Part shown: one piece after another, positions 1 to 64,000 of the stretch | Numbering within the stretch: position 1 is the first letter of the stretch | Layout: every line of letters starts with the position of its first letter | Assembly (NCBI GenBank): GCA_003971905.1 | Contig: RSEE01000075.1 | Location: 62,001 to 126,000, forward strand | Direction: 5' to 3' | Source of the DNA: Moniliella sp. 'wahieum' | Taxonomy: Eukaryota | Length of the DNA stretch: 64,000 nt | Position numbers and translations under genes: made by a program | Notes under the pieces: model-generated | What the model was told of the DNA's origin: nothing | Databases searched by the model: none | The model's input: the letters and a program-made list of their open reading frames with translations, nothing else

Positions 1-57
1 CAGACCTAGACCCAGGGGCAGGAGACACATCCGATCCACCAGACGGACCTGGGGACT

Positions 58-3000
58 TCATTTTAGCTGCTGCCGCTGTGCGCCGCAGCCGAGGACGAAG
101 GAGGAGGGACCTTGGTCCGCAGTTTGCGCAGCGCACCAAACGTGGGCAAGCGCATCGGCGTCTGTGACGGTGTCGCGGTCTGGGTCGCGGTCTGGATCGT
201 GGTCTGAGTCGTGGTCTTGGGATCGGCATGCTTTTCCTCCCAGCCCCATCCTGAGGCCGAATTCGACGTCGTGCTGCGCTGGTGCGGGTCAGAGCGGATG
301 CCCAACGCCGAGGCTGGACGCGGGCGCAGGCCCAAGCCCAAGCGCGACCGTGACCGAGGCGCCGGCGCAGGCAAAGCGGGTGTGGGTGTCTGTGCCCTTG
401 TGGTGTCTGTGCCCGTGCAGTGTTGGTGTTGGTGCGGGAGCAGCTGAGGCCGGTCTGCACAAGTGGTGAGGAGAGACTGTTTCCAAGAAGCTGTGGGGCC
501 GCAAAATGCACCAAATGCGTGTCCGTGCACCGATGCGCCCCCACCACGTCCGTCAAGGCGTCCGAGCCGGTCCCAAGCGAAGAGGTATCTTCAAACACCG
601 ATACCAGCGCCGTTCCATCCGCTGCATCCGCGTCGAGGTCGAGCGCCGCATAGCGCTCAGCATTCCCAGCCCCATTTGCACCTGCATCTGCATCTCGACC
701 CGCCTCGGCATGTGCATGTGCATCCCCATGGGCATGTGCATCTGATCGCGCCGCGCAATGAAGAGATTCGCACGACAGCGGCAGGCCCGCCCGGTACGCC
801 GCCAACAGTCGTGCGGCGGCAGTGGGCTGGCCCGAAGCAGCACCACCACCACCCGCAGTGGTACGCCCTCCAGCAGGAGCAGGAGGGAGCGCATCGGACT
901 CAGCCAGGTCCTCAACCCAATCGTCCTCGCTGCGTCCGGAGGCGGAGGAGCCGGGGCCGGGGGGCGCGCTAGCCCGGCGCGGAGGGGGCACAAGGTGTAC
1001 CTGAGTTTGCTGTTTATGTTCGAGCGAGAGGAGAGAGCGCGTGTCGACGAGTTCGCCGCCGTACGGCGTGTCAATGACCACATAGCCGTTATCTGGATCC
1101 CACCGGTTGCGAGCACCAGCGTCCGAGGCACCAAAGCGCGCGTCGGGTCCGTCGTGCCCGGCTGACTTGGGGTAGCGCGTTAACAGGTGCAGTTTCGCCC
1201 CGAGCTCCACGACTCGCGCACTGGCCCCGTGCAAACGCGGGTTGACGTTGGTGTGCATCGGGCCCCAGCCCGCAGCCGAGGCTGGGCGCGGCGGGACGCC
1301 GTTGCCCCCAAACCCAAGTCCAGACCCAAGTCCAAGTCCAGACCCAGGGACAGACCCAGACATGGCCGCACCCACGCCCGGCCCGGACCCTGGGCGTCGA
1401 CTTGCCGTGCGCGGGACGAGGGAGACGGAGGACCCGACGGACCCGACGGGCGGGAGGGTACCCGCCAAACTGGCCACTGACATCTCCGCCGGTCCACCAG
1501 GCCCAGCTCGCGCCCTTAGCCCCAGTCGAGAAGGAATGTGGTACTCGTTGCTAGCGAGAAGCGAGCGCTGTTCCGCCGAGGTCAGACGCGTGTGGCTCGA
1601 CTTGGGGTGCAGGTGTGGCGCAGTAGGGGCAGGGGCAGTCGCGCGCGCCGCACCGTTCACGCCCATGCTCATGCTCATGCTCAATGTGGGCACAGCAGAG
1701 GGCGACGATACGCTCGGCAAAGCTACTGCTGACCCTGATGCTGATGCTGATGCTGACGCGTGCGGGTGAGGGTGAGGGGGGACGTGGCTCGAAAGCGAAA
1801 GCGAAACCGACGGGGCGGAATCGGTCGTGGGCGTAGCGAGCGCTTTAGCCGGGCCAGTCTGTTTGCGCGCCGGTCCACTGGTCGTAGACGGCGGCAGGCG
1901 CGGCGCGCGCGGCGGCGGCGGCGCAATCACAAATATACTTTGGTGGTGTTTGTCGGACGCCATGCCGCGCGGGATGGAGGGTGTGAGAGACCAGCTGTCT
2001 TCCTCTCCCGTAGGATGGTGGGTGTGAGTGTGAGTGTGAGTGTGGGCGTGGGCGGACGCATGCTGGGCGATGGAGGAGGAATAAGGAGCGTGGTGGGTGG
2101 TGGATTCGGTGCCGGTCATGCTTTCTGCATCGGCGTCCAACCCACTCGGCTCAGCTTGCGACGAGCTGTCCAGCTCGTCGACCAGGAGCGAGGACGAGGG
2201 GGAGTGGGACGAGGCGTGGGTGAGAAACGAGTGGGTGGACGGGACGAGGCGGGCCGTCGCAGCTCCAGGTTGCTGGGCCGGTGCTGGCTCCGACAGCGGG
2301 TCGGACGGGGGCGCCGCGCCCAAACCCGTCGCGTCCACTGCGGGACGGCCGAGGTGGGTCGACTTGAGAGACGACTGCGGAGTGCACCTTCGAAGCTGCG
2401 AGCAAAGAACAAAAACAAAAAAACGGGTCAGCACGGCACACGGGAACCAAGCACGAGCATGGTGGGATCAGGACGGGGACGGACACTGTGGAGACTGGGT
2501 GGAGGTGAGTCCTTGATGTCCGACGGGGCCGAGCGCGATGGCGATCGGCGAGCTAGGGCGGCTGCGACACCACCTTCCACCGTGGCCGAGTACGAGTAGC
2601 TGTGCTGGCTGCGGAGCGCGCGTAGGGACGGGTGGGACGTCTTCGTGGGCACCTTGGTCGCGACGGCCTTGTGGGCGGTGGGACGGGCGAGCGGCGGGCT
2701 GGGCTGGCGCGCAGTTTGGGCCGCCTTGCTCTTCTGGACACGCTGGGCCTTGAGCTTGGCCTGGGCCACGGCCGCCGCCTGGGCGGGGTCGGCCGGCGCG
2801 GTGCACGGGACGCAGCCCGTCTTGGTGTTGGACTGGGCCGATGCGTGCGACAGGTGCTTGTCCGGCGCCGCGTCGGCATCGACGTCGACGTCGATGGAGG
2901 AGGGGCTGGCGGGGGCGAGGACGGACGAGCGGAGGAGAGGGCGGCGTTGCGGCCCTGCCAGTCCTCGACGACCTTGAGGCTGCGCCGGACAGAGCCTGTG

Positions 3001-3514
3001 GGGTGGTGCGACGGGCGGCTTGTGCGCGGGGGACGACTTGGACTTGCTCGAGCGCGACGAGTCGGGCCGGGAGCGGGCGCGGCGGGGGCGCGGCGGAGGC
3101 TGCTCGGACGGCACGCGGTGGGCGCGGCGGGAGGCGCTGCTGCGGGTGGTGGAGCGGGCGGAGGGGTGGCGGTGGCCGCGCGTGCTGGTGGTCGGGGTGG
3201 GGTCGAGGGGGGAGGAAGGAGCGTGGTGGTGGTGGTGGTGGTGGTGGTGGTGGGCGGCGCGAGTGGGCGTGGGAGTGGGGGCGTGGGCGTGGGAGTGGGA
3301 AGGGGACGGCGGGTGGGACGCGACGGCGGGGGCAAGCAGAGGCCCGATCTGGGCCTGGTAGACGGCGTGCTGCGGGTGGGCGGGGTTGCTCATCGCGACA
3401 ATCGCATCGAACACATCGCCGCCCTGCACGTACACCACCCACCCTGGGCGGCTTGCCGGGCACCTTGGACGGCGTGGGCGCCGTGCCGGCGCGCTTGCCC
3501 GCCGCGGACGCCAT
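58..3514 (-). CDS. Hypothetical low-complexity (Pro/Ser/Ala/His-rich) protein, frameshifted, at least one intron (~2397-2484); 3' end approximate
   Basis: ATG at 3514 (MASAAGKRAG...) joins the 2428-3438 ORF by a frameshift; GTCCGT...CTGAC...CAG intron on the minus strand; long open minus-strand reading continues to near the window start. No recognisable domain. Confidence 0.45.
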
Positions 3515-5479
3515 GGGCCAGGAGGAGGAGCACGCGCGCAGCGCAGATGGCGGAGGAGCAGCGCGAAGAAGCGCCGCCGCCGCGGCTCGGCGCCAGCCCG
3601 CCGCCGCCCGCACTGCCCCCGTGCCGCCGCCCGCCCCCCGGCACCGCGCCCCTGCTCGCTTGGCGCGCACGGCCACCCGCACCGCGCCAGTCTCCCGTCT
3701 GCCCGCCCCGGTGTGGCGCCCAGCCCCGATTGTCACGCACACACTGCCCCCCGGCTGCCTCCCCTCCGCTCGGCATGTCGCCTGTCAGAGCACCTGCTCT
3801 GTCCCATGTCACTCGCATGTCACACTCACACTCCCTAGCCACTGCCCCGCCCCCCCCCCCCGACAACCCCCATCAGCTTCCACGTCCGACCCACCACCAC
3901 CAGCGCGTCGTCTCCAACGCCCGGCCATTGGTATAACCGCACCGTACACAGTGTGGCATAGTCCTCTTTGCATCGCGTGCCCTTGTCCCGCCCAATGGGA
4001 CGACCAATGTACGACGTGGCCCGTGCCCCGTTTCCTGGTCCAGCAAGCCCAGCCCACAGACCATGCTTGGAGGCGACAAAGATGCTTTAGCGACCTGGGT
4101 GGTCGTCACACAGAATAGGCCACTGGAATGTCCATCGGACTGCTGTCCCCTGCTAGTACCGCCACCCCCGCAAAAACCTCTTCACCATTGCACTCTTCAT
4201 CAACACTTCCGCCCCGCCACGCCGAAACCTTAGCCATGACTCTGGCCCGCGTTCTTGATCGTCTTGACCTATCACGGCAGCCAAGGCTGGCTGACAAGCC
4301 CGGCGGAGTCTACGCGCTCCCAATTGGCTTTGCTAACCCCGTACCCATCCGTTGGCCTTCCCGGTGATCAGACCAGATCCGATCTCTACCGGGGCCCGCC
4401 GCTGCGTGCCATCAGCCCCAAGTAAATGTATCGGGCATATGGCCATGCTGCTTATATGCGTCGTGTGTTTGTTGTGTCTTGTACGCCTTCCACCATCATT
4501 ATATCTCCCCCCTAGTAAAAAGGTTTGGACGACCCGTGATTCGTATTCAGAACGGGCTGTGTGCCCGCAGTACTACTTGGTGAGGGTAGATCCTCTCCAG
4601 CATCATTTCCTTCGCTGACAACGCCTCCCTCTCCCAGACAAGTTCAAGCTGCGCCTTGCCAACACTGCTGTCGGGACATGTTGTCAGTGTAAAGGCAGAT
4701 GAGAGGAGGGGACCCATATCCGCTTACCCGTGCAAAGGGCTGTCATCCATGTCACCATAGCGTGGCATATTCAATTGGCTACAAAAAACGGGTAAGCCCT
4801 TGGTCCCAGTTTGATTCGAGAGTGGTACTATACCGCCTCCCAGTTGCCACCCGAGGGAGCCATTCATTGCACCACAACCGGCACCAATGCCCAGGGCACG
4901 TATCAACCGCATCCCGCTTCTCTGCCCCCTACCGCAGCACAAACAGTTCAGTGTCAGTACGGATGCGGGTGTTTGGTCTGCGCTCCTCAGGCGCCTTCAG
5001 TACCGGCTCAATGGGGACAGCGCTGGTGCAAACGAGGACAGAGGTGCAAAGGGAGCGGTGGCGTAAGGCCGAGTGGTGCAGCAAGAACAACTGACGGGGA
5101 GCAAGGGCCGAGGTGGAGGGAGGGGCGATGCAGGGGGACTGGAGGAATACGGAGGAAAGGTAGAGCGAATGGGGGCCATGGACCAAGGGGAGTCGGTGGT
5201 GCCAACTAACGGATGCTGTGGCAGTGGACACCGTCTGAAAATCGGGCAAGTTGTTCCTCACAGCCTTCTCACGCCCCCCCCACTGCCCAGGCTGCTTCCC
5301 AATAACCGCTTTGAGCATCTCCTTTGGGTTGTTTTGCTTTGCTTTGCTTTGCTGTGCGTCTCCTCGTGATTAATGATTGGGTACCAGGCCACGCAGTAGA
5401 ACAGAAGCGGGCGAGCGACAGCCAGGCTGCTCGCGCTGCGTTCCTAACTCACGCGGGGGCCATCGGACGCCCCTGGAAG

Positions 5480-5487
5480 TGACGTCA
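5480..5487. promoter_or_regulatory. CRE/ATF-type palindrome TGACGTCA ~190 bp upstream of the LURP-one-like gene
   Basis: Exact TGACGTCA in upstream position; function is inference. Confidence 0.3.
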
Positions 5488-5676
5488 TGGTCTCGCACAG
5501 CGAGGCACTCACCGGTCATTGATCATCGCTCCTTGCACTCATTGGTCATCGCTCGCTTCCTATTAGCCACGAAAATGTACTTGCCGTAAAATACATCCAT
5601 TCCATCGTCCCTTCCATCCATCCAGACCCATCCCATCCCACATCCATCCGACGCCCTCGTGGACCATCGACCGACC

Positions 5677-6535
5677 ATGCCTTGCCCCGACGGTAGCCAC
5701 GCCGCCCTGCCCGCCTGGGACGCCACGAAGCACGCGCCTTGCCCCCCCGCCCCGCGCTCGGCTCTTCCCCACCTGGACGCAGCACAGCAATTCACAGCAG
5801 CTGAAGCTTTTGAGCAAATTAGGATTTTCCTCCAAGCTCTACGCGATTGACCAACTCACCTCCTCCCCGTGCTGCAGTGGAAACTGTGTCGTTCGCTACC
5901 GCCCTTCCACCCAGCCGAATACGTGGTGCAAGATACGCGCACCTACACGCCCTTGCTCACTGTGCGCCAGGTCTCCGGGTTTGGAAAAGGGACCTGGCTC
6001 CTGTTGGATCCAGCTACGCGCGCTGTGCTGTGCGAACTGACAAGGTGCTCGTTCGGCTTGATCGACTTGCGCGACTTTAATGTTACCTTTCGCAACTGGG
6101 TTGGGCATTCTGCCGATGCCCCTTCCTCGCCCCCGCCTGCGACACTGACGTACAGACTGCACCGACACTCGTTTTCGGGCCTGTGGGAGTTCCAAGCCCC
6201 GACGGCACGGTGGTCGCGTTGGTGCAACGACCGTTCTTTGGTTACCAAGATGTCGTAACCAGTTCGTTTTTTTTTCCCTCCACGGTTCTTTCTCTCCTTC
6301 TTTCCTTTTCTCGTTATCTCTCTTTTACTTCTCTGCTTGTCCCCTTCCCTCCTTCTCCGCTTTGGCCCACACCTCCGTCGTTCCTGCTAACTCTGCCTGC
6401 CTTGGTTTTTTCGGCCCCACCCACACAGTACCTCCCTATGTGGACACCGTCTTGGTAACCACCCTAGCCATGATTGCACGCGAAGAAGATATAAGACAGC
6501 AAGAACGAAGATCAGCCCACCGTCGCACCCATTGA
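5677..6535 (+). CDS. LURP-one / Tubby C-terminal-like (scramblase-fold) protein; intron 6262-6428; 2-3 frameshifts
   Basis: Segments EYVVQDTRTYTPLLTVR, WEFQAP/DGTVVALVQR and the spliced C-terminus DVVTIPPYVDTVLVTTLAMIA match the LURP-one pattern; intron GTTCGT...CTAAC...CAG restores frame. Confidence 0.55.
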
Positions 6536-7493
6536 TGTCAGTCGTGGGTTGATAGAGCGTTATTGTGCCCCCCCTCCGTCCCTCGTGTCGTGTGACCGCG
6601 TGATCTTATCTCATCTCATCGCATCTTCTCTTTTCTTTTCTGTTCTTTTGTTTTGTTTTCCGTTCGGCTCCGCTCCCAGTACGTCTTCTCGTCCCGCGGA
6701 TCGACGGCGCGCGTCCCACCCATCTCCCTTTTCGGTCGGCCGGGACAAGCGGAGAGGGATTCACATTTACCCAGTCGCGCCTCGACTGGCCGTGCGGAAT
6801 CTTGATCTTGATCTTAATCTTGATCTTAGTGTCGCCCCGGCCGAGCACTCTATACCATCAATGCAAGACCACTGACATACGTTCTGTTTCTTTTTCTTTT
6901 TACCGACATGGGGATGCTAGAGTGCGACTTGGGAGCACTCGCGATCCTATGGATCAGCTGCAAAGCAGCCTTCAGACAAGGCGTGAAGGCAAAGTGGTGA
7001 GCCACAAGTCTTCAAGCAACGTCTGAAGGGAAGGAGAAAGGAGAGAGAGAAGGGAGATGGAGCGAGCAGGGCGTGCGCGGCCTGCGAGCGGAACTCTTCC
7101 GCTCGGCTAGGCGAGCGTCACCGATCCATTGAGGGCGCGCAGGAGAACCCTAGCAGTACCCTCTAACAGGGGATAGCTTACCTACCTTCCCATTCACCTG
7201 ATGGACAAGAGGGCTGCCAGATTCGAAGGATTCCTCTACGATATTGATATCGATATCGATGCAATGCTTTGTGATGGTGCGATGGATGCATGGCCGCCGT
7301 CGATGCAAAGGTTTAACCGTCGATTTTGATGTATGTAGCGCAGGTGGGAGATGAGAGAGATGAGTGGCATGAGGGATGAGAGAGGAAGGAGAGGGATGAG
7401 AGAGATAGAGAGATGAGAGAGATGAGAAGGATGAGGCCGATGAGGGATGGTGGGGACGAGGGTGATGAGAAAGCAGGCTGTAGGAGGCTACGG

Positions 7494-9806
7494 CTACCGA
7501 CTGCCAGGTGGGGGAAGATCACGTACTTGCTTGACCCGTTCCAAGAAACGACCCATACGACTGTCCTTGTGTCCTGGCGTCGCCTGCGCCAGCGACGGCA
7601 CCGGTAGGGGAGCCGGTGGGGGAACCGGTAGGGGCACCGGTACGGGCGCGGACGAAGCCAGTGTGCCGACATTGGATCCGATCGTCGCGTTGGTAAGTGG
7701 GCCATTGGTAGGTGGGCCGTTGTTCCGTGTGCAGCCGAGGCCGCGCCCGATCCTAGGTCCGACAACCCAGCAGGCACGGGATGGCTCGACGGCACAAACC
7801 CTGATTCTACCGAGGTTCCATTCCACGCGGACCTGGCAGGTGCATTCGGTGGCCCACTCGGGCTTGGGATCGTCGGTCCCGCGCGTGGGCGGGGAGAGGT
7901 AAGAGGATGAGGACAAGGCTTGGCAGGGGGGGCAGGAGGAGCAGGAGGAGAGCAGGGGGAGCAGGGGGAGCAGGGCCAAGCGGTCGAAGTGGGACAGCTT
8001 GGACTGTGAGGCAGATTGGAATTGGGATTGGGGTTGGAGGTCGCCCCAGTTATCGCTGCCATCCGGGGCTTAGGCTGTTCCCTGGCACGGAAGCAAATGA
8101 GGCTTGGGAGATGGGGCGGCGACGTGGACCGGGCTAGGCGGTGCTTCGAGTTGCGGCATGCGTAGTTTGGACAGGACAATCGTCACGGATTCGGGTGGCG
8201 GTTGGTACTCGGCTTTGGCAAGCTCTTTCGCATCTTTGTCTTTCTTTTCGCCCATGGCCAAGAGCCGCGCGAGCGCCTTACGGGGCGATTCAGGTTCGGG
8301 CGGGTGATTGAGCTTGATCGTCGAGCGGCCACCGCCGCCGCCGCTGCCTCCGCCTCCGGACCCGGGCCTTTCTACCTCGCGTTTCGGTAGCCCCTTGGTC
8401 GGCGAGGGCGAGCGGGAGGCATCTCTGCCAGGAGGGGGAAGATCTTGAATGTACTGAAACAGTTCGTCGTGCTCGCCACCAGCACCCTTTTGGTGACGGG
8501 GGAGCTTGTAGTACGCTCGTTTGACCTCGGCGGCAACCTGAATCGCTTTGGGCACATGCCGAGCCGATGTGGCATGCAAACACCACCAGGCTCATGTTGA
8601 GCCCGTGCTGCAACGCACCCCTCGGGCCGCACAGGACCATCGTCCCGCAAAAGACGCATGCAGTGCTCCACATAATCCGACACGTGGCCCCACTCTTCAA
8701 CCGCCACCTCGTTGGGCGCAGACTGGAGTGAGGGCAAGGCAGGAAGCGAGCGAGGTCGCTGGTCAGGATGGAAAGATACAACGGTCGCACGCGTATGAAA
8801 CGCAAGCCCAAGAGGCGAGGGAGGGAATACGGAATACGTACTGAGCGGGACGGGCTGTCGGGGCGTTTTTTGCGGTGAGATCGGTGGATGGCCACACTGG
8901 CGGCGGGGGTAAAGGAGAGATAGATATTGTCGATGGGCGTCTTGTACGTATCGTCGTAATCGGCATCGAGAAGGGTAGTGAGCGACATGAGCAATAGGTA
9001 CTCCAGTCCCCTCAGATCGGAAATGGACAGCCGAAGAATGTTGTAGTCGACAAGCTGTAACGACCCTAGCATCTGTCCGTTTCCTTCTCGCTGCACCCCC
9101 CCACTTGGGTCGAGTAGCGCAGCGCATGCCGATCTTTGCCCGTCAGAGGCTTGTAGATGGCAAGCGGAATGTTGGGATCTGGACTGCGCAGGCCCAACAC
9201 GTGTACCCGTTCTTGCCTGCACTCGAGGGACCCAACACTTTATCGCGCTTCCACGAGAAGACCACCGGGTCCACCGGGTCCACCGCATCCACCGCATCCA
9301 CTGCATCGCGCTCGGAAGAACGCCAGGGAAAGCGCCATTCACTGGCAAACGTCATGCCTTGCTTTTTCAACGGCACTTGTTCGTCCGGCGCATGGAGACA
9401 CAGCAGTTTGGTCTTGGCCTGCGCATGGGACGCGGTGACAGAGACGAGCGGATGGGAAGGACCAAAGAGGGTACGATAAAGAAGCGCAAGTACTCGATAC
9501 TGCGCGTGGCACGTGCGCACGTGTAGATGGCTTTGGGCGCGTGGTGCGTCTCGACCTACAAATCCAAGCCCGCGTCAGCAGTAGCGTCAGCAGCAGCGTC
9601 AACGTCGACGCTCACCTCAACTCAATACGCTCCTCCCCCGGTCGGTGGATACGCAGCCAACCCTGGCCATCGCTCGGGGAGACTCTCGGGAGACCGGGGC
9701 CCCGGGCGCGCAGCGCAGCGGAAGAAACACGTACCCAGTCGCATACCGATGCATCTGCAGACCGGCGGACGAGGTGCAGAGTGTAGAGGCTGGGATCGAG
9801 CGCCAT
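7494..9806 (-). CDS. Conserved fungal hypothetical protein, multi-exon, frameshifted; 3' end approximate
   Basis: Start MALDPSLYTLHLV; globular-looking blocks (LQLVDYNILRLSISDLRGLEYLLLMSLTTLLD; NEVAVEEWGHVSDYVEHCMRLL; KAIQVAAEVKRAYYK) spread over successive minus-strand ORFs with GT..AG introns. Confidence 0.55.
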
Positions 9807-10754
9807 GGTCGAGTCGAGCAGCCGAGGGGACGGCCAGGCGTAGCGCGACGGTCGTCGGTGCTCAGTCTGAGTACTGAGTCCTCTTCAGCTTCAAGCTTCA
9901 CGGCAGAGAGATCGGCCGAGGTGCTCGGGCTGCGCACTGGGGCGGAGCAGAGCGGCCAAGCGAAGCGACCCAAGCTTGTTGAGCAGGAAAACACGGAGTA
10001 TCAGTCCTGAGCTCAGTACTCAAATTGAGCGGCCAAGCTTCCGCCCAAGACGCTCCAACCGAGGCGACGATGGATGAGATGGATGAGGTGGAGCGTCCGG
10101 CGGATGGTCCGATCGCGTTGGCGCGTGGACGGATCAACACGATCAACTCGTAGTTGGCCATGATCAATCTGATCGATGATCTCCATCATCCCGCACGCGC
10201 CACGTCATGGCAATCGTCGCGTCATCAACGTTCATCTTCATGTCATATTCACCGTTCAGCATCTTTTCTTCATCACATTGGGAGTCTCCATTCGCCATGT
10301 CGGTTGCCGGGTCGCATCAACGTCATCAACGTTCAACCGAGGCCATCAAGATCAAGTGTCCCCCCAGAGGCAGCTGGCCTGTGTTTGCGCAGCGCATTCG
10401 GCGGCACGGGCACAAGAGCCCGGTAGGGAGAGCGCCGTGGGACTCGACCAACTACTATAAAGGATGCTACCTGCCCCGCGTGCCACCACGCGGTATACGC
10501 AAGAGCGGCAGACTGGCGCAGCGGGCCAAGCAGCGCTGGGCGGTCGCAATGCCTCATGCGCACCAAGCACCAAACACAGGTATCACCGAATGCATTGGGA
10601 CGCATAAGGGAGACAGGAGGTCTGTCATAGATAAAGAGTGCTTTCGACAAGGGGAAAGAAAAGTGGAGGACGCCGGAGGAGGGGGAGACGAGCCCTGAGC
10701 GCTCACTGAGCAGCGAGCACTGGGCGAGGCAGAGATGCAGTGGAGGGCTAGTCC

Positions 10755-11483
10755 TCAGTAGCGGTAAGAATCGCCCCTGGACCCAGTCGAGAGCGATTGT
10801 ACACATCCGAGCGGCGATGTTGGCGTGGCACCGGCGGGGGCGAATGGGACAGACGCGACAAGGGGAGGCTACTTCGGCCCGAACGAGGACCATCAGGGTC
10901 CTAAGGCGCAAATGGCGGTGCCCACGCTCGTCCTGGCTGCGGTACCGGTCTCCGGGGCCTGAGGAGCCACCCCGATCGTGCGAAAGGCGACGCGAAGAGG
11001 ATCGGTCCCGCTCCCGTTCCCACTCCCGACTCGAGCCATGTGTATCGCGGGAAGGCGAGCGGTCCCGCGCACGCTCCTCTCGCGAGCTCACCCCCGCCCC
11101 ATCGGAGCGGTATCGTCCGCCAGTGGAACCACTCGCATCCTCCCCACGAGAATGGTGGTCCGAAGTTAGCTTGAGGCGTTTGTGGCTGGACGAGGCAGGC
11201 GGACTGGCGTCCGACCTGGGTCGTGGCGGCATCAAACTGGACGCCCTGCGTTTTGAACCGCTCGGACCCGTGGAAACCACCGACGCCGACCGACTTTCTT
11301 CGCGTGTTTTTTCGCGCGGCTTGAGCTTGAGCTTTGGCTTGCGCTCGTCCGGCCCAGGAGATGAGGTGCTCGCCGCGACTTTGTAGAAAATCTCACGCAT
11401 CTTGGTAGCTTTGAGCTGCCAGACGGGGATCGGGTAGGGTGTTAGTACATTTGAAGTTTGGGGGGGGGAGGGAGAGGGGGGGA

Positions 11484-11531
<48 letters not shown>

Positions 11532-14500
11532 AGAGAAACATACCTCAGTGGGCCAAAAGTAGGAAGCGAATTTCCACAAGTGAAGTTCATGTCGCTCTTT
11601 GGCCGCGGCCGAGTCAAGAGCGTAGATGGTTTGAAGCACGTGGTCAATACGTTGGCCAACCGCCGACAGACACTCTTTGAGGACGGCGACTTTTTCTTCT
11701 CGTGCCAAGTGGTCGGTTCCTTGACGCAGCCGTTTGAGCTCTTTGCGACACGGACGCATCAGTTCCTTGCACTCGGCTTCATCCATGCTCTCTTCGTCCG
11801 ACGAGTCTGAGTAGTCCACCGTGACGCGCTTTTTGGCTGGCGCGGGCGCCGGGTAGGAAGAAGAGGCATGGTTCTGCCCATTGGCATGGGACCGGCCATT
11901 GGACGTAGCCACGTCGGGCGTTTGGCTCCCAGTCCGTTTCAGCTTCAAATTTTGCTCGTACTCTTCTGGCACGGCGTTCATCGCCTTGACGTGCTCGTCA
12001 TGGTCGCGAAGCACCTTGAGCAAATAGTCAGCACGGCGCATCAAATGCACTCCACTTGGCATGGGGCGCGAAGAACGTCCTCCAGCAACAGGGGCATCTT
12101 TGATATCTTTGGCATCTTGTTCGGGCGAAGGCTCCTTCTTCCCTCTACTCTCTGTCGTTTTCTTGCTTGCCCCTTTCTCCTTCTCTTTCTCGTCGAGGAA
12201 AAATTTGCCTGCAAACTCAAGGTCCGGGTCTTGCTCCATTTGATCCCACGCGCCCACGCCATACCGATAACACCCCAGCAGAAGATGGGCATCGTCCTTC
12301 GCGTCCCACGGCACGGACCAACTCATGGTCGTCTTGAGGGACCGGACCGGGATGCGCCAGCGCACCTGTTCCAACTGCGTCAACGGCGCCAACGTTTCGG
12401 TCAAGAGCGAAGACCGTTGAAGCGCAGTTCCGTTGTCTCGGCATTGATTTTGTCCACCCCACGAAACTTGACCAGCACAGCCTTTTGACGCAACTTGGAC
12501 ACGTCTTCCCCTTTTCCATCATGGCCGACATCAACGCACTGTGCTCCTGCACGGCCGCCGTGCAGATACTCATCAGTTCCCGCACGGCGTGCATCACCAC
12601 CGCACGATTCTTGCCCTGCAGACGAGCCTCCTCGATCATCTCATCGTACCGGGCCTCGGGATCGCCCCACTTGTGCAATCCACGCAGCAGAGTGCGCAGG
12701 TCCCGGTCTTTCAGCTCCATTGACTTTTCCGCTGCGGTTTTCATCTTGCGCCGGGGCGCCGCTGGACCTGCCGCTCCTTTCTTGCCCGATGCGCCGTCCA
12801 GGTCAGGCGAAGCCGAAAGTGAATCGCGGTGTCGTCTTGCCGCTGCTGCCGCTTGGGCCTTGGATTGTTCCCCTGCCTTTTCGGCCGCCTTGCGACGGCT
12901 GGGGAGCGACTCTTGCGCTGCCTCCTCCACCGCGCGTTGACGTTCTTCTTCCTCGGCTCTGCGCCGGTCCTCGAGGGGAATAATATCTTCCCACTTGACG
13001 TCCGTTTTGAAGTCCGACACCTGAGCAAACTGCTTCATGAACGCTTCGCCTCCGGACGACGCACCGCCACCAGGTCCTTCCGTGTCGATGGCATCGGCGT
13101 GTTTCAGAATATCGTCCAAGTCCATATCGTCCAACTTCTTTTGCTGGCCCGAGTCGTCTTCTTTGAACAAACTTTGTGCGCCAAACTTGAGAATCTCACC
13201 CAACTCTTCCTTGGACGGTTGCTGGGCCCGAGCCTGTGCCGCCGCCTGCGTCGACGAGGCAAAGGTACTGCCAGACGTGTCCATCTGATTGATGATGGCA
13301 TACTCGAGCACAATCTTACGCTTCGCCCGCTCAATCACATCTTCCTCCACTGTATCCTTGGTCAAAAAGCGAAAGACCGATACGTGGAACTTGGAATTGA
13401 GTCGGTGGGCGCGCGCCATGGCCTGCAAGTCGTTCTGCGGGTTCCAGTCCGAGTCAAAGATGATCACCGTGTCGGCGGTGGCAAGGTTGATGCCCAACCC
13501 GCCCGCGCGAGTCGAGAGCAAAAATGCAAAGTCGGGTGAATCAGGAGCGTTGAAATGGTCAATCGCCCTTCGTCGCTGGTCGGACGAGACGGTGCCATCG
13601 AGACGTTGGAAAATGTAGCCCCGAAGCCGCATATAGTCGCTAATAATGTCGAGCATGCGCACCATTTGAGAAAAGATGAGAACACGGTGCCCATCCGCCT
13701 TGAGACGAGCAAGTAGTTTGTCCAGCAACACCATCTTGCCTGAGTGCATGATCAGTCCTTTGAGCTGCTCCTCCCGCCCGACAGCAGCAGGCTCAGCGCC
13801 TTCAAATAGAAACGGGTGGTTCGCCGCCTTTTTCAACTCCATCGCAATGTTCAGCAGGGAAAACTGCGCACTGCTGTCTTTGCTCAAGATGGAAAAGTTG
13901 CGCGACAGAATCGCCTTGTACATCCGCCGCTGCATCCCTGACATCTCGACCCGCAGAATCTTCTCCGTCTTGCCGGGTAACTCCTTGATCACATCCTTCT
14001 TCAGCCGGCGAAGCATCACGTTGCCCAACTTGTCATGCAGCTCGGCGACCCGGGCTTGGTCCACCGTATCAATGTCAAAGTCTGTCTCGAGCGGGAACTC
14101 GTCGGGACGGAGGAAATGAAGGAGGGCAAGGAGCTCCTTGACGTTGTTTTGTAAGGGTGTGCCTGTGATAAGCAACTTGTTGGCCGTATGGAACGTCCCC
14201 AGCGCTTCGTACAACTGCGAGTCGGAGTTTTTCAGCCGATGCGCCTCGTCCACAGCAAGGTACTGCGCCATTTGATATGTCCCAACTCGGCCCGGTCCTT
14301 GAGCACAAACTCGTACGTCGTCACTAGCACATTGAACTTGATCTTCTTGCCCTGGCCAAACTCGTATTGGCGCATAATTTCGCGCGACGCAGTGTTGCCC
14401 ATGTAGGCAATCACGTTCAGATCGGGCGCCCACTGCTCAAACTGCTGCACCCAGGCCGGCAAGGTGGACAATGGGACGACGACCAAAAAGGGACCATACT

Positions 14501-16225
14501 GATGCAGCGAGTGGAAGAGGTACGAGAGAAAGGCAACCGTCTGCACCGTCTTTCCCAACCCCATCTCATCCGCCAAAATCCCATTCTGGTTCTCGCGCCA
14601 CAGATAGGCAAGCCAGTTGAGACCGGTCATCTGGAACTCCTTCAGCTGCCCTCCCACGTTGATGTACTCGGGTTGCTCGGTCATGCGCGCGTACTTGGGT
14701 CGACCCCTGAGGTACACAGTGCTGTTGGCTGGCACGCGGGCCGACTGGGCACGGGCAACGTACGCTTCGATGGCCGGCTTGGCGGTATCAGGAAGTGAAT
14801 GGGACGACTCCCAGGTCGCTTGGTCGTAGGGCAGTTCACACCACTTGCACAGGTACTGCAGATCGTCTCTTCCGCCATTGTCGGGCGAGCGCTTGATCAC
14901 ACGTTCCGACACAATCCGGTCCACTTGCTCGTACCGCTCCACCAACTCTTTCCGCCGTTCCTTCTCGATCGCCAACGCTTCCACGTCCTCGCGTGTCGCG
15001 TGGGATTGGCCAGAAGGGCCTTCTCGTACTCAAACGTTTGCTTGATAAAGTTGTCCACCTTCTTAATCCCAAGACACGTGTCGCGTACAAAGGCGTAGGT
15101 CTCCTCTGTGTTGTGCAGGTGCGAGTAGCCTTTCCATTTGATGGTAAAGACCATGTTGGTCTTAGGGTCGTCCTCCGGCTCGTCCACTTGGCGAAGCAGA
15201 ATCAATCTCAAATGTTAGAGAAGCCGATGTGGGGACAAGAAAAAGAGAGAGAAGCGGGGAGGAGAAGACAGAGAACAAAAGAAGAAGAAGAAGAAGACTT
15301 ACGCTTGGTATCATCACGAGCAATCGCCAGGACTTGATCAACAACAAACTCCGGCTGAACCCCGTCTTGTCCTTGACCCTGCTGCTGCTGTTGCCTCTTC
15401 TGCACGTCCACATGGTCTTCGAACGGGTCCGAGTCGGAACCAGCAAGGTGGGAAAATCGTCTTTGTAATTCGGCAAAGGTTTGCCGTTGCGAGAAGAAAA
15501 GCGCATCACCTCCTCCTCCGCCTCCACTTCGCTCCCACCACGAGACCGGACCGCCTTGCTCGCTCCACGGCCACGGCCGCGCTTGACTACCGTCGATTTG
15601 GGTTGGCTAGGACGACCGACCCGTTTGGTCGGTTTCCGCCGACCTGCAGGCCGGACCGCCTCTTCTTCTTCCTCCTCTTCCTCAAAGTCCACGTCGGCCT
15701 CCACATCCACATCCGTATCCATATCCATATCCATATCCTCCTCCCCCTCCTCCAGGTCGGCCTGGGACAAACGCACATCGGCATCCCGCGCATCATCGTA
15801 CCCCTCCTCGTCCGAGTGGGGAATGTACGATCGCTTAGTTGCTCGCCCCGACCGGCGGAGACCGTACAGGTCCGGATCTGCTTCCGCCGCATCAATCTCG
15901 TCGCCACCCACACGGTGGGCGCTGCCGCGGATCCTGCCTGCTGCGCAGGGGCCGAGGCCGCGAGGGGTGAGACGTGGTTATCCAGGGGAGGGAAGCGGTG
16001 GGTGTGGGTGGAGGCGGTGGCTGAGGGCGAGGAGAGCGAGATGTGGCTACGAGGGGGAGGGGAGCGGTGGGGGTGGACGGGGACGGGGACGGGGGCGGAG
16101 GGTGAGGGCGAGGCGGAGGGCGAGGTGGAAGGCGAGGGCGAGGGCAAGGGCGAGGGCGAGGCAGAGGGCGAGGAATCGCTCACAGTCCGCTCGGCGTCCG
16201 TGTCGCTGGCGGACGGTACGTACAT
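10755..16225 (-). CDS. CHD1: Chromodomain-helicase-DNA-binding protein 1 (SNF2-family remodeller); introns 11416-11543 and 15187-15302; several frameshifts; 3' end approximate
   Basis: [13 protein letters not shown]-terminal motif, tandem chromodomains ([28 protein letters not shown]), [52 protein letters not shown]-like region ([17 protein letters not shown]), C-terminal CHCT-like helices. Confidence 0.95.
11487..11537. repeat. (GA)n microsatellite in the last CHD1 intron
   Basis: Directly visible ~50-bp GA run preceded by a poly-G tract. Confidence 0.9.
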
Positions 16226-19200
16226 GCTGGGAAGATGGAGATGGGTAGTGGCGATGGCAGTCGTGATGGTAGTGGTGATGGTAGTAGCGATGGTAGTGGC
16301 GATGCTAATAGTGATGGTGGTGGGGATGGTGGTGGGGATGGTGGTGGCGGTGCTGGGTGGTGTGGGCGGTGCGGGTGATGGGCGCGAGGGCGAAGAGGGT
16401 GCGGGCGACGGAGTGCGAAGGGGCGGAATTGAGGTTCCGGGGCAGGCGAGTGAAACCAACCACGCCAAGCAACCCACTGTACTGAAGTGTTCGTTCTGCT
16501 CGTCTGTCTGTCTGGGGAGCACAACTGCCAGAGGAATGAAGCGCACGATGGGGTGGATATCTGTAGGTGATCATTCTGGTGCGCCCCCCCACGCGCCTCA
16601 CCTGTGCGGCTGGGCCGGGTGGGCCGCCACGTGCGGCGTGAGCGACAAGGGCGGCACGAGCGACGAAACCGACGCCGACGCCGCACCGGGCACCACGCCG
16701 ACCGTCAGCGGCGTCAGCGGCCGCTCGGGCTCCAGCAAGAGAAAGTGCGACGCCAAGAGCGAATCTGGATGGGGACCAAGAGGGACACCAAGATGGACAC
16801 CAAGGTGGGAATCGAGGTCCTGCGACTGCTGCGACTGCGACGGCGACGGCGACGGCGAGGGCAAGGGCGAGGGCGCACGGCCACTGGGGCGGTGGCTTTG
16901 GTCCCGCGTGCCCTCGCGCAGCGGAGGCGAGAGTAAGCTGGATGCGGACCGCACCCCGCGCGGACCCAAGCCCAAGCCCCGCGAGCTCAGTGCGTTCCTC
17001 TCCCCCCGAGAGCCAGGACGACGTTCCCCCGAAGGCTTCCCCGGTTGCGCTGACGGCTCCGTGTCAGCAGTAGAGCTAGTGCCCTGTGCGCCGCCATGGG
17101 AGGACCAGGCCGAGGGGCCCCGGCCCCGGCTGCGCTGCCAAGCCTGCTTGAGCCGCGAACTGGCACTTCGTCCGAGCGACGCCCCCAAGGGCGAAACGGA
17201 GCGCGTGCCAGCACCAGTCCCAGTCCCAGCACCAGCACCAGCACCGGTGGTAGTAGCGCAAGTGGTATGAGGTGGGGGATGAGGAGAGGGCGAGGGCGAG
17301 GGCGAGGGCGAGGGAGAAGGAGAGGCAGAGCAAGAGGTAGAATGTGCCGCGTGCGACGTCTCTTGGACCGACCAGGCCGATCGGTGGTTCGACCCCATTG
17401 GCTTTTGCACTGCCATTTGCATTGCCATTGGCGTCTGGGTGTGGGTGGGGGTGTGGGTGTGGGACGCGGCTCGTGAACTGCTCGTCCGTCGTAAACTCGT
17501 CGAGCGACGAACGAACCCCAACACTCCTCCTCCTCCTCCTCCTGCCCCTGCTTCGGCAGCTCCCTTTACCGGTGCGCTCGGCGCACCCAGGCCCAGCACG
17601 GTCGACGACGCAGTGTGCGCCGCCGCGGCACCCGTCGTACCGGCCCGAGGCGGATGGAGGCGAGACGCATGAGCCCGCGCTGTTGCAGAAGCGCGCGAGA
17701 CGTCCAGGTCCTCACCGACGCCAGCCGAGGCGCTCCTGGTACCTGTACCAGCACTGCCATCGGGATCCCGATTGGAAGGTAGAGGAAGAGGCAGAGGTGG
17801 TGCATCGGTATCCCGCTTAGGAGGCGCATCGGTATCCCGCTTAGCAGGCGCATCGGTACCGCTTAGGAGGCGCACCGGGATGTTGATTAGGATTGGGATT
17901 GGGAGGGGGGTCGATGGGGGCGCGCGGAAGGTACGGCTACGCTCGCGCGCCGAGGGCAGCGCAGCGCGTTTGAGTGCGCCCAAAGCGTGACGGATCGAAT
18001 GCGTTCGGACCGGCACCGAATCCTCCCCGTCCCGATCCTTCTCCCTAATGCCCTTGTTGTTGTCCCTGTCCCTGCTGTTGTCCCTGCTGTTGTCCCTGCT
18101 GTTGTCCCTGTTGTCGCTACAGTCCCTGGTGGGGTCGCTGTACCAGCTAACCCCGTTCGAGGGGTACTGCTGCTGCTGCGGAGGCGGCGGGTGGTGGTGG
18201 GAGGGTTGCCAGGTGGGCACAGAAGCTGGGTGAGCGAAGTTGGGATCCGGTATGCTCCGCTCCGCTTGCCATGGCAATGGGAATTGCGTTGGACGTGGCG
18301 ATGGCGATAGCGATGGCGATGGCGATTGCGTGGGACGTGGCGGTGGGGAAAAACGTGGCTCAGGCGAGTGGGTTAGTGTCGCGGGAGGAGGAAGAGGATG
18401 GCCCGTGGTAGCCAACGTCGACGGGCGCAGGGGGAGGACAAGAGCTGCCCCAGCCGACCCCGAAACCGAAACCGAGGCCGAAGCCGAGCCTAGAGGCGCC
18501 CAGGAGGCCAGGGGGGACGAGCGGGCAGAAGCGGGGGGCGAAGCGAGCGCGACGCGCTCCGTTGGTCGTAATCGTAACCGGCTACCGACGCGCGTGCCAA
18601 ATGAGTCCGGGTGTGGGGTAGGGTGAGAGGTTTGGTGAGGGTACGCGCCAGCGGAGAGGGAGTAGGTGTGACCTACTTCGCGCAGCGGGGCTGTGGGGAG
18701 TGGGCGGGGGACGCGAAGGAGGAAGCGGAAGGGGGGGGGACCAGGGTGTGCGCAGGGCCAGAGCGGGGGCATGGGGCAACGAGGCTGAGGCACGTACGTG
18801 CGTAGGACGCGAAAAGTTGATGGCGGAGGAAAAGCTGCCGGTCGAAGGGGACGGTCCGGGGTGGAGGAGCCCGAGGTGGAGTGCGAGTGCGAGTGCGAGT
18901 GCGAGGGGGAATAGGAGTGCGAGTGCGAGTAGGAGTGGGAGTGGGCGTGGGAATAGTGTGGGTGTGGGTGCGAGTGCGACGTGGAGTGCGACGGGGACGA
19001 TGTGGGTGGAGGAGGGTGGCGCAGAGGGACAAAGGCGCTAGGCGGCGTGTGGGCCGGAGACGAGCTCGGCATGCGGATCGAGCAAGAGGCAGGCAGAGGC
19101 AGAGGCGGAGCGTACACCGGCGTGCGGTCCGCTGGCCTGCCCGGGGCGGTCGCTTCCTCTTCCTCTAAGATAAGTGCGCCAATGGGAGGGGTGGGCGTGC

Positions 19201-20102
19201 CCTGCGGCGTGGCATACACCGAAGGCCGAGGCGAGTAAATCGAACCGACAATCGTCTGCCGGTTGGAGTTGGACGCGTTCGAGAAGGTAGAAGCAGTGCG
19301 CGAATGCGATTGGGACTGGGACTGGGACTGGGACTGGGACTGGGACTGGGACTGGGACTGCAACTGGGCAGGACTCGGCGGCGGCAACACGCCTACACCA
19401 AATGGGTAGGGGGGGCTGACCGTCGCAGAAGACGAGGCTGGAGAGCCCACGGCGCTTGTGCCAGGCTGGAGATCCAGGTCCAGGTCCAGGTCCAGGTCCA
19501 GGTCCACTTGCGCCTCCGCCAACCCACCGCCCCGAGGGAAGCGAAACCGGTTGGGAAACAAGTGGAGGAACAGGTGGAGGAACCGGTGGAGGAACAGGTT
19601 GGAAAGCCAAGGGCGGGGGGCGAACTGGGTGGGGGTAGTGGGGCGACTGGGCCCGAGTGGGCTGGGGATACTCGCGATCACGACGAATATCCGCATTGGG
19701 ATCGGGAGGGCCAGGCGCGGGTCGGAGCCGGTCATCGGCCTCGGGCACGCGGGCACGGGCCGCGTCCGACCCCGAAGCCGACCCCGACGCCGAAGCGGAA
19801 GCGGAAGCTGAGGCCGAAGCCGATGCGGAAGCGCACGTGGAAGCAAGGGAGGACGTGTCGGAGGAAAGGGCTAGATCGGGCGGGGGAGCAAGGAAAAAGC
19901 GACCTTGACGTTTGGCCTGGGGGTGGACGTGGACGGTCGCGCGGGTCGGGGGGGACGAGGGTGGTGGAGGCCACCGACACGGACGAAGGCGAGGGCGAGG
20001 GCGAGGGCGGGGCGGGGGAAAGAGCAGGACGGGACGAGGTAGTGGAGCCAGCTGGGAACGAGCACCGGGACCTAGGAGAGGCCGAGGGCGACTGTTCCCC
20101 CT

Positions 20103-21494
20103 TGTTGACTGTGATCCTCTGGCTCCCAGTCGGTAGACCAGGTTCGCCTCGGTTCCATCGGCTTCCACGCTGACGTCCCTGCGTGTCACTGTCCCTGTGC
20201 CCTGCACTCTCTCCTGTGTGACTCACTGTCCCTGTGCCTAGTCCAGCCTCCTATATAGATGCCTCTGTACCCAGACCCAACTCTGGCTCCAATCCATCAC
20301 CTTCTCCTCATCCTTCTGCCCGTCCGGCTCCCTAGGCCAACAGAGCTACAATCTGATCCCCCCGGAAGGGGAGCGCTCTTCAAGCAAGCCCACCCCCAAG
20401 CCTACAAGCCCAAGCTAAGCCGCCAAGCCCACAAGACACACCGTCCTCCCGCCCAACAACACCACCGCCACAATCGGCACCTTACCGCCACAATCGGCAT
20501 ACTACCGCCACAATCGGCATACTACCGCCACAATCGGCACACTCGTCCCCCACAGATGGGGCAATGATTTTTAGGGACAACACACGACGGAACAAAACGT
20601 GTCGGGTATCGTCAACGAGACGAAATTCCTCCAACGACAAAACGGCGCAGGCGAATCGCAGAAAGCGGGGGTGGCTGCTCATCAAGTGCCCCACCCACGG
20701 CTACACGCCCCGGATTGCCAATTCATCCGGGGCACCTGGGAAAGGATGGGGGGGGTGGTCACCCAACTTCTTCCACTCCTCTTTTTCAACAACAAAGAGA
20801 ACCCAAACAGATCAAGACGGTTGACGCATAGCGCCCGTTCATTTCCCATGCCCAATGGACCCCACTGGCACCAGGCATGCGGAACCAAACAACTACCAAA
20901 CGCATCCAATTTGATGCCAAACGACCTTGGACCGCATTTACTCCAAGTTTCCAATTTTCTTTCACTACACCTATAACTGGTGCTTTTTACTTTTGCCCAC
21001 CAAATCGCTTCGGGGCGCAACCCTACTACTTTTACTTCTAAGACTTCTACAAGCATCTGGCGGTCGCACAATACACCAACCACAAGCGCTCGGCTCGTTC
21101 AGGTGTCATCCTGGACAGCGGGGGTGTAGGCCAGTCGTGTGGCCATGCACAACTCCAGGCCATTCGTCCCGGTTGCCACTCAAGTCCTCCCCTCTCTACA
21201 TCCACTGGCAGGAGCTCATCCCACAACCGATGTCTCCGGGTTCCCTGGCCAGCGGGGGTGTTGACTGTGATCCTCTGGCTCCCAGTCGGTAGACCAGGTT
21301 CGCCTCGGTTCCATCGGCTTCCACGCTGACGTCCCTGCGTGTCACTGTCCCTGTGCCCTGCACTCTCTCCTGTGTGACTCACTGTCCCTGTGCCTAGTCC
21401 AGCCTCCTATATAGATGCCTCTGTACCCAGACCCAACTCTGGCTCCAATCCATCACCTTCTCCTCATCTGCCCGTCCGGCTCCCTAGGCCAACA
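20103..21494 (+). mobile_element. Non-autonomous LTR retrotransposon (TRIM-like), 1392 bp; LTRs 20103-20342 (240 bp) and 21259-21494 (236 bp); 5-bp TSD CCCCT
   Basis: Two direct repeats TGTTG...CAACA differing by one 4-bp indel; CCCCT at 20098-20102 and 21495-21499; PPT CAGCGGGGG before the 3' LTR; 916-bp interior with no recognisable retroelement protein motif. Confidence 0.93.
20461..20540 (+). repeat. 4 x 20-bp tandem repeat (ACTACCGCCACAATCGGCAY) in the TRIM leader
   Basis: Directly visible; CCGCCACAATCGGCA core identical in all four copies. Confidence 0.9.
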
Positions 21495-22201
21495 CCCCTC
21501 TTGGTCCCAGTCTTCGTCGGCTTCGCCGTCGGCCGGAACCTCGGACCAGGTGCCACCCTGGGGCACGATGACTGGATACGAGGCATGTGGCTGCCGGAAA
21601 TGTGCTGGACACGCAGCTCCGACGGCACGTCCGCCTCCTCGCCCATGGCGGGGGAGGTGGGCGCGGGCATAAAGTACACGGAGGGGATGGGCTGGCGGCG
21701 GCTGCGGCGGTGGCTCCGGGCGGCGGGGCATGCAGACGCGGGGTGGGGCGCGATACGCTGCGCCAGCGGCGCACATGCGCATGGGGGAGGGCGGTGCGGG
21801 GCTGGCGAGGAGGGAGAGCAGGCCGCCTGCGCGGGCCGAGGCGGCGTGGAGGAGGCGTGCATGCGGCGCAGCCTCTGCCGGGGAGGTGGAGGTGGAGGTG
21901 GAGGTGGAGATGGAGGTGGTGGTGGTGGTGGTGGTGGTGGTGGTGGTGGGATGGAGGTGGAGGTGAGGATGGTGTTGGAGGTGGAGGTGGGATGGTGTTG
22001 GAGGTGGAGGTGGTGGTGGGGATGGTGTTGGTGGTGGTGGTGGCCATCGGGCAATCACCTGGAGGTGACTACTTGCTGGTTCCTGCTTGGCCCGCGTGAA
22101 ATTGCAGCAGCAGGCACACTGCCCCGCTGCGTGCTGCGCGTGCTGCGCGTGCTGGGTTGGGCTCAGTGTGCGCTGCGATCGGCTTACACGTCTTCTACGG
22201 C

Positions 22202-23209
22202 CTATCTTCGCCATGTTCGGGGTTCTCGCATCGCTTCTTCGCCTCGCTCACGCCGCCACAAACGGCTGCCCCAGCTGGCGCACACAATCTCCTCCGCCCG
22301 CTCCACCGACCAGATCTTCCCCACCGTCTCCGTCACCGCCACAAACCCATGCACCGTGTCGCCACGCAGCATGCCGTCAGGTAGCCGCTCACCGACGTAT
22401 CCAGTGCCTCCACGCCTTGGTCCGGCGTTAAGATGCGGATCTTGCCCGTTGCCTCCGTCCCAATCTCTGTCGTCTCGCCCGTATGCGCAGTGAGCAGACG
22501 CTGCTTGCACACCTCGGACGCCCTGCACTCGTCCGACGCCACAAACCGCGTCCCGGCAAACACACCCGCCGCCCCGGCCGCCTGCACCTGCCTCGCATCC
22601 GCCTCGTCTACGATGCCCCCGGCAGCCAACACGGGAATGCTCAGCGCGCCACTGAGTTCTTCCACCACCGCCACGGTCGAGCGCGGATCGGCACTGATCA
22701 CCCCGGCCCCTCTCGGCCCGTCGCAACGTCACGTCTACCCGGCCGCCTGTGCCGCGCGCGCCTTGGCCAGCGACGGCGTCACGTCCCGATACAGCACGGT
22801 GATGCCCGCCTGGTGGAACTGGTCAATGGCACGTTGGTGCACTGGCGCCGGGTCCTGCGCAACAAGGATAACTGCCGCCCACAGCTTCTTCCACCAATAC
22901 TTGACGCATCGCTTCGGAAAACGACCCGTGTGCGGCGCTCGGCCGGGCGAGGAGCAATGTAGTTCCCGGCAAACGGGCGGGACGTGAGCTTCCGCACCGC
23001 ATGCACTTGCTCCCGAAACGATTCTTTTGCCTTGTCCACTTCCCGCTCCGTCTCCCACTGACCCGCACACGGACCTAGCGCTCCTAGCCCCCCCGCTTCA
23101 CTCACCGCTGCCACCAGGCTGGGATCGGTAAGCCAGACCATCGGCGCTTGCACCACGGGTACGTGATCCCGAGCAGCGTCGTCACTGCTTCCGTTGATGA
23201 CTTTGACAT
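22202..23209 (-). CDS. Nitronate monooxygenase / FabK-like FMN oxidoreductase (2-nitropropane dioxygenase family), intronless, frameshifted; stop approximate
   Basis: MSKSSTEAVTTLLGITYP/VVQAPMVWLTDPSLVAAVSEAGGLGALG, IPVLAAGGIVD, GVFAGTRFVASDEC; TATAAA on the minus strand at 23289-23294. Confidence 0.85.
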
Positions 23210-24779
23210 CTGGATCGTCTCTGGGGGGAAGGGGGGAAGGGAGAGGGTTAAGGAGAGAGGAGAGACGGAAAGCAGACACTGGTGCTGATTTATACCCTCG
23301 ATACCCTTCCCCGGGTAAACTCAAATCAAAATGGGGCCAGTACTCAGTCTGAGGACTCAATCCGAGGTACTAGTTACTCACTGCCTACGGAGATCTGCGA
23401 CTGATGACTTACACACAGAGGAAAAAGGTCGCCCGCTTACCGAATGGGATGTGCGTATGCGTGTGAATTGCATGTGACATGTGAATATTGATAGGGACGA
23501 GTACGGACGAGGCACGGCAAAAGCCACACGCCTCTCACGCTGCCCCCGCTGCAAGTCCGTCGGCATCGGGCGTACATCGAGTCATCCCTCCGGTATGGAT
23601 GAGATCTGAGAGATGCGACATGCGTCAAGTACATGGACATGTGAGATCGGACAGAAGGGAGCCCCCTGTAGCGCACACGCTGAAGCAGGAAGCGGGAAGT
23701 GGCGCCGTGGCTGACGGTGACCGGTGACTTGTGACAATACCTGTGACATGGGACGGGACATGGGACCAAGCAAGACAAAAGCACGCAAGGCAGAGAACCG
23801 AAAGGCAAGCAAAAAGGCAACACCAACGCGGTGGACACTTGGTACTTAGCACTTACGTCCGTTGTGTGCCGTAACTAGTACTCAGGACTCGAGAGCATGC
23901 TGGTTGCTGGTTCGACGTTCGACGTTCAAGCCTCACCAGCCTTACCCGCCTCATCGTGTGCCCCTCGCGTTCGTTCCCGCTGGGCTGGACCTGCGACTGG
24001 GACCTACCACTTTGGGGAACGCCGGACGCCCATCATTGCACATGGCTTGCATGACTAGTCTGCAGTCAAAGCATCGAGCATCGAGCATCCCCTGGTACCG
24101 TATGTGCATGAGCATGAGCCATGAGCGAGCGGAAGCGAGCGGAGCATGCTCATGACTCGGATTTCGGCGGTTCGCACCCAAGCTGCCATCCGATGGACGA
24201 TGGACGATGGATGATCCCACACGGCGGACAAGAAACCAGCGGGGGCACTAGCTACGGGCTACTAGCTACTCTGAGATCTGACTCTAGCTGGAGCTAGTTC
24301 CTAGGGACCCGAGACGAGTGTACCTTCCCCTTCCATGCCAGGGACATTACTAGATACTAGATACTTGTTCGTCCATGGCGGCTGTCCATCGGTGGCACGG
24401 CACGGCACGGCACGGCGCCGTGCAGACACGAGATGACGACATGTTGCGTCTGTGGATTGGTTGTTGCCTGACGGCGGGCAGGAGGACGCGATGGTGCCTC
24501 CACCGTAAGCATGGGCTGGCAGTAGATAGGAAGTGGCCACCGAGGGAGGGCGGATGGTGGCGATGGCGGTGGCGGTGGTGGGGATGGGAGTGGGAGTGGG
24601 AGTGGGAGTGGGCGACACAGACTGCGTTTTTGCGTTTTTGGTTGCTAGGCTGCTGCAGGGCGGAATAGGGGCGTGCTTCCGCCGAGGCAACCAACGCGGG
24701 CAGGCCAATTGCCTGCCTGCCACCCGCAGAAAACAAGAAACAAGAACCAAGCCCAACCACCACCACCACCACCACCACC

Positions 24780-26506
24780 ATGTCCGCGCCTCTGACCGTG
24801 GCGGCGACCCCATCGACGCCCACACCCACGCCCACGCCAACGCCCACGCCAACGCCCACGCCACCGCCAACGCCTACGCTTCGCGCCGACGATCGCGCCG
24901 GCCACACTCGCGTTCCTCGCGCTCGCGCTCGCGCTCCCCCCTGCCCGCGCTCCCTCGCCCGCCCGGCGCGACTACCTTCGTGACCGGTACGACGAGGCGT
25001 ATGCACACCACTCTTCCCGCGAGCGTGAGCGTGACCGCGAGCGGGAGCGGTCTCCGCCCCGCGCGTCCTCGGCCAAGCCCCCACCGCCGCCGACCTTGCC
25101 CTGGCCCCGTGGCAGACCCAGTCGTCTTACCCCGACTACGAGCGCCGCTCGGTCCTCTGCACCCACCTGCCTCCGCCCGCCACGGCGCGTGATCTGGGCG
25201 AGTTCTTTGAGGCCCACCTGGGCGCTGGGACCGTGCTGGACGTGGCGATTGTCACGTCCAAATCCCGCGATGCTGTCCTGTACGTTGCTCTCTTCTCTCC
25301 TCCTCCCCGTTCTCCCCCTTTCTCGCCCTTGTCTGCGGCGCTGGCCCTGTGCGTGGTGGACTGACGTGTGTGTGTATGTGCATGTGCATGTGTGTTAACG
25401 ACGCGTAGCGGTGGGTTTGTAGAGCTGTCGCATCCCAAGCTGGTACCCAAGGCACTCAGCTTAGCTGGCCACGACTTTTTTGGCATTCCAATTCGTGTCC
25501 AGCCTACCGAGGCCGCCCGTCTCGCGCCTTCCACCGATCCGACCTCCTCGCCCTCCCCACACCTTCCTCTGTCGTCGCTCCCGCCGCGCCGCACACGGAC
25601 CACTTCCCGCCCGACACGCCCAATCGCCCCGCTCCCGCTCTTGCGTCTTCTGCCTCTGCCTCTGCTCCGGCTCCCGGTGCTCCTTCAATCGGCACGGCGC
25701 CCGTCCCCGCCCTGCCCCCGGGGGTGGCGCGCTGTCGACCCCCGCACCCCGTCGCCGCCCACGCCCCGCTCCCCGCATCCTACCCCGGCCCGAACGGCAA
25801 CATCTCCGCGCGTCTGTACGTGGGGAGCTTGGCGTACGAAGCGAGTGCAGCGGAGTCCAAGTCCTGTTTGAGCGGTACGGCGAGGTGGAAAATGTGGATC
25901 TACACCGTGAGTCCGAGACGGGCAAAAGTAAAGGATTTTGTTTTGTCCAGTACCGCCAACCTGAATCCGCGTCCCAAGCTCTCCTCCATCTCAATGGCGC
26001 AGAGTTGCGCGGAAGAGCTATCAAGGTAGGTAGAGTCACTGTCCCGGGATCGGGAAGTCGGCCTGGCTTGGCGTATGGTTCAGCTCGGCCTGCGCTCGCG
26101 GCTCTCCCTCCTGGTGCTCCTGGGGCTCATGTGGCTCCTGGGGTGGCTGGCACGTTCCCAGCACAAGACCAGGGCGGGGGAGCGTCGGCGCCCGGGCCGG
26201 ATGGGGAAACGCAAGCCTCTCCGGCGCTCTTGTTGAAGCACATGTTTGATCCGGCAGAGGAGGAGGAACCCGAATGGGACGTGGACATGGCGCGGCGTAC
26301 GACAAGAGTGCGAAGCCCAGTACGGCCCCGTGGTGGACATTTGGGTCGACAAGACGTCCCAGGGCGACGTGTACGTTCGGTTTTCCGATCTGGCGGGCGC
26401 AGCGCGCGCACGCACAGGTCTGGACGGTCGCTTGTTTGGCGGGAATTATATTCAAGCTCACCCCATCCCGTTGGCTACGTTCTTGGCGCACGCAAGGTCT
26501 CACTAG
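24780..26506 (+). CDS. RBM39/RBM23 (CC1/Rsd1-like) splicing factor: RS region, two RRMs, C-terminal UHM; intron 25280-25408; frameshifts
   Basis: RS repeats; RLYVGSL and ETGKSKGFCFVQY RRM motifs; LLLKHMFDPAEEEEPEW...ECEAQYGPVVDIWVDKTSQGDVYVRF...LDGRLFGG UHM. Confidence 0.88.
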
Positions 26507-28775
26507 ACGTCCTCGTCTGGTCCTCTTGTCTTGTCGTCTTGTCGTCTTCGTGCTTTCGTGCCTTCGTGTCTGTTGGCCTGGTTGTCTGCTGGCCTTCTTC
26601 GTGTCGTCTGCCCTTTTGCCCGGGGCGGGCTGTTGCGCCGATGCGCATTCGCCATGCACACGCAATCCTGCCACCAAAAAATCCAAAACTTCCAAAACCC
26701 TCCTGGCGAGCTAGTTTCGTTCGTTCCCCGCGGCCTGCTTCTTGGTCCGCCGAGCCGGTGCACCTGGGACCTAAGACCTAAGACCTGGGACCTGATCCTG
26801 ATCCTAACGTCTAACCCTCGCCCTCGCCCTAGACCTAGACTTAGGCCTGGACCGAAATCTACCCTTGCACCCTCTCTTTCGCTTTCGCTTTCGTCTCTCT
26901 TCTCTCTTCCTCAGGCTATAGCGCTATAGTACGTAGCTCCCGTGCCGTCTGTCTCGGTCTCGGTCCCAGTCCCAGTCCCGGTCTCAGGCTCAGGCTCGGG
27001 TTGGTTGTTGCATGCCGTACACGGTACACGTTACATGTTACACGCTGCAGCGGATGGGCACGAAACGCCCCCCACTCCCCACTCTCCAGTTCCCACTTCC
27101 CAATGGGAACACATCTCCACTATCCGGTCCATGAGACGACACGTACGGACCGCGCGTTTGGCCCGCCAAGCCGAAGGAACGTACGAGCGCAGTAGCGTAA
27201 AGGCGTAGTAAGAGCGTTGGCGTTGACGTTGGCGCGGGAAGAAGTGGATCCCCCCCCCCCCCCCGACCTTCCCCTTTTCCCCCCACGGCTAAGTATAGTA
27301 GGCTACACCAAGCCCGAACCAGCTCGCTCCGCCTCCATCTCAGCCTGACGTGGGCACCACGTCCACCTCCCCCTCGTCCTCAGTCGTCCAGCAGCAAGAG
27401 GGGAAACATGGGAAACATCCACCCGGGCCCCATACGCACGCCGCGCCCGCACGAATGGAGGCAAACGCCTCCCGGTGCCGGCGGTGTGTTTTTCGCGCAG
27501 CAGCTCCAGCTCGAGGTACGTGCCCATGTCGGTGTCGGTGACGGTGACGGGGTTTTGGTACGTGGCCGGTCGCGGGCGTAACCGACCCCAATCACCACCC
27601 CCATCGCCAATCATTAATCATTAGTAGTCACCGGCGCCATTCATATATTCAATCCCCAATCCCCAAGCCCCAAGCCCCAAGCCATCGTTCCCATCCAGCT
27701 CCCCGTCCCGCGGCCTCAGCTCCAGCTCCTCACGATTGAAGATTGAATACTGACTCCCGGGAGGCCCCGAATCGTGCAATGTGCTGGCCCTGCCGCAGCG
27801 GTTCTGCCCGTCGTGTTTGTGACCAAGTAACCGATCGTCAAACTAGGCGTGGCAGCCGCCCCGCTGATCGATGAGTGTGGGGCGACTTTAGGCCTAGCTT
27901 TAGGCCATAGGAGCGGAGACAGCAACAAGACACCCGGCACGCGTGCCAATTTGAAATTCGGCTGCCTCGACCGGCACTAGGCACTCGTCACATTCACAGC
28001 CATTTGACGACGCGCTTGAACTTACCCGCGTCAGACGGCCATTTGGTGGCCGACACCACGCCGGATGGGGACAGTGGACGGCGAGCACTCCTCCACGAGC
28101 TTCCGGTGCAGCTCGAGCGCGAGCCTTCCTTCAAGCTTCAATGGTGTGTGTTGATCGGGATGTGTTGACCCACCTCGTCTCAGATCTCAGAATCTCAGCC
28201 GCAAACACCCGAGCAAGCAATCCATAACCAACCCAATTGCCAATACATAACCAAAACCCATTGCCAATTCTCAATTCTCAATTCGCAAGCGGCAGTTGTG
28301 CAACGCCCAGATCTCAGTCCAAGACAGGCAACAACCGAATAGGCACAATGTATAACCACCCTGCCGAGGAGGCGTGCCGGGTGGCTGAGATCTGAGATGG
28401 AGACGAGGAAGGTCCGCCTGTGTGGGATCTCGCCTGATGCGTCGCAACGTCATAATGTCCAGGCCGCCGTCCCCGGGCCGCGCCGAGAGACGGCTAGTGG
28501 CTGCGTGCTCATTCTCAAGTGGCTCCCCCAGGGCACACCAGACAGGGTCTTCTGCTTCGGAATGCCAACAATTCAAAACAGCAACCCCGCCAGGGCAATT
28601 CTTGGGTTGTTTGCTTGTCCCTCTCCTCCCCTCCTCCTCCTTCTCCTCCTCCTCTTCTCCACCTCCTCCTCCACCACCCCCACCTCTTCTCCCCCTCCTC
28701 CTTGCTCCGCGCGTTCCCCCCGCCCCTCCTGGTCCGTCCCCGCCACCGGCTGCCGCGGAGCTCCTCCAAGCCGCC

Positions 28776-30391
28776 ATGGGATTCTACCTCGTCACCACCA
28801 TGGCGTCGTGCCGGCCGCCGTGCGCGCGCCGGACCCCGACGACCCGCTTCTCTCGGCCTCCCCCTTCCTTGCCACCTCGCCCGCCGTCTGGACCAGCTCG
28901 CCCGCTCGGCTCCCAGCCGCCCATTCGAGCCTCCTGCCCCCAACCCCCAGGGCCAGCCCTACCCCCACTTTCTCCAGCACCGCCACTGCGCCCTGATCTT
29001 GCCCATCCCCATCCTCCTGCGCATGCTCACCACGCGTCTCTTCCCACACCCAGCATGCATGCCACCGCGCATGCCGCCTCTGCTTCCTTCTCCCCTCTCT
29101 CCGTGGGCTCCGAAGCGCCTACCGCGCCTGCCGCGCCTGCCGTCCTGCTCACAATCAACAAGGGGGAGGTGGAGGCGGCCGAGGCGGAAGAAGATACCGC
29201 GCTGGATGCGCTTCATGCTCGCATCCCACTTGCCGATCGACACATCCAGCGTCTCGTGGACGCCGCATGCGACTGGGCCCTGGAACATCCTCTAGCCCCC
29301 CGCCACCAGAGGACCTAGGACGACAGCTCTTGCTCAAACTCCATGCCCACCTCCCTCTGGACGACGGCACGCACTACTCGCTCCGTCTCTCGGTCCGCAC
29401 ACCTCGCTCCACACCCCCTGTCTCCCCTTACCGTTCTTATACGCACCACGACGACCGTTCCCTTCCGTCCCCTTCCTCCCCCCCACACCGGGTGGAGGCT
29501 CCACCTACCTCTCCCACTCGACTTCTTCCTCCTCTTCTTCCTCCTCTTCCTCCGCCCATGCTCCATGGGGCATCTCGGCCCACGTCGCCCCCGCCCCCGA
29601 CATGGGCACCGGCACATCTCTCCCCGCCGTCCGACTGGACACTGAACCGGCACGCCGCTTCCCTGCTCACCCACCCCCCTTGGACGCTCCCGGCGCATTT
29701 GGTGTCACGCACAAAACTTCCCTCCGGGAACGGTACGAAGAGGCACAGCACCGCGTTCACGCCACGTTTACCACCACCTACACGCCTCGTGCACCTCGAG
29801 TGAGGTCCGTCAGGCAGATATGCCCCGTGCTGCCGGTGTCGCCGGTAGGACCGATGCGACCTATAGGACCGGCGAGGCGGGTGCGTCCGTACCGAGCGGA
29901 TGGACGTGCAGTCCTACCGCGGCTCAGACCCCTGGGTCGGCTCTTGGTTCGACCGCTGGTTCAGATGGGGACGAGGTAGCTCGCACCTCCCCCCCAGGGC
30001 AGGGGCATGCGACGCGTCTACCGCGCACCCTTGCGCCCGCATCAGTGACACTGGTTTAGCCCCCGGCGCGCGCACGCCCAGCGCAGTATTTGATGTACTG
30101 CTCTGGTCGCGCGATGCGATGGGCGACACGCGTCTGCTCGAAGCTGGCATAGCTAATTTACTCCTGGAAGATTTGACTCAATTGCCCGACCAGGCCGAAC
30201 GGTTCGTGACGCCCATCTTGCGGCCTCGCGATGGTCCTTTGCCGGGCTTGGTTAGGACCGAGTTGCTCGCCCGTGGCGCGGTGGTCGAGGAGGATGTGCG
30301 TGTGGATCAGCTCCTTCACCAGCCGGGACGGTGGCGTCTCTTCCTTGCCAATGCGGTCCGGGGCGTGTTCCAGGTCCAGCTGGTCCAATGA
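28776..30391 (+). CDS. ABZ2: Class IV PLP enzyme, 4-amino-4-deoxychorismate lyase (Abz2-like), frameshifted
   Basis: RHIQRL, HKTSLRERYEEA (catalytic Lys motif), FDVLLW, EAGIANL, LPGLVRTELL, LANAVRGV. Confidence 0.7.
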
Positions 30392-31556
30392 GCAGTGAGC
30401 AATGAGGGATGAGCAATGAGCAGGCACCCTCTCTGCACCTTGCGGTATCGATGTGCTGCCACACAGTCACAGACGCGCTGGATCCAATCGTTTCCCCCCC
30501 CTTCCACTCCCCTCTGCCCCCCCGCCAACACTGCGACTGGCACATCTCCTTGTTTGGAAGCGATATGCTATAGGTGGCCCCTCACCTAATGAGCCTAATG
30601 TAATGCGCTACCCTAGTACGACTGGTGCGGAGGTAGCATAGTCGTAGTCAGAAGTAGTAGTCGGTACCTGAAGAGTGGGGACTGGGGACTGGGGACGGGG
30701 GACTGGGGGCAATGCATACGATCTGGCAAGTAAATAACATACCCTGACCTAGTAACCAACCTCTTTTGATCTGTACACTTCTGTAGGTCCTAGCGACGCC
30801 ACCGGCGGTACGTCACGAACGGTTTCGTATACCGGTTGCCGCGTTGACGCGTTGACGTTGAACCTTCCGGGTTGAAGGGGGGGGACATGAGAGCGTGAGA
30901 ACTGCGTTGAGTACGGCGCACGAGTGGATGAAGCTGAGGCGTAACGCGTATCGGAAGAAGCTGACACACTTGAACTTGAAGGCGCAATAGAGTTCGTCCC
31001 AACTCAGATGGGCTCAACACCAGAGGCTACCTAGTAACGATAGCTGACTGGAAACTTGACGTCCAAGCACGCCTTGGCCGCCTGAACCGCTGAGGCGTGG
31101 CCCAGCGTGTCCCTCTCGGGTGTCCAAACGCAGTTCCAGTACCGAGTGCCTGAGTGCCTGCGTGCCTGGAAATGGGGGTGCTGTCAGACAGCGGGCATGA
31201 GGCCACTGTGAGTGTGCGCCGGCGCACGAGCCACTTGGGGGCGTCACAAGTCAGCCGTTTCACCGCCACAGCGCCTCGGCCTGCCGCTGTGATGTCCTGA
31301 TCCTCTTCAATGGACTGTCCGCTTGGCAGACGGCAGCTGCTCGGGAGGGCTATTCTAGCTCCATTCTCCGCCACACACACTGTCGTTTGCGTGTCAGATC
31401 TCAGATCGCATATCCTATCTCTTGCAGCTTGGTTTCTCCGCCCCCTGGTCTCAGCTCCGCAGCCAATGCAGCACCCCCCCTGCTTGCCTCTTCCTTCTCA
31501 ACTCGCCTCTCTCCTCCATCCTCTCTGCTTTCCTCCCATCCACCACCACCCGGGCC

Positions 31557-32219
31557 ATGGCCGTGCCCACCACCGACACCTTTGCCGCCTTCCAAGCCGC
31601 CAGCGCCGCCGATTGGCAAGCGATTGTCCACCACCGCTTTGTGCAAGAGCTCGTGTCGGACCAGCTGCCCGGCGACGTCCTGCGCGACTATCTGATTCAG
31701 GACTGGCAGTTCTGCGACCTGTTCATCTCGGTCATGGCTCAAGCCGTAGCTTCGGCCGATACGATGGCGGCCAAACTACGGCTGTGCAAGCAGTTGGGCT
31801 TTTTTGCCGCCCAAGAAAACAGTTACTTTGACCAATGCTTTGCTCGCTTCCACGTTCCTCCGTCCCAACTGACCCATCCCATCCTCAAGCCTGCCACGAC
31901 CAAGTTCTTGGCCCTGATGCGACAAACGCTCCTGACCCGCTCGTACCCCCATGCCCTCGTCTTGCTCGTCGTAGCCGAGAGCACCTACCTCGCCTGGGCC
32001 GACGAGGCCACCCAGCAAGGACGCACCTTACCCCAGCTCGAACAGAACCGAGGTTGGGTCGACTTGCATCGAGGCGACGAATTTGCATCCTGGGTCCACT
32101 TTTTGGTCCAGGAGCTCAACCGAGTCGCTAAGCCCGACGACACGGCCCTTTTGAACCTCTTTCGCCAGACCGTCACCCTGGAACGTGAGTTTATGGACGA
32201 GGCATATATCGCCAACTAG
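31557..32219 (+). CDS. TenA/Thi-4 family protein, TenA_E type (thiamine salvage), intronless, intact 220 aa
   Basis: HRFVQEL, DYLIQDWQF, ENSYF, AESTYLAW (Glu rather than catalytic Cys), WVDLH, EREFMDEAY. Confidence 0.9.
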   Translation: MAVPTTDTFAAFQAASAADWQAIVHHRFVQELVSDQLPGDVLRDYLIQDWQFCDLFISVMAQAVASADTMAAKLRLCKQLGFFAAQENSYFDQCFARFHVPPSQLTHPILKPATTKFLALMRQTLLTRSYPHALVLLVVAESTYLAWADEATQQGRTLPQLEQNRGWVDLHRGDEFASWVHFLVQELNRVAKPDDTALLNLFRQTVTLEREFMDEAYIAN

Positions 32220-33389
32220 CCCCCACCCACCCTACACCTGCCCCCCTGCAGAGTCCCCACTGTGCATGCTACATGATCTGTGTCTGTGTCTGGGTGCGCC
32301 ACCTGCTAAAGCGTTAATCATCTGCATCAGCACAAATTGGTTCATCCGCCTCTAACGCGTGACGCTTCTTGGTCACTGTGGGGTCGCTTGTCGTGTACCT
32401 AGTTCCCCTAACGCTTCACTCGCCTTTCTCTTTACGTTTGATTACGACCCTCACACTTGACTTGACGCTTACACGTCTCTCCCTTTTGCCACACAATACG
32501 CTTCACAACGCTCCGAGGACTTGTGGCCCCTCTCTCCCCGGGGTTGGTATAAGGCGTTAAGCGTTACGTTCCAACGCCGAGGAAGGAGCGCAGCTGCATC
32601 TGCATCAGATATCCGAAGTCCGATGGCCGATGGCCCATGTCGGATGCCAGATGTCGGATGTCGAATGTCGAATGTCCGATGTCCGATGTCCGGCGTCAGG
32701 ATAGTTGACCGCGTCAAAGAATAGTGAATGATTAATGGTGCGTCATGAATCGGATCAATGAGAGGCAAGTAGACGGAAGGATGCAAGTAAAGCTTTTTAA
32801 AGCAATGATAATCTCCAGGAGATTGATCGGGATGAGCGCTGAGGCCCTGTGGCTCTTCAGCCGGCGTGCGCAGCAACCTTGCTCAAACTCTCCCCATCGA
32901 TTGGTCATCGACGACGCCAACTTCACTGCCCCGGTGGCTGAGACTATAATAATGTCGGCAAAATGCCGGAGGGAATGCTGATCGATACTAAAAAATGTCG
33001 ATAATGCTATAATGATTGTAAGGATCTTTATGATCTGATGCATCTGTTGAGATCTGAATCTGATGCGCCGAGACGGGTTTGGAAATGGGAGAGAGGCCAT
33101 CTGCATCAGCCACAGCAGGCCGCACAGCTCGTGTTCCCAGGCTCTTGTTTGGCGCGCCCGGCTGGATGAGGATCTACCACAAGTCCGCTCCGTGGCTGTA
33201 CCGGGTAGGAGGTACCGGTGTGGGGAGCTCTGCGCCCGGGATAGGTGTTGGGAACGACTAAGTGGATCCAGGTGGATCCACGCCCAGAAGAAGAGTTTTC
33301 CGAAGAGTAGTACTACTCCGAAGGGGAGTCTTTCCGGCCGAGAAGAGGGCAACTCCGCGCCAGTGAAAGCCGAATGTTTCAAGCGCGCT

Positions 33390-33399
33390 GTGACGTCAC
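33390..33399. promoter_or_regulatory. Palindrome GTGACGTCAC (CRE/ATF-type) ~240 bp upstream of MRS3/4
   Basis: Exact 10-bp palindrome in promoter position; function is inference. Confidence 0.3.
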
Positions 33400-33638
33400 G
33401 GCGGCGGCCGCGGCGATTGAACAGCCGAGAGGCCGACCGGCGCGGCGCAGCGCCCTTTTCCACCCCAAATCCTTCTCCGGCTCTGGCCAGCCCGGGTCCG
33501 CACCGGCCGATTGACACGCCGTCTTCTTCTTTCGCCTGTTCGTTCTACCACCATCACCTCTTCCTCTCCTCCTCTCCTCCTCCTCCTCCCCTCCCCTTCC
33601 TCCCCCCTCCTCCTCCTTACCTCCCCCCCCCTCCGCCC

Positions 33639-34792
33639 ATGTCCACCCCCCTGGAAAGCGAGGTCGACTACGAGGCGCTGGGCGACCATGTCCCCTACCA
33701 CATCAACATGGTCGCCGGCGCCGCCGCCGGCATTGCCGAGCACGCCTGCATGTTTCCCGTCGACGTTGTCCGCACGCGCATGCAGGTCATTGCCGCTGCC
33801 CCTGCCGCCACCTACTCTGGCATGGGCGAGGCCTTTACCCGCATCTCCACCCTCGAAGGCGCCCGTACCCTCTGGCGCGGCGTCTCGAGCGTCATCCTCG
33901 GCGCCGGCCCCGCTCATGCCCTCTACTTTGGCACCTACGAGGCCGTCAAGGACGCCACGGGCGGCAACCAAGACGGCCACCATCTTGCTTCCACCGCTGT
34001 CGCCGCGCGCTTCCGCCACGATTGCTTCAGACGCCTTTATGAACCCGTTTGATGGTACGTTGTTTGTTGTTTCTGCACGACCGAGAGAGGCCAAACCGCC
34101 GGGCCACTGACGCTTGCTTTCTTTCTGCTTTCTGCTTTCTGCTTTCTGCTTTGCCGCTCGATTGCACTCCGCAGTGATCAAGCAGCGCATGCAAATGCAC
34201 GGCTCTGCGTACCGAACCATCTCCTCCTGCGCCCGCGCCATCTATGCCAAAGAAGGGCTCAGGGCATTTTACGTGTCCTACCCCACCACGCTCACCATGA
34301 CTGTCCCCTTTACTGCCATCCAATTCTCCACGTACGAATCGGCCAAAAAGGTGCTCAACCCGTCCGCCACGTACTCCCCTACCACCCACGCCATCGCCGG
34401 CGCGTTCGCCGGCGCAGTAGCTGCCGCACTTACCACTCCTCTGGACGTAGCCAAAACCTTGCTCCAGACCCGCGGCACCTCTACCGACCCAGACATCCGC
34501 CGCGCCTCGGCATGTTGGAGGCATTCCGCATCATCAAGAAACGCGATGGTCTTAAAGGATTTGCGCGCGGCTTGACCCCGCGCGTGCTCACCTTTATGCC
34601 CTCCAATGCACTTTGCTGGTTGGTACGTACCTCGTACCTGCACTGGGATCGTTCGATTGTATATCTTCCCCAAGGAATTTTGCGTTGCTGACTTTTGTCT
34701 TTGTCTTTGCCTTTCCCCCCCCCGCTTTTGCTTGATAGTGCTACGAGGGGTTCCGATTTGGCCTGAACCAAAAAGCCCACCAGCCCCGCTAA
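33639..34792 (+). CDS. MRS3: Mitochondrial iron carrier (mitoferrin, Mrs3/Mrs4); introns 34055-34174 and 34623-34738; two frameshifts
   Basis: EVDYEAL, AGAAAGIAEHACMFPVDVVRTRMQ, GAGPAHALYFGTYE, MNPFDVIKQRMQ, YVSYPTTLTMTVPF, TTPLDVAKTLLQ; three carrier repeats. Confidence 0.92.
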
Positions 34793-36011
34793 CCAATACG
34801 TGCACAGACGCACTGCGTTGCCTGCCCTTGCTTCCCCCACGCCCCGCCAATGAGCCTACGGAGGGCTGAACGGGTCAGACACATTTTCCCCTTTTGCCTC
34901 CCCCACCCACTCATCCCCTTGCCCGCTTGCTTGACCCCACACCCTTCGTCGTCCCCGGACTTTGCCGCGCTTGCACCCCGCCCCCTTGGGGTGAGCCATT
35001 GGACCCCCCGCCCCCGCACTGCCGCCGGAAAAGAATGCCGCTCCTCAGGCTGCCGCAACGGGGGCGACAGGGGAGAGGCAACAAGAGAGAGGTGAGAGGC
35101 GAGAGGGGGACAAAGGAGGGGGAGGGCGTGCCACCAAAACCACTCCGATCTGGGTGCAACGTGAGCAAGAATTGAACCAACCACAGCCAGCGACAGCGAC
35201 AGCGATTTGCCTTGGTCTGTCGTTCGTTTTGGCTTCGTTTCGGCTTCGTCGTGGTTGTGGTTGTGGTTGGGATGTGGATGGGGATGGTTCGTCTGCCCTG
35301 TATCCCACGTTCATCAACTTCGATTTTGATTTGCTTTCCCCCCCCAAGCTGTTTGTTTGGCTTAACAACACTATTATACGTATACGTATACGTATACGTA
35401 TACGGGTTTCGTTTTTTTTTGCTCCCCCTCGGTCTCCATCTCCATCGACCTCTCTCCATCTCCATTTCCATCTCCATCTCCATCTCCATCTCCATATCCT
35501 GCACCGGTCTTGCTATTTTCCAATTTCATCCGTTCCTCTTCATCCACCCCGCTTGAGGTAGGATTGATTCGTTTCCCGCCTTGTTCCTCAGGCTTCCGGC
35601 TTCGAGCCCGCACCACCTCAGGCCATATCAACACGTTGTCTTGTCGTTTGTGTTTTCCTTGTTCGGACGCCTAGCTCCTGGTGGCGACGACTAGTGCTGG
35701 TTTGCTTGATGTTCCTCTTCAGTCTGTAGGTGTTGCTGACGGGCTTGATCCCCGGTTGGAGCCGAGGTGAGGCCTGAGAGGCGCTGAGGCCGCTGAGGCG
35801 CTGAGAGCTGAGATTAGATTGAAAATCTACGTCGCACAGGAAATAGCAGAGATGAGATAAGCTGCTCCTTGGCACTGCCGCCTAGCGCCGCCACCGCCAT
35901 CGCCACCGCCACCGCCATCGCCATTGCCGTCTGCCCATCGCGTTGACGGCCACCACCGCCTCGGCGTTGCCATACACTGGCCTGTCCCACCCGTCCCCGT
36001 CTGTACTCGCC

Positions 36012-39000
36012 ATGCCCACCCCCACTCCCGACCTCTCCGCCGCGGCGCCCGACTGCGCCCCGTCCGTCTTCTGGGACCTGGTCGACGATCTCTTCCCCCC
36101 GTCCCCGCCCATGCCCGATCCCGACGACGACGACGACCGCGACCCCGCCTCGCGCCGAAACATTGCCGCCACATTCGACGTTCTGTGCGAACTGCTCGAG
36201 CAGGACATCCAGCACACAATCCCCACCCCTGCTGCGGCCGACAGGCTAGCAGAGCAGATCGGCAACTCGTTCTACTGGCTGCAACACTGGCACCGCGTCG
36301 TGGATGCCTTGGTTGATCTGCTGTGCAAGCACCACCTGCTCGGCCCTGCCCTGTTATGCGCTGTCACCTGCCTCCTCCGCCTCGCTACCATGGACCACAA
36401 TGTCTACCGCAGGATGAGCAAGTGCCCCGATCCCCAGCTCATCCGCTCCCTCGCCGCCGCCATCTGGCCCATCCCTGCCCACATTGGCCGTCCCTCCAAC
36501 CCATGCGATCCGGGCGCCAGCCATCCTGACCCCCCCCCCCCCGGCACCATCAGACTTTGCCCTGGCGCATGCACCTGCCTGGCCGCATGCATCACCACCA
36601 TCACCACCCCTGCCCTCAGAGGGGGTGCTCCACCCGCCGCCGCCGAGGTGCGTGGGGAACTGCTTCCTTCCCAGATAGCCGCATTGCAAGCCGATTTGCG
36701 CGTCAAAGCAATCCATCTCTTTTCCCTCTTGTGCAAGGTTCGATTGCTGCACCCGCTTCAGCTGGCATGCATCTCGCCCTCGTTCATCAACCATCTGTTT
36801 GACCTGGTCGAGGAGACGCGGGACCAAGAGGACGAATTCTTCAACTACCATGTCATTATTCTCATTGTACGTGCCTTTTTGTCCCCCCTCCTCCCTAGGC
36901 CAGGGGGCCGGATGCTGACCCCGTCCCCCGGCTACGCAGCTGGCGCTCAACGAACAGTTTATGGTCGCCGCCCTGTCTGAGAGGCCTGGCAGGTCGAAAG
37001 GGCCGCATACCAGTGGTGTGAGTGGCGTCGGTCATCCCGAGCGACCCACGTCGGAGCACGGGCAGCAGCACCGTCCGAGGCCCAATCTGGTGGCGAATGT
37101 GCTCCGTCTGCGTCTCCATTCTAGCAAGACGTTCGGTGAGAACCTTATATTTCTGCTCAACCGCACTTGCCACGACGTCGAGGAGGACATGTACATCCAG
37201 CTTTTGATTCTCAAGCTGCTCTATGTCCTTTTCACTACCCCCGACCTGGCTCTCTTCTTCTTCTACTAACGATCTCAAGGTGCTCCTGGACATTTTCATT
37301 CGCCAAATTCAGGACTTGCCAGACGAACGGGATACCCTCCGCCACACTTACCTCCGTCCTCCACCCCCTCATGCTCAACACCCAGCTTCGAGCCAACTCG
37401 TACAAGCAATCGGAACTCCGTGCGCTTCTCCTCCGCATTCTGGCCCAGCAGCAGTTTCGCGAAGTGGATCCGGCCACCATCCGTCTGTGCAACCGCTGTC
37501 TTTCGTCCGAATGGTGCCTCCGCCTCGCCCAGTCCATCGACAGCCCCGAGCAGACTAAAGAACGCAGCCACTCCTCACCCACCACTGGAGTGCCCACTAC
37601 CCCCACTACCGCCCTGTCCAGGCGCAGTGCCTCAACCTCCAGCCCGACCCCGAGCCCCACCCCAACCCCGACCCTTTCCACTTGTGCTTCGCTTCCGATT
37701 CAGATGCCTGTGGACGGGGCGGTACGGCAGGCACAGGAACTGGTACAGGTGGTCCGCCATCGTGCCAACTCCAAGGGCGAGCAGCGCGAGGAGGAGGAGG
37801 AGGATCGGTTGGCTCAGGCACATGCCCAAGCCGACGCGGCGGCGCATAAGGTTGCCATGGCCCACCTTTACGGCCCCACTGACGTCCATGCACCGCCTCC
37901 CCCTGTCCCAGCGTCTCGGCCACGTGCAGTCTCCACCTCGGGGCTACGGCCGCGCAATCCATTTACCACTCCCACTCCCGCCCTCGTCCCAGCCCCCAGC
38001 GAGGATGTGGGGGACCCAAAGCCCCCCGCACCTACTGGCTCCGGACGGCATGCGAACTTCTTCGGGCGACTGTCGTCCCTACGCCGTCGGCGGGCATCTG
38101 TGTCGTCGGTAGCTGAGGATCGACCGGGCGGGGTGCGCCGTTCCTCACGCTCGGCCTTGCCGCCGGTGGTAAAAGATGGCAAGGAACAGCGACAAGCCCT
38201 CACACGGCCCAGCACACCCCAGGACCTACAGGAGAAGCATCCGACCGAGACCTACGCCACTCCGCCCCATCCCGTTCCGGCCTACCTTCTTGCCGATGGT
38301 CGTGCGCAGCTGGACCGCTCCGCCTCCCCGTTTCCCCAATCTGTCTTCTTCCCCCCCACCGCCTATGGACGCACGCAGCGTGCGCGCCCCGCCCCGCCCT
38401 CCGCGCCTCACGCTCGAACGCCTGCCACGGCCCATGCCCACCAGAACAAACGTTTGCCACCACCCATCAATCGGAGCAACAAACCGTGCCATTCAACGTG
38501 GGGTACGAGTCATTCGCATTCCTTCCTCAGGGGGCTGCATCGTCCTCCGCCCCACCCCCCCAAATTGGTTCAAAGGTCCGACCGGCCTCCCCCCACCCTC
38601 ACCGTCCACCACCGGCACCGCCCGCACTGCTTGCACCATTTACCCTCGCTTCTCCTACCGAGGAGGAGCTGCCGCCCACAGTACGCGAGCCTGGTGGAGA
38701 TCCGCCATCCAACCCCCGAACGTCCATCTCCACTGCTTCGATCACCTCGATGACTTCGATGCCCGAAATGGCCTCCATGGCTGCAAACGCGATCCCGACA
38801 AGGACGTCAAGGGCGTCCGTCGCGTCCGGGACGTCGATGGCGTCGGTGGCGTCGGTGGGTTCGTTGGGTTCGGCTGGCTCGCTTACCTCAGGTTCTTGGA
38901 CCACTGTCCCGTCTTCCTCCTCCCCTTCTCCCCCGCCCGAGCGAGGTCCAGGTCCTCGTCCAGGCCCCGATTTAGGTTGGGCTGCACCGCGACGCCGGCC

Positions 39001-39028
39001 CCCGCCGCCTCCACCCATGCGCACCTGA
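36012..39028 (+). CDS. LDB17: Ldb17/Dip1/SPIN90 family Arp2/3 activator (DUF2013) with long Pro-rich tail; intron 36867-36939; frameshifts; stop approximate
   Basis: [19 protein letters not shown]...[56 protein letters not shown]. Confidence 0.85.
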
Positions 39029-40251
39029 GCTCAGTCGCACTTACCCCCGTCCACGGATTACCCCCACACGACCACATGCAGAAGGAGGAGTAGGATTAGG
39101 TGCAGCAAAATGCAAGTGGAGATGCAGATGCAGATGCATGCAGATGCAGATGCAGATGCAGATGCAGATGCAGATGGAGGTGCATCGGCCGACAGGATCG
39201 GACCCCCCCCCCTCCTTTTTGCGCTTTGTGTTTTGCTCATTGCCCATGCCCGACAGCCAAGATTGTATCCGCCACGGCTGTAGGTCCTACCCACGTCACT
39301 TCCCGTTTTCGTCTTCTGCCCCCCCCTGCCCCCCATACCCTTGCTGACACCTTCAATACCTATCATGCGTATAGGGAGAATGGGACCAAAGACATTTCAC
39401 TGGTCATGAGTCAGATCATACCTCGAGCATGTAGCTCATAGTGCAGTGGGACACGTCTAGTCGCTGCATTCCCATGCTTCGCCTCGGGTCGTCTCGCCTC
39501 CGCGCACGCACCGGAGACACACCAGTCGCGTTATTGCCATCTCGGTATGGCTTGTCTCTTGGTCTTTTTACATGGAAGAGCGAGTGAAGCCGGGCTAGGG
39601 GGCCACATGCAAGGCGCCCGACTGTAACCCAATGAAGTTTCTGGGATCTCTTGGAATCCATCAAACACACACACGCACCTCATAGAGGCCTCTGTCCAAT
39701 TAATACGATGACGACGACGGTGAAGGAGGTGGGAAAAAGGTGTGAGGGAGGGCGACGGCTGGCCCGTCGCCGTACTATATGTATAGGGGTTACGTTGAAT
39801 TCTTGAGGGGAGAAACGCTGCCAAAAGTCTTTCCTTGTTGATTCCCAACATGGCGTGTTCCTCCCCTGCGGCTCGACCAACGAGCGCGGCAATCACCTGA
39901 TCCTCTTTACTTCATGGCCCACGCGACATGGTGAACTGCTGGCGGCGCATATGTCTTCCCTTGGAATGATGATCGATTAACATTTAACCCTTAGCCCCGA
40001 GGCCGTATCGACTCTGGGATGGTACATCCACACTGCGACGGGATCACCTGCCCCCTCCCGGCTATTAAGCGGACTGTGCGCATTGCGCCCTTTCGACTTT
40101 CAAGTGCCCCCGCTCGTGCCTGGGTAAGCCGGGAACGGGAGCGTACCACGCCGTCGGATCGAAGTGCCCCCCTCTCCCTATCAAATTGAAGAATGGCGGC
40201 CTGGGAGCTCCCATCCGGTGGCAGAAGCGCCCCCTCCCCCCCCGCTTCCCT

Positions 40252-40864
40252 TCAAAGCTCGAAAAAGTCGGCACTCATGAACCTGTGTAGGCGCCGGACA
40301 TCCACCCCGGAAGGCCGGAACGCTGGTTAGTTTCAATCCCGCCGCCACAGCCACAATCTGCGCGCTCAAGTGCAATGGCACGTACAACTCGAGCACCATC
40401 TCAGGCGGGATGCGCCGCTCAAAGTCCGTAGGCACAAAGCGGGCCGAGTTGGTGCCAGGCGTGGCGTGCTGTTGGTTCCAGGCGAGGAACTCGATCACTT
40501 TTTCCAACACGACCCCGCGCACTTGTGGAAAGAGGGCTTTGCCCTGCTGGCCCTCGGCAAACCCGCCCGACTCGGAGACGGCGAGCATGTTGGGGATCGT
40601 CGAGCCGATCCGCGTCACCGTCTCGTAGTCCACCACGAACCGGTATCCGTCCTGGCCACAGGGGGGGTAGGGTGAGTACGTGGACGGACAGAGAAGCGAG
40701 GGCGCGAGAGGATCAGGTGCGTACGCCGCTTTCGAGGGTGACCCAGCGCCTGGGAGACGCAGGCTGCTTGCCCTTGGCGCTGCTGGTCTGCTCGCAGTGT
40801 TAGTACACGTCCGGATGGGCAGTGTGGCAGCCGGCAAGGAAGGCAGGCAGCAACGCACCGACAT
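40252..40864 (-). CDS. ELC1: Elongin C; four coding exons, the first only ATGTCG
   Basis: Spliced product MS-TSSAKGKQPASPRRWVTLESG-DGYRFVV...GFAE...VLEKVIEFL...IPPEMVLEL-FMSADFFEL*; canonical GTRYGY donors and TACTAAC/CTAAC branch points. Confidence 0.9.
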
Positions 40865-41585
40865 GGGGGATGGTGGTGGTGGTGGTGGCAGTGGTGGTGG
40901 CGGTGGTAACGAGGTTGCGGATACGCTGTGCGCATCGGGCACGGGCGGGTGAACATTGCAAATGGCACGCGCCCCAGCTGAACGTTTCATCCGGCAGTGG
41001 CACTGGCCACGTGATCTCTTTGCACCACGCCCATCCATCCGGTAGTCGGGCGTTTCTTAGCGTGCCGCCTCCACAGCCTCCGCCCCATCCACAACAAACA
41101 CCAGAACGGCCAGATGGAGCATCGAGAAAGGCACTTCGTCCTTGCCCTTCGTCGCGCCCCAGCCTGGGTTGGAGAGTGTGGCACTGGCGACGGGCAAACA
41201 TAGCACGCAACATGGAACAAACAGATGGACGCTGCCTTTACCGACCGTTCCCTACCGCGCCCTGAACGCAACCGGAATGGGAATAGGAGTGGGAATAGGA
41301 GGAGTACGAACTGACGCAGGAACACAGTCACCCGGTCACGCGGGGGCCAGATGATCAAAAACGAGGTATAACGGCAAAAAAGTGACACCGGGGAAAAAAA
41401 CAGCGAAGTAAAAGGGGGGGTAAAGCAAACAGCCTTTCAAAAGGTACACGAAGGAAGGAGGACGAGGGTGCGGGAAAGTAGGCGGTGCGGATCAGTTGCT
41501 TGTCTGGCCCAGCTCCCGGTGCCTACAGCAGCAGCGGTAACACACCCACACGTGCTTGGCTCCTCCTTGCTCCCCTTGTTTTTCC

Positions 41586-43505
41586 TCAAGGCCGCCACGT
41601 AGGTCGCGGTGAGCGGACGAGATTGGTGGGATTGGTGGGATTGGTGTGGTTGGGGGGATTTGCACGGCTCGGACGCGCCTTGCGAGGGGTCAGAGGGAGT
41701 GCCGGATCAGGCGAGGAAGAGGGCCCTACTCCTACCCCTGTCTTGCGTGGCGAGAGGGAAACAGCCCCGGACTGGCCGCCCGACTTGCGTCTCGCTACAG
41801 AGAACGATGCCGTCGATGACGGAGAGCAAGGCGGCTGGACACGGGGACTCGAGGGAGCGGAGATAGGAGCGGCACCGCGTACGCTCGAGGAGGATCGATG
41901 ATGGGAGCGGCGTCCGCTTGGGCGCGGAGAGCCGAGCGGGCTGAGCGAGGCAGGTACGTCAGTTACGCCAGGTAGGGAAGGTAGCGTCGGTAGGGTAGAT
42001 GGCGCAGGCGAGCTCGGCTCCCAGGACGGGAGCGGACGGGGGTTAGGAGGCTGGGAGCCCCTCCGCTGTGGTTCGGCCCTGCTTTCAGCCCTGCTTTCGG
42101 CCCTGCTTTCGGCCCTGCTTTCGGCCGCAACCGAGGGGCGCAACGAGGGCCGGAACTGAAACGCAAACGTCGACGAGGTGGGGGGCGAGCACGGGAGGTA
42201 CTGTGCGGAAGGGGGATGCGAGAAGGCATCTGTCCGGCTCCTCCCGACACACTCGATCGACCTCGGGGGGGCGTCGAGGTGGAAAACAGGCTGGGCGTAG
42301 AGGGAAGCGCCAGGACAGAAGAAAGCGGTTCAAACGATGTGCCAGATTGAACGTTCGGTGTGGCGGGTGCTGCGGCCAGTGGAGACGAAAAGCGCGCAGG
42401 GTAGTCCCGCGCCGCTTCCTGTGCCCAAACCGACTCGAGCTGGTCCGCGTCGGGCTGGGAGGCGAGAGCGGTGCGGCACTGCACGATCATTGTGTCCAAC
42501 CGACTCTGCATCCGCTCCAGAACGGCATCATGATGATCTGGCAAGCAACTGTCCTCCCCATCGTGGTCCACGTCCCCGTGAAAATCCAAACCCTCGTCCA
42601 TATCGGGCAGCGGCGGGAGCACAGAAGTGGAGGATGCGGTGGGGGGTGCAGAACGCGGCGGAGGAAAACAAGCAGCTGTGCTGCTGCTCGCCGGAGGTGA
42701 AGGCAGCCGGGGAAAGGGACTCGAACCACGCGAACTCGATCCTTCCCGCTTTCCTGCCACCGCTCGTCCGCGCAGCGCGACGTCGTTGCGCCGAGGGGAT
42801 CACCGCTCGTCGCCGCCGATTCGATAAGTACACTGCTCGGGCAGGATGGACGATACGTGTGGGCGTGAGGGATGCCATGGTGGGAGCGGTACTGGCTTCA
42901 TCCTTACGCAACGACAACACAGGTTAGGGGATTCCGCAGAAAAAAAAAAAAAAAAAAACAGGACCAACACGTACCAGTTTCGGTTCCAGAACCGGTTCCG
43001 GGTTCGAGTCGGGGGTAGGGACGTCACTGGTACCCTTGTTGAGCGTCCACGAGGTCCACAAGGAGTACGCGGCCGACACGGCGCCATCGACTAGGGCACC
43101 CGCTACGCCGCGTCGCCGTTTCGTAGGACGCTCTTCGTCGGGCGAGCCGGGATGAGGTGCACGCTTCGAAGTGGCAGCAGCCAGGGTAACCAGGCTCTCC
43201 TCCGCCCGACCGATCCGCGACGCATCCCCCTCGTCGTCCTCCTCGCCTCCCAAGTTGAGGTGAGAAAACTCAGCCAAGGTCTGTGCTTGGGCAAGTTCGG
43301 CATCGGGCGCGCTCGTAGACAGAGACGGACGCCATTCTCCCGCTCGGAGGGAGAGGGATGAGCGGCGGGGAGAAGTGGGGGGAGGGTGGTGGCGCGGGAG
43401 ACGATGGGGCGCGGCGCGGGCAGGCAGGCGGCGCACTTTGCGCGGTGACGAGGGAGCGCAGGCGCGAGTGGCCTCCGGCGCGGCAACATCCAGCGCAGAA
43501 GCCAT
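41586..43505 (-). CDS. Hypothetical Pro/Ser-rich protein; intron 42903-42974; frameshifts
   Basis: ATG at 43505 (MASALDVAA); conserved-looking blocks GVAGALVDGAVSAAYSLW and ERMQSRLDTMIVQCRTALAS; GTACGT...CTAAC...AAG intron. Confidence 0.55.
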
Positions 43506-44129
43506 CCCCGGGGCAGCGGCCACTGGTGGTGGCGATGTTGGTGGTGATGTTGGCGGCGGTGATGTTTGGAGGTGGTCCAATCGCGACACCAACCAAAAAC
43601 GCTCAGGGGGATTTTGAATTTCACCTCCTGTTGTTTGGCGCGCCATCCAACCCTAGCGCTCAGGCTGAGCCCCCCATCCCTACACTTCCTATCTCCTGCG
43701 TCGTTGCCATCATCCTCATCGCCGACCAACGCACTGTGCTCGCCGTCAACAACCACGCCTGGGCCATCCGCTTCGTCCTCACACCAGTGCCCTGCCCCCC
43801 CGCCATCGCCCTCCCCCCCCCCATCGGAACAAGTGGACGCGTCTCAGACTAGGTCCCGTTCGCGTTTCCTGCTCCTGCATCGATCTCTTCCCTACCCACC
43901 GTCGTTCCCGCTTCAGATCCAGAGCCGCACACCGCGTTCGCCCTGGTCATAGGAGCAGGCAGAAGGTTCGTGGGTAGTCTGTCCTCTGGCGTAGGTGACT
44001 CGACCATGAGTTTGACATACATGCAGTTCCTACAAGCGGTCCCCTCGGTCTGTCAGGCATAATAGGGCGGTGCAGTTCAGTACGTTGCCCTTTTACGGCG
44101 GGCGGTTGTTCAGGTATTGCACAGTGATC

Positions 44130-45634
44130 TTATTCCTGCTTCGACGGCATCTGCGCCCGCGCCTGGGCCACCAGCGCGAGCTGAGTGGGACGCAACGCCG
44201 CATACAGCAGGTCGAGCGCAGGCGTCGCCACATTGTACGCCCTCGCCCGAGCATGGAGGGGGACAAAGATGGCCGCAAACTCATTCGGCTTGCCCTGATC
44301 CCAGTCCACCAACATAGAGGGGCGATAGCTCTTGCTCACATGCCTGTGCTCGCCTGCCGCCCCGGACGGGGCGCTCCGCAACGTCTTCTCCAACGCCTCG
44401 GCCACACACGCCTCCGGCAACACCTTCTCGTCCATCTCACATGCCCGTCCGACCGCCAATGTCTCCCGCATCAACGTTTCAGCCGAATAGCGCGTATCAT
44501 CCCTGCACTCCTCGGCCAGCAGGGCGGCCAAAGGCTGGCGTGCTTAGTGTCGATTCAGTCCACAGATGCATCCCATGTCCCGGTCAGTATTCTGTCTGTC
44601 TCTCTCTCCTCGCGCCTGCCTCCCTCATAGCATGTGACCGCCAGCGCAAGCAAGGACAAAGAGCACAAGAGAACAGAGAGCGATGCGCACCTAGACAACA
44701 GAGGCCGCTCCAGGCAACAATCCACAAGGTCTTTTGCCATCGGAGCGGCAGAACATCGTCAACCAACTCAGTTGCGATGCCCGCACGAGAGAAGAGAGCG
44801 GCAAGACGGTGCAGTTGGGCCTCCACCTTGTCATGGTGCGCAGAGGGGGGGTGGGGGGAGTATAGCCCCAGATCCACCCTCTGCAGCGCGCCTTGCTCCA
44901 CACATCGACCCCCCTGCACCATCCGTGCCCCGGCCCAGACCGAAGCGGTGAACACGGCCGACGCCACCTCATCTTGCACCACAAGACGGTCATGAACCGG
45001 CTCCTCCACCTCTAGCCCGTTCTGGACCAACAAGATGGCCGGCTTGCCGCCTGCTCCCCCAGGGCAGGCCCAATCACATCGGCCAAGGAGACGAGATCGG
45101 GGGTGCACTTGGTGGTGCACACGACGTAGTCGTACGCGTCTGTTTCGGCGCTTTGACGCGCCTCGACCGGCTCATGCACCACACGCCCCTTGGGCTTCCA
45201 CCCACGCACAAACCCAAATGCCGAAGAGGCAATGTCCACTCCGGGGCCGTCGGGGGTGAAGCGCGAGAAATTCGACCGCGCCACCGCGGTCAGCTTGACG
45301 CCTGCGCGCGTCTCGAGGAGCCACGAGAGCAGGACGCCAAGCGCGCCGAGCCCAATGACGAGCACATGCGGTGGGGCATCGGGGGATAACGGTGGGGCAT
45401 CGGGGGTTAACGGTGGGGCAGCGGGGCTTAACGGTGGGGCATCGGGGGATAACGGAGCGGCGGACACGGAGTGGAGATCGGGCTCGGGCTGGGCAAGCGC
45501 ACTGGGCGAGACGGGGATGGGGACGCTGTGGGCGAGGCCGAGGGGATGCCGCCGGACACGTGTGGCGGGTGGGCGTGCGGGGCCGGGGGCAGGTGGGCGT
45601 GGGCGAGGAGACGCTCCACGCGGTCGAGCACCAT
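44130..45634 (-). CDS. Ketopantoate reductase (ApbA/PanE family), frameshifted
   Basis: VLVIGLGALG Rossmann motif, YDYVVCTTK, LLVQNGLEVE, RWQKTLW, YRPSMLVDWDQGKPNE. Confidence 0.85.
45369..45455. repeat. 4 x 21-bp coding minisatellite (SPDAPPL) just before the Rossmann fold of the ketopantoate reductase
   Basis: CGGTGGGGCATCGGGGGATAA units visible. Confidence 0.85.
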
Positions 45635-47460
45635 CGCCGACGCCGCCCACGAGCAGACGAGATGTGGGGGGTAAATATTAGATCGCGCCTCAGCTGACGC
45701 CTCAAAACGCCATCCCATCCACGCCTCCCCGCATCACGTGCCCCTGCGCCGCTGAGATAAGCCATCCCTCCTCGTTGTGTCGCGCGTCCACAGGCAGAAC
45801 AGACGCAACGCAACAGAGCCGATCCCCCGGCTTGCTCCCCTCCGTGTGTGCATAGACACACCTGTGATGTGGGTGGCTAGAGTCTCCTTTGGGGTTCCAG
45901 CGTATAGACCCTTTTGCTGGTACGGCCAAGACGGGCCGTCATTGAGCCCGGCGGTTCTTCTGTTAGGTTATGTGCCCACTCGGTAACTTTTTTTGGATGG
46001 TGCATCTCAGGGACTACTTCACCCTTCCCCGGTTCTGACCCCAGCCGAGCTGACTAGTAGCTCACGCCCGCCCCCACAGCCTACGGCGACGATCGTAATC
46101 GAACAAGGCAACGATATGCCCGGTAGCCGATCAGTGTCTAATAGTACCTACATGTCCAGTGGAGGCCACGACGTCCCTTTCTCGCTTTTTTGCTTTTCTT
46201 TTGTTCCCACACGATCCGTTCTCCGGGAGAATGGAATACAGTCAGCCAGTTTGTGATGGAACCCGGATCTCTTCTCGCGCGGCGATAATTATGGTTCCAT
46301 AATCCCTGAAGAACCCCCTTTCTCTCCTTGCATTTTGCCTTTTTGGTTTCTCGTTTTGAGACCTCGTCTGTATTTCCGAGATTGGTGACACTCTCTGTCG
46401 TCTGTAACTTTCCAACACCCTGGCACCCGGTGGATACCCCTTCGCACCGTCTTAAACTTGATACCAAGTAAGCTCCATACGCATGCTTTTGTCGAGTCCG
46501 CGCCCGCCCCGCCTCTAATGTTTGATTCACACCCAATGCATCTGCGGTCGCGTCGTCAAGGTTGGTGTGTCACGTTTTCCTTCTGGTATGCTTTTACGAC
46601 ACCACAGTGGTTTACCCGCCAGAAACAAGGTTAGATCGTGCACCTTCCCATATGGGGTGTAATGCCCTCGCTGACTGGGGTAGTCGTAATGCGAGTCAAT
46701 TTTCCCGTTCCGAATAAACTGCGTCGATGGGCGGGGGGCGCCAATGAGCGATGCATTGTTATGCTCTTTTCTTGCTTCGTCCCCGCCATCCCCTTTCGGG
46801 TATTGTCTGCCGGACGAGCCATAACTACCGCCCTGAAGACTGAGCTGCCGGCACTCTTATCCGTGATGGGGGGCACCAGCGTCCTCCCATCACGAGCGAA
46901 AGTCTGGTCTTGCGCGAGGACACCATATCTAGGTATTACTTGAGATATTGGCTGTCAACGGGACTCTTCTTACGGACAGGCTCTCCTCTGGGATGATTGC
47001 ACATCTGGTTAATTGGGAGCAGCGGTGGTGTCGGGGTTGCTCTGGTGGAAACATGACTTTGCACTTCCGCCCAAGGGCGCGTCGCGGCATCTTGCTATGG
47101 CGATTCCCATCAACTGATCATTGTTGGTCACTGTTCTTGGAGCCATCCAGCAGGAAACGTTTAAATCCTGGCACGAGGCTTTCATTCACCCTGGACGCGA
47201 GTGATTCAACCACTTGTTCCGGTCCAAGTGTCATGTGGACGGTATGGGCCCCAAGGAGGAGGCACTATTTGTGGGCCAGACGACTCCCGATGGTCGGCCT
47301 CCCTGATGCGGTGAACGATCTCTCCGGCTTCGGCTGGTGGGCGACCACGTGTGCCTGGACTTGTTCCACATAACACAGCGGATCAACGAAATAGATAAAA
47401 ATATCAGCGGATGTCCGGAGGCTGATATCGGCGACGTATTTGCATGGTTTTGAGGGAAAT

Positions 47461-47557
47461 GATGTCAGCGACGGCGCAAAAGAGGTCGTTGATGTCAGCG
47501 ACGGCGCAAAAGAGGTCGTTGATGTCAGCGACGGCGCAAAAGAGGTCGTTGATGTCA
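47461..47557. repeat. 3.2 x 30-bp perfect tandem repeat GATGTCAGCGACGGCGCAAAAGAGGTCGTT
   Basis: Three identical contiguous copies plus a partial copy; no spacers. Confidence 0.95.
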
Positions 47558-48049
47558 ATGATGTGCAGCGCGGGGGGCCAACTGCCGGCTACATGTGAAA
47601 CTTTGCGTCGTTTCAAAATCCCACCCGGCCACACCATTTCGTGTCTTCTGATGCTAGGAAATGCTACCAGAACCACCTAGTCAACACGCGTCCTTCCTAT
47701 ACGCGCTCACGGTAGCTGGCCAAGGGCAGGGAATCGATGCTCTACGGGGACATGCGTCTTCAGATTAGCCAGGGGAACATCGGCAATTGGTGTGGCCAAG
47801 GTCTAGTCGTCAGGTAAATGGAAGCTCATTTCATGTGGACCAAAAGGCAGGCCATGCAGGACAACATTGTGCCCACTGATAGGGGTTTGGCTCATCAGGC
47901 GTCCATCCTGCGGCTAGTTCTGCTTGAGTACAGGACAGGCAGGGACGACTGGTGCAGCCCCGCGGAAGATAGGCTTTTTTGGTCCTTCACATTGCTTTGA
48001 CCCCGCAAACGAAAGTCATGAAAAGTCTGTTGGGTTCTCCGAGCAAACC

Positions 48050-48650
48050 GACGAGATCATCGAGAGTCCTTCGTCCTGATAAATCCATAGTCGGACAGGC
48101 GCGTTTGAGAGATAGGTCTGAAACCGAAATCCGTCAAGCGAGACTGTCTCCCAGAGATTAGGCTGTCATATACGCGGACTTGACACTTCTTCACCATCTC
48201 TTCTTCTTGTTCCATCAGGTGTGTGTGCTCGTGAGCCAACCGTCTGACCCATTCCGCGTTGGCTCCGACAACAGTAAGGTGTGTGGATGAGGCCGGAGCT
48301 TGGGCCCCACTGGTCCGTGTAGTGTAGGCGTCCTTCATCGCAGTGTTCCGACTCGGCCAGATATTCATTGGACCAGATCAATTGTCGGTGGTCACAGAAT
48401 GACCCTGACCCCGTCGAACGGACCAGCAAAGCGATGAACGACACCAGTTCGACAATGAATACGGGTAACGACAGGTTTTACATTTGCGGACCGGCATGCC
48501 CTTCAACTGTTCCTTGACGCAAAACTCCACCTTTTGCTTAATGAACGCGGTGTTGCGTGTGCGATCTGTCCCAATGTCCGGGAAGATTGTCATTGGAAGT
48601 CTCCGCTCATCAGCTGGCCGCCTGGCAAATAATAAAGGCGATGTGCAGAG
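48050..48650 (-). mobile_element. Highly degenerate Ty3/gypsy-like integrase remnant
   Basis: Fragments NLPGHWDRSHTQHRV / IKQKVEFCVK resemble the HHCC region; EWVRRL...VKKCQVRVYD resembles the post-core helix; many stops and shifts. Confidence 0.3.
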
Positions 48651-50543
48651 CCACGTCGCGTCGCGCCAGAGGCCCAGGGAAGTACCGATGCGCAGTAGCT
48701 CCCGCGATAAAGGCTAGAGATAAAGGTGATCGTGCCAAAATACGCGCTTGTGTATTTAGAGCACAGTCGTCTCGCTTGGCAACACATCGCGAGCCGGATG
48801 GTGAAGTGGGATTCGCGTTAATCCATCTACCCCAACTTGCGAGTGGAGGTCATCTGAGACATCACGCATAGTCAACGTGGGAACGGTGAAAATATATTAT
48901 TTTCCCACTCCAGCGTGGAACGGTGGCTAAGGGGGCGACGCACAGCAATAGTTAATCTCATCAGTGGCAGGCCCAGTTCGGCGAGCTCTCGCCGCATATA
49001 CTTTTTGGTAACCACAACTGGATGATGTTGATGACGGCAATGAACGGGTTCGTAAAGGGCGCGAACATATTGCTAGCAATCGGACCGTGGTGACGTCTTA
49101 TTGTTTCCGACAGATCCTCAATACACAGAGTCGGAGACTGCAAAAAGGAGTGCGTCTTATTGTGAGGCATCAGACTTGTGTGTGCGCGCCGAGTTGATCG
49201 CCACTCTGGCTTGGATCCGGACTGAGGATCCGCTGTCGCTTCGGGTTCGGTAGACGGACCAGCCGACTGTGGGCAACGCACGTTTCAGCGTTGTCCTCCA
49301 TCCAAAAGCATCTTCCACATCGCCATTTTGCGTGGGAGACCCAGGGGGCAATCCAGAGAGGGGCTGACGGTGCAATTCAGGGGAGGCCACGTCTGGCATA
49401 TTAATGTCAGATGTGTGCCACAGTAGAGATGGTGGCCAGCGCTTGCCGGTTGGAACCAGCTAGGATCGTGCTTACGCGCCGGAGCGCAGGGTGCACGAAT
49501 GATGCCTGCTGCAGTGTCCAGTGTTGCAGCTGGGTTATTGGACGCGACCCGGTGTGCCCGGTGTGATCTTGCTGGTGACGTCGGGCGTCCCTGTGTCGAA
49601 AAGACGAGTACGGGTATCGACGACATATCCGGTGCATATCCAATGGCTGGCAGTGCTGGGCATTCTGGCAGCCGAAAGAGTTGAAGCAAGAGTTGGAGGA
49701 GCTAGGGCTCCAGTGTCCAGTACCTCGGTGTCGATACATTGCCGGTGTACCAACGGCGAACGTTTGAATGTGCGACTCGACTTTCACTGTTGGCCTGGCT
49801 GCTTCGATCTGTCCAGGACACTACGTAGCCTTATTCGCTCACCATCGAGCGACAGTTGGCTACTGCCGGTCACGGGCGAAGACGAGCTGGCAAGCCTGAC
49901 GAAGCCTATGTGCGCCTGTCGCCTTCCTATTCCCATCCCCAGGTTGGTCATGGGGTCAGATTCAATCTGGAGACGATAGTCGCCCCGTGCCCTTTTACCT
50001 TTTAGGTTGCCCGTACCCAAAACCGTCGCCCTCCCTGGTTTCCCCTCTGTCCCCCGTTCTTCCTCTATGCTACACCGCCTTGCCACACTGGCACCCACCT
50101 CTGCTATACGCCGAGAAGTCTTTCTTTGTCCCTAGCCCCGCTCGGACCCACCAATCAGCCCAAGTGCGTAACCACCGTGAGAGCTAGTCGACCTTAGGAT
50201 CTCCAATGGATTGTACCCTTAGGCCTTAGGCCTTAACCCCCCTGGGCGCCCCCCCCTGGCAGCGCCCGCGCGTACACTGCCTGGTGCAGAGAATGTTGGG
50301 CGCAGCCTGTTCCCTGCAGCAACAGCGCCTTAATACTTCTTCAGTTAGGCCCCTGGCTAGCCAAATCCGGCCAGGGGCAAAAGACTTGCCTAATGCATTG
50401 TATGGAGCCCCCCGCATGTGAGTGGCGCAATCTGCTCTACCCCCACACTGCAGCCCACACTTGACAAGAGCCAGCCAGACCCCCTGGTCATGCCTCTTTC
50501 CACATACACCCTGTTGACATCCGTCCTAGGACCGCGCGGACCC

Positions 50544-50559
50544 TGAGTCACGTGAGTCA
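50544..50559. promoter_or_regulatory. Tandem AP-1/Gcn4 sites TGAGTCA-cg-TGAGTCA overlapping a CACGTG E-box in the copia LTR (also 55442-55457)
   Basis: Exact motifs seen; binding is inference. Confidence 0.5.
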
Positions 50560-50725
50560 GCTTTCATTCCTTCCGAGCTCGCACCAGTCTTCTGGACGAG
50601 TCAGTCGCAGAAGCTTCTTAGTCCAATACGACGTTCAGTGCTCACATTCTGTGGTAGTAGCGAGGCCGACAGAGTTACATCCTTATCTGCTCATCCCTGA
50701 GCTGGCCAAAACTACACCCACAACC

Positions 50726-51973
50726 ATGGGCGCCAACGCTAACACCGATCTCTCGGTCAGCGACACCACAATGGTGAACAAGCGCGATTACTGGACACCA
50801 ACCGGTCGCGATCCGCCACCGATTGGCACCGACAACGAGGAACTCATGATGCTTTGCGCCGAAGCGCACCTGTGGTTCAAGAAGACGAACGACATCGATG
50901 TCGTTAAAGAGAAGATCAACAGAGCTATACACGACAGAGCCGAGTGGCTTGGATGGAAGGACGAACCTACGTCTATCACGACAAACTGGGTTCGACGGGC
51001 TACGAATTTTGTGGTGCAAAACATCCACCAAATGGAAACTCAACCCAACGCAACTTTGGGGGCACCTACAGGCGCAGCCTCGCGACCCGAGTACGACCTT
51101 TACAGATCACTACGCGAGTCTCCCACCAAGAATATCAAGTGGCCTGATCTGAACAAAGACCCGTCCGCCTACAGCGCTTGGGAAGACGAATTTCTCTTCG
51201 CGATAACAGATGCCCACCCCCACGCAAGCGACGTCGTCCAGAATGGTCGCAGCTCCCGCTACTTCACCGAGGACCTCGACAGACGCTTGCACAACCTTCT
51301 TAGGGAAGCCATGCCGTCAACCCTCTTCCGGACGATCCGCACCCACCACGAAATATCATGCACCCAGGACACGCTGAACATGCTGCGTCAGCGGTATGGA
51401 TATACGCCTACCGCAAACAGAGGGCCTCTACTCATTCGCTACTTTTCGGCCGACCAAGGAAACCGATCGGGTCGAGACTACCTCGACTACATGGAAGAGA
51501 TCAGTGCAAGCCTGACGCGAGCGGGCATCCCACTTACGGAAGAGCAGGAACGCACTGGGATCCTACTCGGCTTACGCGACATGAGCATTCGCCAGCGTGA
51601 AGAGCGCTCGAGTCTAGACAAGTTACGGCAGGCCGTGATGGACATACCAGCCGCCACGTATCCCGGTGGAGAAAGGAAGAGAAACGGAGGCAAGCCGGTC
51701 AACGGAGGAACGCCTTGGACTCGACCCGACAGCGGGGGACGACCCACCAGCGGGGGAAAAAACTCCAGCGGGGGCAAAGCCGGCGACGACAACCTCGCGG
51801 ACACAAAGACCAAGGGGCAAGACCGCACCAACCAACCCTGGCGCAGCGCGACGTCTAATAAACCTGTTGTCCCTCCGCGCAACCCAGGCCGAGCCAACGC
51901 TCACGTCGCTCAGAGAGCGAGCTCTCCCGAGTCTGAAGTGATTGACGTTGATGCGGGCACAGCTGACTACTAG
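50726..51973 (+). CDS. gag: Copia Gag (no CCHC zinc knuckle visible), ends at UAG in frame with pol
   Basis: First ATG after the LTR at 50726; helical capsid-like region (YSAWEDEF...LNMLRQRYG...DYLDYMEEI) followed by a basic Gly-rich tail. Confidence 0.85.
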   Translation: MGANANTDLSVSDTTMVNKRDYWTPTGRDPPPIGTDNEELMMLCAEAHLWFKKTNDIDVVKEKINRAIHDRAEWLGWKDEPTSITTNWVRRATNFVVQNIHQMETQPNATLGAPTGAASRPEYDLYRSLRESPTKNIKWPDLNKDPSAYSAWEDEFLFAITDAHPHASDVVQNGRSSRYFTEDLDRRLHNLLREAMPSTLFRTIRTHHEISCTQDTLNMLRQRYGYTPTANRGPLLIRYFSADQGNRSGRDYLDYMEEISASLTRAGIPLTEEQERTGILLGLRDMSIRQREERSSLDKLRQAVMDIPAATYPGGERKRNGGKPVNGGTPWTRPDSGGRPTSGGKNSSGGKAGDDNLADTKTKGQDRTNQPWRSATSNKPVVPPRNPGRANAHVAQRASSPESEVIDVDAGTADY

Positions 51974-53611
51974 GAACTCGGGGGCGAAATGCGAATCATC
52001 CGGGCATTATATGACAGTGGGGCATTCCCATCCATTTGGAAAGACAAATCCGTCTTCACATCCATGACCCCTTGCGACGACGAGATAGAGGTTGCTAACG
52101 GGACACATGTAAAGGCGGAAGGACGAGGCACGGCCACAATCCGTATCCGATGCTTAGGAGGACACCAAATGGAGATAAAACTCCCCAACAGCCTATACAT
52201 GCCCCGTTTCAGCCGAAATCTCGTCAGTGTAGCACACCTGTCGAACACCGGAATCGCATCATACTTCGCCCCACACCAGAAGGGTATCTGGCTTGGTAAC
52301 CCAGGATCCACCCTACGAAAAGTAACCGGCAGTGACTATCAATTCACGATCTTACACAACCCGCGAACGCCACCCACACCCCTGCGGGCCATGGCGACCA
52401 AACCGATCAAACCGGCCGACCCACCCTCAACCCCAAACTCCCTCGCAGCATCCCTGGCCCTGGACCACGTCTCTAAAGCCCACAAACGCTGGAACCACGC
52501 AGCCATCGACCTCCTCCCCTGGCTTACACGATCGGAAACCGCAGGCCTCCGCGTCACAGCCAAGCATATCTCCCTCTGTCGTTCAGAGTGGGATTGCCCA
52601 ACATGCGCGGTGGCACTAGCGACAGCATCGCCCCATCCGAGCCGGGACCGCCTCCGATCCAAAAGACCTTTCGAGGTCCTCCACGTCGACGTAGTAGACC
52701 TCCCCCGGGTAACCGGCATGGGGCACGGATACGCCCTCGTCGCCGTTGATGACTTCACGCGGTACGTCTTCACCACAGCGATCCCGACAAAGGGCGCTGC
52801 AACGAAGGAACTGCGGAACCTCATATTGCGGGAGCAACGCTACGGCCCGGACAGACTGCTGCGGACTTTGCGCACGGACAACGCCCCCGAATTGACAAGC
52901 GCACTGCAACCTTTTCTGGACGAGCAAGGCATCACGTCAGAACGGACAATCCCGGGGCAGAGTGCTAGCAACGGTGTGGCTGAGCGTGCCATCCGAACCA
53001 TAACGACTCGTGCAAGGCAGTTGCTCTTGGGTACAGGTCTTCCGACGTCGGACTGGTGGGAACACAGCCTCCACGCTGCGTGCTTCACCCAAAACCAAAT
53101 GCCACTCAAAACATCCGGGGAAGACAACAAATCGCGATTTGAGCGATACAAAGGCCACGCATACTCGTTACCGATGCAACCCTTTGGCCGCGTTGCATAC
53201 CTCCATCTGCCCGAGTCACGCCGCGAGCACAAGCTCAGCGCGCGGGCAGAGGAAGGTATGCTGGTAGGATACCACCATCAGCGCGGATCAAAGGGATGGC
53301 TCTTCGCCACATACCAACCATCCCTGGGTACCTTCACCTACCGCTGGTCGAAACCGTACAAATGGGGCAACGCCATCTACCCCCATCTCCACCCCGACCA
53401 CTTCCCACCCGACATCTCCAAATCACCTCAAATTAAAATCGACAGTGAAAAAGACGCTAACCCTACTCCGCCAGCCGCGGCAGCACCCATGCCCCGAACC
53501 GCCGCCACACCCCAGACACCCGCTCCCACCACCACCCCCCCTCCGCGCCGCTACCCCCTCCGCCAGCGCACCACCCGCACCTCCCTCGACCTGCACACTC
53601 CCAATCGCTGA
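51974..53611 (+). CDS. pol: Copia Pol part 1: aspartic protease and integrase
   Basis: LYDSGA protease; H(KRWN)H...C(PT)C zinc motif; LHVDV, RTDNAPE, SNGVAERAIRT DDE core; KLSARA. Confidence 0.93.
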   Translation, partial: ELGGEMRIIRALYDSGAFPSIWKDKSVFTSMTPCDDEIEVANGTHVKAEGRGTATIRIRCLGGHQMEIKLPNSLYMPRFSRNLVSVAHLSNTGIASYFAPHQKGIWLGNPGSTLRKVTGSDYQFTILHNPRTPPTPLRAMATKPIKPADPPSTPNSLAASLALDHVSKAHKRWNHAAIDLLPWLTRSETAGLRVTAKHISLCRSEWDCPTCAVALATASPHPSRDRLRSKRPFEVLHVDVVDLPRVTGMGHGYALVAVDDFTRYVFTTAIPTKGAATKELRNLILREQRYGPDRLLRTLRTDNAPELTSALQPFLDEQGITSERTIPGQSASNGVAERAIRTITTRARQLLLGTGLPTSDWWEHSLHAACFTQNQMPLKTSGEDNKSRFERYKGHAYSLPMQPFGRVAYLHLPESRREHKLSARAEEGMLVGYHHQRGSKGWLFATYQPSLGTFTYRWSKPYKWGNAIYPHLHPDHFPPDISKSPQIKIDSEKDANPTPPAAAAPMPRTAATPQTPAPTTTPPPRRYPLRQRTTRTSLDLHTPNR

Positions 53612-55415
53612 CGACCCCACCGACACGACCTACCATGCTCGTGCTGCAGCCGCCACGCCCCACTGCGCCGCACCAGAGATCGGCATCGCCCGCCCCCTAC
53701 CTGACACATCCGCCCCCCCGTTTGCCGACACAGTTCAACCTCCCGAATACGCCGCCATGACTGCTCTCAGCGCACCCATCCACCCGGACACGGTTCAGCT
53801 CACCAAGGATGGCGTACCCCTCGCTCCCAAGACGCTCAAGGGTCTCGAGACTCACCCCTCCTTTGCCATGGTCAAGCAGGCTATGGCCGACGAGGTGGCC
53901 ACACTCGCGCGATACGGCACCTACGAGGCTACGTACCCACCACCGGGTGCACAAATCCTCATAGGACTATGGCGCATCACCACAAAGACGGACGCCGAGG
54001 GCCGGTTCCTGCGCCACCGCGCGCGCTTTGTCGCGGGCGGACACCAACAATCGGCCGAGACTTGGGGCCAGACGTTCGCACCATCGGTGCGCACACCTGC
54101 CATCCTGACCCTCGTCGTGCTGGCCGAGAAGTATAAGTTTGGCCTCTTCTCGGCGGACGTCAATGCAGCGTACCTGAACGCCCCCCTCGAAGAAGCAGTC
54201 TACATCCGCCCACCCCCCTACTTCCCCGAAGCGGGTGGTCGCGTGTGGCGTCTCAAGAAGAGTCTATACGGGCTACATCAGAGCGGAGCAAACTGGGCAC
54301 GATACATCCGGAACCTGCTGCGTGACAAGCTCGGCTTCACGCAAAGCTTGACCGAGCCCTGCTTGTTCGTGCGCGCTGCACCACCGGGTGAGCAGATCCT
54401 CCTGGCGGTCCACACCGACGATCTGCTCCTCGCATGCAAGTCACACCAAAAGTACGAGGAGTTTATGGCCGAGATAAACACACACATTGATGTTCGTGGT
54501 AACGGTCCCCTTCACTACCACCTGGGATGCCAATACGATCGGATCGGTGGGGAGCTGTACCTGAGCCAACCAAAGTTCATCGAGGAAGTGGTGGCAAAGC
54601 ACCACATCAAAGCCCCGTGGATCCGGACTCTCCCACATCCCGTACGGATGATACCGCCCCGTGCCGACCCTGAACCCCCATCCCTCCCAGCCTTGCGCAA
54701 GGCATATCAGGGGAAGATCGGATCGGGACTGTGGGCTGCACGAATGGGCCGGCCTGACTCCCTCTTCGCTATCACGGCCCTCAGCAGAGCCGCTGCCGAC
54801 CCATCGCAGCAGCATCATCAAGCAGTCGATGACTTCCTTCGCTACCTGTACCATACTCGAGGAAAGGGCCTGAGGTTGACCCCAACATCAGATGCACCGG
54901 CCATTGCGCTGTATACAGATTCCGACTTGGCGGGAGATCCCATCCAGGCACGCTCCACATCTGGATGCCTACTGATGGTGTACGGTGTGCCGGTGTCGTG
55001 GCGATCCATTCTTCAGCCGAAGAGCGTTACCAGTACCGCCGCCGCCGAATATACGGCAGGATATGATGGACTGGTTGACGCCAACTATGTCAAGAACATC
55101 ATGATCGAGCTTGGGGCCATCGGCGAGGGTACACCCATTCATTGGTATTGCGACAATAAGTCTGTCGTCGATCTCGCCCACAAATTTGGCAGCACCGGCA
55201 AGCTCCGAGAGCTGAAGATCCGGTACCACAATGTACGGCAACACGTGGACTCGGGCGAGGCCATACTTGTACACATCCCCGGCGAAAGGAACCCAGCGGA
55301 CGTCCTCACCAAGCCTCTCGGCCGTCCCGCCCTGACAAGCCATCTTGCTCAACTCCGCGTCGAGGAGATGGATCCAGTCCACATGACTGGGCCCTCCGGT
55401 CAGCGGGGGTGTTGA
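53590..55415 (+). CDS. pol: Copia Pol part 2: reverse transcriptase and RNase H (+1 relative to part 1); ends GQRGC* inside the 3' LTR; 5' junction approximate
   Basis: HRARFVAGG, ADVNAAYLNA, LKKSLYGLHQSG, HTDD catalytic motif, YTDSDLAG, AAEY, CDNKS, NPADVLTK. Confidence 0.93.
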
Positions 55416-57149
55416 CATCCGTCCTAGGACCGCGCGGACCCTGAGTCACGTGAGTCAGCTTTCATTCCTTCCGAGCTCGCACCAGTCTTCTGGACGAGTC
55501 AGTCGCAGAAGCTTCTTAGTCCAATACGACGTTCAGTGCTCACATTCTGTGGTAGTAGCGAGGCCGACACACCCCACCACCATCCCTCGCCACCGTTCCA
55601 CCAGAGTAAGTGCAACAGCCCGTCCAGGCAAAATGCTCGTGCGAGCCCCTCTCGCGGACCCAGCAATATCGCCGGTCCAGCTCACACCCGCACCGTCAAC
55701 AATAAGCAGTTTTGCTCGCACCATCTCGGCTCCAACGCAACCCGTAACACTGTGGTTGCATCGGTCGTGCCTGACATGACGCTGCGTCGGTAAAAGAGGA
55801 GTTGTACTACTCTTGGCTCCACCTCTTGGGTGCGCCTACAGCTGTATCGTTTGACAACGGGGCATCTTTGTGTTCGTAAGATATGTGGCGCTGGCTTTTC
55901 CACTTTTTGAGATATCATGCAGCCTTCGCTTCTTAGGTTAAGGTGGGAAGCGTACACCATCCGGTTTTTTTTGTGCACTACTAGTATGTGTAGGCACCAA
56001 ATAGGGTTTTGCGCGGTTGTGCCGCTAAAGAATTTGTTCCTCATCCTCTAGATCTGGCGTATGCCCCTCAAGGTAGTTGTGTGCGCCAGAGTCGCATCCC
56101 AATTGTTAGAAGGGGTTAGCTACGCCTCAAAACTATCCTCTCATCGGTGATCAGCTGTATCCAATGGGCAAATCGCCTGATGAGCGGCTGACTGTGTGTG
56201 GAAATTGTGGATATGATCCTGTATGATCATGTCTGCATCTCAAGTCCACTTCCTTTCAACCCAAAGTTTGGAATTTGGTTATCTGCTGGGCGGTTATCTC
56301 ATCCCTACCAAACAGTAATAGTCACTTTTCCCCTGGCACACACCACGATCTCCAATCCCAAGGTGTGAGTTCCACACTTACAGAGGCTGGCATTAATTAA
56401 CCACTTCTCTGTCGGTTTTGGGGATTAAACGTTTTGATGCTTTGTCAGTCCTCTCCCACTGACGAATGGCATGCCTATTGACGTCTTGCGAAACGGTGGT
56501 AGCTTCGCCAGCCACACGCGCCATGACAACTTCGGGTATGATATCTCCTGTGTAACCTTGCAAAAATGCACGTTTGCCCGGGTGTCTACGCCCCAATCTC
56601 CGGGCTCCTTTGTTCCCGCCCAGAGTTTTGTAGCTCCTATACACAGGGATAATAATAATCACTAATTGTAAAAGATTAAGAGAGGCAGTCGGTGCAGCCA
56701 AAAGTGGGATTTTGTTAGTAGGTCCTGAGCCGGATGTCAATGTGATGATGTTCTGTTGACCCGATGTGGCAACCACTGCCGAGATGTGCATCACTGGTGC
56801 AGAAAAAATACGATATTGCGTCATGTCAACAGCAGAATCTTTAACGCGCTCGACGGAAACATTTGGTCGACATATGACGATAAACAGCCTGGATGGAAGA
56901 GAACCATTACCACCCGGTTCTAGTGGACATATGGTCATAGCAGAAGAACTGATCTCATAAGTCATGCTTCACCTGGGAGAGTGTGAACTCGGACGACGCG
57001 GACAATGTGAGTCATCCAACCAAAGTAGTATTTCCAAAAGTCCTGGAACAGTCGACTTTCACTTAAGACTGATGGCGCATACTAATGTATTCATGTGGAT
57101 TCTGTCAAGAGTGACACTCACCAATCGCTTTGTAAGAGGTCCGGACACA

Positions 57150-57950
57150 GGTTTGATATTTACGCCTAGAATGAAAATCAAATTGACACTGCGGTGACGA
57201 ATAAAAGAACTAAAGTCATAGAACATTGGCACGACCTATTCAGAAAACAAAAATCCTGGACGCCTACAATATGGCTTTGATTTCAAACCCAGGTCTCAGG
57301 TTAAAACGAATGGGACGTCCTCAACTAGATGAAAGTGTGGGTGAAAGAAAGTGTGTAGATAGGGTTGAATAGCCTTGACAAGTGATACTATAATCACGCA
57401 AGAAAAGGATGAGGGTTTTTCCTATCCTATCGCTATGTCGACTTCAATTTGCCCGTTCTATTTGGGCGCCATGCCGTCTATTGCTCCGATTTAGCTCATG
57501 AATACAGAGCAGCTTCAACGTCCTATTTCAATAAGGGTGTTGCGTTGCCCGGTGCTAACGTAGTCCTCGCGAATTCAGCACTTCAAGCATGCCGTTGAGG
57601 TCCTTCAATGTTAGATAGCATTTGACCTGTTGGATAATCTTCAAGCACCCGTGGAAAGGAACAAAGTGTCTCTCTGCAATGCATTGATTCGGTGTCTACC
57701 CCTGTATTGGACTTACCCCGACGCCCAAAGGCACGCATGATCACGCGGATCAGCCCCCAGTCCATCATATGCTTGCTTCTGGTGAAAACAGTTGAGCATT
57801 AATGAAGAATTAACTATACTTTTTATGGTCTTGTTTGAAGAACTTCAATTGTTTTCGTTTGACTGTCCCCCGTTATTTGGTGAGGGAAAATAGCTAATTG
57901 GGCTCCAGATAATCCAATCGCCTATACGCGTTTGCTATGTATCATTTAAG
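57150..57950 (+). mobile_element. Degenerate Ty3/gypsy reverse transcriptase remnant
   Basis: Collinear fragments GRLQYGFDFK, QEKDE...YLGAMP, LMN, HFKHAVEVLQ echo the gypsy RT motifs GKLRLCVDYR, EGDE..TAF..VMPFG, LMN, HLKHV..VL; many stops. Confidence 0.45.
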
Positions 57951-59289
57951 GTGACAGAACGGGCAATAACCGACGGTAGTCACCCTGGCCAGTTATGACG
58001 AATGGAAACAAAGGAAAAAAAAAACAATGTTGGGGCCTACCCGAAAGGGGTTACCATCCCACTTCACAACCAAAGGAATGAATGGTATTTTTATTTTCCC
58101 CTGGTGAGTTGACACGTTACATCGTCGATCATCACATGGACTATGGAATACCTAATGTGACCTGAGTTGTGCGGTGAGTAATCAACGTATATCATGTGAA
58201 AATGGAACCAACCTCTTTCAATATTTGGGCTAGAACCACGGACGTTTTTGTTAGACGGTGGTGCTAGGGTTTCCCTGCATGGCTCTCTGTTGATCGCCGG
58301 CGGTCGCCTATTCGGGCGGAAGAGATCCGATGGCAGGCTGTGCACCCCTGCTCCTCCATCTCTCTCTACTCTCTCCTGTTTCGCTGCCTTCAGGCGTTGC
58401 TTTAAGACGTTTGGGTCATCAATTGGCCTTCACGCAGTGGCTTAAGGTTCCTTTGTAGCTGTGATTCATCATAGAATCGCGAGTACTGCCAAGTCGCAAT
58501 CTAGCAACTTTGTCAAGTAGGTTAGCCCATTTTTTAGTTCCCTCCTGATTAACACCAGTCCTCTGGGAGATTTCGTTGCAGACGCTGCTTCGATGTTCAA
58601 TGCCACATCCAGTTGTAGCAGGAATTGCGGGCGGTAATGTCAGTGCTCTCATATATATATCACCATATTCAACTCTTCCCCCGATCCACTGACACCACCG
58701 GCGACACTATTTCCATTGAGGACTAAGTATATTGATCAGACTTCTGTTCTTGTAATTATGGGACGCAGATCTATTTTTTGTTCCTGTGCAGTCTAATTAC
58801 TGGTGACATGCGACCAGTGGCACTGCAGCAGTAGTGTTAGTATCTTTCTTATTTTTCTCTCTTGCGAATGGGAGCATAGCTCCTGTGGGAGCTATGCAGT
58901 GAATGTTATGACCTTACCACCTCCATCCCCACTTAGCTGCACAATACTTCCACGGTGCCTGTGAAGGGCACACGCGAACTGGGTTGACCCAGGGACGGAG
59001 AGCTGGACGACGGACGAGGTCGTGAAGAGGAGGAGCAACTAGGAGGGAAGTTGCTTGTATTACTGGGTTGATGAGAATTGGTGAGGACAGTCGAGGAAGA
59101 CACCAATGGATCGTGGGGGAACACCATATCGCAACGGGGGATGCTGACAATTTGGTGGCCACGCGGGGGCTACCAACTCACAGTTGTGCATGCATGCTTC
59201 CTCTTCTCAGATTTGGGGAGAGTACGGGTTCCGCTGGCCCGCCTGCCAAGGGTTTCCCCTCACAACTACACCGGCCTGGGAACTGGAAG

Positions 59290-60425
59290 GACGCGTTCTG
59301 CTCCCCGCCAGCCATCCTTCGCTCCTCAGGGTATATATATGTACAGGAGAAAAATGCAAAGGCGAATTTCAGTGCCTCTTTTCTCCCTTGGGCTTGCAGG
59401 CGATGTGATTCTGACCTGATTATCCTGAGAGGGAAGGGCCACCAGCCACCGTGTGCGTATGTAGTGAAGCGTGGGTTGAACAGCACTTTCGATATATGTT
59501 GAAGAGTTCGGCATCCCACCACGCCTCCACCAGCTACTGCTATACTCGATGTGTTGAGAGGGGAATGCTTTGGTGCGGGGGGCTTGAGAGGGGAATGAAA
59601 TTGCTTTCCAGAGTTTTCATCGTGGCTGTGCATCTGGTTGAGGCTGTTCCTAGAGCCAGCTTGATAGAGAGCCGAGAAATCGTCTTCATCACGCAGCCTT
59701 TTCCGTCGTACACATCTGTCGTGACTGAAGAGAAGTATGAGACGCGTACCATTCCTCTCGGATCAGATATACTTCTCAAGCAGGCGCATTGACAATTGTG
59801 TCCATTCAGTTCAGCCACAGGCAGATCTCGAAAATGCGACTTTTTGGTGTCTGTTGCCACCGCTGGCATGCTTACTATTCTGATCAAAAGACATCTGATA
59901 TGTTCTTTCTTTCTCCGATTCGTTTTTATCAGTGTACCGTCGGAGTCAGGTACCTGCCCGTTCAAGTATCGTGCTAAACTCGTTGGTACTGCCCTCCATT
60001 GATTGCGCTTGTCGGGGCCGCGCGGGGTTTATGGAGTATAACTATTTTGGAGACAGCATGGCTAATCGAAATTTCTTGCGCACAATCTTGTACAGCCTTG
60101 CCCACCTTGAATTTCGTACGTAGTCCTCATATATCTATCCGGAACCTTGTTACCAGCATTTTCGATTAGCTATGAGGTCATCGACTCCGGTTTGTTCGCG
60201 GCTGTTGGGCTTGATGATAGATCCGAGCAGAGGTGGGGACAAGGAGTAGTTCCAGAGCGTGTAGCAGAGCGCAAAGGATTGGTAAACGGCCACGAAAAGA
60301 AAGGAGGACAAGCGATCTTAATCGAAGTGTCGAGTCGCGTAACCGCGATTGCAGATGGGAGAACCCGGTCCGGACAAAAGACTTTTGTGTGGGCTTGATG
60401 AAGGAACGTTGCTTTGGATGCGGAT
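59290..60425 (+). mobile_element. Degenerate Ty1/copia integrase-end/RT remnant
   Basis: Collinear RFVF...KYRAKLVG, YFGDSMANRNFLRTILYSLAHLEF, KRLLCGLDEGTLLW correspond to copia RT YKARLVA, TFAPVA..R.LL, KSLYGLKQS..W. Confidence 0.5.
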
Positions 60426-61229
60426 GGTATTGATTCAAGCTTCCTGGAATGCTGCCTTATATACTATCCAAGGAAGGAGAACTAATACGCCACGAACAAT
60501 ACGTGAAGAAAACGAGAGAGAGACAAAGGAGCCAAGGCAGGTCTAGCCATGGGTCATACACCAAGCCAGTGGGTGCGTGTGTGTGTGACCCATGAATGCC
60601 CCTCTGAGTCATCAGTTCACCTGGAGGGTTGAACGTGGATTTGGGAGGGGGTAGGCGCCGACACGTTGGTACAGGCCCTGTTGGGTCATCCTGGTCACTG
60701 ATGGAAAAACTGGACTCTCGTGGTACCACAGAACCGAACGAAAAGGAAACTGATACTGAAGACATGGAAGCATGCGTATGCAGCGCAGTGCCTGATCCAG
60801 AGAGGAAACAGCAGGAGCAAAAGTTGGTAGCTGTCCGCTGGTTCGGGGTAGCTGGTAAGCTAGAAAACAACGGGCGTTTTGTCTGTGGTTCAAAGATCAA
60901 TGAGACGAACAGTCAAAAGGAGCAGCCTCCTGGCAGTGTGTGTTAAAACAGTTCAAACGCCCCGCGGTGCACAGAGACCGGATTTATACTTAAAGGAAAA
61001 GCCGCTTTGCAAAGTAATGGGACGCTACCCGCTTGGGAGAGGGATCTGAGGGAAGGAAATTCGCCTCTTTAAAACTGGGTTTCTCCTGACTACAGGGGTG
61101 TCCGGAATGCCCCGTAGGATCTAGATCGTCTGGTTCCTGCACGGCTGCGGACTTTGTATAAGAAATTTCCATGTTCTGGCTCTTCGGGTTTAAAGCACGT
61201 TGTTTTCCTATGGGGCATATATAAACTTC

Positions 61230-62000
61230 CTTTAGTGTTTTCCCAGAATCAGCGCCGTAGCATTCATCTATTTGCCGGTATCCGCTTGGAGATATCCATA
61301 GTGAGAAGGCACAGCCCGGGGAAATAGTGAGGAAAGAGAGGCTCGAATGGAATCGAACCCATGGCATCGCCGATTGGTCAGTGACGCGTTCCACTACGCC
61401 ATCGAGCTGCGATAGGAGCAGCTGTAGGATCACAGAGTCTCCGCTGCGAAAGCACAAACCAAAAGGGTAGAAGGCGAAGAAGGCAGACATCTCCTCCACT
61501 ATTACTATAGCTTGCATGCTGGCTACTAGTATATCAACGCCACTGGCGTTCCAGTGCTCGACTATATACCCAACAGAGAGAGTTTTGTCTTCGTCGCTGG
61601 TGGTTCATACACCTGCTTCACAGTTGATGCGGCATTACTATTCAGACTCTTCATCCTCGTTGGTAGCGTCCAAACAGATGCGTGGGACGGGCGAATGGTC
61701 CGCGTAATGGGCCTACGCCGTCTCGCGCCCTCTTGGCGGTATGCTGAAGGAGCAGCATCCACAGCAGCCCGGTGGCGTTGAGCTATCACTTGGGCCAGTG
61801 TGCCGGCTTCGCTGTGCTCTGTTCTCGCTTGTCCCAGGCGCAAATCGAGGTTTCCGTGGCCCTTTGGAGAGGTTTTCAATGCGTACTCCACCAGGACATG
61901 CTTGAGATGCGCAACGTGCCGAATAGTACCGGTTTAAGCCAAGATTTGGTTGATGCCGATGGCTTTTGAAGGTAACATATCCTGTCAGGCAATGCATGCA
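61230..62000 (-). mobile_element. Degenerate Ty3/gypsy RNase H-integrase remnant
   Basis: HWNASGVDILV...AIVIVEEMSAFFAFYP and QLDGVVERVT resemble the gypsy integrase core (W..I.MDF..VVD..SK; QTDGQTERVN). Confidence 0.45.
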
Positions 62001-64000
62001 CGGTTATAGCCTCGAGCAACCATTGAATCGCCAACTGTTTTGCGGAGGGGGCGTACCAGATGTTCTTTTGGCCTTGATATCAGCAAGCATGAGCGATCAG
62101 ATTCGGCGCACCGGGGGGGCGACGGAGTTGCACCCTCTTGTTTCCTTGCCATTGAGGGAAGGTTCTGGCGATATCGCATGCGGCTGGCAGATTTTGTTTC
62201 TTGGGGAGATGGTGATGGTGTCGCTGTAGGAGAGTTCAGCTAGGTGAACAGGTGTCTCTGTCCGGAAGTGGGCTTGAACTGATAAGACCTGGAGTGGATG
62301 GTCTTTGAGGGTGATGCAATCGCACTGGTGGTGGTGGTGGTCTAAGCCACCAGCAACACCTACAAAGGACTAACAGCAAGCAGCGAGTCATCGCCACCAG
62401 GGGCTAAGCTGCGGAACAAGGAAAAACAGGAGAGAGAAAACAACAGAACTCCCAGGCCTGAGGAGGAGCGAAGGACATTGGCCAAGCACGAGCCACCCGA
62501 TGGCTCAACATGAACAACTGTCTGTCCGTTTACCTATTTCTCCCCATGCCAGGCAGTATGCGGGTCTTATTTTGCAGGGCTGGGCGCTCGCTGAGCCAGC
62601 CGGAGCCCGAAGGCTGAGGTTACCGTAGGCTTACCAGTGACCGGTGAACAGTTAACGATTAACGTACTTTAACATGCTTCGTGCGAGCGACCCTGCCCCG
62701 CACGGGCTTCAGCCGCCTCACGTCGCAGGGCAGCACAGCATGCTCTCCAGCACCATGCTTCTGTTTTGGGGGTGATGCATGATACAGGATGATCGCTGAA
62801 ACAGCGGCCCATCAGGCCTCAATTTGAGGTGTACAGTCAATTCACGCTCCGCAAATCTCAGCTCGATCGACCCATGGGAATCCGACCCCTGGTGGGGAAG
62901 CGACCACACAGCTGCATCCCTTTTAGGCGAATGCATGCCCCCGCCCACCACCTTTCCCGCCATCATCTTTCTGTCGAGCCAGTACTGCCACTCTACAATG
63001 CCTCCCTCCCGCACCGTCAGGACGCCCCAGTAACCAGCAACGCCGCTCGCCGCCGAGGGACACACGACGTATCAACCCTGAACCGGAGCCCATGGTGGAG
63101 ACTGCTTTCGAAGGTGACGAACCGTCCCCCGAAGACCACCTGGTGGCACCAGTGGGGTCAACAGCGATTCCGACATCGACTCCGACGGCGGGAGGGAAAA
63201 AAGGGGTACGAACCGAGAGTTACGTTGTAGTCCCTCCCTCCCTGGTCCCCGTGTTGGTTCGTGAAATGATTATGCGGTGTTGACCTCTGGTCATTTATGG
63301 CCAAGGTAACTTCCGAGTGACATCATGTGTGATGCGCGTGTGATGTTTTCTGAGCGGCGTTTCCGACTCCATGATGACTTGGATTCGCCACCGCCTTAGC
63401 AATTTGATCTCCATCGACCACCATCCCATTTGCTGCTCTTTGAGCTCTTCCTGGGCGTTAATATGCGGGGTCAATTGGACCAGCAGACGACGACGATGAA
63501 TAACGAAGAAGTTGCGCTGGATCTTGACGCTGACACCTTGTTCCCCCGCACAATGGCCGCTGACGAAGAGAGCTCCGTTAATCAGGACGAATTTGCTGGC
63601 ATTCCCCCTCTGATCTGGCCCTTTGGCCGGAGAATTGGATCCATATTTCATCGATCCCCTCGTTACAAGGGCAACATTGATCACTCAGCGAAAGGGAAAG
63701 CCGAGATCAAGACTCTTCGGGTTCTCTTTTTTGTCAATCAATGCGAAGCAGGAGTCGTTGGCCAAGGGCTTTACCATGTCCAACCCACGCCAGCATTTCC
63801 AACTCTTACTGGAGCACAAAAAGGTCAGGACCATCAGCTCTCGCCGCACACCCCAGGATTACTTTGAACTATACTGACACTTTCTCTTTCCATGAACGGA
63901 TCGCCACTGACAGAAATGGTACAAATGGCTCGCGATATGGGTTTGTCTGCATCCCGAGAGCAGGATCGGCAATATTAAGGATTTAGGCTTGGTTTTCCGC

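Follow-up and report, generated by a model that had tools for sequence, protein, structure and literature searches.

Publications on retrotransposon priming, in the passages searched, distinguish three types of primer. The first is a tRNA left whole, the second a tRNA half produced by cutting within the anticodon stem or loop, and the third a self-primer (PMC6317226, PMC8515867, PMC5371799, PMC4139406). Half tRNAs are characteristic of the hemivirus-type Ty1/copia elements, among them Drosophila copia, Ty5, the plant elements Osser, Bryco and Bianca, families from C. albicans, and FunCo1. Their primer-binding site (PBS) does not begin with TGG, adjoins the LTR and pairs with a part of the tRNA other than its 3' terminus, and the primer is a 5' tRNA fragment. 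The iMet half-tRNA primers of copia and Ty5 are about 40 nt long and end at position 40, the cut being made in the anticodon stem. A cut in the anticodon stem or loop is common to all cases described in the relevant parts of three papers (PMC6317226, PMC5371799, PMC8515867).

In Tf1 and Tf2 of S. pombe, which are Ty3/gypsy elements, the primer RNA is the element's own transcript and acts in cis. RNase H cuts the Tf1 transcript where its duplex with the PBS ends, and the first 11 nt, thus released from the 5' end, prime the LTR element (PMC7175516, in the portion consulted). Fungal GalEa elements from Pezizomycotina are copia elements without a classical PBS, in which a short conserved motif of 9 bp follows the 5' LTR directly; the motif forms a palindrome with the final A of the LTR, and a complementary partner lies 12-41 bp downstream, so that a conserved hairpin (Conserved Hairpin Site, CHS) lies beside the LTR (Donnart et al., 2017; PMC5445492, in the portion consulted). 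Priming by tRNA nucleotides 1-13, or by a fragment cut at the D loop, was not described in the parts of the literature searched, where the Cryptococcus elements Tcn2-5 are a possible basidiomycete precedent: according to a review excerpt (PMC7175516), Goodwin and Poulter (2001) invoked 'novel mechanisms of priming' for them. Short 5' tRNA fragments (tRFs) of the relevant size are known, and the most abundant tRFs of S. cerevisiae are 13-nt 5' fragments of tRNA-Phe and tRNA-Met, of the tRF-5a class, which are cut between nucleotides 13 and 14 and end in ...AGCUC (PMC9149858, Table 4). No role of such fragments in priming reverse transcription was found in the literature searched.

The 64-kb window, by which we mean the whole stretch of DNA that was analysed, contains two LTR elements, a Ty1/copia element of 5,058 bp and a non-coding TRIM of 1,392 bp (20103-21494). 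Their features are collected in Table 1. The larger element belongs to Ty1/copia by its domain order (protease-integrase-RT-RNase H), by an RT of the RVT_2 type (Pfam, E 2.1e-37 in 53757-55412, with Pol_BBD, rve and SH3_retrovirus in 51989-53608), and by two LTRs with TG..CA ends inside a 5-bp TSD. The smaller one has the attributes of the TRIM class, being short, with LTRs, a TSD, a PBS and a PPT, and devoid of coding capacity; the single long ORF that overlaps it has no Pfam match. In its interior a 20-nt unit (CCGCCACAATCGGCAYACTA-like) is repeated in tandem about four times (20461-20543). The two LTR pairs are the sole long repeats in the window, which holds no further copies of either element. 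Because TSDs and LTR identity define the elements, the LTR borders at the PBS are fixed independently of the PBS itself.

Table 1. Positions of the features of the copia element and the TRIM in the window.
Element	Feature	Positions	Strand	Remarks
copia	Left TSD	50507-50511	+	CACCC, read directly
copia	5' LTR	50512-50671	+	160 nt, TGTTGAC...GGCCGACA; 100% identical to 55410-55569
copia	Candidate PBS	50672-50684	+	GAGTTACATCCTT; core GAGTTACA 50672-50679, then TCCTT
copia	Leader blocks	50685-50689; 50693-50697	+	ATCTG and ATCCC; common to TRIM
copia	gag ORF	50726-51973	+	415 aa; no Pfam match; stop TAG 51971-51973
copia	Protease-integrase ORF	51974-53611	+	Same frame as gag; Pol_BBD, rve, SH3_retrovirus
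copia	RT-RNase H ORF	53445-55415	+	RVT_2; frame differs from integrase
copia	Polypurine-like tract	55401-55409	+	CAGCGGGGG; adjoins 3' LTR; block GGYCAGCGGGGGTGTTGAC common to TRIM
copia	3' LTR	55410-55569	+	160 nt; 100% identity with 5' LTR
copia	Right TSD	55570-55574	+	CACCC, read directly
TRIM	Left TSD	20098-20102	+	CCCCT; right copy 21495-21499
TRIM	5' LTR	20103-20342	+	240 nt, TGTTGAC...GGCCAACA
TRIM	Candidate PBS	20343-20361	+	Core GAGCTACA 20343-20350, ATCTGA 20351-20356, TCCCC 20357-20361
TRIM	Polypurine-like tract	21250-21258	+	CAGCGGGGG
TRIM	3' LTR	21259-21494	+	236 nt; 98.3% identical to 5' LTR over 240 columns, one 4-nt indel

The bases that follow the two 5' LTRs form a real, conserved cis element exactly at the position of a PBS, and this element appears to be of no standard type. 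An earlier note on the same DNA had located both sites, and direct reading gives the same coordinates and sequences; the internal region of the TRIM opens with GAGCTACAATCTG (20343-20355). The copia site begins with GAGTT and the TRIM site with GAGCT. Neither begins with TGG, the start of the pseudovirus-type PBS that pairs with the ...CCA-3' end of tRNA-iMet, nor with GGTTATG, the motif for half a tRNA-iMet in hemivirus-type elements, and the note was right on both counts. A Conserved Hairpin Site of the GalEa kind is likewise absent, the sole stem at the site having 4 bp.

Conservation between the two elements is concentrated in three blocks: the LTR start TGTTGAC with the PPT block GGYCAGCGGGGG that precedes it, the U5 end, and the eight bases that open the internal region. 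The last two of these adjoin and together make up the 17-nt block AGGCCRACAGAGYTACA, in which 15 of 17 positions are identical between copia and TRIM; the longest contiguous run common to the two sites has only 8 bases. The LTRs as a whole are weakly similar (global alignment z 4.9 against shuffles), and their interiors, with 12 nt trimmed from each end, reach z 2.4. The non-autonomous TRIM has thus kept its ends, the tract in front of the 3' LTR and the bases just inside the 5' LTR, as would be expected if these served in cis for integration, for plus-strand priming and for minus-strand priming, respectively. Since the blocks kept in the TRIM are those expected of cis signals, we regard GAGYTACA as the core of a genuine PBS. 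This 8-mer occurs four times in the window, counting both strands, and two of the occurrences are the PBSs.

Some smaller features of the leaders can be recorded here. ATCTG is kept in both (50685-50689 in copia, 20351-20355 in the TRIM), and its order relative to TCCYY differs. It is complementary to CAGAU, the bases that come next after the 13-mer discussed below in the fly and Arabidopsis tRNA-Ala fragments (tRNA positions 13-17). In each element, a hexamer found near the beginning of its own LTR recurs after the PBS core, ACATCC in copia (50512-50522 versus 50672-50682) and TGATCC in the TRIM (20112-20117 versus 20354-20359); both repeats may be due to chance.

The earlier note had paired the copia site with the 5' terminus of an Ala-type tRNA, and the pairing that it described is borne out. 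With the 13-mer GGGGAUGUAGCUC, the copia PBS pairs at 13 of 13 positions (10 Watson-Crick, 3 G:U, no mismatch), and the T/C difference between the copia and TRIM sites falls opposite the same tRNA G, at position 10, as had been stated. In a contiguous reading, the TRIM site pairs at 11 of 13 positions, with 9 Watson-Crick pairs, 2 G:U pairs and 2 mismatches. Six bases past its core, however, the TRIM contains TCCCC, a perfect complement of tRNA nucleotides 1-5 that is absent from the earlier note. With this segment included, the duplex consists of 8 bp, a 6-nt bulge and 5 bp (TCCCC:GGGGA), and all 13 primer nucleotides are in Watson-Crick pairs. The fit has its imperfections, which are the 3 G:U pairs of copia, including one at a distance of four bases from the end of the primer, and the 6-nt bulge of the TRIM. 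According to literature excerpts, imperfect PBSs and G:U pairs may persist in the Ty1/copia superfamily.

The fit of both sites to the Ala-type 5' end is far above that of random 13-mers. Placed on the 24 nt after the LTR, the 13-mer gives a dG of -18.7 kcal/mol for copia and -19.2 kcal/mol for the TRIM, which rank among the best 0.27% and 0.15%, respectively, of 6,000 random 24-nt windows. Random 13-mers of tRNA-like composition equalled the fit on copia in 9 of 250,000 cases and on both elements in 0 of 250,000. Yeast tRNA-Phe and tRNA-Met yield 13-nt 5' fragments with the same ...UAGCUC end (sequences from PMC9149858), and these pair less well, at -8.5 to -13.5 kcal/mol. Only 2 of the 127,976 13-mers of the window pair with the Ala-type 13-mer at all 13 positions, and the copia PBS is among them. 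Since 46 of 127,986 8-mers in the window pair fully with the partner of the core, the 8-mer by itself is weak evidence. As the tRNA was picked after the site had been seen, we applied a post hoc correction for about 3,000 tRNA 13-mers (our own estimate), under which chance would give about 0.1 matches like that of copia alone and fewer than about 0.01 double matches. The two matches are not independent, because copia and the TRIM are related.

The 13-mer is a widespread tRNA sequence and agrees with the tRNA consensus of Rfam at all but 1 of its 13 positions. It is the 5' end of an Arabidopsis tRNA-Ala (PMC9149858, Table 4) and heads tRFs that are conserved in human, mouse and fly (PMC9149858, supplement Table S1), in the parts of that source consulted. 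Further occurrences are found in literature on animals, plants and trypanosomatids; the literature matches listed include no fungal paper. The tRNA-Ala of S. cerevisiae has a different 5' start. ARAGORN found no tRNA gene in the 64-kb window, and a search with Rfam of 81-nt stretches round both PBS sites gave no tRNA-like match. At 61339-61408 (-) there is a weak tRNA-like Rfam match (30.4 bits, gathering score 29), which ARAGORN does not call and whose 5' end is unlike the 13-mer. With its anticodon arm unpaired and positions 1 and 72 mismatched, it probably represents a tRNA gene in decay or a repeat of tRNA origin.

We hypothesize that GAGYTACA, located directly after U5, forms together with TCCYY the minus-strand PBS of a fungal Ty1/copia family and its TRIM, and that this PBS would pair with nucleotides 1-13 of a tRNA, for which the Ala type gives the best fit. 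As the best single explanation of the site, this mechanism has in our estimate a probability of about 0.45. In the tRNA, the paired stretch would run from the 5' side of the acceptor stem through U8 and A9 to the 5' side of the D stem. In this arrangement, the core would have UGUAGCUC, at tRNA positions 6-13, as its partner, and the acceptor-stem nucleotides would be bound by TCCTT directly after the core in copia and by TCCCC after the 6-nt bulge in the TRIM. Reverse transcription would start at the 3'-OH of C13, and the TRIM would rely on the same machinery as the copia family. The primer could be a pre-existing 13-nt 5' tRNA fragment that anneals to the PBS; the cut between nucleotides 13 and 14 in the yeast tRFs coincides exactly with the proposed primer end. 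Alternatively, the whole tRNA could anneal and the RNase H of the element could cut at the end of the RNA:RNA duplex. We infer from the sequence that the host has such a tRNA, that it serves as the primer, and where and how it would be cut. The ATCTG block common to both elements has no account in the 5'-end model. The claim of the earlier note, priming by a 5' tRNA fragment, therefore stands in part: the conserved site, the departure from the known PBS types (3'-CCA, iMet half, Tf1-type self-priming) and a fit to the Ala-type end much better than random are found, and the host tRNA as primer is a prediction that falls somewhat short of even odds. Its statistical footing is firmer than in the earlier note, and for primers of a suitable size the published yeast tRFs offer a source.

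The serious rival is priming by a half tRNA of the hemivirus type, in which the PBS would pair with the anticodon arm of a GUA (Tyr-like) tRNA cut in the anticodon stem after position 40. TRIM positions 20341-20355 read CAGA-GCTACAA-TCTG, and the reverse complement has the layout of an anticodon stem-loop, with a stem of 4 bp and a loop of 7 nt. This loop has a pyrimidine at position 32, U33, GUA at 34-36 and a purine at 37, with the LTR border at 40/41, and in copia as in the TRIM the bases agree with stem pairs 30-40 and 31-39. A half tRNA would also account for the conserved ATCTG, which would pair with tRNA positions 28-32, and the T/C difference would fall opposite position 37, where tRNAs carry a modified purine. 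The in-frame stop between gag and pol of the copia element points the same way, as this is reportedly also a trait of Tca2, a hemivirus of C. albicans. Half primers other than iMet have been published, according to the excerpts consulted, with Ile in plants (PMC6317226), Arg(UCU) in C. albicans (PMC4139406) and an internal region of tRNA-Lys in the fungal FunCo1 (PMC5445492). The pairing energies, however, argue against this reading: two tRNA-Tyr anticodon arms pair poorly with both sites, at -3.8 to -7.5 kcal/mol, versus -13.6 to -19.2 kcal/mol for the Ala-type end. The PBS requires U32 and C38, and tRNA-Tyr usually has C32 and A38, a clash that would place a mismatch three bases from the primer end. 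The same CAGA/TCTG stem is present in copia (50670-50689) with a loop of 12 nt, and the copia PBS would have to hold a 5-nt insertion in its middle; the complement farther 5' is unlike a D stem. On balance we consider a half-tRNA primer unlikely. If the host does have a fitting, unusual anticodon arm, copia would be one more hemivirus-like element with a new tRNA, a modest result. A somewhat better, but still low, probability is given to a true PBS for another primer RNA, either a different tRNA region or a non-tRNA small RNA with the 3' end ...UGUARCUC, so that the Ala-type fit would be coincidental. Such a coincidence would be helped by the common UAGCUC box-A motif. The shortness of the contiguous run shared by the two elements and the choice of the tRNA after the fact speak for this reading. 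On the other hand, five extra positions fit the same tRNA in both elements, and this is what none of the random 13-mers equalled.

Two further readings would dispense with a host RNA. The site could act through the structure of the element's own RNA, either as a hairpin at the PBS position, similar to the GalEa CHS, or as a stem between U5 and the leader. The CAGA/TCTG stem can form across the LTR border in both elements, and the GalEa elements provide a fungal precedent for a conserved hairpin in place of a PBS. The stem, however, has 4 bp and a stability of -3.7 kcal/mol in copia and -3.6 kcal/mol in the TRIM (z -0.06 and -0.63), and 83 and 53 of 200 shuffles, respectively, fold as well. The loops are unequal (12 and 7 nt). 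Together with the last base of the LTR, an A, the site makes no palindrome, and direct reading reveals no 9-bp CHSeq2 partner. We rejected the hairpin as an explanation, since it is too weak and no better than in shuffled sequences, and regard action through the element's own structure in general as quite improbable. In fungal Tf1/sushi elements the transcript is known to serve as its own primer through its 5' end (PMC7175516), and self-priming was proposed for plant TAR copia elements (PMC6317226), in the parts of these sources consulted. Here, the best duplex between PBS and LTR has -6.9 kcal/mol in copia, compared with a mean of -8.46 kcal/mol for 500 shuffled LTRs (78% as good), and -7.9 kcal/mol in the TRIM, compared with -8.50 kcal/mol (500 shuffled LTRs, 67% as good). 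Ungapped complements of the PBS anywhere in the elements reach at most 11/13 in copia and at most 9/13 in the TRIM. These values agree with the earlier note, which had seen no complement of the PBS in either LTR, and as the own-LTR duplexes are no better than those with shuffled LTRs we rejected Tf1/sushi-type self-priming, which is extremely improbable.

We return to pairing with the tRNA 5' end, which relates to the described systems as follows. The two elements resemble the hemivirus-type elements in that copia belongs to Ty1/copia, the PBS does not begin with TGG and adjoins the LTR, and the predicted pairing is with a tRNA part other than the 3' end, which would make the primer a 5' tRNA fragment; they differ in that the best fit ends at nucleotide 13, on the border of D stem and D loop, and thus covers the extreme 5' end of the tRNA. 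With Tf1 and Tf2 they would share a primer of about 11-13 nt that comes from the 5' terminus of an RNA, anneals to the PBS and is cut free where the duplex ends (PMC7175516, in the portion consulted). Since the present elements are without a self-complement, the primer RNA would be a host tRNA acting in trans. The likeness to GalEa elements lies in a fungal copia element that lacks a classical PBS and has a short conserved motif directly after the 5' LTR; the present site differs in that it forms no palindrome and has a weak hairpin, and in that it comes from a basidiomycete. The supplement of the GalEa study (PMC5445492) contains no strings that match either PBS. The yeast 13-nt 5' tRFs correspond to the proposed primer in their cut (13/14) and in their 3' end, ...AGCUC (PMC9149858, in the parts consulted).

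A conserved 13-base match to a tRNA in place of the usual PBS may mark a so far undescribed start of reverse transcription. More specifically, and tentatively, we suggest a fourth priming mode with nucleotides 1-13 of a host tRNA, cut at the border of D stem and D loop, the primer being supplied as a 5' tRF or by a Tf1-like RNase H cut in trans. If true, a PBS that reads tRNA nucleotides 1-13 would add a fourth kind of minus-strand primer to the three of the reviews (PMC6317226, in the passages searched); in classification, it would be a variant form of tRNA-fragment priming rather than a category of its own. Very short 5' tRNA fragments would acquire a concrete molecular job, which would tie a poorly understood class of RNA to retrotransposon replication, and Tf1-like cutting of a short 5' primer from an RNA duplex would be found to work in trans on a host RNA. 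Fungal elements of this kind would escape PBS finders whose tests are limited to the 3' ends and the anticodon halves of tRNAs.

The copia element is young. Its gag ends with a TAG, after which protease-integrase continues in the same frame in a stop-to-stop ORF, and the in-frame TAG between gag and pol suggests stop-codon readthrough, not frameshifting, for the synthesis of Gag-Pol. The integrase part (ORF 51989-53611) and the RT-RNase H ORF are in different frames, and at about 53290-53880 the homology to a relative changes frame inside a proline-rich linker. The identity of its LTRs notwithstanding, this copy may be defective, or it may need a frameshift or a small intron. The RT is 31% identical to the best of 36 proteins (7,999 candidates scored), and the lineage is therefore poorly sampled.

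Relatives were also sought in other data. A search of viral contigs with the RT protein and an RT alignment gave no relative, and the sequencing runs listed for copia comprise one DNA run and no RNA run. In that run, from a food metagenome (X1, share 0.18), four short, near-identical contigs cover pol and the 3' LTR of copia (window positions 52329-55504) at a depth of about 2.5x, and a 5,089-nt contig with a depth of 30 represents a diverged relative of copia; none of the contigs spans the PBS. From these contigs it follows that the copia family is present in at least one other organism or strain. A metagenome scan with the PPT/LTR-start pattern shared by the two elements returned five loci, which we discarded as chance matches in GC-rich, apparently bacterial DNA; their flanks contain no LTR element, and one of them (L005) reads like a PP-loop ATPase motif (SGGVD). 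As for the host genes, 12220-14436 (-) is part of a CHD1-type chromatin remodeller (SNF2-rel_dom, Helicase_C). This gene assigns the host, a smut-like basidiomycete, to the Ustilaginomycotina in the neighbourhood of Tilletiaria, its sequence being 75% identical to that of Tilletiaria anomala and 89% identical to another protein.

What the first reader, a model, noticed from the sequence alone, without database searches (positions are those of the whole stretch)
51950..52040. Copia gag and pol are in one frame, separated by a single UAG: candidate stop-codon readthrough element
Seen: gag ends ...GCT GAC TAC TAG (51971-51973) and the next codons GAA CTC GGG GGC GAA ATG CGA ATC ATC CGG GCA TTA TAT GAC AGT GGG run in the same frame straight into the protease DSG motif 14 codons later. 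The element has identical LTRs and an intact TSD, so it is young, and the stop lies exactly at the Gag/PR boundary. Known: most copia elements use one ORF, splicing or a +1 shift; readthrough is known in a minority (Candida Tca2, plant Sirevirus env, gammaretrovirus UAG plus pseudoknot). Inference: the 3' context UAG-GAACUC-GGGGGC is neither CARYYA nor UGA-CUA; with AAUGC/GCAUU complementarity downstream it may be a different, possibly structured, recoding signal. Reinitiation at AUG 51989 is an alternative.
Basis: partly seen in the sequence, partly recalled or inferred. Interest (0 to 1): 0.8.

Follow-up and report, generated by a model that had tools for sequence, protein, structure and literature searches.

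The report
Copia retrotransposon with in-frame gag stop
A young jumping gene of the copia type in a smut-related fungus ends its coat-protein gene with a stop codon that sits in frame with its enzyme genes, a rare but already known layout whose bypass mechanism cannot be settled from this error-prone assembly.

Summary
A 5058-bp Ty1/copia element (50512-55569) has identical 160-bp LTRs and a CACCC target duplication. Its gag ends at TAG 51971-73, and protease-integrase follows in the same frame, with DSG 14 codons later.

What I added:
- The stop is ancestral, not a copy-specific mutation. The only Gag relative found among 1.84 billion representatives (P0023, 28% identity) ends at exactly the same aligned codon.
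- "One frame" is only partly true. RT/RNase H lies in the +1 frame, with the break confined to 53591-53597.
- The assembly carries indel errors. The host CHD1 gene shows four frame breaks in 3.6 kb, so the pol break is probably an artefact. A G5 run lies between the TAG and the protease, which leaves a few-percent chance that the in-frame relation is itself an artefact.
- No known readthrough signal was found: no CARYYA, no UGA-CUA, no pseudoknot or hairpin better than shuffles, no Rfam match. There is also no usable in-frame intron and no TURBS motif.

In-frame gag stops are in print for fungal copia elements (Tca2, VdLTRE5). Low-level UAG readthrough is the best reading (about 0.5). This is a new member of a known, rare kind, of moderate interest.

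The parts
50507..50511 (+). target-site duplication CACCC (left copy)
   Evidence: the same 5 bases flank both LTRs
50512..50671 (+). 5' LTR, 160 bp, TGTTGACA...GGCCGACA
   Evidence: 100% identical to 55410-55569
50726..51970 (+). gag ORF, 415 codons. ATG context is ACAACCATGGG, with no upstream ATG in 50512-50725
   Evidence: It is the first ORF after the LTR. Its only relative is P0023. No Pfam family matched, so the label 'gag' rests on position, on a helical prediction of low confidence, and on a sub-threshold Retrotrans_gag hit of P0023 (E 0.084)
51971..51973 (+). gag stop codon TAG, in frame with PR-IN
   Evidence: same aligned codon as the stop of P0023
51974..51991 (+). 18-nt junction between the stop and the protease homology. 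It contains the G5 run 51980-51984 and ATG 51989-51991
   Evidence: The in-frame relation depends on the length of this stretch
52010..52252 (+). protease beta-barrel (Pfam Pol_BBD); DSG at 52013-52021
   Evidence: residues 13-93 of the ORF that starts at 51974, E 6e-12
52661..52960 (+). integrase core (Pfam rve); the SH3-like domain follows at about 53174-53302
   Evidence: 56% identity to P0002 over 52481-53590
53591..53597 (+). frame break between IN and RT. Seven bases stand where the relative has three codons, and downstream coding is in the +1 frame
   Evidence: P0002 residues 4-391 match 52481-53590 in frame 2, and residues 395-1004 match 53598-55412 in frame 3.
53598..55415 (+). RT (RVT_2, about 53937-54611) and RNase H, ending at TGA 55413-55415, six bases inside the 3' LTR
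   Evidence: (68% identity to P0002)
55402..55409 (+). polypurine-like run AGCGGGGG directly before the 3' LTR
   Evidence: read from the sequence, function inferred
55410..55569 (+). 3' LTR
55570..55574 (+). target-site duplication CACCC (right copy)

Best explanation
This is a recently inserted Ty1/copia LTR retrotransposon in a Ustilaginomycotina fungus. Its gag gene ends with a genuine, lineage-conserved UAG placed exactly at the Gag/protease boundary. Most ribosomes stop there and make Gag. A small fraction most likely decode the UAG with a near-cognate tRNA and continue in frame into PR-IN-RT-RNase H, giving the usual excess of Gag over Gag-Pol.

No known stimulatory signal is present, so any bypass would be of the non-canonical kind still unresolved for Candida Tca2. 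The +1 break between IN and RT is most likely an assembly indel, not part of the expression strategy.

Shown: the anatomy, the in-frame relation as assembled, conservation of the stop position in one diverged relative, the absence of known signals, and the indel noise of the assembly.

Inferred: that readthrough is the bypass mechanism, and that the pol break is an artefact.
For: - Anatomy: identical LTRs and TSD.
- Gag-TAG-PR are in one frame, with DSG 14 codons after the stop. The domain order is PR, IN, RT.
- Conservation: HMMER against 1,835,955,588 representatives gave 94 proteins at E<=0.001. Only one is a Gag relative: P0023, 410 aa, E 4e-17, query 86-413 aligned to 90-408 of 410.
- BLASTP and MAFFT both align the C-termini flush...ESEVIDVDAGTADY-stop against ...EGEILSVDLALSDK-stop.
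- P0023 and the pol relative P0002 each sit on a single Logan contig of 5089 nt, the same length as record 3 of run X1. They very probably belong to one sister element.
- P0002 is an unbroken 1004-aa IN-RT-RNase H with 56% and 68% identity to ours. Pol is therefore maintained in the lineage and must be translated past the gag stop.
- The other two frames are closed by stops just upstream of the TAG, at 51939 and 51964. As assembled there is no overlap ORF for frameshifting.
- No usable in-frame 5' splice site exists. There are 7 in-frame GT in 51250-51959, and the best is GTGATT, which would give a 36-nt intron.
- Precedent in print: Tca2 has gag-UGA-pol in frame, with pol made from the full-length RNA (PMC2194720, abstract and passages). 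VdLTRE5 of Verticillium is a copia element with 159-bp LTRs and gag-UGA-pol without CARYYA (PMC3441728, passages). Tj1, Tosmo and Tcry1 have an in-frame TGA (PMC10085805, passages).
- Assembly noise: host CHD1 shows 4 frame changes without intron-sized gaps against P0119 (89% identity) and P0120.
Against: - No stimulatory element was found. The 3' context GAACTC is not CARYYA, and the stop is not UGA-CUA or UGA-CGG.
- From my own knowledge of the termination literature, not from a call: the +4 base G and the C at -1 are not leaky contexts.
- Folding of 51971-52070 gives z = +0.82, with 153 of 200 shuffles folding at least as well.
- No H-type pseudoknot turned up under my criteria, while 300 of 300 shuffles scored as well or better. 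The best helix was matched by 135 of 300 shuffles.
- Rfam gave 0 matches at E<=1.
- Only one relative exists, and its DNA could not be obtained. It is therefore unknown whether its PR is in frame with its gag.
- P0002 starts 166 codons downstream of the point equivalent to our TAG. No PR protein from that contig was found among the 13 PR-type hits whose contigs I checked, out of 93.
- No reads cover the TAG.
- The assembly has indel errors, and a G5 run lies inside the 18 nt that set the frame relation.
- There is no expression or protein evidence of any kind.
Confidence: 0.5

Rival explanations
1. Termination-reinitiation or independent initiation at AUG 51989-91, 15 nt after the stop. Pol would be made as a separate protein, not as a Gag-Pol fusion.
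For: - An AUG with G at -3 lies five codons after the UAG.
- A protein starting there would still contain the whole Pfam protease domain, which begins 2-3 residues before the D.
- The MSA shows no conserved motif further upstream in single-ORF copias.
- Recalled, not from a call: coupled termination-reinitiation is known in fungal viruses (victoriviruses, hypoviruses).
Against: - There is no plus-strand TGGGA (calicivirus-type TURBS motif 1, recalled) within 415 nt upstream of the stop.
- The upstream 116 nt fold no better than shuffles, z = +0.41.
- From established knowledge: reinitiation after a 415-codon ORF is normally very inefficient in eukaryotes, and a free Pol lacks the Gag moiety that usually brings it into particles.
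- Conservation of the AUG could not be tested.
Confidence: 0.1
2. The in-frame relation is an assembly artefact. The G run at 51980-84 is miscounted, PR really lies in the +1 frame, and the element uses a Ty1-like +1 frameshift near the gag stop.
For: - The assembly has indel errors. There are 4 frame breaks in 3.6 kb of CHD1, and by homology two or three of them are single bases missing from short homopolymer runs.
- The only homopolymer of 5 or more near the junction lies exactly between the TAG and the protease homology.
- With one more G, the PR frame would be open from 51942, overlapping the last 10 gag codons.
- Recalled: yeast Ty1, Ty2 and Ty4 copia elements use +1 frameshifting.
Against: - The per-run error rate is low. 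1 of 40 runs of 4 or more is wrong in CHD1.
- None of the other 18 runs of 5 or more in the element's coding frames breaks a frame.
- By my reading, no Ty1-like or Ty3-like shifty heptamer is present in 51942-51973.
Confidence: 0.07
3. A short intron containing the stop is spliced out of a fraction of transcripts, or a subgenomic pol RNA is made from an internal promoter.
For: - The AG of the TAG is the only AG between the stop and the protease. It is preceded by CTGAC (51963-67), which resembles a branch site (consensus recalled).
- Forbes et al. considered splicing for Tca2 and found weak promoter activity in its junction (PMC2194720, passages).
Against: - None of the 7 in-frame GT candidates within 720 nt upstream resembles the host's GTAAGT-type donor. 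The best, GTGATT, would make a 36-nt intron. A host donor is seen in CHD1 at about 15303.
- No RNA run holds the element, so nothing could be observed.
Confidence: 0.08
4. Dead or non-autonomous copy. The stop and the frame break are both real lesions, and the copy was mobilised in trans.
For: - As assembled there are two interruptions.
- Only one copy is in the window, and the whole genome is not held, so copy number and variation are unknown.
Against: - The stop is shared at the same codon with a relative whose Gag is only 28% identical. It predates this copy by far.
- All three coding segments are otherwise open: 416, 546 and 606 codons with no internal stop.
- The frame break is of the kind the assembly produces in host genes.
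Confidence: 0.1

Closest known systems
Tca2 (pCal), Ty1/copia retrotransposon of Candida albicans
   Same: - A fungal copia element with gag and pol in the same frame, separated by one stop codon.
- Pol must come from the full-length RNA.
- The immediate context is not a canonical readthrough signal, and the mechanism is unresolved (PMC2194720 abstract and passages; PMC7175516 passages).
   Different: - Tca2 uses UGA, followed by a purine-rich spacer and a predicted pseudoknot. Here the stop is UAG, and no pseudoknot or hairpin beats shuffles.
- Tca2 is 6426 bp with 280-bp LTRs in an ascomycete yeast. This element is 5058 bp with 160-bp LTRs in a Ustilaginomycotina host.
- No sequence comparison with Tca2 was made.
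VdLTRE5, Ty1/copia element of Verticillium dahliae
   Same: - Short LTRs: 159 bp there, 160 bp here.
- Gag and pol are separated by one in-frame stop, with no CARYYA. The authors call this organisation very rare (PMC3441728 passages).
   Different: - UGA rather than UAG, and an ascomycete host.
Moloney murine leukaemia virus gag-pol readthrough (UAG followed by G, an 8-nt spacer and a pseudoknot)
   Same: UAG followed by G, in frame at the Gag/PR boundary; about 5% readthrough there (PMC2194720 background passage).
   Different: The defining downstream pseudoknot is not found here. MoMLV is a retrovirus of animals, not a copia element.
Tj1/Tosmo/Tcry1 Ty3/gypsy elements of fission yeasts
   Same: An in-frame stop between gag and pol in fungal LTR elements. 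The stop is essential for Tj1 transposition (PMC10085805 passages).
   Different: They share a strictly conserved GAA-TGA-CT octamer. Here the context is TAC-TAG-GA. They also belong to a different superfamily.

Membership tests
Ty1/copia (Pseudoviridae) LTR retrotransposon | Direct LTRs ending TG..CA, flanked by a short target-site duplication | tested here: met
   160-bp LTRs 100% identical; TG..CA ends and the 5-bp duplication CACCC
Ty1/copia (Pseudoviridae) LTR retrotransposon | pol domain order PR - IN - RT - RNase H, with an RVT_2-type RT | tested here: met
   Pfam Pol_BBD, rve and SH3_retrovirus in 51974-53608, and RVT_2 in 53268-55415
Ty1/copia (Pseudoviridae) LTR retrotransposon | Recognisable Gag upstream of PR | tested here: inconclusive
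   - No Pfam family, even at E<=10.
- The relative P0023 has a sub-threshold Retrotrans_gag hit, E 0.084.
- The AlphaFold model is helical but has mean pLDDT 40.
- The Atlas hint is below 0.9.
- Position and size fit Gag.
Fungal copia elements with an in-frame gag stop (Tca2, VdLTRE5) | gag and pol in the same frame, separated by a single stop | tested here: met
   as assembled. Caveat: the G5 run inside the 18-nt junction in an indel-prone assembly.
Fungal copia elements with an in-frame gag stop (Tca2, VdLTRE5) | The stop is a maintained feature of the lineage, not a lesion of one copy | tested here: met
   The stop falls at the same aligned codon in the one relative found, P0023. The frame of that relative's PR is unknown.
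Fungal copia elements with an in-frame gag stop (Tca2, VdLTRE5) | Pol is actually produced past the stop | not testable with these tools
   No RNA run is listed and there are no protein data.
Type I readthrough signal (TMV-like) | UAG followed by CAR YYA | tested here: not met
   The sequence after the stop is GAA CTC.
Type II readthrough signal | UGA followed by CGG or CUA | tested here: not met
   The stop is UAG followed by GAA.
Type III readthrough signal (MuLV-like) | UAG-G | tested here: met
   TAG G at 51971-74.
Type III readthrough signal (MuLV-like) | A stable pseudoknot or hairpin starting about 8 nt after the stop | tested here: not met
   - MFE z = +0.82.
- No H-type pseudoknot with stems of 4 bp or more and a spacer of 4-12 nt; 300 of 300 shuffles did as well or better.
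- The best helix was matched by 135 of 300 shuffles.
- Rfam: none.
- No covariation test was possible.
Termination-reinitiation (TURBS-type) | A restart AUG close to the stop | tested here: met
   ATG 51989-91, 15 nt after the TAG.
Termination-reinitiation (TURBS-type) | An upstream motif complementary to 18S rRNA (UGGGA) within about 100 nt | tested here: not met
   The nearest plus-strand TGGGA upstream is at 51556. The motif itself is recalled.
Ty1-type +1 programmed frameshift | pol in the +1 frame, overlapping the end of gag | tested here: not met
   PR is in the zero frame. The +1 frame carries TGA at 51939 and the -1 frame carries TGA at 51964. It would be met only if the G run were one base longer.

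The most novel reading that the evidence does not exclude
A small copia lineage of Ustilaginomycotina fungi has kept a UAG at the Gag/protease boundary since before its Gag diverged to 28% identity. It passes that stop without any of the known readthrough stimulators: no CARYYA, no UGA-CUA, no 3' pseudoknot. This would point to a signal or trans-acting route of stop-codon bypass not yet described, possibly the same unresolved one as in Tca2 and VdLTRE5, or to termination-reinitiation in a retrotransposon.
Probability: 0.15. Interest if true: 0.6.

Novelty: new member of a known kind. Interest (0 to 1): 0.33.

Why it matters
How fungal copia elements with an in-frame gag stop make Pol has been open since the Tca2 work of 2007. 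There the junction sequence alone did not drive readthrough (PMC2194720), and a 2020 review still calls the mechanism undetermined (PMC7175516).

This element would be a basidiomycete example that uses UAG and has a short, structure-free junction. The stop position is conserved in a diverged sister element. That gives a compact second system for reporter tests. It does not by itself reveal a new mechanism, and the sequence quality of this assembly limits what can be concluded.

Tried and rejected
- Whole genome: none is held, so other copies could not be aligned. The rest of the window has no other copy by blastn or tblastx.
- Sequencing runs: no RNA holder is listed. The only holder is one food-metagenome run, X1, with 0.19 of the words. 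Its near-identical contigs cover parts of 52329-53036 and 54724-55504 only, not the TAG and not 53591-97.
- DNA of relatives: two related-loci scans in metagenome contigs, one in viral contigs and one in genome contigs matched 95, 193, 122 and 43 pattern stretches. None was a relative. The 5089-nt contig of the sister element could not be fetched.
- Word-based search with Gag+PR: none of 8000 scored candidates reached E<=0.01.
- Relative's protease ORF: 13 of the 93 PR-type hits had their contigs checked. None lies on the 5089-nt contig.
- Homology across the stop: 21 of 101 local alignments (from the 94 hits) span the stop position by 8 or more residues on both sides. An MSA of 64 copia junctions shows only a variable linker upstream of the xxWxxDSG strand. 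I therefore do not count this as evidence for a fusion protein.
- Gag fold: AlphaFold on the 2-sequence alignment gave mean pLDDT 40.4, too poor for a fold search, so none was run. Pfam at E<=10 and the ESM Atlas gave only sub-threshold hints.
- Intron ending at the TAG's AG: rejected for lack of an in-frame donor.
- RIP as the source of the TAG: the element is 55-64% GC with identical LTRs. Conservation of the stop in the relative also makes a recent C-to-T change unnecessary.
- UAG reassignment: not tested properly. TAG occurs once in 1568 element codons.
- Gao et al. 2003 (RNA 9:1422) is not held. What I say about it comes from citing passages or from recall.
Full report
**Observation.** The sequence reads ...GCT GAC TAC TAG, with TAG at 51971-73. 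It then continues GAA CTC GGG GGC GAA ATG CGA ATC ATC CGG GCA TTA TAT GAC AGT GGG in the same frame, so the D of DSG is the 14th codon. A stop-to-stop listing gives 50465..51973 and 51974..53611 in one frame. Counted from ATG 50726, gag has 415 sense codons, and TAG is its only stop. The element spans 50512-55569 (5058 bp). Its two 160-bp LTRs are 100% identical, they run TG..CA, and CACCC lies on both sides. Pfam finds Pol_BBD (protease), rve and SH3_retrovirus in the frame after the TAG, and RVT_2 further on. This is the copia domain order.

RT-RNase H is not in the gag/PR-IN frame.
- PR-IN ends at TGA 53609-11, and RT lies in the +1 frame, 53268..55415.
- The relative P0002 (1004 aa, one unbroken IN-RT-RNase H) aligns with residues 4-391 on 52481-53590 in one frame and residues 395-1004 on 53598-55412 in the next.
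- The break therefore lies within the 7 bases 53591-53597, where the relative has three codons.

**Quality of the assembly.** No whole genome is held.
- The host gene next door is CHD1 on the minus strand. It is 89% identical to P0119 and 75% identical to Tilletiaria anomala, which also places the host in the Ustilaginomycotina.
- Against both homologues it changes frame four times between 15187 and 11541 with no intron-sized gap.
- The local sequence shows, by homology, single bases missing from short runs at three places and two extra bases at one.
I treated it as a lead and tested the point on a different gene.
- The pol break is therefore most simply an assembly indel.

The same noise bears on the finding itself. 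The frame relation between the TAG and the protease homology rests on 18 nt (51974-51991) that contain a G5 run.
- In CHD1, 1 of 40 runs of 4 or more is wrong.
- In the element, none of the other 18 runs of 5 or more breaks a frame.
- I put the chance of a hidden indel there at a few percent.
- If the run were one G longer, PR would be in the +1 frame, open from 51942.

**Is the stop a lesion or a feature?**
- A word-based search with Gag-X-PR-IN found 21 proteins at E<=0.001 among 7998 scored candidates. Only P0002 is close; the others are at most 33% identical single-ORF copia polyproteins.
- A word-based search with Gag-X-PR found nothing among 8000 scored candidates.
- HMMER against 1.84 billion representatives found 94 proteins at E<=0.001. 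Of these, 93 match only the protease part, and one is a Gag relative: P0023, 410 aa, E 4e-17.
- BLASTP and MAFFT both align the two Gag C-termini flush, so both proteins have one residue after the last aligned D and then stop.
- P0023 and P0002 each occur on one Logan contig of 5089 nt, the length of record 3 in run X1. They almost certainly come from one sister element.
- Two Gags only 28% identical that stop at the same codon cannot be two independent nonsense mutations. The terminator at the Gag/PR boundary is ancestral, while pol is maintained at 56% and 68% identity.
- It remains unknown whether the sister's PR is in frame with its gag. P0002 starts 166 codons after the equivalent of our TAG. 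No PR protein of that contig was found among the 13 of 93 hits whose contigs I checked. Its DNA was not obtainable.

**Mechanism.** As assembled, the other two frames are closed by stops just before the TAG, at 51939 and 51964. That excludes an overlap ORF.

*Splicing.* The TAG's own AG is the only possible acceptor before the protease, and CTGAC precedes it. However, none of the 7 in-frame GT in the 720 nt upstream looks like a donor. The best is GTGATT, which gives a 36-nt intron. The host uses GTAAGT.

*Known readthrough signals.* The context TAC TAG GAA CTC is neither CARYYA nor UGA-CUA/CGG, nor the fission-yeast GAA-TGA-CT.
- Only the G after the UAG recalls the MuLV type. The defining structure is absent.
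- The 100 nt from the stop fold at -22.2 kcal/mol, z = +0.82.
- My scan for H-type pseudoknots found none, while all 300 shuffles scored as well or better. The best helix was matched by 135 of 300 shuffles.
- Rfam has no match at E<=1.

*Reinitiation.* It is possible at AUG 51989. That start would still include the whole Pfam protease domain. But no UGGGA motif lies within 415 nt upstream, and the upstream fold is unremarkable, z = +0.41.

I therefore commit to low-level readthrough of a conserved UAG as the most likely route (about 0.5). It would have no identified stimulator. Reinitiation, a hidden +1 arrangement, splicing or subgenomic RNA, and a dead copy are rivals at about 0.1 or less each.

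**Comparison with what is known.** In-frame gag stops are rare in copia elements but are in print for fungi.
- Tca2 of Candida albicans has UGA plus a predicted pseudoknot. Its junction was insufficient for readthrough in S. cerevisiae, yet Pol comes from the LTR-driven RNA, and the mechanism is still open (PMC2194720, abstract and passages; PMC7175516, passages).
- VdLTRE5 of Verticillium dahliae has 159-bp LTRs and UGA with no CARYYA, and its authors call the organisation very rare (PMC3441728, passages).
- Fission-yeast gypsy elements carry a conserved in-frame TGA, essential in Tj1 (PMC10085805, passages).
- I found no paper describing a basidiomycete copia element with this layout in searches. 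The survey of Gao et al. 2003 was not readable here.

**Verdict.** The element is a new member of a known, rare kind: a UAG instead of UGA, a basidiomycete host, and no predicted structure. The finding is real as assembled, and the stop is a maintained feature. The 'structured recoding signal' is not supported, and 'one frame, single UAG' overlooks a probably artefactual break in pol. Interest is moderate. The decisive data are accurate reads, the sister contig, RNA and a reporter.

Noticed in passing
window 11541-15187 (minus strand): The host CHD1 gene changes reading frame four times against close homologues, with no intron-sized gaps: near 15002, 14265, 12500 and 12408. This points to indel errors in the assembly at roughly one per kb in this stretch.
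   Followed up: yes
window 20103-21468: A second pair of direct repeats, 210 nt and 100% identical, continues past a 4-nt indel. It starts TGTTGAC like the copia LTR. The second copy is preceded by CCAGCGGGGG, the same run as before the copia 3' LTR. Only this 19-nt stretch is shared with the copia element. It may be a small non-autonomous LTR element that uses the same termini.
   Followed up: partly
window 55400-55415: The pol ORF ends six bases inside the 3' LTR, so its last codons (Q R G C stop) are encoded by the polypurine-like run plus the LTR terminus. The relative P0002 ends with the same SGQRGC, so this overlap is conserved.
   Followed up: partly
window 56000-58500: GC content drops to 44-48% just downstream of the element, against 53-64% elsewhere in 46-56 kb.
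   Followed up: no
whole window: TGGGA occurs 219 times on both strands, against 167 +/- 13 in shuffles (0 of 100 shuffles reach it). This probably comes from the many GGT/GGA/GAG-rich short tandem repeats listed.
   Followed up: no
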